Shown: piece after piece, positions 1 to 64,000 of the stretch
How the letters are laid out: each line of letters opens with the position of its first letter
How positions within the stretch are numbered: the stretch's first letter is position 1
Origin: Convolutriloba macropyga
Taxonomy: Eukaryota
NCBI RefSeq assembly: GCF_964194025.1
Contig: NC_134482.1
Coordinates: 15,562,001 to 15,626,000 of the forward strand
Direction of reading: 5' to 3'
Length of the DNA: 64,000 bases
Program-made: the position numbers and the translations under genes
Notes under the pieces: model-generated
Database searches by the model: none
What the model was told of the DNA's origin: nothing
What the model saw: only the letters and a program-made list of their open reading frames with translations

Positions 1-2300
1 GATCTATAAGATGTAAAACTGATAGAACCAACCCGTTCATATTGGGCCGTACCATCAGTATCAGTGAAAAAGAAAGATGACAGCTAAAGACTAGTTGTAG
101 ATTAAAGAAGTTTGAACTAACAAATCGAGAAATACAGTTGGCCGCTACCAAGATTAAACGAAGTTTTCGACTCTCTAGATGGAAATTGTTACTTTTCCAA
201 TATCGACTTGATATCGCGATAATCTCAAGTTGCGCTGGATGAAGAATTTTACAATGTGACAACTTTGGTTACTCCAATGGGACTCTACAGGTGGAAGAGA
301 CTGTCAAAATGTCTGGCGTCAACGCTAGGAGTTTTTCAAAAAGTAATGCAGCTTATCATGGCGGGACTCTCCTATGAAGTGGCTTTATTTTACCTGGGCA
401 ACATAATCATCTTCGGTAAATCGTTTGAGGATTGTCTCAATCGTCCAGATCTCGTATTTGGACAACTTGAAGACGCTGGTTTAAAAAAAGGCCCAAAACG
501 TAAGTTTTTCAGGAAAAATCCAATTCCTGGGACACATTGCATCAAACAATGACAAAGAAATGGATCAGGATCAGTCAGTAGAAAAAAAAGACCCCGACCA
601 AGAAAAAAGTTGAGAGCTATATTAGGGCTGGTTGGTTTTTACAGAAGATTTACACAAGGTTTTTGAAAAATAGCTGAACCGCTTTGCATGCTATCAAACG
701 AAAAAGAACGTTTTTTTTAGCAAAGAGTGAATCAGCAGTTCAACAACTAAACTAAGCACTACATAAAGCACCAATTTTGGGTTTTCCGAATGACACGGAA
801 CCTTATATGTTAACCACCGAAGCCTCTTTGTTTGGCATTGGCGCAATTGTTTCTCGAGGACAACTACGGGGTGAGCGATTTATTCCATATGCAAGCACAA
901 CGCTCAGCAAAAACCGACGAAACATGAAACAACACTGAGACAAAAACTGATTTTTTTGCGAAAGTTTGTTTCACTCAACAATTCAGAAATTATCTTCGGA
1001 AACAAACGTTTTTAATGTTACCAACCTTATGGTCCTCACATGGTTACACAGTTTTAAAGAGCAGGACGGATTATTGGCCAGATGGATAGAAAAACTTGGA
1101 GAATTTGATTTTGAAAACAAACACGGAGCTGGAAGGATAATTCCATCCTCAGACTGTCTGTAAAAATTCGCAGAGACTGAAGAAGAAGTCAAAGATTGCA
1201 ATCATTTGATCCAAATAAACATGAATGAAAGACAAAAATATCTGGTCCCTTGGTTTATGAAAATCTGCGGAACAACTAGTTGAACGTCAGAAAAAGGCAG
1301 CCGAACTTATTATACTGAGAAACTGGATTGCGCGGGAAACGCCCTCAAAAAGAAAAAGCTTGGCGGGGCCTCAAGGGTTGATTTCAGAAACTTACGAATA
1401 GAAAAACTTTATATAAGAGAAACAAAGCTTTTGACAATTTTAAGAACTTATGCCAAAAAGTTATTCAAAGATCACTTTTAAACGAAATTCTACCTTCAGT
1501 TCATGAACACTGCGGACATTTGGTATGGCTAGGACATATGATTGAGCTTGAGAACGTTCCTACAGGCCCGGGATGAGAAAAGAAGTTCACGAGTTGTAAA
1601 GCTCTTGCAAAGTATGCATTTAAGAGAAGTCTCCACACCAGAAACACATACACAGACTGACAAATTGGAAACCTGGAAACCAAGTCACCACTTTTGGCAA
1701 ATTGTCTTAGACATTGTGGGACTTTTACCCGGTTCATGTGGAAAAGAACACATTCTGTTTATTGTAGATCAGTTTTAAAAAAATGGTATGAAGCAATTCT
1801 CAAGAGCAACCTAGAAGCTTCAACGAAGCTAAGGCCTTTGTAAAAGTATGGGTCTCACAATTCGGTTGTCAGACAAATCACCAGAGTGACAAGAGCAGCA
1901 AATTTATGTCGAAGCTTTTTAAGAACATGTGTAAAGTGCTGGGAACTAACAAAAACATCAGCGTAAGCTTACCAGCTTCAACAAAACACAATGACAGAGC
2001 ATAATGATGGCACAATCAAAAGAATGTGATTGAATTTGGCAACACCTGGAGCGACTAGTTTCTGCTAGTAATAATGGCGTACAGATCATCAATTCACACT
2101 GTGACCAAGTGTAGCTCATAGACATTCGTTAGCAAATTCATTTTCTTACAATCCTTAGAGATTGTATGGTATGATTCTGGGAACATTCTGCAGACGTCTG
2201 AACTGATCAAATGCGAAACGTCACATATCAAAGAGGAGCAGGTAAACAAATGAGGACTCATCTACTCTAAAAAAAAGCATGAGTAAATACAAATACTGCA
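1..2300 (+). pseudogene. Gypsy pol pseudogene (RT, RNase H, integrase)
   Basis: RT: VKKKDDS*RLVVD, WPLPRLNEVFDSL, FSNIDL, TPMGLYRWKR, FYLGNIIIFG (decayed YLDD). RNase H: LTTEASLFGIGAI, WLHSFKEQDGLLARW. Integrase: FWQIVLDIVGLLP..ILFIVDQF. Many stops and frameshifts. Confidence 0.9.
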
Positions 2301-2599
2301 TGTACAGAGCACCATACACTGTAACTGCGCTGAAAAAAGAGGTTGGCCTGACGATGCAAAACACCTAAAAAAACCCAAATAACTCCAACGATTTTACTTT
2401 AAAAAGAATCAGACTGCCAAAACTAAGGCGGGGACATGAAGTGTTGTTACCGAAGACTTGGTGACTTTGGTTTCAGTGCTCCTTGAGAAAAATTTAACGG
2501 GATGGTTGGTGGTAAAAGCGACTCAAATTTAGTTCAAAAATAACCAAAAACAATCAAGAAAGGCGTAGATGAGAAATGAGTGAGCTAAGCCTACCCCGT

Positions 2600-3900
2600 T
2601 CAATCCAAAAGGCGAACAACAAAAAGGTAACATCATAATAAATGCTGAAATCTTCATAGGAACATTGTTCATAGAAACTACCGAAACAACTCAAGGAATT
2701 TGGTTATATTTTAAAGATGCTCTTAAACAAGAGCAAACTTTTTTTGTATCACAGAGATTCATTTGAGTTAGATTCGGTACAATATATATTCGACTTAAAT
2801 ACAAACTCAAATAAGTTTACGATGGTAACAGTAAAGAACTCGGCGACAGTAAAGATATTAAACACTGGAAACAATAGGTATTTGACCATCAAGTTAGACG
2901 GAAAATTAAAATTTAGTAGTGTAGGTAAAAAAACAAGACCAATCTTTTGACGAATTTTAACTTTTTGAATCAAACCAATGAAACTTATATTACATAGGAG
3001 ACAAACTTGGGATCAGGGAAAGTAATTTTGATCAACAGATTTTTGTGAGACTGATCTCAGGGACGCAAAGCTAGATCAACTCTTTGTGTGAGATGTTTGA
3101 GGTATGTTCAGAAATTTGGATCAGATAGAGCTTTTAAAATGCCACTTGGAAAAATGGCAGAGAGCTATGATTCTAACTTAACCGATAAATGGAAACTCAA
3201 ACAAAGTTTTAATAGATCAACAAAACGCTCTGAGGTTGCATGTGGAAATAGCCGGAGGAGTATTTTATGTCCATAAGTGCGCTAAAGTTGTTGTCCATGT
3301 CATATAAAATTTGTTTTGTACCAAGGAAATACCAGTCATGGTGTTTTCTGTTAACAGTCCAGAAGTGACAAGATACATGGACTCTATTTCTAAAGTGTTC
3401 TATAGAAATTTTACAAAACGGAATTGCAACCCCTTCTGCCCGAGCCCACATGAGAGAACACATATGGCCGACAAGTAGAACTGATTGATCAGCCCAATTG
3501 CAAGCCCAATTACAGAGTTAACGTCAATTGGTCAAGTACAGCATCAATTGAAGAGCTTTTCAATGACGATGAACTTGAACTTAGAAAGACAGCCCAAAAG
3601 AAATGGCCTTCGGGAAAAACAAAAATAGGAAAAGATTTTTTCCCGGGAAAATGAAGCTTATATGAACATGAGACTTTAGAGTACTTCAGCATGGATTTAC
3701 AATACGGGAAGCAGTGCTACGAAGTCTTAATCTTTAATTATTTTGGTAGTGAATTGAATCAAATCTGGCATGCATTTTATCAGCTGTAAAATCAATATTT
3801 GTGTCATGCGAGTTTTCCAGTCAACCGATATGATACGCAGTTGCACGAATCGTGTACAGGCACTGCAAATCATTGTTCCAATGGGGGAATTAGGAGATTT
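2600..3900 (+). pseudogene. Degenerate env-like glycoprotein ORF (chuvirus-glycoprotein/gB-like class III fusion protein remnant) inside the Gypsy element
   Basis: One frame over 3038-3449 reads DFCETDLRDAKLDQLFV*DV*GMFRNLDQIELLKCHLEKWQRAMILT*...VEIAGGVFYVHKCAKVVVHVI*NLFCTKEIPV...RYMDSISKVFYRNFTKRNCNPFCP. It sits between integrase and the PPT. Confidence 0.6.
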
Positions 3901-5176
3901 TAATATTCTCAAACAACTTTCTAGGGGAAAAAATCAGACACGAAAAAAGACCACAATTGAACTTTGTGACGGTGACACAAACATTGTAGTTTTTGAAAGC
4001 AGAAAAGGTAAAATCTGTTCCTGAAATAGCCGAAAAAAAAATTGTTACACAGGATTAATTGTATTTTATAAAACGTAGGCATGGCAGAGCCAAAAATTGC
4101 AGACAAATGCTTCCACTTACCCGAACTGTACGAAACTTATTCAATAGTCAAGCACCAGGTTTGTAGCATTGCTGGTGTGAAGTCCAGTAAAATTATCTAG
4201 AACCACTGATGCAGCCTTAGCCCCCAATGTCTTGGACAGAGCTTCAATCAGTGTGATGGAGCTGAGTGAGTTGCATGGGAAAATTGAAATGCAGTAGAGA
4301 AAATTAAACAACAGCAAAATGCTGGGATATGCTGGGGCTCGGCTCAAAGAGGAGCTTCAGTAAATAAAACTAGAAGGTCAAAGACTACACGAGCAACGTC
4401 TAGAGACATAAAGGTTACTAAAAACCGCTGGGAATCATCGGGAGTCCTGCAGGAGGCGGATTAAAATGTTGAACAGGGAGTTGGAAGAGACAAAAGCCAA
4501 GCAGAAAGGAAAACAAGGGAATGTGATGCTCAGGTAGGTGAGCGGGAGTTTGTAGCTCGGGAGCTGGAGAATGCCTAAGAAGGCATCAGAAAACCTGGAA
4601 GCAGGATGAAAACAAAACAGACGTCAAAAACGATCATCCAGAGGAGGCTGGAAGCAATAAAAATCCAAAGTTTTTTGAGTTACTCACGCTCATAATATTT
4701 TTTTCGAACTCAATCTGAAGTCTCATCAAATCATTTTTTTGTCCTTCTTTGAATCTTTAGTCCAAGGCACTTGCCTTTCTTCATCTCTTGCAAAATCAGT
4801 CACAGGTTAAGTCGTCACTCATATGACTTGGCTGTATAGGAGTAGTAATCTGATTTATTTGCTGGTAGCTGCTTATCAGATGTATGCCACCGTCTGCGAA
4901 TACCACCTTTCAGCGTCTTCATAAAATCCTCCAATTTTCAATAGACTGCAGTAATGCGGAACATTGGAAAGAATTTTTTTTTTGGAATTGAATAGGATGT
5001 AGGCAGAAAATTTTACATCGACCAAGCAGGACTGTGGCATCTACTGTTTATCATTTTTGGTTTAATTTATTATTGTCTGCACAAACTTTTCTTTTCTCCC
5101 TTTGAAATTTTGGAAATTTTGAGTTTTTTCCCATCATAGCCCTCATTATAGTATGTTTTCCATAAGTAGGGGGTAT

Positions 5177-5785
5177 TGTAGTAAACCCAAAGAAGAGAAC
5201 GTATGACATGAAAACAGACACCACCTACAAATTTCACAATAAAAACAGCAACAGAAACAGATTGTAATGAAGAGTAAACCGGATTTTAACAGAAACAAAA
5301 GGAAAAGCATCATAAAGTATGATGCATATCATCACGCATTTTGATTTTGACGGGATACGTCAAGGAGTGTTTGTTCTTGACGTGATTCGTCAAGCAGGTA
5401 AATCTGTTATCTCTTACCGTTTATCTGCGAGAATAAATATGAAAAAAACCCGAACCGATGAGAAAAAATGATAAAAATAAACCAATACAATGACCATAAG
5501 CCAATGACCATAAATACAACCTCTACTCGTAGATATAGCTGTCTTTCTCTTAATCTTAAGCAAAAAAACAACTTCATATTTACCTCTGTATCAACTCTAC
5601 CTGTAATTTTACTGTTTTATATGTATTTTTCTTCTGTAACAGTCCCTGAGTTTTTTCTAGTTCGCAATTGAAATAAAAGCTTTGACATTGAACAGTTTCC
5701 TCAGCTTAAAACCGAGAAGTAAAGTGCTTTAGAGAACCTCCAACCACAACCGCATCAGCAAAAACTGCACGGTTTTAATACTATA
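5177..5785 (+). repeat. Putative 3' LTR of the Gypsy element (~609 bp)
   Basis: Starts TGTAGTA after a PPT, ends TACTATA (imperfect inverted ends), AATAAA near 5672. The 5' LTR is not in the window, so it cannot be compared. Confidence 0.65.
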
Positions 5786-5805
5786 GGTTGATTTAAAACT
5801 TCTCT

Positions 5806-5829
5806 GGGGGGCTATAATGGGAATAACCC
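5806..5829. mobile_element. Orphan right TIR of a GG...CC TIR element (same family as 11722-11848)
   Basis: GGGGGGCTATAATGGGAATAACCC versus GGGGGGCTATAATGGGAAAGACCC at the right end of the 11722 MITE. Confidence 0.6.
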
Positions 5830-6168
5830 TAAACAGCAATTATTAATTTTTAAGGTTAAATCTATTGCATGTCAACAACAGAGAATTTCAAAAAGAATCA
5901 GCCAAAAAATGGGACCAAGCGATTTGAGTTATCAACTTTGGTACCACTTTTCACGGAGGTTTTCATTGAATTGCATGAGAGAATGAGCATAAAGGAGATT
6001 TGAAGTGAAAAAAATGACGTGAGAGATTTTTATTTTTCAATAAATAGTTTTTATTTGCTTATTAATTGTCAAGCAAGCAACCGTGATATTGACTTGATAT
6101 AGAAACAAACATAAGGATGTCCGCAACAATATTGCTAACTCAGCTACGACTGTGCAGATAAAAACTAC

Positions 6169-9100
6169 GGATCATTTCCGATTGTGCCCCAAGTTCAGTG
6201 GGCGCATATTATATGCAACCCCAGACGCACTTCCTTTTTTTACTCAATGATTTACTATGTAACGACACGTGATCTTTATCTAACGGCGAATAACGTAGGT
6301 TACCTCAAACTTTCAGGTTACCCAATCAATTTGGTTTTTTAGTCTAATCGTTGTGATATACTTATTAAATAGATATGCTCTGTTTTTCAACGCCTGACGC
6401 TCCCACCTGGACCTCTGGAACTGAGCATTGCCAGAAACAACCCCTCTTTGAAAAAATGTTTTGTTGATGATTTTCCTGAAAAAATTAATCGTGTTTTCAG
6501 TTAGTCAACCCTATATCAATAAAAATTTACTTCTCTAATTATTGAATATTTGTGCAATCATCCTTCGTTTTGACAATATCTATAGTTTTACTTTCTTCTC
6601 TAGTGAAGGTGTAAATTTTTCATACTATGGCAATCAGTTATTTGCTCGGATGCTTCATTACTTGATTTACAATTTTGCTCCTTACTAAACTCAGTTTTTC
6701 CTCTTCCGCAATGTCAAACGTCCTTGGATGTGATTATTTGCTCAACGGCTTTCATGATCAAAATGAAGGCAGTTATTGTAAAACCCCTCTGAGGAAAACG
6801 AGCGTTTGATGGAATGTTTCTAACTGGCTGCTCCTAAAATGTAGATATTTCAAACGCTCCGCTGTCTACACACACACCCCGGTTTTATAGCCTAATCGTT
6901 GTGATAAACCTATTAAATAGATATGCTCTGATTTTCAACGCCTGACGCTCGCACTTGGACCTCTGGAACTGAGCATTGCCAGAAACAACCCCTCTTTGAA
7001 AAATTGTTTTGTTGATGATTTTCCTGAAAAAATTAATCGTTCTTTCAGTTAGTCAACCCTATATCAATAAGAATTTACTTCTTTAACTATTGAATATTTG
7101 TGCAATCATCCTTCGTTTCGACAATATCTTTGGTTTTAATTTCTTCTCTAGAGAAGGTGTACATTTTTCATACTATGGCAATCAGTTATTTGTTCGGATG
7201 CTTCATTACTTGATTTACAATTTTGCTCCTTACTAAACAGTTTTTCCTCTACCGCAATGTCAAATGTCCTTGGATGTGATTATTTGCTCAACGGTTTTCA
7301 TGATCAAAGTGAAGGCAGTTATTGTAAAATCCCTCTAAGGAAAACGAGCGTTTGATTAAATGTTTCTAACTGGCTGCTCCTAAAATGTAGATATTTCAAA
7401 CGCTCCGCTGTCTACACACACACCCGGGTTTCAATGTCCGCGATGTATTTCAAAAGCAGCACATGATGGTTGCAACGTTCCCACCCCACCCCTGCCCTCT
7501 AGCCCCCTACGAAAAGCCAAGGCCATACAACCCTATTACCGCAATGAGAAGCGCAGGTTGTTGCTGATGATGCCAAGGATGGGACCATAGTTGCAACGCC
7601 CCCCTCATAACGTAGCGGAAGAAAACAATAAAATTTACAAAACGATCTAGCATTAACTGCCACAAAATGCCGATATGATTTTCAGAATGCATAGAAAGAT
7701 ATGTTACTGGAGCGCAAATTTCATAATACTGAACAAAATCAAAGCTGTACAAAGGATCGTTGAATGCTTTAGTGAAAATTTTAAACAGTTTGCAGAAGGG
7801 TTATCTATACGAGTTCAGTGGGCGCATATTATATGCACCCCCAGACGAACGTCCTTTTTTACACAATGATTTACTATGTAACGATACGTGATCTATATCT
7901 AACGGCGAATAATGTAGGTTACCTCAAACTTTCAGGTTACCCAATCATTTTGGTTTTATAGCCTAATCGTTGTGATAAACTTATTAAATAGATATGCTAT
8001 GATTTTCAACGCCTGACGCTCGCACCTGGACTTCTGGAACTGAGCATCGCCAGAGCCAACCCCTCTTTGAAAAATCGTTTTGTTAATGATTTTCCTGAAA
8101 AACTTAATCGACTCGGTTTTTTCAATCAAAGCAGAAATTAATAGTTTAGTTTGATTTTTTTTTAATTTCTTAATTTGTTCTGCTCGTTTTCTTTGCTTAC
8201 GAGAACATGAGCCGATTCAAAAAACAATGGATGCCAAATTGGTCTGATGGGATTATTTTGGGACGTCAGGAACAAGGTATTTGGATTCCAGAACCGTGCA
8301 ATCTATTGTTCACTTCTACAAAGGTGCCACCCTAAAAGAGCTCGTCAAACTCATTTCGGCTTTAAATTGTTATTGTTGCCGGCTTTAATGATAATCGAAG
8401 TACTATCCAAAAGTTCGCTAAAGATTGGCAGTGTCTCTTAGATATAATGTATATAAAGTTCAATCCCTCAAATGTAATTGTGCCAGAAATCAGTCTTTCA
8501 GTTAGTCAACCCTATATCAATAAGAATTTACTTCTCTAATTATTGAATATTTGTGCAATAATCCTTAGTTTCGACAATATCTATGGCTTTACTTTCTTCT
8601 CTAGACAAAGTGTACATTTTTTTCATACTATGGCAAGCAGTTCTTTGCTCGGATGCTTCATTACTTGATTTAAAATTTTGCTCCTTACTAAGCTCAGTTT
8701 TTCCTCTTCCGCAATGTCAAACGTCATTGGATGTGATTATTTGCTCAACGGCTTTCATGATCAAAGTGAAGGCAGTTATTGTAAAACCCCTCTAAGGAAA
8801 ACGAGCGTTTGATGGAATGTTTCTAAGTGGCTGCTCATAAAATGTAGATACTTCAAACGCTCCGCTGTCTTTACACCCGGGTTTCAATGTCCGCGATGTA
8901 ATTCAAAAGCAGCACATGGTGATTGCAACGTTCCCACCCCACCCCTGCCCTCTAGCCCCCTACCAAAAGCCAAGGCCATACAACCCTATTAACACAATGA
9001 GAAGCGCAGGTTGTTGCTGATGATGCCAAGGATGGACCCATAGTTGCAACGACCTACTCATAACCTAGCGGAAGAAAACAATAAATTTTACAAAACGATC

Positions 9101-9262
9101 TAGCATTAACTGCCACGAAATGCCGGTATGATTTTCAAAATCCATAGGAAGATATGTTACTGGAGCACAAATTTCATAATACTGAACAAAATCAAAGCTG
9201 TGCAAAAGATCGTTGAATGCTTTGGTGAAAATCTTAAACAGTTTGTAGAAGGGGTGTCTATA
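6169..9262. repeat. Rearranged tandem repeat (units offset 1620 bp, internal 548-bp duplication), probably a non-autonomous DNA transposon derivative
   Basis: AGTTCAGTGGGCGCATATTATATGCA at 6192 and 7812; the block starting at 6341 recurs at 6889 and ~7960; it starts GGATC...CCCCAAGTTCAGTGG like the MITE ends. Confidence 0.85.
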
Positions 9263-9279
9263 AATATTTTTCATTGAAA

Positions 9280-11721
9280 GTTGCCGCTATCTTCCCCAAC
9301 TGGTTCCAACTTTGGTGAAATCGACCAAAGACGGGTCAGTTACCAAGACACTTGACCGACGCCTACAGTTATAGTGCCAATGCAGCCTTGACGAGCTGCT
9401 TCTGGATGCCAGAGCTCTGCAGTATAAACTTTGTAAGACCCCTAAAAACGACAAATTTGATGAGGTGAAACAATTCAACAACTTTATGGAGACCGGAAAA
9501 ATTTCGAAGGCCATTAAGTGTCTTACTGGTGAACCATCGTCCGGCATATTATCACCAAAGGATAAAATTAACAAAAAAATACATATGAGTTGCTCAAAGA
9601 GAAAGACCCGATTCTTTTCTAAGTAATTCTCAATTACGTAGTCAACAAAAACTCGTTTGAGTCAATGCTCTAGCACCACGCAATCTTTGAAAAAATAGGC
9701 GCATCAGCAGTTAAAAGGCAACCTTGAAAACTCGTGGCAGCTACGGAACGTGTACGGTTTAGACGCAAACCAGTCGAGACGATTTTTGACTTGTTTCAAA
9801 GAAGATTCGGCACACATAGCGAAAACGATAGCCCAAGATGATGTTCGTCTGGCAACTGAAAAAGTGTCTCAAAATTCTCTTGAAGCGTAGAGCGCAAGCA
9901 GACTAATCCCTTTAATCAAAAAGCCGGTGTTCGACCTATTGGCGTAGGAGAAGTTCTTCATCGCAACATCAAGCGTATAGAAAATAACCTACGCTTCTCG
10001 GGCGGCAAAACAAAACTTTGCCGCAAATTCAGGATTAATCAAGCAATTCACCCGTTGCGCTTGCAATATAACCAACATTAAAATGAATTTGTGCTCCTAA
10101 TAGACGTACAGAACGTCTTCAACTGCCTCAACCGTAACTTGGCAGTTGAAAATTAAAAAAAATTGTCCACCTTGAATTTTGTTGTTCAAAACTCATATTC
10201 GGCCCCGTCCGACTTATACGTCGCAGGTTAAACACTGCAGTCCGTAGAGGGTACAACTCAAGGGGGCACCATTGCTATGGTTGTGTATGGAGTAGCCACC
10301 GTTATGCAAGCGACTCAAAAATAGAACAGGGACAATTTCAGCAGAGTAGGACTATTAGAGGACTTACTCTTGTTCTTCAAACAACTCGCTGAACATGATA
10401 GGTAATTTGGCTACACTTTGAATGCCTCAAAGTGTCAAATAATAGTAAAAGAGGCCTCGAAGATCAAAATTCTGTGGTTGTATGAGGGGACGGCCGTTGA
10501 AATTGTTGACGGTTGCCGCATTCTGGGATCTGAAATAGGCAATGGGATAGCCTATGAGACCTTTAATCTAACCACCGCTAAAAACTTTTCCAATTTGTTG
10601 AAAAAATTTGTGCAGGTAGCAAAGAAAACATCTCCACAAAACACTTGCGCGTGCTTGACAAAAAGCATGCAACAAAAAATAATTTTTGTATCTAAGACAA
10701 CGCCAAACTCACAAATGCGGAAGCCAACATCCAAACCCACGTACTACTGTCCTTTTTTGACTCTCCGAAATCTCAAAGTGCACAGCGATTGTTTTCGCTA
10801 CCAACCCGTGAGGAGGGACTTAACATCAAGGAGCAAATAGAATATGAAACGGAGTACGCCGCTTCGCTAATCGCATGCGCTCCTCTGTAAGATGAGGATC
10901 TACCAAATACTCATCGCACCCAAGAACGCATAACGCACGACCAACGAACAGCACGCCTGAATATAATTGGATTGCGTAAGAAGGATCTTATGGAAAGCCT
11001 TCAGACCGAGCAACACGTAATGGCTTCGGTAAAAGGAGCCTCGAACTGGCTCAGAGCTCTACCGCTTAAACGTTACGGGGATCTATTCTGTTTCCTCCCC
11101 CAGCTTAGTGGGCTTAATTTCTTACGCCCTCCAGGCGCACATGCTATTTTATTTTATAGTAACGTGCTTTATAACAACATTTAATTTGTAACTGGGGACG
11201 TAAAACACTGGGGGGAAACAGAATAGATCACGTTACGGTTTCACGATGTACGAATTTTGAGACGTACTTTGCGTTAGACATAATATGGAAGCCAAAAATA
11301 CGCCCTTTAATCATGGTGAAAAGTTCATGCTATTACATGCTCTCCAATGTTTGACGGGTGGGTATACAAAAATGAGACACAATGAGATCCAAGACCCCTT
11401 TGCTGAGATTAAGCAAGAAGTTTGCTATGTTGTCGAGTTTGAGCCGGCTTTCAGTTGCTTCAAGGCGAGTTCTTTATACAAAAAACTACTACCACTGATG
11501 AGAAAGCGAGGCTAGACATTAAAGCGAATGGCCTATTGGGGTCCAGGTTCAGCCTTTGTTTCTTCGGCGTAAAGATCTTCAACTCACTTGCTAAGTCATG
11601 CCCGAAAAACTTCGTAGAAGCGTGCAAATATCGAGTCGTTGAAGTGAGCAACGAATACTTGACGTCGAGAAGAGTTACTTCGTTCCGCTCGTTTCTTCCT
11701 GCATGGGGGCACAGGATTAAC
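9280..11721 (+). mobile_element. Degenerate CRE-like non-LTR retrotransposon (RT plus C-terminal restriction-like endonuclease)
   Basis: LDRRLQL..LDELLLDARALQ; FMETGKISKAIKCL; RPIGVGEVL; EGTTQGGTIAMVVYG; GASNWLRALPLKRYG; HALQCLTGGYTKMRHNE; ARLDIKANGLLGSRF..FFGVKIFN. Many stops and frameshifts. Confidence 0.8.
11079..11230. mobile_element. MITE (152 bp) with 8-bp TSD CGTTACGG, Merlin-like
   Basis: TIRs GGATCTATTCTGTTTCC... / ...GGAAACAGAATAGATC(A); TSD at 11071-11078 and 11231-11238; interrupts the CRE ORF. Confidence 0.9.
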
Positions 11722-11848
11722 GGGTCTTTCCCATTATAGCCCCCCCCAGCTTAGTGGTCAGATAACCTATAGCCCCCCCAAACATGGTAATTATACCATA
11801 ATGGGGGGCTATAATTTCATGGGGGGGGGGCTATAATGGGAAAGACCC
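11722..11848. mobile_element. MITE (127 bp) with 8-bp TSD GGATTAAC, Merlin-like
   Basis: Perfect TIRs GGGTCTTTCCCATTATAGCCCCCCC / GGGGGGGCTATAATGGGAAAGACCC; TSD at 11714-11721 and 11849-11856. Confidence 0.92.
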
Positions 11849-12241
11849 GGATTAACTTATATGACGCAGCTCTAAAAGAGTTATAATGCCTTGTTTCTGT
11901 TTGACGATGCTATGAGCATATATTTTTAGCGGTAAATTTACATACGATGCTGTGATGTTTCATAATGGGGGCTCACTGTTGCGTCCATTGGATGGATCAC
12001 ACTACCGGTTTTGACATCCGTTGAAACTCAGAAACCCTTTCCTTGCTGCTTTTTGAAACATCAGCTGAAAAACGGTTACTGGCGTAAATTTTTCTGCAAT
12101 AAAATTGGTGACGTGATGCATTATAGTTTTATGCAAGCCTTCTTGTTTACCTGTTCCTTTTTTGGGTATCATCTAATTCGAGATTAATCTTCGAATTGAC
12201 GAATTCAGACAATGGTGAAAAGGCAGAAAACAGAATCTGTA

Positions 12242-12261
12242 ATTGGCCCCGTCATATAAAA
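12242..12261 (+). promoter_or_regulatory. Possible core promoter of alpha-tubulin (ATTGG plus TATAAA)
   Basis: TATAAAA at 12255-12261, about 95 nt upstream of the ATG; inverted CCAAT at 12242. Weak evidence in AT-rich DNA. Confidence 0.3.
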
Positions 12262-12338
12262 ATTTTTCCGACAGTTTGGTTGAAGGGTTTTATTACTTTT
12301 CAGTTTACTTTGTTTCTTCGTGTTTTGCGACATCTTGA

Positions 12339-13706
<1,368 letters not shown>

Positions 13707-14403
13707 TCAGTTAGCAACGTAGAAGCCATAACCAAGTAGAACTTAACTTCATAGTTCTTTGTATTGTAATATGTCCCGGAAAGATGAATTGGTAATCATC
13801 GTCTGTTGCTACGAAAAGCCAAAAGCCGCCACTAATTGAGTATCTGCGCGCGCATTTGCATGTTTATACAACTTCATTATAAGCTTTTGAGTTGTCATTT
13901 TGATTTTTAAACATTTGCTCGCTTTGCAACTGAAAGGGACATTTTATTACTGAACGGCAGGAACCAAGCGTCCAATGACAATTGCTGTGCTTCACTATTT
14001 GCGTTTAGTGCTTTTGAACTTGTGGTGCGTTTGATTGTTTTTGAATCAGCTGTGATATAGTTTTGTTGTAAGCTTTCTGTGATGTGAGCTTGTTTAAAGC
14101 TGCCAAAGTGCAATAACTTGTCTATACTGTCTTTTCTTAATTTATCACCAGTGTTGAGTCGTTTTAATAGCGATAAATGCAGGCATGTGAGAATTCTGGC
14201 CTCATGAACAGTCGTTCTGGTCGAAATTAAGTGGGGTACTATCCAACTAGATCCTGGGTCATCCTGAAATCCCTGGATCAGTGATTTTTACGAAAAATAG
14301 ATATATAGAGAGAAGTGTTATCAAGTCAAAAGTTGAAAACTTGGGCATAGGGCCTGATAGACTTATATCTGTAATTCGAGACCGCATGCAATCCACCAAG
14401 CAT

Positions 14404-15170
14404 TTGTTGTTGTTGTTGTTGGTTGAGAATTTCGGCAAAGGAATCGCTCCCTGTATTTGACCATATCAGATTGCTGCTTGTCTGTTGTCTCTGCAGTTTG
14501 GGCAGTCACACATGATTCTCCAGGTGCACGGCATCAGTTCATTGAAGTTGGCCATGAAAATTTGGGTGAAATATCTGATTAGTGCCATCTTTAGTCCACG
14601 TGGTTCTTGGATGTCAATGCACGGTGGTAGTCCATTGGCTAGTCGAAGTGTCCTGCAAACAAAGCTGGAGCGAGCAAACTGTGATTTGAAGTGAGGTACG
14701 TGGAAAGTGGGACCGATTCTTCTTGAGTTCTCATTTACCAAGCACAGTTTCCCTAACTCCGATTCAGAAAAAGACGTTGTAATTCTGGAGAGCATAAGAT
14801 CTTGTATCTGCAAAAACATTGGCAGGGGTAAAAGATTTAGTTGGCATAGACGGCTTTTGTAATCGCTGGAATATTTATTGGTTATCCATTTGGTGACTTG
14901 TCTTTGCAAATTTTCCAAAAGACGCGAGTTTTTCATGCTTGCCCACCAACATGTGGACCCGAAAGTAATTATTGGAAGGATAAGCGATTTGTAGAGGCAA
15001 AGTTTGGTTTTCATTGAGGTCTTCGGGGAAACGTTTCTTTTTATCATCCATAAAACTGACATCGCTTTTTTGATTTTTGTTTCGATATGCATGTTCCATG
15101 TAAGGCTCTGACTGAAGTATACACCAAGATCTCGGACATTTGCTTTTGATTGTATACCAACAGACATCGC
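14404..15170 (-). mobile_element. 5'-truncated CR1/L2-group LINE (C-terminal ORF2 fragment, 233 aa) with (CAA)n tail
   Basis: VRDLGVYFSQSLTWNMHI, LYKSLILPIITFGSTCW, LENLQRQVTKWI, DYKSRLCQLNLLPL, terminal CTWRIMCDCPNC. (TTG)n at 14404-14421 just past the stop. Confidence 0.88.
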
Positions 15171-15937
15171 TGCTTCTTATGGCTATCGGTTCTATATATT
15201 TTTGGTGTAGCTGAGTGAAGTTTTGTTTTTGGTTGTATAAATTTAGTTTATTTGGTGTTTTTTAATCCATTCGGTTGTTTATCGTGTAATTGTTGAAGAG
15301 ATTTTGATGTTCGCCATTGCTTTGGGTTGCGTCTGAAGATTGCGTGCAATGTTAACAAACGGACTTCGACGAAACTAATTCATAATGTTTATTGTTATGT
15401 ATAAAGGTTTGGAATTGAATCATTTTTTCATGGTAGCAAAATATTTGTAACGCAAATCTCACGAAAGGTTTGGACCGTTGCCGAGGAACCAATATTGGGC
15501 GAAGAGTCGCTGTTATTTCACAGTTAGTAAAGTTTTATTATTTTGGATCAGCGTTTCACTATTCAGCCGAAAATCTCTGGCACCCAATCAAGTATTAAGT
15601 TTTTTTGGTCCAATTTTGTAAACCAGAAAGTTACCAAGCGATTTTTCGGGGAGCTAATGAGGTATAAAGTTTTGAACCTTTAAGTTTTTTTAGTTCCTTT
15701 TTAGGAGAATTTTTAATTGCTCTCGAACGAATTTCATAGCAATTAATGTGAACGTGTTGGTTTTTATGCAAATTTTTCGCGTGACCGTTTTTGCGTTTTT
15801 CTTCTAGAACATTCTTTGACTTCTCAAGTGACTTTTTTCATGCTTTCGTTCTTAATTTTTGATTGATCTCTATTGCTCTCACTCCGAAGTAAAGCTTGTT
15901 GCTAAAATAAAATCGATTGCAGCATAGCAACAATGCG

Positions 15938-16019
15938 GGCCTGGTAGCCAAGTGGGCAGTGCTTTTGGCGAGGGATCGGGAGGTCCTTGGTTCGAATCCG
16001 GCGTGGGCAACTAGTTTTT
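15938..16019 (+). mobile_element. tRNA-derived Pol III (SINE-like) module; not a functional tRNA
   Basis: A-box TGGTAGCCAAGTGG, B-box GGTTCGAATCC (15989-15999), T5 terminator; acceptor and anticodon stems do not pair. Confidence 0.7.
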
Positions 16020-18778
16020 GCACCCATAAAGAATTTTATTTAGGCTACAGCCCTTGAATTAAATTGCATCGGCTGTGGTTCGAGAACAATGCTTCCAAAA
16101 TTAGCCGGTTTATGTTTATCCTTTTACGCTTATGGTTACAATGATATGCTGAGCTTAGGTATTATTGCTTGTTTATTTTTATAATAGCATTACATATTTA
16201 TTTTTAATAATAATACTTATTTATTTTTATAATATCTGGTAATCATAGTTACTCAAGGTTTTCATGTTTAGTAGCTGTCATCAAAAGTAGAAAGTGAAAA
16301 CGGAAATCTAATTCCAACATATGAAAAAAATTTGCGAGAATATGCTCAAATGCGAAGTTTCTGACTCCAATCTGGCAGCAAATTTTTATGCTCTGAAATG
16401 GCTCGTTTTTTGCTGTCTTTTCTTCTCCGTTATTGCTGAAATCACCTTTCCTCTTTGACTTCTCATTGACATCATAAAGTCGAAAGAAGTGTGAAGGGAA
16501 CATAAATCAAAGACAGCGCCACAGTACATTTCAAATCTTTCGGATTGCATAGAAGGGCATTGTTCGATCAATAATAGTTTGCTATCGCTTCGCGGCTATT
16601 CAAATTTAATTTAGACTTTTCTTACTAAGAAGCTAAACTGTGAAATAACTTTTCGCTTCGACAGGTCTGTTTTGCTGTGGTGGTCTTCAAACAAGAATAT
16701 GATGAAATGCGGGCCGAACATTTAATGCGCACGCGCTTTACCGAATCTCCCTTTTTTTCGTTATATTTTCAACTAGGCAGCTTTGAGGGACATAACTAAC
16801 TCCAGAAAAAGACGGTTTAACGAGTCAACTAAGAAACATACATTAACGAGGCAGGCCTGCTATCTAATCGAAAGTGTGACCGGATGAGCCAGCACGACTA
16901 ATGTTGTTCTTCTGCCAGATGTGTTTCTGACAAAAATTATGAAGCGGGGCTGAGGGCTCATTCTGAACATCACCCAATGTCAGTAAAACAAACCACTAGT
17001 AGTGTCAAACGGCGGTTGGAATACAATCAATATCGAGCGTAAAGCATCGAATCGTTTCTCGGTATATTAGTGATACAATTTTATTTCCTCGTTTGACACG
17101 ACTCTCATTCAGTCAGTTCTGACTCATATTGGGTCTCGCTCGAGTGATTGCAGGATCAAACTACCCTCTCGTTTAAACAAATTCGTTAGAGCAACTTAGT
17201 TCAAGTGATGAGGACTTCACATTTTTGTTTGAGTCTGCGGGTCAAATTAAACAGAATCGAAAGAAGGCAAATCAAACCGTGTGATATGTTTTATACAGCA
17301 ATTTTTGACGTTTTCAGCGAAATTTGAAGCGCCATATGATTTTTTCCGCGCGATGTAAATTGGAGCCATTTCGAAGTTTTACGAGAGTTGAACTCGGTTG
17401 TAGGCACGTTCAAAATTGCATCAAAATAAGAGCAGTTGTTTTAACTAGGGAGAACATGGAGGCGTCTATTATTTTCCACATTATTCATACACGAGTCTCT
17501 AATTTCCTGCTTTTATAGGTTTCAGTAAATTGATTTTATGTAATCTGGGGAGACGTCACTTGTTCTTTTAAGTGTAATTTGCCTGATAGCAGACGTTTGC
17601 GTCAGGCGGAGTAATGCCTGAGCGTAGCTTTAATAGGGGTTTACGAAGCCGAAAATGAGCTGTCGTTTTTACTTAATGCTTTTTATTAACGCGCGCGAAA
17701 TAGAATGCAACAATTTTAATAATCAGAGTCGCCCTGTTGGGGGGAGAAGGGGGTCTTTTACACATCTAAACAGCGAATTTTTATGGTTTTTAAAACTCGT
17801 TTTTTGTCACATTTCAAAATATGGATAGAGATAGTGAAGAGTTTAATTTAGGACGATAGTCTCAGCAATTTTCCCCCCAAATTTTAGCATAATATAAATC
17901 GGGTCTTGTGCTCTTGATTGTTCATGGTAGTTTTAGTGGCCAACGAGAACCTATTTCCAAATTAGATAAGACCAAAACAGGTTAAAGCTAGTTGCACTCT
18001 ATTAATCATACAGCTTCCACCCTGCGAAGTTCCCGACAGTACTTTCTCGGTTCTATAAATTTTCTAGATCTTGTGACCTGAATTCTTTCCGGGCAAAGAC
18101 AAGCACTAAACTCTGTTTTAACTTCAGTTTAGAGCGACATTTCAGCTGAAATTGGTTAGCTAACCCCACGTAATTCTAGTTATTATTATTCTAGGAATGT
18201 CATTGTAGCTTAAGCGATTGGAAACACGTTTTCCAAAAGTTACTGAGTTAGATTTGAATCATTCTCAAATTTCTTTTCGAGTACAGTCGCAACAAAGTGG
18301 GTCTCGAATTTCTTCAGAGCTGGAATTTTGTGCGCTGATAAGAGTTACTGGGGAAAAGCAAGCGTGTTAAAACTGTTTATGGCAAGCTTGGCTTCAATTC
18401 CTTGTAAGTTTGGGCAAAACTGAACTAGTGATTTCGAGAACTACCCACAATAAACGTCTTGCCTTAAACCCTCTTCGTCTCAAAACTTAATCGTGTTTAA
18501 GTTTACAATTGCTCCTAACGGTGCACTGTAACATTTATTCACTATTTGAACTAGATTTCATTTGAATTCAAGTCGCTTCAGAAAAATTGAGCTATGGGTT
18601 GAACTAAGAACAGTTTTGCCATTTTTGGATCCAGGAATCTTAAGCATTCCTTTGCTGATTTGACCACCCCGCTACTAACCACAAAATAACCCTATTTTTG
18701 ATTAGTTTTTTAACCCTTATTAGTACCAACACAAGAGGTAACCGCATGGACTGCTGAAATGGCAGTTGACGTCAACTT

Positions 18779-18794
18779 ATGGACGCTTGCCCAG
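18779..18794 (+). CDS. Putative first coding exon of an uncharacterised gene (MDACP)
   Basis: ATG GAC GCT TGC CCA G|GTAAGT; phase 1 matches the acceptor at 20237. Confidence 0.55.
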
Positions 18795-19689
18795 GTAAGT
18801 CGGATACTTTATTTTGTTATTCAATCACATCCCAATTTGCGGAATAATGACGAATCGCATTATTTAAATTCCCTAGTTAGACGTATTTTCCAACAATCTT
18901 GGTTAAAAGGAAATTTTTAGTTCAAATGAACAAATCAATTAATCTTCTGGGATGATTTTGATCGTTCAACCCTCGCAATCACGAATTAATTATCAACTGT
19001 TTGTTGTTAGAATGTTTGTTTAGAGAAAACAAGCTAATGTAAATTGTGCATAAGAATAGCTTGACATATCTTGACACGGAATGTATAGTGAAAAATTTGC
19101 TAAAAATGACAATGCATTAGCTAGGCTCAAAACGTAAAAGTTGCGAACAGCGTCTACTGATAAAGAGACAGAACTTAAAAAAGTTTCAAAATGATCTGAC
19201 TCAAAAACTGGGACGCTGATCGAGAAGTATCAAAATTTCGTGAAAATTCTAATGAAACAATTTATCTGTGGTCTTTAGAAATTATAGAAATGGTACTCAA
19301 TCTTTTTCTTCTAAGTACGTTTTTTTTGGAAAAAAACCCCCGAAATTCAACGCTAAAAACCGCGAGAGATATTAAGGATTTGATTTCGGAATGAGTTTTT
19401 TGGCATTCACTTCAATACAAAAGTTCCTTTAGAAAAATAATCAGTATTTTGCAGCTCCTTGTTTCTAACCTCAATGGTTTGAAACCTCAAAAAATTGACT
19501 TGCTTGGATTAATTGAATCCAAAAACTGGATTTTCGTGAAATCGAGAAACACTGGATAGCCACTACTTCGCCGTATAAAGTTTGCGATAAATTTCGATCT
19601 AAATGAGCTGTTTTAAAAGTTAAAACACCAAAAGAGGTTTCCGAGCTGTTTGTTATTTTTGGAATTGCAGAAAATAGTTAGACTGACCC

Positions 19690-20080
19690 TTTAAACTTTT
19701 CATCCTCAAAAACGGGATGAAGAACAGATAAAGCCTGGAGGGTCTTAAGTGGCTGAGCAGCTTTCTGAAAGCCTTACTAGTCTCTAAGTATTCGATTCAC
19801 CAAAACTGTTTTGAGGAGACACTCATGGTTAGAAGGGTGGTTCTTAAGCTTAGAAGTTTGAACCCCCCCTCAGTCCCCCCCCCGCCCACCCCCAACACCC
19901 CCGTCCACCTGGCGATTTATACCCCCCTCTACCAGCCCTTCCTACTTCACCCTCCCTCCCCCCCCCCCCCCCACAATGTTAGCATCCATAAACCTTAGCT
20001 GGCTACTACGAACGCCAACCACTCACCGGTCGCTTGACAGCAGTTTGCCCGAAGTTAGTCGGTTATGTTTACTATTTTTT
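19690..20080 (+). repeat. Short copy of the composite interspersed repeat, with poly-C tract, in intron 1
   Basis: TTTTCATCCTCAAAAACGGGAT and GTTAGTCGGTTATGTTT blocks shared with the 25180/27910/31700 and 26940/33570 regions; C-tracts at 19863-19972. Confidence 0.75.
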
Positions 20081-20237
20081 TCAGTATTTCAAACTGAATT
20101 TTTAGGTCATATCTGCCCATACTTGAAAAGAGAAAATAACTTGAATCAAGAGAGCGATTTTAGTGAATTTATTGGCAAATTTGCATAAAATGATTGTTCT
20201 TTAAGCTTTGAGCTATAATTGCCAATTGCCTTTTCAG

Positions 20238-21667
20238 ATTTCGTATCGCCCATAGAGCAACACTGGAACGAAGCAGCCGCTCTTCGGGACTCAAGAACCA
20301 GATCTTATCTCCACTCATCCTCAACTAACTATGACTACGATTCGGGGACGGCTTCTCAGGTCTTGCTCCGACGACACCGAATCAGATCAAACGCTGAACG
20401 GGACAAACTGTCGTCACAGAGTAGTTCACGGCCATCATCTTTAGTCCAGGAGCTGCCAACTCGAACCAGAAGGCGAAGTCAAAATGGCACCCCGAACCCT
20501 GCTAACCTCACCCTTACATCAGTTAACCGAGATATACCGATTGTGCGAGAGAGTAGGCGACCTCAGGATGACTTTATCCGGGTTCCGGTTGCTTCAAACC
20601 CCCCAGTATGCATGGCACCGCCCGACATTTTACCAATTTACGAACAGAAACAGCTGTTCGCAGCAGCTGCGATCAATTCCAGACTTACGTCATCATATAC
20701 CAATCCTAACTCTTCGCCTCTTTTGAACTCGAGGTCGACTTTTTCTAACCCTAACCGGAGTTCAAACCTGCATGAACTAACCAGACTCGTATCAGCTCAA
20801 CAATCTCAAGGAGGTCGGCAGGTAACCCCGTCGGGCGGAGCTCACGGATCGATTGGGAACCCAATAACAAGTACTCATAGTACTTTAAGATCGAGCAGAA
20901 CCTCCTTGACTGGAGGAACCAGTGCGTCTAGCATCAATTCTCTCTTGAGCACAGTCGAACGTTCGCCATCAATATCAAGAAGAAACAGCGACAAACCAGT
21001 AAAGCGAATTGAGTGCAAACCAAATCCGGACCAAATTGATCCGACCATCTCAAATGTTAAGGATTTCAAACCGGTTGCACAAAGAAATACGCCTATAGTC
21101 GCTAGAAGAACGGCTCCAATTATATCTCGTCAGCCGAGCAATTTTCAGCAGAAAATTTCGTTGAAGTCACATCTTGCGAGTGCAGCTGGGGGGCCTCGAG
21201 AGATCTTCGAACACGGAGCCCGCGGATACAATTTCAGATCTGTGCTGTCCCCAAAACCGTATCCTGTGATCTTCGATTCGGACTCGGCGTCTACTATTTC
21301 AGACGAGTTTTACGTGCCGTTTAAAAGCGCAGGCAATTTCTACATTCAAAGTGGAGGTTCAAAATCGTCATCGCGAGCATCATCTGTTACAAAACGATTC
21401 ATAAGAAGCCAGGATGTCACAATCGGAGCGTTGAGTAATGAATGCAGTCTTGAATTTAGGATTCCCAAGTTTTATTCCAAAGAGGTCGCTGATTGGTCAA
21501 TTTCATCATCAGTCCGACAGAACAGAAAGTGTTGTTCAGTCACACGAGCACCAATTGCAGTTTGGGGTTGCAAGGTGGCCCAGCATGCGTGCGAAGGTCG
21601 GAGCGAAGAAGTCCTTTTGGAAGACGTCGATTCTATGATTGTTCCTCCAAGACGATTTTTCGCTAAG
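20238..21667 (+). CDS. Large exon of an uncharacterised Ser/Arg/Pro-rich protein
   Basis: 499-codon ORF with higher GC; TTTTCAG acceptor ends at 20237; donor AAG|GTCAGA, phase 0. Confidence 0.8.
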
Positions 21668-21968
21668 GTCAGAAAAATTCTAATTGAGATTTTGTGGTGT
21701 AAAAGGAGGCTTGTATAAATTGAATTCAGCATCTTTTTTGATATTTGGTAACTTGAGATAGAAATTTTTAAATTATAATGGGAAAATGTTTAAAAGTAAT
21801 CAATTGCGTGCATTGTAAAGTAAATCGAAAATTGTAGCTATGATAGAAATTTTTCGATAGAAAAATAACTCGTTGAATTACTAGACCGAATAGTTGAATT
21901 AATCTGGTAAGTAATAATGGTTTGCTCAATTTTGTTGAACTGATCCAAATTACATGATGAGTTTTCAG

Positions 21969-22157
21969 GTCCATTTCTTGAGTGACGTTTCTGTGAACAA
22001 CCACAAACATCAGTTCGCTGAATGGGTTGCACAAAAAGAGGTGACAGTGTGTGAGTCAAAATATTTTCAAGAGACCAATTTAGACTATGGATCCTCATGT
22101 TCCTCTTCAGGCGAAGTTGAGGATATCTTGGAAGAATACCACCACGATACAGCCCAG
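21969..22157 (+). CDS. Exon 3 of the same gene
   Basis: TTTTCAG acceptor, 63 open codons, CAG|GTATTG donor, phase 0/0. Confidence 0.75.
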
Positions 22158-22385
22158 GTATTGATTGACTTCAAAAAGTAACAAAATTTGAGATGGCGGT
22201 TTTTTTATGAAACGAGAAGAATTGGTTTTGAGCACTTGTCCCAATACAGGTCTGAGGTGCTCTCAAAAACAGTTTCAACACAAATAGTATTTTAAATTTT
22301 TTATGACATGGGAACAAAAAGAAATGAAAGAATTAAAATTACCTCTTCAAAGCTTTCATTTTTAAGAGTTTGTTTTTTTTTGCAG

Positions 22386-22549
22386 GGAGATGATTTTTCC
22401 TCTGAAGATGTTTTTGGAACAAGTGATGAGAAAGAGACGGAACCAGAGGTTGAATTGCAGGTGGATCTGCCAGCCTCCAGTTCTGATGAGTTCAGATTGG
22501 AAGAGACAGGAGGGAGCGATGATGTTCTGTCAACACACAAAGATGATGA
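22386..22549 (+). CDS. Exon 4 of the same gene (acidic)
   Basis: T-tract-GCAG acceptor, GDDFSSEDVFG...KDD, GA|GTTAGT donor, phase 0/2. Confidence 0.75.
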
Positions 22550-22929
22550 GTTAGTAAGGCATTTGATAAAGGGCATGAAAAGAAATTAATTTCACACGAT
22601 GAAAGGGAAATAGAATCTAAATCAGGTTATTTTTCTACTTGGAGTCTAATTTTTCGGCTAAAAGTTGACTTCACAACTATAATGGGTATATTGGTTCTTT
22701 AATAACGTTTTTTAGGGGGAATAGTTATATGTGTATACTATAATTGTTGGGGGTTGGGGGTCACAAAAGCAAAAGCAAAGGTTGCACCAGAAAAGTTATA
22801 ACTTAACCAGTAATTCGGGAATTCTTACTCTTTTTTTTACAAAAATATCCGATGAGATCTTTAAATATTTCTTGCCAGATCATGGACGATCCAAAATCCA
22901 GAATCACTGGGGTTTGCTTTGTATTACAG

Positions 22930-23239
22930 CTTCAATAGTGTTCTGGTGATGCAATTGTTCAACTTGATCGGCCGGCTGACGGACGAAATGAAACAGCTGG
23001 AAAGCGACTGTGTAGAAATGAGAGCAGAATTGGCAGAACTCAAACAGAAGTCGGAGGAACAAATGAGCAGTCATCACAGTGTGACGTCATCAACTGATGA
23101 CCACAATCTGCATTTGTGTCAGAAGTGCAGTGCTCCTATTCAAGTTGCTGTAAGCTCTGAACCCCAGAGAAATCATAGAGCAGCAGGATTGAGGGATCAA
23201 CACGCTGAGATGAAGTCGATTGTGTCAAAGTTGACAACA
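22930..23239 (+). CDS. Exon 5 of the same gene (coiled coil); gene continues 3'
   Basis: TTACAG acceptor in phase 2; LIGRLTDEMKQLESDCVEMRAELAELKQK heptads; ACA|GTAAGT donor, phase 0; no in-exon stop. Confidence 0.75.
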
Positions 23240-24585
23240 GTAAGTTTGCTGTTAAATTGACAGAATTACAAAGTTTGAAAAGTAGCTCTACAGAAATAGT
23301 AGTCGTTTTGCTTGGAGTGAATGCTTTTGAACTCAGGATGCTGAATACTTCGCGACGTATTTGTTCCTAAACGATGCTTTGAACGTGACCTAGTGATTTT
23401 TATCTTCAAAAAGACACAAATTGTCAGCTGGAAAAGACACCACGGAATAACATTGCCTTTTAGTGTTCTCTTGGATTGAAAACGATAACTTGCAATAAAC
23501 TAATATTTATCTGTGACCAAAAGATCTGTACCCTAAAAACAATTTATAAATAGCCGCAAAGGAAATATGAGGCCATTATTGGCCTTCTTTGTTTACAACT
23601 TAGTGTTTTTGAATTTTATTAGGGCGCTGTCTTTTTACGACTCGAAGAGGAGTGTTCGAGAAGTGTCTTTTAAAAAGTTGCAGTCAGGCTCTCAACGACC
23701 AGTATTTAGGGTGTTCTTTTTCTACAATTCAGCAGAAATTGCATTGTATTGTCACGCTGTTTTTTTCAAGATCTGTTCGCACCATATTCATGATTTTGAA
23801 GTCAAATTGAAGTGATGATTTTGGTCATCCCGAAACAGGACATGGAACGAAAAGCGAAGCGAGTGTTTTTGTGAGTTTTTTCGATTCACAATCTTTTCAT
23901 GGTCCAACCTCTTCTTTCAGAGCCTTTTCTTTAGTGCTTAGAAATCTTTGAATTGTGGGTCAGGACTTCTATGTAGGTCGTCCTGCTGTTTTTTTTCATT
24001 CGCGCTACTTTTTATGACATTTATCCTATTACCTCTTTCTGTTTCAGCTGAATTCATTTTGATGTTTTTTCACTCTTTGAATTACGCAATCTGTTGATTA
24101 CGGTCAAAAGAGCAAAATCAAAAGAGACGAGATAAACCGATAAAGCCCGGTCGTTAAGCCATTGGACATTAGGTTATCAAAGGTCATTAATGCGAATACT
24201 AATTGGCAAATATTATTCAGCTTAATAGCGTTCAGCTTAGAAGCTGAATTAAGTATAATTTTAGAATCTAAATGAAACTGCACACCAAATTAAAATACTT
24301 TTTGAAACTTAGAAAAAAATTCTGTCAATCGCTCTCCTTTTTTTCCAGAAAAAAACCCTGTCATTCGCTCTCCTTTTTTTCCCCGTTTCAATCCAGATGT
24401 GCGTTGAGCGCATCAACGGTGGCTCAATTTCATTGGAGTTAATGTTTAAACAGGAAATGAAACCCGCCAAAACTCTTGATCGGTTTCGGTATTGAACAAA
24501 ATTGAAGAGTGGAATGTTTGAAGTGTTTTTAATTTTTTAGTTTAGAGATTTGATGAATAGCCACCTCAGCTTTTTTCTTTCAACG

Positions 24586-27500
24586 TCTTCAGCTTGTTTG
24601 ATTTTTTTTCTGAGTGATTTCACGCTTATCTTTTGATTTTTTTTTCAGTGATTTCATGCTTGACTTTAAAGTTTTTTTGCGAGTGATTTCACGCTTGATT
24701 TTTTTTGCAATCGCGAGCGTTCAGAAATTAAGTCTATTGCTAAAATAAAACTGATTGTGAGAGGAGACGGTTCATAGCCCGTGTAGCATGGTGGTTACTG
24801 TACAGGACGGGCATTCGGGAGGTCGCGGTTGGGAACCCGTCACTAGTTTTTGCATCATAAAAGTTTAGCCTATGTCTCTCCAAATTATTTGCCTCGCCAA
24901 ATAGCAATTCGTCCGAAGTTAGTGGGTTTGTTTTTACACAGGAGCTTGATACCACCAGTAGCAAGAGTATTCTGATGATTTTGACATTTGTTTTTTTATT
25001 AAGAGCCGTCTCAGCTTCTCAGCTGGCTATTATAGCGCTCCTTTTACTTCGTCGAAAAAAAAATTTAGATCACAGCTTATTAATTGCTCTCAAATGAAGT
25101 TTGTAGCAATTATACTAGTCCTGTCGGTCTTTTATGCGATTTTTTGCTCAACCGATTTTTTGTCTGACACTTTTGACTTTTCATCCTCAAAAACGGGATA
25201 AACAGGTAGCGCCCAGCGGGCCTTAAGTGCTCTTAGAGCCTTTCAGCTCTGTTTAGCTATAACCGTTTTGGAGACGTATACTTATGGTGTGAAGGGCAGT
25301 TCCTAGAGGTTGAAGGCGCCCCCATTGTTGACCCCCACACACTATTGCCCCCCACCCCCCTCCTCGGGCTGCTGCCCCACACCCTCACCGGGCTGTTGCC
25401 CCCCACCCGACTGTTGCCCACCCCTCCCTCCCAATCAGCCCCCCTCCCCCCGGCTACTGACGAACAACTGATCTGTCGATACTAATTTTTACAATTTTTT
25501 TGCTTTTTGAAAATTTTTGTAATTTTTTGAGTTCTTTCAGCCCTAGGTGTCAAGGATCCTCCTCTAGAGTTTTATGAAATCTAACTGCATAGTTTCTAGT
25601 GGTAGTGGAATGGTTTAAACAGTTTAACATTACGAATTTTATCGTTTGTTTGACAAAACGTGCAAATTTTTTCATTGACATTTTTTTTCATTTTTCAGGT
25701 CTTTCCAGACGCAGGGCCGGAAAACGTGTCCTTAGGCGTTTGATAATAAGTTACTGAAATTTTTTTTTGCCATGGAATAGCTTTCAATTTTTTAAAACGA
25801 AAAATTTTACCATTTTTTTCATAAAACTTGCAATTCAAGTTTTTTGGAAATTGTTGTTGGTTTTTGGATTTCTAGCCGCAAGATCCCAGAAACCTCCTAT
25901 AGGGTTTTACAATATGTTACTGTATACTTTGTAAATGTCATGGAATGTTTTTCAAGATTTCAACACCACGAATTTTAGCATTTGTGAAAAACTTTCAATT
26001 TTTCATTTTTTTAAGTTTCTTGTCATCATTCAGGTTTTTCAGCCGAAAAAAGAATCTCCGTTAGGATTTGATAATAAAGTTTCTGGAAAATGTTTTTGGC
26101 AATGGATTAGTTTTCAACTTTTATCACAAAGTTTAGCAGTTTTTAATGCAATTTGCGATTTTCAAGTTTTTTGAAATTTTGTCATATTTTAGGTAACTCC
26201 AGCCTCAAGAGCCTCTAGGGTTTGATTATAGGTTAATGCATAGCTTCTAGATCTAATGGAATGTTTTAAAGATTTTAATATCAAAAATTTTTAAATCGTT
26301 TTAATCTTTTTGAATTTTTTATAATTTTTTCCGGCACCAGGTACCTAGGGACCCGCTCCAAGGTTTGATAATAAACTGCAGATTAGTTTCTACAGTTATT
26401 GAAATTGTTATCAATATTTTATTGACTCCAGCTTTAGCAATTTTTTATTGTAGTTTAATTTTTTTCCAAATTTTCGGAAAATTATTATCAGAGTTTATGA
26501 ATCTTTACGAACCAGTGAAATTATTTAAAGCTTGAAAAAGGCATACCGGATAGTCTTTTGAGACAATGAAATGGTTTTGAAGATTTTAATATCTTGAATT
26601 TTAGCAAGATTTTGTTAAAATTTGCGACCGTTTTTAAAATTTTTGATTATTTTGACCTTTTTTGAGTTCAACGTTCATTTCGGGCCCACGAAGCTTTTCA
26701 AGTCTTGCCGACGGGTTACCTGACATAACTCCGAAGACTAAAAATAGTTTTGAACATTTTCATTGCGAATTTTGAAAGCTTTTCTTTTAAATTTTGCAAT
26801 ATTTTTCAAAATTTTAAAATATCAGTTTTTTATTTGATTTTTTTAACAATGCTAGAAAACTAAAAGTTGCAGAGTCGAATCAAGCTAAAGCTACTGACGA
26901 AGCCAACCGCCCGCCGTTCGTTTGAGCGCAATTCGCACGACCTTAGTCAGTTATGTTTCAACATTTTGCGTGATATCTTTTTGACTTTTCTAGGGAAGTT
27001 TCACTGTTCTTTAATTCTGCTAACAGTGTTTTTAGACAGCAGTTGCTCAGCAAAACAGTTGAGAACCAACAGTCAGTATCAAGAAATTAAATCAAAAATA
27101 GAAATGGGATAAACCCATAAAGCCCAATTTTAGATACCCGTTACTGAAAACTGTTCTTGGTTACCATCTCTAATGCTTATTGGTATTGATACTAGCTCCT
27201 GTGTCTTCTTACTACGAAACAGGAGTAAATTCAGCTTCAAAATGACATAAAAAATGTTTGCACTTAAAAATTTTTTGTGTACAAAAAGGTATTTCATAAT
27301 ACTTTCTTTCTCTTTCAGCTTGTTTCTGATTTTTTTTCTGAGTGATTTCACGCTTAACTTTATATTTTTTTCAGTGATTTCACGCTTGACTTTAAAATTT
27401 GTTCCGAGTGATTTCACGCTTGATTTTTTTTGCACTCGCGAGCATTCAGAAATTAAGTCTATTGCTAAAATAAAACTGATTGTGAGAGGAGACGGTTCAT

Positions 27501-30071
27501 AGCCCGTGTAGCATGGTGGTTACTGTACAGGACGGGCATTCGGGAGGTCGCGATTGGGAACCCGTCACTAGTTTTTGCATCATAAAATTTCTAGCCTATG
27601 TCTCTCCAAATTATTTGCCTCGCCAAATAGCAATTCGTTCGAAGTTAGTGGGTTTGCTTTTACACAGGAGCTTGATAGCACCAGTAGCTGGAGTATTCTG
27701 ATGATTTTGACATTTGCTTCTTATTAAGAGCCGCCTCAGCTTCTCAGCTGGCTATTATAGCGCTCCTTTTTTTTACTTCGTCGCAGAAAAAAAAATTAGA
27801 TCACAGCTTATTAATTGCTCTCAAATGAAGTTTGTAGCAATTATATTAGTCCTGTCGGTCTTTTATGCGATTTTTCGCTCGACCGATTTCTTGTCTGACA
27901 CTTTTGACTTTTCATCCTCAAAAACGGGATAAACAGGTAGCGCCCAGCGGGCCTTAAGTGCTCTTAGAGCCTTTCAGCTCTGTTTAGCTATAACCGTTTT
28001 GGAGACGTATACTTATGGTGTGAAGGGCAGTTCCTAGAGGTTGAAGGCGCCCCCATTGTTGACCCCCACACACTATTGCCCCCCACCCCCCTCCTCGGGC
28101 TGCTGCCCCACACCCTCACCGGGCTGTTGCCCCCCACCCGACTGTTGCCCACCCCTCCCTCCCAATCAGCCCCCCTCCCCCCGGCTACTGACGAACAACT
28201 GATCTGTCGATACTAATTTTTACAATTTTTTTGCTTTTTGAAAATTTTTGTAATTTTTTGAGTTCTTTCAGCCCTAGGTGTCAAGGATCCTCCTCTAGAG
28301 TTTTATGAAATCTAACTGCATAGTTTCTAGTGGTAGTGGAATGGTTTAAACAGTTTAACATTACGAATTTTATCGTTTGTTTGACAAATTTTTTCATTGA
28401 CATTTTTTTCATTTTTCAGGTCTTTCCAGACGCAGGGCCGGAAAACGTGTCCTTAGGCGTTTGATAATAAGTTACTGAATTTTTTTTTTGCCATGGAATA
28501 TTTTTCAATTTTTTAATACGAAAAATTTTACCATTTTTTTTCATAAAACTTGAATTTCAAGTTTTTTGGAAATTGTTGTTGGTTTTTGGATTTCTAGCCG
28601 CAAGATCCCAGAAACCTCCTATAGGGTTTTACAATATGTTACTGTATACTTTCTAAATGTCATGGAATGTTTTTCAAGATTTCAACACCTCGAATTTTAG
28701 CATTTTTAAAAAAACTTTCAATTTTTCATTTTTTCAAGTTTCTTGTCATTATTCAGGTTTTTCAGCCGAAAAAAGAATCTCCGTTAGGATTTGATAATAA
28801 AGTTACTGGAAAATGTTTTTGGCAATGGATTAGTTTTCAACTTTTATCACAAAGTTTAGCAGTTTTTAATGCAATTTGCGATTTTCAAGTTTTTTGAGAT
28901 TTTGTCATTTTTTAGGTTTCTCCAGCCTCAAGAGTCACATAACCTCCTCTAGGGTTTGATTATAGGTTAATGCATAGCTTCTAGATCTAATGGAATGTTT
29001 TAAAGATTTTAATATCAAAATTTGTTAAATAATTTTGCAATTTTTTCAAGTTTTTTTTTAATCTTTTTGAATTTTTTATAATTTTTTCCGGCATCAGGTA
29101 CCCAGGGACCCGCTCGAAGGTTTGACAACAAACTGCAGATTAGTTTCTACAGTTATTGAAATTGTTATCAATATTATTGACTCCAGCTTTAGCAATTTTT
29201 TATTGTAGTTTAATTTTTTTCCAAATTTTCGGAAAATTATTATCAGAGTTTATGAATCTTTACGAACCAGTGAAATTATTTAAAGCTTGAAAAAGGCATA
29301 CTGGATAGTCTTTTGAGACAATGAAATGGTTTTGAAGATTTTAATATCTTGAATTTTAGCAAGATTTTGTTAAAATTTGCGACCGTTTTCAAAATTTTTT
29401 TTGATTATTTTGACCTTTTCTGAGTTTAACGTCATTACGGGACCACGAAGCTTTTCAAGTCTTGCCGACGGGTTACCTGACATAACTCCGAAGACTAAAA
29501 ATAGTTTTGAACATTTTCACTGCGAAATTTTGAAGCTTTTCTTTTAAATTAGCAATATTTTTCAAAATTTTAAAATATCAGTTTTTGATTTTTTTAACAA
29601 TGCTAGAAATCTAAAAGTTGCAGAGTCGAATCAAGCTAAAGCTATTGACGAAGCCAACCGCCCGCCGTTCGTTTGAGAGCAATTCGCACGACGTTAGTCA
29701 GTTATGTTTCAACATTTTGCGTGATATCTTTTTGATTGTTCTAGGGTAGTTTCACTCTTCTTTCATTCTGCTAAAAGTGTTTTTAGACAGCAGTTGCTCA
29801 GCAAAACAGTTCAGAATCAACAGTCAGTATCAAAAAATGAAATCAAAAGTAGAAATGGGATAAACCCATAAAGCCCAATTTTAGATACCCGTTACTGAAA
29901 ACTTTGTTCCTGGTTACCATCTCTAATGCTTATTGGTATTGATACTAGCTCCTGTGTCTTCTCACTACGAAACAGGAGTAAATTCAGCTTCAAAATGACA
30001 TAAAAAAAGTTTGCACTTCAAAAATTTTTTGTGTACAAAAAGGTATTTTATAATGCTTTCTTTCTCTTTCA
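24586..30071. repeat. Direct tandem duplication of a ~2.73-kb unit of a composite, Helentron-like non-autonomous repeat
   Basis: Unit 1 (~24586-27312) aligns end to end with unit 2 (~27313-30071), e.g. ORFs at 25935 and 28667; the junction carries TCTT(T)CA microhomology. Confidence 0.92.
24777..24851 (+). mobile_element. Degenerate tRNA-derived module (second copy at 27502-27576)
   Basis: GTGTAGCATGGTGG ... GGGAGGTCGCGGTTGGGAACCC ... ACTAGTTTTT; same flanks (TTGCTAAAATAAAA..GATTG) as the 15938 copy. Confidence 0.6.
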
Positions 30072-31589
30072 ATACCAATCTTTTATGGGAAGCAACGACG
30101 GCTAATTTTCGGCGATCTTCCGGTTATGTTTATAATATGGTTTTAATTTCAGGATCGTTTTGAAAGGGATTTTAAGATTTGTGGTAATTAATATGATTTT
30201 GATGCTAAATTGTAGATTTTCATCTATTCTATTGATTTTTAGGCGAATTTCGCCTAATTTGCATTTTTTCGCTTATTGATTTGTTTTAATGTCTTTAGTA
30301 AGGTTTAAAAGGTTTTTTAATTACGGAGTTTTTAGAGGTCAGTTGAGTACAGTTTCGTTATGATGAAATATTTGTTGTTGGGAAATATGACAAAATAAGA
30401 CATAATAAGTGAAGAGATAAAGCGAGTGGTTTTGCGGTGTGAATAGTTTCCACTCTTATTTTTAAGTAGAGTAACATGACGGTTATTGAACAAAAATTCG
30501 GGGTCATGGAAATTGTTTTTAATTTGCATGTGGCAATTTGAAATCAATTGTTTTTCTCCTAAGTGGTTTTTGAATCCTTCCAAAGCCGATTCTAGGTCTT
30601 GTGCTGTAGGTATATTCAATGAAATTTTTTTGAACTGTATTTCGGTTCTTAAATAGAATTCTAGAATTGTCTTCGTCTCGCTTTGTTTTTTTTTTTCGTG
30701 AAGATTTTTGTTTCGGCATTTTGACGTCGCGATGACATGAGTTGCTTGCGTGACATCATTTTTCACTTATTTGAGCTAGTTTTTTTGTTCAATCGCTTGA
30801 TTAATTTTTTGGTCACACATGACTGACCTCACTCTCAAAATTGACTTTCCTCACTATCAAAATTACCTTCAAGAAGATAAGCTCTACCGCATGTGTGAGA
30901 CTCTTATTGATGGTTATTTGAGAGCAGCTGGTAGAAGACGCAATAAGTTATATAGATTTTTAATCAAAATTTAGCATGTGGGCAATTAATAAAAGTTGGA
31001 GAAATTTCTCTGTTCAGGTCTGTTTTTTTATTAATTTCTCTCGAACGAAGTTTGATTTAATTATTATAATTGTCTTTTTATGCAAAATTTTGGTTGGACC
31101 GTCAGACTAGAGGTTAGGGGTTTGAGACCCTTGGGGGTTGTTTTTTTACGCCTTTGAAACCTTTCTAAGCTACATTCTGTCTGATCTCAGTTGCACCGCC
31201 TGTCGTTCGAGAGCAATTCCTCCGGCGTTATAAAGCATCTCAGCAATAAATTAAAATAGAACTTTCTTTTTTTGGTCTTTTTTAAATCTTTTTGTAACTG
31301 CAGATCTACAAAATTAACAGATCTTCGCGGCTAGTTTCTTGCAATCTTCCAATTGTTTCATAGCATTTATTTGGGTCTTGCTGGTGTTCTTTTTCTGGAA
31401 TTTTTCGCATCATTAGTTATTTTTTCTGACCGATTCAACTCTGTCCTCAGAAACCGGACAAAGGATTTGAAATACCGGACAGCTTTGTGTCTGTGCAGTT
31501 CTCGCAGGTTTGTCCAAGTCGTTTGATGTATATTTCACCAAAGCTGCCGACGAGGTATACAGTCAGGGTCTGAGGGACAATGTTGTTTA

Positions 31590-33297
31590 TTTATTAATTG
31601 CTCTCAAACAAAGTTTGTAGCAATTATATTAGTCCTGTCGGTCTTTTTTTATGCGATTTTTTCGCTTGACCGATTTTTCGTCTGACGCTTGTGACTTTTC
31701 GTCCTCAAAAACGGGATGAACAGGTAGCGCCCAGCGGGCATTCAGTGCTCTTAGAGCCTTTCAGCTCTGTTTCAGCTCAAACTGTTTCGGAGACTTATAA
31801 TTATTGTGTGAAGAGAGGTTCTTAGAGGTTGAAGACCCCCCCGCAACTGTTGACCCCCCCACTATTGCCTCCCCACCGCGCTGTTGCCCCGCCCCACCCG
31901 ACTGTTGCCAACCCCATCAGAACCCCCCATGTCTAGTTACTGAGGAACAACCGGTCGCTGAAAACACGCAAATTTATACAAATTTTCACAATTTTTTTCA
32001 AGTTTTTTTGAAAATTTTTGACATTTTTATAAAACTTTTTGTCAAAATTTTGAGTTATATCAACCCTAGATGTCAAGGAGCCCACTCTATGGTTTGATAA
32101 TAGGTTACTGCACAGTTTCTAGTGGTAATAGAATGGTTTCAACATTTCAACTTCGCGAATTTTTGCAATTTTTTGAAACTTGCAAATTTTTTCAAGGTTT
32201 TTGAAAATTTTTGTCGGTTTTTAGGTTTATCCAGCCTCGAGCCAAGGAGTCTCTCCTAGGTTTTCATGATAGGGTACTGTATAGTTTCAAGATTTTAACA
32301 TCACGAATTTTAGCATTTTTTTTTGAAAAAATAGCATTTTCTATTTTTTTTAAGCATTTTATTGTCATTATTCAAGATTTTTCAGCCTCAGGGTTCAGAA
32401 AATCTGCTTAAGGTTTTGATAATATGTGGCTGCATAGTTTTTAATGGTAATGGAATGGTTTTCAACTTTTTAATATAACAATTTTATCGATTTATTTTTT
32501 ATAAAACTTGCAATTTTTTCAAGTTTTTTGACAATTTTTGTCGTTTTATAGGTTGATCTAGCCTCAAGAGCCAAGGAACATCCTTTACAGTTTGATAACA
32601 AGTTATTGTATAGTTTCTAGATGAAATGGAGTGGTTTTAAAGATTTTAACTTTTAACGAGTTTTAGCTTTTTTTTGAAAAATTTTCGGCAATCTTCATGT
32701 TTTTTTTGAAATTGTCATTTTTTGAGGTTTTTCCAGCCTCAAGAGCCAAGAAGCCTCCTTCGAGGTGGGATACTAACCTGCTGCGTGGTTTCTAGATTTA
32801 ACGGAATGGTTATTATTATTTCAATGACTTGAGTTTTAGAAATTTTTTGATAAATTTTAATTTGAAAAATTTTTGTAAACTTATCATGTTCCAAGTGTAT
32901 GGATCTTTATGAGCCAGTGAAACTGTTTAAGGCTTAAAATAGGCGTACTATATAGTCTCTTGAGACAATGGATTGGTGTTCCAATGATATTATTATCACG
33001 AGTTTTAGCAAGATTTTGTTAAATTTTGCAATTGTTTTAAAAATTTTTGAATATTTTTGTCCTTTTCTGAGTACAACGATCATTACTGGCCAACGAAGCT
33101 TTTCAAGTCTTGCAGATGGATTACATGACAAAAATCTAGAGACAAAAAATGTTTGTGAACGTTTTCTTTACTGCGAAATGTGAAAACTTTTCTTTTGATT
33201 TTTGCACGTTCAGTTTTTTTCTATATGATTTAGTTACTAACAAGTTAAGAAAACTTGAAGTTGTAGAGTCGAATCTCATCATGGAAAAAATTCCTAG

Positions 33298-33329
<32 letters not shown>

Positions 33330-33600
33330 TGCTCTCTCTGAGTTGGCTGGCGTTTCTTTCCTTCTTCTCGCTCACGTTTAATCTCTCTCTCTCTCTCCCC
33401 TTAATTCTTTTGTTGATGCCGCACTTCAGCGGCTGTTATATGGCTTGAGGTCATCGTCTATTACCCTAACCTCAGGCTCCTTCAATCAAGCAAAATCTAT
33501 CCGCACTAAACATTGGCTAGTTACTGACGAAGCCAACCGCTCGCCGGTCGTTTGAGAGCAATTCGCCCACACGTTAGTCGGTTATGTTTGTGCCCTTATT
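31590..33600 (+). repeat. Diverged copy of the composite repeat (C-rich minisatellite, ~170-bp subrepeats, (CT)n)
   Basis: Collinear with 25077-26960, from TTATTAATTGCTCTCAAA...GTCCTGTCGGTC to CTGACGAAGCCAACCGC...GTTAGTCGGTTATG. Confidence 0.85.
33303..33396. repeat. (CT)n microsatellite
   Basis: Interrupted TC runs. Confidence 0.9.
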
Positions 33601-35070
33601 CAATTTTCTTACTTCATCAGGCTTAAATGTTTATTTTTTATTTCCAACTTCACTGTTTTTTAAAATACTTTGCGCGTATTATGACTTGTCTGGTAAAGAT
33701 TTTCTGACTTGTCTGGTATGGCTCACTGTTTATATTCGCATTTGGAGAGAATTTCAAGTGGTGTTACTTCACTACTAAAAGTCAAATGAAAAGTGCACCA
33801 AAATTGGTGTAATTTTTCCCTTCAATTTTTATTAGTGATTATAGTTGTGTATAATAACCTCTAATGACGTTTTTTGAAGCCCTCCTTAGTGAATTTAGCC
33901 CCCGACCCGGCCGCAATAGATTAGAGCTACCACTAGTTGTTCGAGAGCATTTCTTCCGCCGTCAGTCGGTTATGCCTCTAATAGTTCTTCAAAAAAAACT
34001 AAGACGAGTAATTCCATCCTTTTTTATACCGTAACTTTTATCCAAAATCAGCTCATGGAAATAATAACCGTTTCTTTTCCTTCAATTTACTTTTCGTGTC
34101 TCTTTTGGGATATAAATATTGGAATTGTTGCCTCTGGGGTCTTTAGTTACGCCCTGTTGTATATATTTTTGCTGTAATTCATTCAAGATTTCAGTTCTGA
34201 AATAGTAAAATCAATTTTGTTTCTAACATTTTTGCCCATTAGAAGAAGACTTTGTGCACGGAACTACCCTCGTGAATCGATTGTAGCAACTTTAAAAGGT
34301 CAGAGTGGAAGAAAAATAAAAGGTTGCAATTAAATTAGAATAAATAGAAATTTTTGAAGTTTCTTAAAATGTTGTTTCCCCAAGTTTGTCTATAGAAAAC
34401 GCTTTATGGTTAGTAATTTCATGACGTTTGTCCCATTCTGCAAAACATTTTGCACACCGACCGAGCGCTTAATTGAGGAAATTTGAAATCAGGAGTTTTC
34501 AATTATTCATTAAAGTCTATTTAATTTTTGCAGTAGCATGATTAGGCTTATTTTGCAATGTATAATAGTTGTACTGGTAATAATACTATTGTTGATTTTG
34601 TGTGTGTTTTGTCGTAGACAATGCGTTGGCATCATTAAATATACTTTCAAAATCGACATCATATTTGAATTTTAACCCACTGTAATCTGATTATACGATG
34701 ACAAATATTTGCTCAAACACTTGACCGAGTTTATTGTATTCACTTTCAATTTGATATGGGTTTCAAATGTACCTATATGCTCTTCAAATGATCTTGTTAT
34801 TATGTAGAGTGGGTCAATCAACCTAAGATCAAAATCTTATCAGCGCCCAAATTTGTGTTCGATGTGTTAACATGATACGCGTACTGAATTGAGAACTTAA
34901 ACAGATGGCGACAAATTGTCACCGAGAAATGGATGATCACTTTTCGATTGGGACTAGTGCTTTAAACCGTTTGAAACTGGCGACGTTGTTTTAGATTCCG
35001 CTTGACATGCAACGAGAGGTGCAAATTCCAATCGCCCTCACCAGAACAGGTAAGCTAGCAAACATTTGTC

Positions 35071-35221
35071 GGGTCTCTCCCACCCCCGTAGGCTATGCAC
35101 CCCGAGTTACAGTGCACATGCCATTACATCGTAAATCATTGTGTAAAAATATTGCACACGTGCGTCTGGGGGTGCAAATAATATGCACCCACTAAGCTGG
35201 GGGGACGAACGAAAAAGATCC
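35071..35221. mobile_element. MITE (151 bp), same GG...CC family, near-perfect 8-bp TSD
   Basis: GGGTCTCT... / ...CCACTAAGCTGGGGGGACGAACGAAAAAGATCC; flanks CATTTGTC / CGTTTGTC; its right arm is the reverse complement of the 6169 left end. Confidence 0.75.
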
Positions 35222-35639
35222 CGTTTGTCAATAATTCAGAACTATTTTGTCTCGCTTCACGGGTAGAAATCAACAATTTCGACACAAAAACCATTATAAA
35301 ATTTTTTTGATTTAGTTTGGTGAACACGCGGGCGGGGATGCAACCTTAAATATGGAATTTTCTTTATTGTATTTTTTTGAACTGGGAGGCCTTGTTTCAT
35401 TTTATTTATGGGAGGCTGGTTTTTTCTTCAATCAAATTTTCCCTTGTTCAAGCATCGTAAACATCTTCTTGTGACTCTTTCAGGCCACGCTTATTTTTAA
35501 AAAAATACTTTCATTGAAAAAGAAAAATTTCTCTTAACTGCACTCAGTTGCCTCCAAAATGTGAACATAATCTTTTCTATTACAACAAAAGAAAGGTGGA
35601 GTATTTATGTTATAGAAGTATTTCAATGATATTTATATA

Positions 35640-37339
35640 ATTAATAGCCGCCCCAGCTTCTCAGCCGGCTATTATAGCGCTCCTGATTTTTTACAATTCA
35701 AAGAATTTGAATTGTATTGGGGCGCTGTCTTTTTTTTAAGATCTGTTCACACATTTTCATGATTTTTGAAGTCAAATTGGAGTAGTGATTTTGGTCACTC
35801 CGTAACAGGAAATGGAGCGAAAAAGCGAGTGGTTTTGCGGCGTGAAATTTTTTCGCTCTAATTTTTAAGTTCGCCTTCTCGCTAGTGGTTTTTTGTTCAC
35901 ATATTGCAATTTCAATTTGGTTTTTACTGTTTTTTCAATTTTTTGGATAGGTTTTTTTTCTCAATGGTTTTCTCAGTCCATTCATAGTTCATTCTAGGCC
36001 TAATTTTTTGTTGGAACCAAATTTCTCTTTCTCGCGTGTGGTTTTTTGTTCACATGCGGCATTTTTACATTGATTTTCAGTTTTTTAAATAAATTTTTGC
36101 TATCTGATTTTTTGGAAATGGTTTTCCCAATTCATTCATTGTCCCTTCTAGATCTAGTTTTTGTTTAGTCAATGAAAATTCTTTAAGTTCTACGTCAGGA
36201 CTTGTCCTGCTATGTTTTTTTACCTCGTCGAATAAAAATTTTTCGCTTTACCTTATTTCACAGCTTGTTCAACATTTTGCGTGAAATCTTTTTGACTTCT
36301 CTTGGCTGTTTTCAATCTTCTCTCATTGTGCTTCAATTGTTTTTATACAACATTTGCTCAGCAAAGTAATTCAAAATGAACAGATTCAGTATCAAAAACG
36401 AAATCAGAAATAGAGACGGGATAAACCCATAACGCCCAAATTTAGATGCCCGTTACTCGAACTTTGTTCTTAGCTACCATTTCTAATGCTTATTGTATTG
36501 GTACTAGTCCCTGTGTGGTCTCACTACGAAACAGGAGTACGTTCGGCTGCAAAGTGATATCAAAATAGTTTGCAGTTTTATATTGTTTGTACAAAAATCA
36601 TTTTCACCAGTATTTTTCTCTTTAAATTTCAATCTTGGTTATGAGAATCAACGGGGGCTATTTTTGGGCAATCTGTTGGGTGTGTTTATATGAATTAGTG
36701 TTTATTTTGTTTTATAGGTTGAAACTAAAATCTAGTAAAATATACGTTTTCAACAATTTGGAATAAAATACACATCTCAAATCAGGGGATTCGAGTTATC
36801 TTGATTTTTATATAGCTGCCGTCAGCCTATTCTTATTTAGGCTATTACTTAAGCCTTTTCGCTTCTCTACAATTCAAAGAATGTGAATTGTATTGGGGCG
36901 CTGTCTTTTAAAGATCTGTTCACACATTTTCATGATTTTTGAAGTTACATTGGAGTGATTGTTTTGGTCACGCGAAAACAGGAAGTGGAGCGAAAAAGCG
37001 AGTAGTTTTTTGAAGTGAACTTTTTCCATTCTAATTTTTAAGTACAGTGAGAAAACGGTGTTTGAACAAAAATTCGATTTTTCGCCAGTGGTTTCTAGTT
37101 CACATGCGGCATTTTCGCTTCGGTTTTCAATTTTTTTCGTTGTTTGATTTTTTTTCTAAATGGTTTTCTCAATCCAGTCATAGTCCATTATAGGTCTAGT
37201 TTTGTTTTCTAGTCAATGAAAATTCTTTGAATTGTAGGTCAGGACTTTTCCTGCTATGTTTTTTTATTCGCTTTATCTTTTGATCACGTTCTTCGTCTTA
37301 CGTAAGTCACGTTTGACTTCTGACTTACCTCACTCATTG
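35640..37339 (+). repeat. Two diverged copies of an interspersed repeat with terminal hairpins (third copy ~23700-24330)
   Basis: CAATTCAAAGAAT(T/G)TGAATTGTATTGGGGCGCTGTC..AAGATCTGTTCACACATTTTCATG at ~35694 and ~36870; hairpin TAATAGCCG..CGGCTATTA at 35642. Confidence 0.75.
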
Positions 37340-37893
37340 TGTTGGCGCCACTTCAAAACAGCTACAAAAGCCATCAGATAGCAAGAAATAACGTTTGAAA
37401 CTGAAAAAAACTTAGAATTTGTCAAAACTCAAAAATTGTCAAAACTGAAAATTTACAAGTTGGGACCGAAAATCTGTACACCCCCCCCCCGATTTTTGAA
37501 AGGCAAAACACGAGCTACCCGAGGTTATGGCACACGGTTAGAGTTACCTCTGAGCTACTGAAGGACCCAACGAAATTTAGTGCATCATACCCATTGGTGT
37601 GGCTATTAACACTTATATGGTGCAAAAAGTGCTTTTTTCGATATTTTGTCATTTATTGTTAACTTCTTAAATTGTTAATTCTATGATCCCTTAGGTGTTT
37701 ATTAAAGGTCATGTCTCATACATTTGAGGCATTTAGTGCTACGTAATAACCATCCGTGCTTATGTCAACAAAAGTAAATATTGTAGTAATTCGACATTTA
37801 CTATGTAAACAATGACCTAAATCATTTTCTTGATTAACCAATCAGAAACAACTAGCGATGATGTTATAAATGATAAATATTTGAGCCGCAACA
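37340..37893 (+). mobile_element. BEL/Pao solo LTR (type A, 554 bp) with 5-bp TSD CATTG
   Basis: CATTG|TGTTG...CAACA|CATTG; removing it restores the host repeat seen uninterrupted at ~24025-24130. Confidence 0.9.
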
Positions 37894-38990
37894 CATTGTT
37901 TTAATTGAATAGATTTTAAGTTCTTTCACGCATTGAATTACGCATTGTGGTGAATACGGCCAAAGTCAAAAGAGCAAAATCGAAAGATCAAAAGAAACAG
38001 GATAAGCATGTAAAGCCCGATCATTAAGTCGTAGTCCATTAGGTTGCCAAAGTTCATTAAAGTGATTGCTGATTGGCATTAGTTTTCTGCTTAATAGCGT
38101 TGTGTTTGGAAGCTGAAACAAGTGTTCTTTTGGAATCTAACCGAATATGCAGAATTTGCACACCAAATGGAAAAAAAATTGACACTTAGAAAAATCCTGT
38201 CAAGTTTTCTTATTTTTTTCTGTTTCAATCCCAATATGGGTCAGCGGCTGCTATTTTCCGGCAATTTGCTGGCTATGTTTTTGTTGGCTTTTCCCAACTG
38301 TTTAACAAACTGAAAATTAGGAAAATATGAAACTTCTTGGAACACATGCCCTAAAACGCTTGAAAAACACATTTAGAGATCAAATTGACTCAAAAGTTGC
38401 AGAATTGAGATATTGGATTTTTGAAATACTAAAAACGGAAAATAATTTTAAAAATTATCGTAGAAAACAGTTTATTTTCTCGTTTCATCTTCAAATAATC
38501 TATTTCCAAAATTTTAAAGTGAGTTTCAAAATTAAGTCAAGCAGGTGGTTTTCATTCAAGAATTAGCAACTGCAGTCGACCGAACTAGTACGGAGTTATC
38601 AATATTTTTTAGAATTAAGATAAATGAGGGTTAAATTTTTAATGAAGTATATAGAACCATTAGAAACTGTTATACAGAGCAGTTGGCTCTCAGATTGGCT
38701 AAAACTTGATTCTTTAACAACTTTAGTCTTTTTTGCTAAGTTTTGCTAGATCTTAAGATCTTGCGAATTTTAAGTTAATTGAGCTTACATAACGAGAATT
38801 TAGCAACAATACTGGCTACAGGCTGAGGCCTTACAAAGTTCAGCACGAGATTGGACATAGATTATCACTAAGGATTTTCTTAACTTCAATCAACAAAATT
38901 AAAGTTAGTCCTTTAATACGTCCGAGCGACTAATTATTTCTGCGAGATCGTTAGTGCGTAATTCAAACGTAAACATTTGAAATAAAAATG

Positions 38991-39051
38991 GGATCTTTTT
39001 TGTTTCGAAAAATTTATACTCACTAGGCTGGGGGGGGAACAGAATAGATCC
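38991..39051. mobile_element. 61-bp minimal TIR element (copies at 48749-48808 and 58512-58571)
   Basis: GGATCTTTTTTGTTTC ... CTGGGGGGGGAACAGAATAGATCC; the right end matches the 11079 MITE; flanks TAAAAATG/AAAAATTG (degenerate TSD). Confidence 0.6.
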
Positions 39052-39699
39052 AAAAATTGTTATCTTTAAAACTCAATATTTCGTCGAGAAGCGACTTGAG
39101 AAAATCTTTTCATCGATCGGTTCAGTTTTTTTTAGGTCTTTTCATTGGTACCGAGTGAAAATCTCTCTGAAAAAGAATATCCGTCCACTTAGTTTGTCAC
39201 AAATTAGAGGGCTCATATAATGTTTTTAACCCGCATTACTTTGGGGTTTGTATCAACTAATTATCTTAGGAAATTTGCAGAGGGCTGCTATGCGAAGCGA
39301 ATGTTAAGCGAAGAATCAAAGACTGTCATTAACAACCAATAACTCAAATAGACACTCGCGACCCCAGATGTCGATGATTTATAATAAAATCTTCATGAGG
39401 CAACGTTGTTGATTAACCAAATCAAATACAGATCCCATTTTTGTTTGAGTGTGAATTACAAAGAAAAGTATGCAGTTGAGGGTTATGCAGAATGGTTGTA
39501 CTTAAAATTAATGACTGCAGCATCTGTATTTTGTTAAATTTTTCTAATAGTCGACAATATTAGTTGAAGGTTGCCAAATAGAAAATAAAAGTTTTGCATT
39601 TGTCCATTCGTTTTTTTAGTAATTCAATCAGAAATCATTAACGTAGGTTTTTTGGACGTACTCTAAATCTAATCAATCGCTAAGAAGGGCAATTCAGAC

Positions 39700-40638
39700 T
39701 GTTGGCGCCACTTCAAATCAGCAACAAAAGCCATCAGACAGCAAGAAATAGCCTTGCAAAATGACGAGACTTAGAATTTGTCAAAACTCAAAATGGTCAA
39801 AACTGAAATGTTTTACAAGTTGGGACCGAAATTTGGTATACCACTCGAATTTTGGAATGGAAAACCTGAGCAACCCGACATTATAGCACAAAGTTAAGAT
39901 AACTTCTAAGCTACTCATGGACCCAACGAAGGTTATTGCATCAGACCCACAAGTGTTGCTATTAGCACTTTTATGGTGCAAAATAGGGATTTTCCGATAT
40001 TTTGTCATTTATCGTTAAATTTCCTAAGTTTATTTCATTTTATGATACTTTAGGTGTTCAAATTTCATTTTATGATACTCTAGGTGTTCATTAAAGGCCA
40101 AATAACGTACATTTGAGGCATTTAGAGCCACGTAATAAATCCGTGCTTATATCAATAAAAGTAAATATTGCAGTAATTTGACATTTAATATGTAAACAAT
40201 GACCAATAACCCAAATGTGTGAATATTAAAACTATATTGTATTCAGAACCATTAGAAGCTTTTACCAAGAGCAGTTGGCTCTCAGATTAGACTAAAAATT
40301 GATTCTTTATCAACTTTGGTCTTTTTTTAAGTTTTCCTAGATTTTGAGATCTTGCGAGTTTTAAGTTAGTTGAGATTACCTGACGAGAAGTTAGCAACAA
40401 TAATAGCTACTGGTTGAAGCCTTACAAACTTCAGCACGAGATTGAACATAGATTCTCACTAGGGGTTTTCTTAACTTCAATCAACAAAATTAAAATTGTG
40501 GTCCCTTACGTCCGAGCGACTAATTATTTCGACGAGATTCTGAGTCAATCGAACCCAGTGAAGAACCAGTCCGGCGTAAAGCTCGAGAAGCAGGCTGTGA
40601 GATATCGGTTCCGCTGAGATTCTTGAGCAGCCGCAACA
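39700..40638 (+). repeat. 5' LTR type B (939 bp); copies at 49456-50394 and 59219-60157
   Basis: TGTTG...CAACA, followed by TT and the PBS; left flank CAGAC. Confidence 0.9.
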
Positions 40639-40640
40639 TT

Positions 40641-40656
40641 TGGTCCGCCGACCCGG
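40641..40656 (+). promoter_or_regulatory. Primer binding site (tRNA-Tyr-like)
   Basis: TGGTCCGCCGACCCGG 2 nt after the LTR; resembles the TGGTCCTTCGAGCCGG tRNA-Tyr PBS common in BEL/Pao elements. Confidence 0.7.
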
Positions 40657-40732
40657 ACAACAGCAACAGCAGTGACACGAACAGCAACGAATCTTCGATT
40701 CGACCTGGTGGACCAAAACACAACCAGCAACG

Positions 40733-43700
40733 ATGGCCAGCAAAAGTCCCAACAGACACTGGAAGACAGCTGATTGGAAGGCGAGTGGTCAACTCAAGAC
40801 GTTAGAAAAAGAGCAAGCTGACCTACTCAAGTCCTTCTCCAGACACCTCAACGAGCTAGAAGGCTACCTGACACAAAACAAAACAATGACGGTCGAAGGT
40901 GCTTATCGATGTTTCTTCGAGACGTACGACAACTTGGAAGACAACCGACTACAACAGAGGTTACTATTAAAACCAAATTATTTTGAAAACTTTGACAATG
41001 ACACCAAGCGTATGTTAGAAGAAAAGAGTAAAGTTTTACGATGGGTAGTTGACAAAGTACCAGATCTCCGAGACATTGAAGATTGTCGCGCAGTAGTCGT
41101 CGACTACCGGAAAGATACATTGCGAGTGTACAAATTATTGGAAGATTCTGTTCCAACGAATTGTTAAAACTCGAAAAGAAATTGAAAGCAGAAAAGGCGA
41201 CTCCGAAAAACAGATACTGTGTAATCAGGCAGAACGGTTATTAGAAAAGCTTGATTAAATTTTCGCAGAATCTCTTCAAATAATGAAGACAGAAGCTCGT
41301 CCCCAAGGGTTTGCAAATTTCAGTTATGCTAGAAGTTACTATCGAGACCTGATCAAGCAGTACAGGCTCAGCAAGGATTGTGGAAATCAAATATCATTAG
41401 TGGTATCCACATCGGCTGCTGACAAAGACCCAAATGAAACTGTAATTCATACAGGAAACGTAGCACAAGAAAACGGTGAGGAGAACGTCGAGGTCTCTTC
41501 CGGGCATTCTGCTACACAAGGAAGCAGAAAACAGCTAAGTATCTCTAACTCGCGATCATCGAGAAGGCGACAGATCGAAGAAATGGAGCTCGAAAACCTA
41601 AGAGCTAAGAAAGAAACAGAGCAACGACTGCGAGAGCGGCAGTTGGAGTTGGAGCAGGAGCGTGAGGAAATAGAATTTCGTCGCCAGCAAGAAGAGTTAC
41701 GTTTACAACAGCAACCAGGACAAGAGTTACCTCTAAAGATGCAATAAAAAGAAGACGAACTGCGTCTTCGACAGCATGAGCGAGCCCTTGAAAACGAAAG
41801 AAAGAAAGCAGAGGAAGACGAAGAACAAAGACGTCTGAAACTTGAGCTGACCAAAGGAAGCTCAAGAGCATCTGGGTCAGTGGCAGATGAGATAGAAATT
41901 GTTAGATCAAACAGAAATCATGAAAGAACAGCCGGGTGGGCAGAATCAGTGGCTCAACAGTCTGTCTCTAGACGGCCACTATCTCCAAATGTTGTTATCG
42001 ACCCTCCAACGAATGCCACACAGGACAGTTGACAAACGTTTCAGCACCTACCCGAAAATTACCCCGCTGTTCCAACCGGGTGAAGGACTTTTCTCAACGC
42101 AACTGACTGAACCGAGCATTCTCAAGAAACCAGAAATCCGTAAACCAATTAGAGTAACGGACCCACCAGCATCGCCGTTGACAAGGACGACGTTTCAGCA
42201 GCAAGGAACGTCAGCAGTTCAAGACAGAAACAGGAGTCAGAGTCCCATTAACAACTCTAGAAACAGGTCTACCGAGAGCAGAAACAGAAGCGCAATGAAT
42301 CAAACCACTCCCCAAGTCATTTACCAAACAGTACCAAGCAATGGTGCCAGTGGCTTGCAAAAATTAAAACTGACTGAGTTTTCAGGAGACCCCATGGAAT
42401 GGCCAGAATGGTTAGGTCTTTTTGATGTTGTTCATCAAAAGCCAATCAGCGATACGGAAAAGATGCAATACCTGAAGACCCGTCTCACGGGTCAAGCGAA
42501 AGCAGCAATATCGGGAATGGGAGTCAGCTCACAATCATACTATCATGCTTGGGATGTACTCTGTGAGAAGTATGGCAGATCAGATGTCATAGTCAATGCT
42601 CAATTCAAGAAAATACATATTCATCCTCCAATTCGGCACGACGATTCCACGAGCATCGTCAAGTTTGCAAATGTGTTTACAAATGTGGTGAACACCTTGA
42701 CTCAACTTGGATACACATCAGACCTAGAAGCCGAAGCAGGGCTAAGTTCAACAACGAGAAAACTTTCTCCGCAACTGAGAGAACAGTGGTTGCAGTATAT
42801 GCAAGATCGTCGACTACTGAGAGGCAACCTGATTAATTTCAAAGAGTGGCTTGCCTCCAAAGCTGTAAGTCATGAGAACTTGTTAGCACAGACAAACTCG
42901 TTGTTTGAGAGAAACAAATTTCAAAGCCGTGATCAACCGAAGACGAGTACCTTTGCTTCAAACGCTGAAGAGTCAAGCAAACCCAAGAATTTTGAATGTG
43001 CCTTCAAAGACGAACAACACCCCGTTTGGACTTGTGAAAAGTTCAAATAGATGAAAATAAATGAACGACGAGAGCAAGTCCAGAAGTTCCGACTGTGTTT
43101 GAATTGTTTGAGACCAGGTCACATGTCGAAGGACTGCAAAAGCAGGACATGCAGTGTACCCAGCTGATGGCGACACAACAGGTTTTTGCACAGCAACCTA
43201 CCGAAGAAGGAAACTACAAAGAATGTCTCAGATGCTTCAACGGCACTAGCAACTAACATCACCCAAGGAGGACTCCCAGTGGTGCGAATCAAGCTGACAA
43301 ACAGAGATTTAAGCCTAAATGTACTAGCAATGTGTGATTCGGGATCCGCAATCTCATTTGTGGACAAATCAGTGGTGCCAAAACTCCAACTCCAAGGCCG
43401 AAAAGCATCTCTATCAGTAGCAGGGATCCATGGATCACAGGATGTAAAGACTGAAATAGTGCCGATAGCTGTGTCAGCCCATGAGAAGTCTCGACCATTG
43501 ACAACAGTGCAGTTCTATGTGCACGAGAAACTGAAGTTGGGTGACCAGATTGTGGAGCTGCAAGAATTGAAAGACCGTTACCCACATCTGAGGAACTCGC
43601 CAAATCAGAACTACAATCTAAACGAGGTTCAAGTGATTCTTGGACAAGATTGTTACGACATTCATCACCCTTTTGAGTTCGAGAAGTCAGAAGACAAAAC

Positions 43701-46700
43701 TGCACCATGGGCAGTGAAATCAAAGATTGGTTGGGCCTTAAGTGGACCCCTACCAGCGAAGCAAGCAGCAACTCTGGCAACCACAGCAACATCAATTGCA
43801 GATGACAAATTGGCAAACCAGTTGAGTAAGTGGTGGGATATCGAGTCCTACGCCTCAAAGTGCGATGTCACAGGTCATTCAAAAGACGAACAACGAGAAA
43901 TCAAGACGTTGGAACAAACGACCCGATTCAACGGTGAAAGATACGAAGTTGGACTTCTGTGGCGAGAGGAAGAAGTGGAGTTGCCGAACAACTTCTACTC
44001 TGCAATGGTGCAGCTCAAGTCCCTAGAACGACGCCTACAGAAAGATGAGACGCTACGAAAGCGCTATCAGGAAACCATTGACATGGATGTCAACGCTGGA
44101 TACGTTCGGAAAGTTGATCAAACAGAACTCAATGAAACCCGAAACAGGCTACAATTGTATTTGCCACATCATCCCGTCATAAACCCGCACAAACCCGAAA
44201 AAGTCAGAAGAGTGTGCAACGCAGCAGCAAAGTACCAAGGTGTAGCTCTGAACGACAAACTTCTATCTGGACCAGATCTGCTACAGAGTCTGATCGGAAT
44301 CATTTTTCGCTTCCGAGAACACCAAATAGCTTTATCAGCCGACATAGAAGCAATGTTTCTTCAAGTTGCTGTCCAAAACGATGACAGCCGATGTTTACGA
44401 TTTCTCTGGAGAGAAGATCCAGAGCGGAAAATAGAAGTCTATGAGTATACACGCCACGTTTTTGGGGCGAAAAGCTCGCCGACTTGTGCAAATTACGCTT
44501 TGCATCAAATGGCGAAAGATAATGCAGTCAACGACGAAAGTCTCGTCAGAACGGTTCAGCGAAACTTCTACATGGACAACTTCCTAAAGTCAGTAGGAAC
44601 CCCTCAAGAAGCAATCGAAATCTACCGGAAAGTCAGAGACATCCTCATCAAAGGTGGATTCAATTTGACGAAATGGATAACAAGTGACGATGAAGTCAAG
44701 TCACAAATCCCAGAGGCAGACAGATCAATGATAGTTGTGAAGACTTTCGAAGCAGAGCCACAATCATCTTCAATTCTAGGACTCAACTGGAATGTGGACA
44801 CAGACAGTCTCATTGTCTGTCGTGGAACTGAGCAAGAAGTTCCGGTAAAAATAACTCAGAGAATTGTCCTATCGTTTGTCTCAGCAGTGTTCGACCCACT
44901 TGGAATATGTTCACCCTTCACCATACGAATGCGATTTCTACTCAAAAGCATTTTGGCAGCAATGGGACAAGCATGGGACAAAGAGTCGTCAGCAGAACGC
45001 TCAAAACTGTTTAGTGATTGGTGCTCTGAGTTGAGAGAAATAAGAACGATGTCAATAAACGGACTTTATTTTGAAAACGGATGCACAAACCTGAGACTTT
45101 ACCGATGCATCAGAGGAAGCAATGTGCATTGTGGCGATGCAGCAGAGGAAGCAATGTTCATCTGCAAGATGAAGCAACGCTAAAACTGACATATGTAATA
45201 GGGAAATGTCGTGTGGCACCCGTCAGACCCATGACGATACCGAAGTTAGAACTCCAAGCCGCAGTTTACGGAGTTCGTCTCAGAAAGCAGATTCTAAACG
45301 GGCATGATGTCAGAATGACAAAATCTATCATTGGACCGACTCATCAACAGTGCTACAGTGGCTACAAGCAGCGCACAAGAAACAACAAGTGTTCGTTGCG
45401 AACAGAGCAGCGGAAATACTGGAAAACTCATCGATGGATAAATGGAGACACAAGGCCTCAAGGAGTTCGTATGGCTAAACGGGCCGGCATGGCTCCATGC
45501 AGATGAAGAAAAGTGGCCAAAGCCATGGTGTCAAGTGAACGAAGTTGTAGCTGAGCAAGCTACCAGTACTGTAGCCACAGAAAATAAACTAGACCAACTA
45601 TTTGACTGGAGACGATACAGTACCTTCAATCGAATTAGAAACTTCATTGACTACTGCATGAGGTTCAAGACGAAGCAGAGGGGTACCCTCAAAGCAGAAG
45701 AGATCAATCAAGCAGAACAAATATTGTTTCGATTTATTCAAACCGAAAGCTTCCCGAATGTTTCAAAGTCGATAGAAAACAGCAAAGAAATCTCCAAAAC
45801 ATTAAACATTGTCAAATTGTCACCCTTCATAGAGGAAGATGGAACAATCAGGGTGAAAGGCCGACTAAAGCATTCAAACCTCGCTTAAAATGCCAAACAC
45901 CCAATATTGTTAACAGCAAAGCATTCAGTAGTACAACTTCTGTTGGAGAGAGCACATCAATACAACCTACATGAGGGCACAGAATATGTGAGAAACATGC
46001 TCCAACAAGAGTACTGGATCATTGGAATAAGAATGCTTTAAGGAATTTTAAGTCGAGTTGTATCAAATGCAGACACAGAAATGCCAACCCAATTCACCCA
46101 CCGATGGCAGATCTACCCAGAGAAGGGCTTGATGAACATGTGTTCCCATTCACCCATACCGGAGTCGACTACTTCGGACCCTTTGAAGTGAAGTTCCTAC
46201 GACGTACTTTGAAGAGAAGGTGCTGTCTCTTCACTTGCCTGACAACCAGAGCAGTACACATCGAAGTCACACAGTCATTGGACATCGAGTCATGTCTAGC
46301 TGCAGTGACAAGATTCATTGCAAGACGTGGCTACCCGAACACCATCATCAGTGACAACGGAACGAACTTCGTTGGAGCAGCCAATGAGCTGAAAGCATTC
46401 ATGAACGAGTGGGACAAAGATAAAATTGAGGGTGATTTAGCACAGAAAAAGATTTTTTGGAAATTCAATCCTCCCGGAGCTCCGTTACTTTGGTGGAATC
46501 TGGGAAAGACTGGTTCAAAGTTGCAAGAAAGTCATGATTGCAATCTTGGACAGCCGAAGCCTCACCGATGAGGTATTCAGTACAACGACGTGTCTTGTGG
46601 AGCAACTCTCATCGCAAGACCCCTGACAGCAGTAAGTGACGACCCAGAGGATCTGACAGCACTGACACCCAATCATTTCTTGCTAGCACGAGAAAATGCA

Positions 46701-47149
46701 AGTGCACCATTTATGCCATCCAGCAAGCGCTACCAGGATCTGCGAAAACCCTTCAAAAAGCGGCTCAAGCATATGCCGACATGATCTGGAAAAGATAGTG
46801 AATTTGTGACGACATGATCTAGACACGTGAAAATCTTCCACAATGGAACCAGAGATCGAAGTTGTCAAAAGAACATGTGCGAAACCTGAAAGAAGGTGAG
46901 TTAGTGTGGCTAGTAGATAACTCTGTGAAACGCTGTGAATACAAATTGGGACGAATCATTGAGATCTTCACTGGCAACGACGGAGTCGTGTGATCAGCGA
47001 GTGTCAAAACGGCACATGGAGTGCTAAACCGGCCAGTCGTGAAGTTAGCGCCAGTATCCTACGATGGTGTTTCCGAGATCGAAAACAGGGCCGGCGATGT
47101 TGGCGCCACTTCAAATCAGCTACAAAAGCCATCAGATAGCAAGAAATAA
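40733..47149 (+). pseudogene. BEL/Pao gag-pol pseudogene, copy 1
   Basis: Gag LKLTEFSGDPMEW..EKMQYLK (DUF1759-like), CLNCLRPGHMSKDC knuckle, protease CDSGS, RT YLPHHPV/LLSGPDL/ADIEAMF/FGAKSSP/YMDN, RH TIPKLELQAA, IN GVDYFGP/SDNGTNFVG. Stops at 41745, 43048, 45886 plus frameshifts. Confidence 0.95.
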
Positions 47150-49455
47150 CGTTTGAAACTGAAAAAAACTTAGAATTTGTCAAAACTCAAAAATTGTCAA
47201 AACTGAAAATTTACAAGTTGGGACCGAAAATCTGTACACCCCCCCCCCGATTTTTGAAAGGCAAAACACGAGCTACCCGAGGTTATGGCACACGGTTAGA
47301 GTTACCTCTGAGCTACTGAAGGACCCAACGAAATTTAGTGCATCATACCCATTGGTGTGGCTATTAACACTTATATGGTGCAAAAAGTGCTTTTTTCGAT
47401 ATTTTGTCATTTATTGTTAACTTCTTAAATTGTTAATTCTATGATCCCTTAGGTGTTTATTAAAGGTCATGTCTCATACATTTGAGGCATTTAGTGCTAC
47501 GTAATAACCATCCGTGCTTATGTCAACAAAAGTAAATATTGTAGTAATTCGACATTTACTATGTAAACAATGACCTAAATCATTTTCTTGATTAACCAAT
47601 CAGAAACAACTAGCGATGATGTTATAAATGATAAATATTTGAGCCGCAACACATTGTTTCAATTGAATAGATTTTAAGTTCTTTCACGCATTGAATTACG
47701 CATTGTGGTGAATACGGCAAAAGTCAAAAGAGCAAAATCGAAAGATCAAAAGAAACAGGATAAGCATGTAAAGCCCGATCATTAAGTCGTAGTCCATTAG
47801 GTTGCCAAAGTTCATTAAAGTGATTGCTGATTGGCATTAGTTTTCTGCTTAATAGCGTTGTGTTTGGAAGCTGAAACAAGTGTTCTTTTGGAATCTAACC
47901 GAATATGCAGAATTTGCACACCAAATGGAAAAAAAATTGACACTTAGAAAAATCCTGTCAAGTTTTCTTATTTTTTTCTGTTTCAATCCCAATATGGGTC
48001 AGCGGCTGCTATTTTCCGGCAATTTGCTGGCTATGTTTTTGTTGGCTTTTCCCAACTGTTTAACAAACTGAAAATTAGGAAAATATGAAACTTCTTGGAA
48101 CACATGCCCTAAAACGCCTGAAAAACACATTTAGAGATCAAATTGACTCAAAAGTTGCAGAATTGGGATATTGGATTTTTGAAATACTAAAAACGGAAAA
48201 TAATTTTAAAAATTATCGTAGAAAACAGTTTATTTTCTCGTTTCATCTTCAAATAATCTATTTCCAAAATTTTAAAGTGAGTTTCAAAATTAAGTCAAGC
48301 AGGTGGTTTTCATTCAAGAATTAGCAACTGCAGTCGACCGAACTAGTACGGAGTTATCAATATTTTTTAGAATTAAGATAAATGAGGGTTAAATTTTTAA
48401 TGAAGTATATAGAACCATTAGAAACTGTTATACAGAGCAGTTGGCTCTCAGATTGGCTAAAACTTGATTCTTTAACAACTTTAGTCTTTTTTGCTAAGTT
48501 TTGCTAGATCTTAAGATCTTGCGAATTTTAAGTTAATTGAGCTTACATAACGAGAATTTAGCAACAATACTGGCTACAGGCTGAGGCCTTACAAAGTTCA
48601 GCACGAGATTGGACATAGATTATCACTAAGGATTTTCTTAACTTCAATCAACAAAATTAAAGTTAGTCCTTTAATACGTCCGAGCGACTAATTATTTCTG
48701 CGAGATCGTTAGTGCGTAATTCAAACGTAAACATTTGAAATAAAAATGGGATCTTTTTTGTTTCGAAAAATTTATGCTCACTAGGCTGGGGGGGAACAGA
48801 ATAGATCCAAAAATTGTTATCTTTAAAACTCAATATTTCGTCGAGAAGCGACTTGAGAAAATCTTTTCATCGATCGGTTCAGTTTTTTTAGGTCTTTTCA
48901 TTGGTACCGAGTGAAAATCTCTCTGAAAAAGAATATCCGTCCACTTAGTTTGTCACAAAATAGAGGGCTCATATAATGTTTTTAACCCGCATTACTTTGG
49001 GGTTTGTATCAACTAATTATCTTAGGAAATTTGCAGAGGGCTGCTATGCGAAGCGAATGTTAAGCGAAGAATCAAAGACTGTCATTAACAACCAATAACT
49101 CAAATAGACACTCGCGACCCCAGATGTCGATGATTTATAATAAAATCTTCATGAGGCAACGTTGTTGATTAACCAAATCAAATACAGATCCCATTTTTGT
49201 TTGAGTGTGAATTACAAAGAAAAGTATGCAGTTGAGGGTTATGCAGAATGGTTGTACTTAAAATTAATGACTGCAGCATCTGTATTTTGTTAAATTTTTC
49301 TAATAGTCGACAATATTAGTTGAAGGTTGCCAAATAGAAAATAAAAGTTTTGCATTTGTCCATTCGTTTTTTTAGTAATTCAATCAGAAATCATTAACGT
49401 AGGTTTTTTGGACGTACTCTAAATCTAATCAATCGCTAAGAAGGGCAATTCAGAC

Positions 49456-52400
49456 TGTTGGCGCTACTTCAAATCAGCAACAAAAGCCATCAGACAGCAA
49501 GAAATAGCCTTGCAAAGTGACGAGACTTAGAATTTGTCAAAACTCAAAATGGTCAAAACTGAAATGTTTTACAAGTTGGGACCGAAATTTGGTATACCAC
49601 TCGAATTTTGGAATGGAAAACCTGAGAAACCCGACATTGTAGCACAAAGTTAAGATAACTTCTAAGCTACTCATGGACCCAACGAAGGTTATTGCATCAG
49701 ACCCACAAGTGTTGCTATTAGCACTTTTATGGTGCAAAATAGGGATTTTCCGATATTTTGTCATTTATCGTTAAATTTCCTAAGTTTATTTCATTTTATG
49801 ATACTTTAGGTGTTCAAATTTCTTTTTATGATACTTTAGGTGTTCATTAAAGGCCAAATAACGTACATTTGAGGCATTTAGAGCCACGTAATTAATCCGT
49901 GCTTATATCAATAAAAGTAAAAATTGCAGTAATTTGACATTTAATATGTAAACAATGACCAATAACCCAAATGTGTGAATATTAAAACTATATTGTATTC
50001 AGAACCATTAGAAGCTTTTACCAAGAGCAGTTGGCTCTCAGATTAGACTAAAAATTGATTCTTTATCAACTTTGGTCTTTTTTTAAGTTTTCCTAGATTT
50101 TGAGATCTTGCGAGTTTTAAGTTAGTTGAGATTACCTGACGAGAAGTTAGCAACAATAATAGCTACTGGTTGAAGCCTTACAAACTTCAGCACGAGATTG
50201 AACATAGATTCTCACTAGGGGTTTTCTTAACTTCAATCAACAAAATTAAAATTGTGGTCCCTTACGTCCGAGCGACTAATTATTTCGACGAGATTCTGAG
50301 TCAATCGAACCCAGTGAAGAACCAGTCCGGCGTAAAGCTCGAGAACCAGGCTGTGAGATATCGGTTCCGCTGAGATTCTTGAGCAGCCGCAACATTTGGT
50401 CCGCCGACCCGGACAACAGCAACAGCAGTGACACGAACAGCAACGAATCTTCGATTCGACCTGGTGGACCAAAACACAACCAGCAACGATGGCCAGCAAA
50501 AGTCCCAACAGACACTGGAAGACAGCTGATTGGAAGGCGAGTGGTCAACTCAAGACGTTAGAAAAAGAGCAAGCTGACCTACTCAAGTCCTTCTCCAGAC
50601 ACCTCAACGAGCTAGAAGGCTACCTGACACAAAACAAAACAATGACGGTCGAAGGTGCTTATCGATGTTTCTTCGAGACGTACGACAACTTGGAAGACAA
50701 CCGACTACAACAGAGGTTACTATTAAAACCAAATTATTTTGAAAACTTTGACAATGACACCAAGCGTATGTTAGGAGAAAAGAGTAAAGTTTTACGATGG
50801 GTAGTTGACAAAGTACCAGATCTCCGAGACATTGAAGATTGTCGCGCAGTAGTCGTCGACTACCGGAAAGATACATTGCGAGTGTACAAATTATTGGAAG
50901 ATTCTGTTCCAACGAATTGTTAAAACTCGAAAAGAAATTGAAAGCAGAAAAGGCGACTCCGAAAAACAGATACTGTGTAATCAGGCAGAACGGTTATTAG
51001 AAAAGCTTGATTAAATTTTCGCAGAATCTCTTCAAATAATGAAGACAGAAGCTCGTCCCCAAGGGTTTGCAAATTTCAGTTATGCTAGAAGTTACTATCG
51101 AGACCTGATCAAGCATTACAGGCTCAGCAAGGATTGTGGAAATCAAATATCATTAGTGGTGTCCACATCGGCTGCTGACAAAGACCCAAATGAAACTGTA
51201 ATTCATACAGGAAACGTAGCACAAGAAAACGGTGAGGAGAACGTCGAGGTCTCTTCCGGGCATTCTGCTACACAAGGAAGCAGAAAACAGCTAAGTATCT
51301 CTAACTCGCGATCATCGAGAAGGCGACAGATCGAAGAAATGGAGCTCGAAAACCTAAGAGCTAAGAAAGAAACAGAGCAACGACTGCGAGAGCGGCAGTT
51401 GGAGTTGGAGCAGGAGCGTGAGGAAATAGAATTTCGTCGCCAGCAAGAAGAGTTACGTTTACAACAGCAACCAGGACAAGAGTTACCTCTAAAGATGCAA
51501 TAAAAAGAAGACGAACTGCGTCTTCGACAGCATGAGCGAGCCCTTGAAAACGAAAGAAAGAAAGCAGAGGAAGACGAAGAACAAAGACGTCTGAAACTTG
51601 AGCTGACCAAAGGAAGCTCAAGAGCATCTGGGTCAGTGGCAGATGAGATAGAAATTGTTAGATCAAACAGAAATCATGAAAGAACAGCCGGGTGGGCAGA
51701 ATCAGTGGCTCAACAGTCTGTCTCTAGACGGCCACTATCTCCAAATGTTGTTATCGACCCTCCAACGAATTCCACACAGGACAGTTGACAAACGTTTCAG
51801 CACCTACCCGAAAATTACCCCGCTGTTCCAACCGGGTGAAGGACTTTTCTCAACGCAACTGACTGAACCGAGCATTCTCAAGAAACCAGAAATCCGTAAA
51901 CCAATTAGAGTAACGGACCCACCAGCATCGCCGTTGACAAGGACGACGTTTCAGCAGCAAGGAACGTCAGCAGTTCAAGACAGAAACAGGAGTCAGAGTC
52001 CCATTAACAACTCTCGAAACAGGTCTACCGAGAGCAGAAACAGAAGCGCAATGAATCAAACCACTCCCCAAGTCATTTACCAAACAGTACCAAGCAATGG
52101 TGCCAGTGGCTTGCAAAAATTAAAACTGACTGAGTTTTCAGGAGACCCCATGGAATGGCCAGAATGGTTAGGTCTTTTTGATGTTGTTCATCAAAAGCCA
52201 ATCAGCGATACGGAAAAGATGCAATACCTGAAGACCCGTCTCACGGGTCAAGCGAAAGCAGCAATATCGGGAATGGGAGTCAGCTCACAATCATACTATC
52301 ATGCTTGGGATGTACTCTGTGAGAAGTATGGCAGATCAGATGTCATAGTCAATGCTCAATTCAAGAAAATACATATTCATCCTCCAATTCGGCACGACGA

Positions 52401-55400
52401 TTCCACGAGCATCGTCAAGTTTGCAAATGTGTTTACAAATGTGGTGAACACCTTGACTCAACTTGGATACACATCAGACCTAGAAGCCGAAGCAGGGCTA
52501 AGTTCAACAACGAGAAAACTTTCTCCGCAACTGAGAGAACAGTGGTTGCAGTATATGCAAGATCGTCGACTACTGAGAGGCAACCTGATTAATTTCAAAG
52601 AGTGGCTTGCCTCCAAAGCTGTAAGTCATGAGAACTTGTTAGCACAGACAAACTCGTTGTTTGAGAGAAACAAATTTCAAAGCCGTGATAAACCGAAGAC
52701 GAGTACCTTTGCTTCAAACGCTGAAGAGTCAAGCAAACCCAAGAATTTTGAATGTGCCTTCAAAGACGAACAACACCCCGTTTGGACTTGTGAAAAGTTC
52801 AAATAGATGAAAATAAATGAACGACGAGAGCAAGTCCAGAAGTTCCGACTGTGTTTGAATTGTTTGAGACCAGGTCACATGTCGAAGGACTGCAAAAGCA
52901 GGACATGCAGTGTACCCAGCTGATGGCGACACAACAGGTTTTTGCACAGCAACCTACCGAAGAAGGAAACTACAAAGAATGTCTCAGATGCTACAACGGC
53001 ACTAGCAACTAACATCACCCAAGGAGGACTCCCAGTGGTGCGAATCAAGCTGACAAACAGAGATTTAAGCCTAAATGTACTAGCAATGTGTGATTCGGGA
53101 TCCGCAATCTCATTTGTGGACAAATCAGTGGTGCCAAAACTCCAACTCCAAGGCCGAAAAGCATCTCTATCAGTAGCAGGGATCCATGGATCACAGGATG
53201 TAAAGACTGAAATAGTGCCGATAGCTGTGTCAGCCCATGAGAAGTCTCGACCATTGACAACAGTGCAGTTCTGTGTGCACGAGAAACTGAAGTTGGGTGA
53301 CCAGATTGTGGAGCTGCAAGAATTGAAAGACCGTTACCCACATCTGAGGAACTCGCCAAATCAGAACTACAATCTAAACGAGGTTCAAGTGATTCTTGGA
53401 CAAGATTGTTACGACATTCATCACCCTTTTGAGTTCGAGAAGTCAGAAGACAAAACTGCACCATGGGCAGTGAAATCAAAGATTGGTTGGGCCTTAAGTG
53501 GACCCCTACCAGCGAAGCAAGCAGCAACTCTGGCAACCACAGCAACATCAATTGCAGATGACAAATTGGCAAACCAGTTGAGTAAGTGGTGGGATATCGA
53601 GTCCTACGCCTCAAAGTGCGATGTCACAGGTCATTCAAAAGACGAACAACGAGAAATCAAGACGTTGGAACAAACGACCCGATTCAACGGTGAAAGATAC
53701 GAAGTTGGACTTCTGTGACGAGAGGAAGAAGTGGAGTTGCCGAACAACTTCTACTCTGCAATGGTGCAGCTCAAGTCCCTAGAACGACGCCTACAGAAAG
53801 ATGAGACGCTACGAAAGCGCTATCAGGAAACCATTGACATGGATGTCAACGCTGGATACGTTCGGAAAGTTGATCAAACAGAACTCAATGAAACCCGAAA
53901 CAGGCTACAATTGTATTTGCCACATCATCCCGTCATAAACCCGCACAAACCCGAAAAAGTCAGAAGAGTGTGCAACGCAGCAGCAAAGTACCAAGGTGTA
54001 GCTCTGAACGACAAACTTCTATCTGGACCAGATCTGCTACAGAGTCTGATCGGAATCATTTTTCGCTTCCGAGAACACCAAATAGCTTTATCAGCCGACA
54101 TAGAAGCAATGTTTCTTCAAGTTGCTGTCCCAAACGATGACAGCCGATGTTTACGATTTCTCTGGAGAGAAGATCCAGAGCGGAAAATAGAAGTCTATGA
54201 GTATACACGCCACGTTTTTGGGGCGAAAAGCTCGCCGACTTGTGCAAATTACGCTTTGCATCAAATGGCGAAAGATAATGCAGTCAACGACGAAAGTCTC
54301 GTCAGAACGGTTCAGCGAAACTTCTACATGGACAACTTCCTAAAGTCAGTAAGAACCCCTCAAGAAGCAATCGAAATCTACCGGAAAGTCAGAGACATCC
54401 TCATCAAAGGTGGATTCAATTTGACGAAATGGATAACAAGTGACGATGAAGTCAAGTCACAAATCCCAGAGGCAGACAGATCAATGATAGTTGTGAAGAC
54501 TTTCGAAGCAGAGCCACAATCATCTTCAATTCTAGGACTCAACTGGAATGTGGACACAGACAGTCTCATTGTCTGTCGTGGAACTGAGCAAGAAGTTCCG
54601 GTAAAAATAACTCAGAGAATTGTCCTATCGTTTGTCTCAGCAGTGTTCGACCCACTTGGAATATGTTCACCCTTCACCATACGAATGCGATTTCTACTCA
54701 AAAGCATTTTGGCAGCAATGGGACAAGCATGGGACAAAGAGTCGTCAGCAGAACGCTCAAAACTGTTCAGTGATTGGTGCTCTGAGTTGAGAGAAATAAG
54801 AACGATGTCAATAAACGGACTTTATTTTGAAAACGGATGCACAAACCTGAGACTTTACATCTTTACCGATGCATCAGAGGAAGCAATGTGCATTGTGGCG
54901 ATGCAGCAGAGGAAGCAATGTTCATCTGCAAGATGAAGCAACGCTAAAACTGACATATGTAATAGGGAAATGTCGTGTGGCACCCGTCAGACCCATGACG
55001 ATACCGAAGTTAGAACTCCAAGCCGCAGTTTACGGAGTTCGTCTCAGAAAGCAGATTCTAAACGGGCATGATGTCAGAATGACAAAATCTATCATTGGAC
55101 CGACTCATCAACAGTGCTACAGTGGCTACAAGCAGCGCACAAGAAACAACAAGTGTTCGTTGCGAACAGAGCAGCGGAAATACTGGAAAACTCATCGATG
55201 GATAAATGGAGACACAAGGCCTCAAGGAGTTCGTATGGCTAAACGGGCCGGCATGGCTCCAGGCAGATGAAGAAAAGTGGCCAAAGCCATGGTGTCAAGT
55301 GAACGAAGTTGTAGCTGAGCAAGCTACCAGTACTGTAGCCACAGAAAATAAACTAGACCAACTATTTGACTGGAGACGATACAGTACCTTCAATCGAATT

Positions 55401-57413
55401 AGAAACTTCATTGACTACTGCATGAGGTTCAAGACGAAGCAGAGGGGTACCCTCAAAGCAGAAGAGATCAATCAAGCAGAACAAATATTGTTTCGATTTA
55501 TTCAAACCGAAAGCTTCCCGAATGTTTCAAAGTGGATAGAAAACAGCAAAGAAATCTCCAAAACATTAAACATTGTCAAATTGTCACCCTTCATAGAGGA
55601 AGATGGAACAATCAGGGTGAAAGGCCGACTAAAGCATTCAAACCTCGCTTAAAATGCCAAACACCCAATATTGTTAACAGCAAAGCATTCAGTAGTACAA
55701 CTTCTGTTGGAGAGAGCACATCAATACAACCTACATGAGGGCACAGAATATGTGAGAAACATGCTCCAACAAGAGTACTGGATCATTGGAATAAGAATGC
55801 TTTAAGGAATTTTAAGTCGAGTTGTATCAAATGCAGACACAGAAATGCCAACCCAATTCACCCACCGATGGCAGATCTACCCAGAGAAGGGCTTGATGAA
55901 CATGTGTTCCCATTCACCCATACCGGAGTCGACTACTTCGGACCCTTTGAAGTGAAGTTCCTACGACGTACTTTGAAGAGAAGGTGCTGTCTCTTCACTT
56001 GCCTGACAACCAGAGCAGTACACATCGAAGTCACACAGTCATTGGACATCGAGTCATGTCTAGCTGCAGTGACAAGATTCATTGCAAGACGTGGCTACCC
56101 GAACACCATCATCAGTGACAACGGAACGAACTTCGTTGGAGCAGCCAATGAGCTGAAAGCATTCATGAACGAGTGGGACAAAGATAAAATTGAGGGTGAT
56201 TTAGCACAGAAAAAGATTTTTTGGAAATTCAATCCTCACGGAGCTCCGTTACTTTGGTGGAATCTGGGAAAGACTGGTTCAAAGTTGCAAGAAAGTCATG
56301 ATTGCAATCTTGGACAGCCGAAGCCTCACCGATGAGGTATTCAGTACAACGACGTGTCTTGTGGAGCAACTCTCATCGCAAGACCCCTGACAGCAGTAAG
56401 TGACGACCCAGAGGATCTGACAGCACTGACACCCAATCATTTCTTGCTAGCACGAGAAAATGCAAGTGCACCATTTATGCCATCCAGCAAGCGCTACCAG
56501 GATCTGCGAAAACCCTTCAAAACGGCTCAAGCATATGCCGACATGATCTGGAAAAGATAGTGAATTTGTGACGACATGATCTAGACACGTGAAAATCTTC
56601 CACAATGGAACCAGAGATCGAAGTTGTCAAAAGAACATGTGCGAAACCTGAAAGAAGGTGAGTTAGTGTGGCTAGTAGATAACTCTGTGAAACGCTGTGA
56701 ATACAAATTGGGACGAATCATTGAGATCTTCACTGGCAACGACGGAGTCGTGAGATCAGCGAGTGTCAAAACGGCACATGGAGTGCTAAACCGGCCAGTC
56801 GTGAAGTTAGCGCCAGTATCCTACGATGGTGTTTCCGAGATCGAAAACAGGGCCGGCGATGTTGGCGCCACTTCAAATCAGCTACAAAAGCCATCAGATA
56901 GCAAGAAATAACGTTTGAAACTGAAAAAAACTTAGAATTTGTCAAAACTCAAAAATTGTCAAAACTGAAAATTTACAAGTTGGGACCGAAAATCTGTACA
57001 CCCCCCCCCCGATTTTTGAAAGGCAAAACACGAGCTACCCGAGGTTATGGCACACGGTTAGAGTTACCTCTGAGCTACTGAAGGACCCAACGAAATTTAG
57101 TGCATCATACCCATTGGTGTGGCTATTAACACTTATATGGTGCAAAAAGTGCTTTTTTCGATATTTTGTCATTTATTGTTAACTTCTTAAATTGTTAATT
57201 CTATGATCCCTTAGGTGTTTATTAAAGGTCATGTCTCATACATTTGAGGCATTTAGTGCTACGTAATAACCATCCGTGCTTATGTCAACAAAAGTAAATA
57301 TTGTAGTAATTCGACATTTACTATGTAAACAATGACCTAAATCATTTTCTTGATTAACCAATCAGAAACAACTAGCGATGATGTTATAAATGATAAATAT
57401 TTGAGCCGCAACA
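49456..57413 (+). mobile_element. BEL/Pao copy 2 (LTR-B 49456-50394; LTR-A type 56860-57413), defective
   Basis: Near-identical to copy 1; private TGG>TGA stop at 53716-53718. Confidence 0.95.
50489..56911 (+). pseudogene. BEL/Pao gag-pol pseudogene, copy 2
   Basis: Same domains and shared lesions as copy 1; the terminal integrase frame (56624-56911) ends inside the LTR. Confidence 0.95.
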
Positions 57414-59218
57414 CATTGTTTCAATTGAATAGATTTTAAGTTCTTTCACGCATTGAATTACGCATTGTGGTGAATACGGCAAAAGTCAAAAGAGCAAAAT
57501 CGAAAGATCAAAAGAAACAGGATAAGCATGTAAAGCCCGATCATTAAGTCGTAGTCCATTAGGTTGCCAAAGTTCATTAAAGTGATTGCTGATTGGCATT
57601 AGTTTTCCGCTTAATAGCGTTGTGTTTGGAAGCTGAAACAAGTGTTCTTTTGGAATCTAACCGAATATGCAGAATTTGCACACCAAATGGAAAAAAAATT
57701 GACACTTAGAAAAATCCTGTCAAGTTTTCTTATTTTTTTTCTGTTTCAATCCCAATATGGGTCAGCGGCTGCTATTTTCCGGCAATTTGCTGGCTATGTT
57801 TTTGTTGGCTTTTCCCAACTGTTTAACAAACTGAAAATTAGGAAAATATGAAACTTCTTGGAACACATGCCCTAAAACGCCTGAAAAACACATTTAGAGA
57901 TCAAATTGACTCAAAAGTTGCAGAATTGGGATATTGGATTTTTGAAATACTAAAAACGGAAAATAATTTTAAAAATTATCGTAGAAAACAGTTTATTTTC
58001 TCGTTTCATCTTCAAATAATCTATTTCCAAAATTTTAAAGTGAGTTTCAAAATTAAGTCAAGCAGGTGGTTTTCATTCAAGAATTAGCAACTGCAGTCGA
58101 CCGAACTAGTACGGAGTTATCAATATTTTTTAGAATTAAGATAAATGAGGGTTAAATTTTTAATGAAGTATATAGAACCATTAGAAACTGTTATACAGAG
58201 CAGTTGGCTCTCAGATTGGCTAAAACTTGATTCTTTAACAACTTTAGTCTTTTTTGCTAAGTTTTGCTAGATCTTAAGATCTTGCGAATTTTAAGTTAAT
58301 TGAGCTTACATAACGAGAATTTAGCAACAATACTGGCTACAGGCTGAGGCCTTACAAAGTTCAGCACGAGATTGGACATAGATTATCACTAAGGATTTTC
58401 TTAACTTCAATCAACAAAATTAAAGTTAGTCCTTTAATACGTCCGAGCGACTAATTATTTCTGCGAGATCGTTAGTGCGTAATTCAAACGTAAACATTTG
58501 AAATAAAAATGGGATCTTTTTTGTTTCGAAAAATTTATGCTCACTAGGCTGGGGGGGAACAGAATAGATCCAAAAATTGTTATCTTTAAAACTCAATATT
58601 TCGTCGAGAAGCGACTTGAGAAAATCTTTTCATCGATCGGTTCAGTTTTTTTAGGTCTTTTCATTGGTACCGAGTGAAAATCTCTCTGAAAAAGAATATC
58701 CGTCCACTTAGTTTGTCACAAAATAGAGGGCTCATATAATGTTTTTAACCCGCATTACTTTGGGGTTTGTATCAACTAATTATCTTAGGAAATTTGCAGA
58801 GGGCTGCTATGCGAAGCGAATGTTAAGCGAAGAATCAAAGACTGTCATTAACAACCAATAACTCAAATAGACACTCGCGACCCCAGATGTCGATGATTTA
58901 TAATAAAATCTTCATGAGGCAACGTTGTTGATTAACCAAATCAAATACAGATCCCATTTTTGTTTGAGTGTGAATTACAAAGAAAAGTATGCAGTTGAGG
59001 GTTATGCAGAATGGTTGTACTTAAAATTAATGACTGCAGCATCTGTATTTTGTTAAATTTTTCTAATAGTCGACAATATTAGTTGAAGGTTGCCAAATAG
59101 AAAATAAAAGTTTTGCATTTGTCCATTCGTTTTTTTAGTAATTCAATCAGAAATCATTAACGTAGGTTTTTTGGACGTACTCTAAATCTAATCAATCGCT
59201 AAGAAGGGCAATTCAGAC

Positions 59219-62200
59219 TGTTGGCGCTACTTCAAATCAGCAACAAAAGCCATCAGACAGCAAGAAATAGCCTTGCAAAGTGACGAGACTTAGAATTTGT
59301 CAAAACTCAAAATGGTCAAAACTGAAATGTTTTACAAGTTGGGACCGAAATTTGGTATACCACTCGAATTTTGGAATGGAAAACCTGAGAAACCCGACAT
59401 TATAGCACAAAGTTAAGATAACTTCTAAGCTACTCATGGACCCAACGAAGGTTATTGCATCAGACCCACAAGTGTTGCTATTAGCACTTTTATGGTGCAA
59501 AATAGGGATTTTCCGATATTTTGTCATTTATCGTTAAATTTCCTAAGTTTATTTCATTTTATGATACTTTAGGTGTTCAAATTTCTTTTTATGATACTTT
59601 AGGTGTTCATTAAAGGCCAAATAACGTACATTTGAGGCATTTAGAGCCACGTAATTAATCCGTGCTTATATCAATAAAAGTAAAAATTGCAGTAATTTGA
59701 CATTTAATATGTAAACAATGACCAATAACCCAAATGTGTGAATATTAAAACTATATTGTATTCAGAACCATTAGAAGCTTTTACCAAGAGCAGTTGGCTC
59801 TCAGATTAGACTAAAAATTGATTCTTTATCAACTTTGGTCTTTTTTTAAGTTTTCCTAGATTTTGAGATCTTGCGAGTTTTAAGTTAGTTGAGATTACCT
59901 GACGAGAAGTTAGCAACAATAATAGCTACTGGTTGAAGCCTTACAAACTTCAGCACGAGATTGAACATAGATTCTCACTAGGGGTTTTCTTAACTTCAAT
60001 CAACAAAATTAAAATTGTGGTCCCTTACGTCCGAGCGACTAATTATTTCGACGAGATTCTGAGTCAATCGAACCCAGTGAAGAACCAGTCCGGCGTAAAG
60101 CTCGAGAACCAGGCTGTGAGATATCGGTTCCGCTGAGATTCTTGAGCAGCCGCAACATTTGGTCCGCCGACCCGGACAACAGCAACAGCAGTGACACGAA
60201 CAGCAACGAATCTTCGATTCGACCTGGTGGACCAAAACACAACCAGCAACGATGGCCAGCAAAAGTCCCAACAGACACTGGAAGACAGCTGATTGGAAGG
60301 CGAGTGGTCAACTCAAGACGTTAGAAAAAGAGCAAGCTGACCTACTCAAGTCCTTCTCCAGACACCTCAACGAGCTAGAAGGCTACCTGACACAAAACAA
60401 AACAATGACGGTCGAAGGTGCTTATCGATGTTTCTTCGAGACGTACGACAACTTGGAAGACAACCGACTACAACAGAGGTTACTATTAAAACCAAATTAT
60501 TTTGAAAACTTTGACAATGACACCAAGCGTATGTTAGGAGAAAAGAGTAAAGTTTTACGATGGGTAGTTGACAAAGTACCAGATCTCCGAGACATTGAAG
60601 ATTGTCGCGCAGTAGTCGTCGACTACCGGAAAGATACATTGCGAGTGTACAAATTATTGGAAGATTCTGTTCCAACGAATTGTTAAAACTCGAAACGAAA
60701 TTGAAAGCAGAAAAGGCGACTCCGAAAAACAGATACTGTGTAATCAGGCAGAACGGTTATTAGAAAAGCTTGATTAAATTTTCGCAGAATCTCTTCAAAT
60801 AATGAAGACAGAAGCTCGTCCCCAAGGGTTTGCAAATTTCAGTTATGCTAGAAGTTACTATCGAGACCTGATCAAGCATTACAGGCTCAGCAAGGATTGT
60901 GGAAATCAAATATCATTAGTGGTGTCCACATCGGCTGTTGACAAAGACCCAAATGAAACTGTAATTCATACAGGAAACGTAGCACAAGAAAACGGTGAGG
61001 AGAACGTCGAGGTCTCTTCCGGGCATTCTGCTACACAAGGAAGCAGAAAACAGCTAAGTATCTCTAACTCGCGATCATCGAGAAGGCGACAGATCGAAGA
61101 AATGGAGCTCGAAAACCTAAGAGCTAAGAAAGAAACAGAGCAACGACTGCGAGAGCGGCAGTTGGAGTTGGAGCAGGAGCGTGAGGAAATAGAATTTCGT
61201 CGCCAGCAAGAAGAGTTACGTTTACAACAGCAACCAGGACAAGAGTTACCTCTAAAGATGCAATAAAAAGAAGACGAACTGCGTCTTCGACAGCATGAGC
61301 GAGCCCTTGAAAACGAAAGAAAGAAAGCAGAGGAAGACGAAGAACAAAGACGTCTGAAACTTGAGCTGACCAAAGGAAGCTCAAGAGCATCTGGGTCAGT
61401 GGCAGATGAGATAGAAATTGTTAGATCAAACAGAAATCATGAAAGAACAGCCGGGTGGGCAGAATCAGTGGCTCAACAGTCTGTCTCTAGACGGCCACTA
61501 TCTCCAAATGTTGTTATCGACCCTCCAACGAATGCCACACAGGACAGTTGACAAACGTTTCAGCACCTACCCGAAAATTACCCCGCTGTTCCAACCGGGT
61601 GAAGGACTTTTCTCAACGCAACTGACTGAACCGAGCATTCTCAAGAAACCAGAAATCCGTAAACCAATTAGAGTAACGGACCCACCAGCATCGCCGTTGA
61701 CAAGGACGACGTTTCAGCAGCAAGGAACGTCAGCAGTTCAAGACAGAAACAGGAGTCAGAGTCCCATTAACAACTCTAGAAACAGGTCTACCGAGAGCAG
61801 AAACAGAAGCGCAATGAATCAAACCACTCCCCAAGTCATTTACCAAACAGTACCAAGCAATGGTGCCAGTGGCTTGCAAAAATTAAAACTGACTGAGTTT
61901 TCAGGAGACCCCATGGAATGGCCAGAATGGTTAGGTCTTTTTGATGTTGTTCATCAAAAGCCAATCAGCGATACGGAAAAGATGCAATACCTGAAGACCC
62001 GTCTCACGGGTCAAGCGAAAGCAGCAATATCGGGAATGGGAGTCAGCTCACAATCATACTATCATGCTTGGGATGTACTCTGTGAGAAGTATGGCAGATC
62101 AGATGTCATAGTCAATGCTCAATTCAAGAAAATACATATTCATCCTCCAATTCGGCACGACGATTCCACGAGCATCGTCAAGTTTGCAAATGTGTTTACA

Positions 62201-64000
62201 AATGTGGTGAACACCTTGACTCAACTTGGATACACATCAGACCTAGAAGCCGAAGCAGGGCTAAGTTCAACAACGAGAAAACTTTCTCCGCAACTGAGAG
62301 AACAGTGGTTGCAGTATATGCAAGATCGTCGACTACTGAGAGGCAACCTGATTAATTTCAAAGAGTGGCTTGCCTCCAAAGCTGTAAGTCATGAGAACTT
62401 GTTAGCACAGACAAACTCGTTGTTTGAGAGAAACAAATTTCAAAGCCGTGATAAACCGAAGACGAGTACCTTTGCTTCAAACGCTGAAGAGTCAAGCAAA
62501 CCCAAGAATTTTGAATGTGCCTTCAAAGACGAACAACACCCCGTTTGGACTTGTGAAAGTTCAAATAGATGAAAATAAATGAACGACGAGAGCAAGTCCA
62601 GAAGTTCCGACTGTGTTTGAATTGTTTGAGACCAGGTCACATGTCGAAGGACTGCAAAAGCAGGACATGCAGTGTACCCAGCTGATGGCGACACAACAGG
62701 TTTTTGCACAGCAACCTACCGAAGAAGGAAACTACAAAGAATGTCTCAGATGCTACAACGGCACTAGCAACTAACATCACCCAAGGAGGACTCCCAGTGG
62801 TGCGAATCAAGCTGACAAACAGAGATTTAAGCCTAAATGTACTAGCAATGTGTGATTCGGGATCCGCAATCTCATTTGTGGACAAATCAGTGGTGCCAAA
62901 ACTCAAACTCCAAGGCCGAAAAGCATCTCTATCAGTAGCAGGGATCCATGGATCACAGGATGTAAAGACTGAAATAGTGCCGATAGCTGTGTCAGCCCAT
63001 GAGAAGTCTCGACCATTGACAACAGTGCAGTTCTGTGTGCACGAGAAACTGAAGTTGGGTGACCAGATTGTGGAGCTGCAAGAATTGAAAGACCGTTACC
63101 CACATCTGAGGAACTCGCCAAATCAGAACTACAATCTAAACGAGGTTCAAGTGATTCTTGGACAAGATTGTTACGACATTCATCACCCTTTTGAGTTCGA
63201 GAAGTCAGAAGACAAAACTGCACCATGGGCAGTGAAATCAAAGATTGGTTGGGCCTTAAGTGGACCCCTACCAGCGAAGCAAGCAGCAACTCTGGCAACC
63301 ACAGCAACATCAATTGCAGATGACAAATTGGCAAACCAGTTGAGTAAGTGGTGGGATATCGAGTCCTACGCCTCAAAGTGCGATGTCACAGGTCATTCAA
63401 AAGACGAACAACGAGAAATCAAGACGTTGGAACAAACGACCCGATTCAACGGTGAAAGATACGAAGTTGGACTTCTGTGGCGAGAGGAAGAAGTGGAGTT
63501 GCCGAACAACTTCTACTCTGCAATGGTGCAGCTCAAGTCCCTAGAACGACGCCTACAGAAAGATGAGACGCTACGAAAGCGCTATCAGGAAACCATTGAC
63601 ATGGATGTCAACGCTGGATACGTTCGGAAAGTTGATCAAACAGAACTCAATGAAACCCGAAACAGGCTACAATTGTATTTGCCACATCATCCCGTCATAA
63701 ACCCGCACAAACCCGAAAAAGTCAGAAGAGTGTGCAACGCAGCAGCAAAGTACCAAGGTGTAGCTCTGAACGACAAACTTCTATCTGGACCAGATCTGCT
63801 ACAGAGTCTGATCGGAATCATTTTTCGCTACCGAGAACACCAAATAGCTTTATCAGCCGACATAGAAGCAATGTTTCTTCAAGTTGCTGTCCCAAACGAT
63901 GACAGCCGATGTTTACGATTTCTCTGGAGAGAAGATCCAGAGCGGAAAATAGAAGTCTATGAGTATACACGCCACGTTTTTGGGGCGAAAAGCTCGCCGA
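59219..64000 (+). mobile_element. BEL/Pao copy 3, truncated by the window end within RT
   Basis: LTR-B 59219-60157, PBS, gag, PR, RT up to FGAKSSP; private 1-bp deletion near 62556. Confidence 0.95.

Follow-up and report, generated by a model that had tools for sequence, protein, structure and literature searches.

Ty3/gypsy elements that carry an env gene are the subject of a survey by Chary and Hayashi (PMC13524379), the main text of which reports 1,512 of them and describes env of the HSV/gB type as widespread across animal phyla; chuvirus-like mosquito sequences from PMC7642597, used there as baits, brought in 114 elements, and an ancient origin is argued. Type III J-proteins, among them the polyomavirus T antigens and the phage protein Rki, are thought to deliver specific substrates or to place Hsp70, according to the passages of PMC3486835 that deal with them.

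We analysed 64,000 nt of Convolutriloba macropyga (assembly GCF_964194025.1, NC_134482.1, positions 15,562,001 to 15,626,000, forward strand), a stretch that we call the window. It holds an old gypsy copy with a gB/chuvirus-type env remnant, and young sister copies of that element elsewhere in the host genome carry a fourth open reading frame (ORF4) with a J-domain. The pairing of such an env gene with a virus-like element is already in print; the J-domain accessory gene is the part to be reported. Whereas gB-type env on Gypsy elements is known, a J-domain accessory gene on an LTR retroelement is apparently new, no prior case having appeared in the literature searched.

Results

The element in the window

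The features of the element are as follows.

1 to 2110 (+), decayed pol, covering the end of RT, RNase H and the N-terminal and core parts of integrase; RT_RNaseH_2 match, E 7e-11
2110 to 2125 (+), junction of a deletion of about 1.0 kb; Pol residues 1375-1686 (C-terminal part of integrase) and env residues 1-22 are gone
2125 to 4053 (+), decayed gB/chuvirus-type env gene, 71.7% identical in DNA to the sister's open 689-aa env
3038 to 3448 (+), frame singled out in the preliminary description, env residues 336-471; predicted central helix, then a beta-rich domain
3775 to 3833 (+), remnant of the membrane anchor (env about 589-617), 28 nt missing; hydropathy peak of the sister at 589-599
4081 to 4661 (+), decayed ORF4, of which residues 1-195 remain (barrel and coiled coil); tblastn E 2e-27
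4662 to 4990 (no strand assigned), DNA in place of the sisters' J-domain and PPT; no second match among 40 scored genome matches
4992 to 5760 (+), 71%-identical duplicate of the 5' flank and 5' LTR, LTR-like from 5178

The sequence listed above is almost certainly a decayed copy of a Ty3/gypsy family with a gB/chuvirus-type env, as regards the identity of both the element and its env. The 5' LTR, PBS, gag and protease of the element lie outside the window, its start being about 3.4 kb upstream. Its decayed pol was 78% identical in DNA to the young sisters over 4.2 kb, and its env gene contains 22 indels, 19 of them frameshifting, and many stops; being 72-78% identical to the young sisters, the copy is old. 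The preliminary description had recognised a glycoprotein remnant in a single frame at 3038-3449. That frame exists, at 3038-3448, with 137 codons, four stops and no indel, and it does encode glycoprotein: with X in place of each stop, it matched PF24664 (Monjiviricetes_fusion) with an E-value of 6.7e-5 and 21.5 bits, below the 27-bit cut-off, and it was 65% identical (89/136) to sister env residues 336-471 (E 8e-64), scoring 189 bits where 200 shuffles reached 25 at most. It includes four conserved cysteines, and the NFT sequon pointed out earlier is common to it and the sister env (residue 459). Window fragments lying between stops gave no env match. The frame had been placed correctly, but the true extent of the remnant is the larger interval 2125-4053; similarly, the hydrophobic stretch described at 3730-3900 does contain the membrane anchor, the extent of which is really about 3775-3833, with the 28-nt gap listed above.

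The 3' end of the window copy is rearranged. Its ORF4 breaks off at 4661, and no J-domain match was found in the window although one was present in 5/5 sisters tested; the copy has lost the J-domain part of ORF4. The segment 4992-5760 is probably a local duplication and not a normal 3' end. The purine run before 5178 (at about 5165) that had been read as the PPT is probably not that of the family: it sits in this duplicate, and the sisters' PPT differs. Dating of the copy by LTR-LTR comparison was rejected because 5' flank forms part of the 3' repeat.

Just upstream of the window, a BEL/Pao remnant (Peptidase_A17, RT and integrase) adjoins the 5' end of the Gypsy element, and 3' of the element local tandem repeats with units of 0.5-1.6 kb occupy positions 6100-9000. 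Farther along the window there is an unbroken 455-codon frame at 12339-13706 (+), which we take to be alpha-tubulin, and a 499-codon open frame rich in serine, arginine and proline at 20219-21718 (+). From about 37300 to 64000, three head-to-tail units of 9.76 kb, about 100% identical, carry BEL/Pao-like gag-pol frames; they represent either a recent tandem duplication or an effect of the assembly.

Sister copies

Young sisters have the layout LTR (617 bp), PBS, a single gag/pol frame, env, ORF4, PPT and LTR. Their LTR pairs were 95-100% identical in 7/7 copies, the best-matched pair reaching 99.8%, and the copies themselves were 97.8-99.6% identical over 8-10 kb, with all frames unbroken in one of the seven. 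A PBS-like TGG run and a PPT occurred in every one of the seven sisters, and clear 4-bp target duplications in four. Judged by such copies, the family is a recently mobile one. The carrier had been assigned to Gypsy rather than BEL/Pao, and this was borne out by the domain order in gag/pol (CCHC at residues 290/306, PR at 357, RT at 791, RH at 938, IN at 1171-1236), by the Pfam matches of sister pol (PF17919, PF17917, PF00665 and PF22938), and by the absence from these of Peptidase_A17, a domain that the neighbouring Pao element does match.

When the 1.18-Gb host genome was searched at the DNA level, 40 of 348 candidates were scored, and the other places were 74-79% identical. The protein search with a sister env fragment yielded 150 scored matches out of 1506 candidates, including several open frames of 688-689 codons. 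Elsewhere in the host genome, a tandem array of partial element copies extends over about 45 kb.

Predicted class III features of the env protein

The sister env of 689 residues matched PF24664 with an E-value of 2e-14, and all 17 aligned envs matched the same family. Its AlphaFold model, a monomer, had a moderate pLDDT of 63. As had been anticipated from the sequence, the model gave class III matches: with Foldseek, every PDB row listed was herpesvirus gB (best E 5.5e-12), and the BFVD matches were chu-, qin- and xinmo-like glycoproteins, also rhabdo-like ones (best E 2e-25, at 12-16% identity). In VIA-align, ranks 1-9 were gB, rhabdovirus G or thogotovirus GP at modest Z-scores of 5.2-6.9. 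Global TM-scores were low, about 0.2, so the model does not fix domain orientation. The env profile found nothing among PDB sequences (best E 0.85), and the class III call therefore rests on Pfam and on folds; from these we predict for the family env the fold of a class III fusion protein of the herpes gB/chuvirus type, in agreement with the preliminary description.

Cysteines C370, C416 and C429 were invariant in 17/17 env rows, and C465 nearly so; the family env has seven ectodomain cysteines, and it lacks the domain I-II cysteines of two other env families of the host genome. The presence of a signal peptide and a membrane domain had been raised earlier as a point to check in intact copies. 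The C-terminal anchor is clear, lying near residues 589-617 by sister hydropathy and in the model; at the other end, the candidate signal segment, helix 10-27, is only weakly hydrophobic.

Seven gB-env families and the history of env

At least seven gB-env Gypsy families, which we named by env length, were found in the host genome: E689 (the window family), E677, E701, E684, E678, F898 and F769. Their RT-RNase H regions were 28-79% identical to that of the E689 family. Trees of integrase, env and RT were built from the host-genome families and one Pao outgroup only. The integrase tree contained the groups ((E689,E701),E677) with support of 99/98, (E684,E678) with 86/84 and (F898,F769) with 100/100; the env tree gave the same groups where resolved, leaving E677 open, and the RT tree left the clade of E689, E701 and E677 unresolved.

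It had been suggested that env in this element was an independent capture by a Gypsy lineage. Such env is already published on Gypsy across animal phyla in the main text of PMC13524379, and the env and integrase trees of the seven families are congruent wherever they are resolved; this agreement fits long co-descent better than fresh capture. A fairly recent acquisition from a chuvirus-like virus is thus improbable, though the best BFVD matches of the env model were chu-, qin- and xinmo-like, with E-values far below those of herpes gB, and the E689-clade env is only 19-20% identical to those of F898 and F769, so that two captures are conceivable; an independent capture at an older date is conceivable too. 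Against it, besides the trees and the published breadth of gB-type env on Gypsy, the viral proteins are 12-16% identical to it, and none of their families stands out as the nearest. There is practically no chance that an unrelated insertion into a single Gypsy copy accounts for the glycoprotein segment: nothing was found in favour of this, and env was colinear with pol and LTR in 8/8 sister regions of one set and 7/7 of another, which shows in these regions the linkage of env to pol that had been raised as a point to check.

After env, E684, E678, F898 and F769 have an ORF of 274-611 residues without J-domain or HPD, coiled-coil-like by weak Pfam matches; no homology of these fourth ORFs to the ORF4 barrel was detected. 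As J-bearing ORF4 occurs in E689, E677 and E701 (the 99/98 group) and in none of the other four families, the J-domain marks one integrase clade. Some of the four J-less families have near-identical LTRs, and in F898 an interval of about 3.8 kb without any frame of at least 200 codons separates pol from env.

ORF4 and its J-domain

The fourth ORF of the sisters was overlooked in the preliminary description, lying just outside the range considered there. Its first codon lies 22 nt beyond the env stop, in a different frame, and it encodes 280 residues with no hydrophobic segment. Its J-domain matched PF00226 over positions 1-63 of 63 (E 8e-14, 52 bits against a cut-off of 27.8). The ORF4 model, with a pLDDT of 90, shows a four-strand barrel of SH3/Tudor fold at residues 9-42, a single helix at 59-197 and the J-domain at 203-266; the last is a complete four-helix J-domain with HPD, accompanied by unrelated targeting parts and by neither a G/F-rich nor a zinc-finger region. 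The fold match of the J-domain had a Z-score of 10.0 (rmsd 1.9, 69 residues aligned), and its PDB sequence matches were cellular DnaJ A/B/C, with no sequence link to T antigen appearing. For the barrel, the fold matches were PWWP and Tudor domains with Z-scores of 7.6-8.2 over about 50 aligned residues, near the level of common arrangements, and the best of them was a PWWP domain bound to single-stranded DNA. Comparison of the barrel with the C-terminal SH3 domain of integrase gave an HHalign probability of 2.5% and a pairwise P of 0.019, and PF22938, the Gypsy integrase C-terminal domain, matched one of three barrels with E 0.13; as evidence that the barrel is an integrase duplicate, neither signal is significant.

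The genome search with ORF4 gave 140 scored matches out of 1743 candidates, many in open frames of 283 codons. The arrangement of barrel, coil and J-domain is common to E689, E677 and E701, the E677 protein being 27% identical to that of E689. The HPD motif was intact in 49 of the 60 copies covering it ungapped and in 11/12 divergent element J-domains. A scan of 1.84 billion representatives recovered ORF4 homologues that are about 30-39% identical and share its layout; HPD was kept at about 30% identity, and coil length varied widely. Among scored host-genome places, the best full-length matches to the ORF4 homologues P0154 and P0160 and the env homologue P0119 were 38%, 30-34% and 34% identical, low values from which we infer that the three are likely to come from other hosts. 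An env cluster and an ORF4 cluster occurred on source sequences of equal size (9213 and 3326 bases), which suggests that the two genes may be linked there. ORF4 relatives, sought with P0157, were not found in viral_contigs or metagenome_contigs, and no longer or fused forms occurred among 7994 scored candidates, which is weak evidence. In the J-domain tree the 12 element domains grouped together with 80% local support, two unlabelled fragments falling inside the group, and no donor emerged. Contigs from four read runs covered 26-30 of 30 bins over env and ORF4 in short pieces and were not counted as support.

Selection was assessed on copies chosen by env or ORF4 searches: 93 loci, less 17 duplicates and the one used as reference, left 75 distinct copies, and CpG-type changes were removed. 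Private variants in the 75 copies had pN/pS of 1.0-1.5, as expected for decay after insertion. For variants shared by at least 25% of copies, pN/pS was 0.24-0.30 in env, 0.15-0.23 in ORF4 and lowest, 0.10-0.11, in the J-domain, where there were few changes (16, of which 12 were synonymous and four non-synonymous). Sixty of the 70 copies that covered the end of env ran on through the J region. These results showed that ORF4 is under purifying selection.

Discussion

Proposed role of ORF4

We propose a family organised as LTR, gag/pol, env, ORF4 and LTR, with a class III env and with an ORF4 that likely recruits host Hsp70 to the nucleoprotein complexes of the element; taken as a whole, this explanation seems to us probable. 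Hsp70 systems remodel nucleoprotein complexes. In such a scheme env would enable particles to fuse with other cells, by analogy with Drosophila errantiviruses. Lacking a hydrophobic segment, ORF4 would be a type III J-protein at work in the cytosol or nucleus. Its SH3-fold barrel may bind nucleic acid or a nucleic-acid-bound client, as its fold likeness hints, and the helix of about 140 residues may both oligomerise and provide spacing; Hsp70, triggered by the J-domain, would then assemble or take apart a particle or a cDNA-integrase complex. From its sequence, ORF4 is very probably a working Hsp70 co-chaperone; that its client is the element's own complex is a more tentative proposal, to which we give slightly less than an even chance. 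The families E684, E678, F898 and F769 do without the J-domain, and it is thus not required for the enveloped lifestyle.

The barrel could instead find chromatin or the small-RNA machinery, with the J-domain steering or tying up Hsp70 so that repression is relieved. The barrel's best folds, PWWP and Tudor domains, would suit such a counter-silencing factor; J-proteins and Hsp70 have roles in Argonaute loading and heterochromatin, as general background, and phage Rki interferes with host DnaK and is no generic co-chaperone, as the pages on it in PMC3486835 describe. The sole same-fold Pfam hint for the barrel is, however, the Gypsy integrase C-terminal domain mentioned above, and we regard counter-silencing as rather unlikely. 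A nucleic-acid-directed adaptor is the reading that we favour over it, itself tentatively, because of the PWWP match with single-stranded DNA and the two weak integrase C-terminal signals. A J-domain that does not engage Hsp70, being a passenger or no more than a folded end piece of a coiled-coil structural protein, would accord with the variable coil length of the homologues and with the related families that manage without it; this is nevertheless quite unlikely, since HPD is kept in homologues of about 30% identity and shared pN/pS is lowest in the J region.

Read more broadly, the data may describe an enveloped Gypsy clade with its own Hsp70 co-chaperone, which would be to retroelements what the T-antigen J-domain is to polyomaviruses, built from a barrel (possibly a copy of the integrase end), a coil and a J-domain captured once, and spread over families diverged by about 70% and over more than one host; we think this evenly balanced between true and false. 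The env taken by itself adds one more member to a described group; the fourth gene is of greater interest. J-domain proteins that redirect Hsp70 are known from DNA viruses and phages, a list that a retroelement case would extend. ORF4 is small, soluble and conserved, and with an HPD control it makes an Hsp70-dependent step of a retroelement, or of host defence, directly testable. gB-type errantiviruses can also be complex, with accessory genes 3' of env that three-ORF surveys overlook.

Comparison with known systems

DnaJ, J-domain and chaperone are absent from the main text of PMC13524379, and DnaJ also from those of its supplements that were examined; a motif search of its supplements gave nothing, the element sequences being deposited elsewhere. 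DnaJ, chaperone and ORF4 have no mention in PMC5408684, nor has DnaJ in PMC6338049 or PMC12440569, and its lone mention in PMC9004415 is the name of a host gene. A J-domain protein encoded by a retroelement was not found in the literature searched, a scope that left out Repbase and most subscription journals, and earlier notice is possible.

The closest relatives in structure are the HSV/gB-type 'ancient errantiviruses' as the main text of PMC13524379 presents them: like these, the present family has the order LTR-gag-pol-env, a class III env with a C-terminal anchor, many near-identical copies, and an env that follows pol in trees. Unlike those described there, it has between env and PPT a fourth ORF that encodes a J-domain, and its env has seven ectodomain cysteines. 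It shares with Anakin, the mosquito BEL/Pao element of PMC7642597 with a chuvirus-derived glycoprotein, a chuvirus-type glycoprotein inside an LTR retroelement; in contrast to Anakin, the carrier belongs to Ty3/gypsy, and no particular chuvirus is close to its env (12-16% identity). The LTR elements of bdelloid rotifers, in the relevant part of PMC5408684, resemble it in having a captured host-type gene in the 3' region, namely their additional ORFs other than env, whereas here the extra gene comes on top of env. With the SV40 and polyomavirus T antigens and Rki of phage RB43, so far as PMC3486835 portrays them in the part concerned, ORF4 has in common a lone HPD J-domain joined to unrelated targeting parts, the lack of a G/F or zinc region, and a mobile genome. 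It differs from them in that its carrier is an LTR retroelement and that its J-domain is C-terminal, behind a barrel and a long coil.
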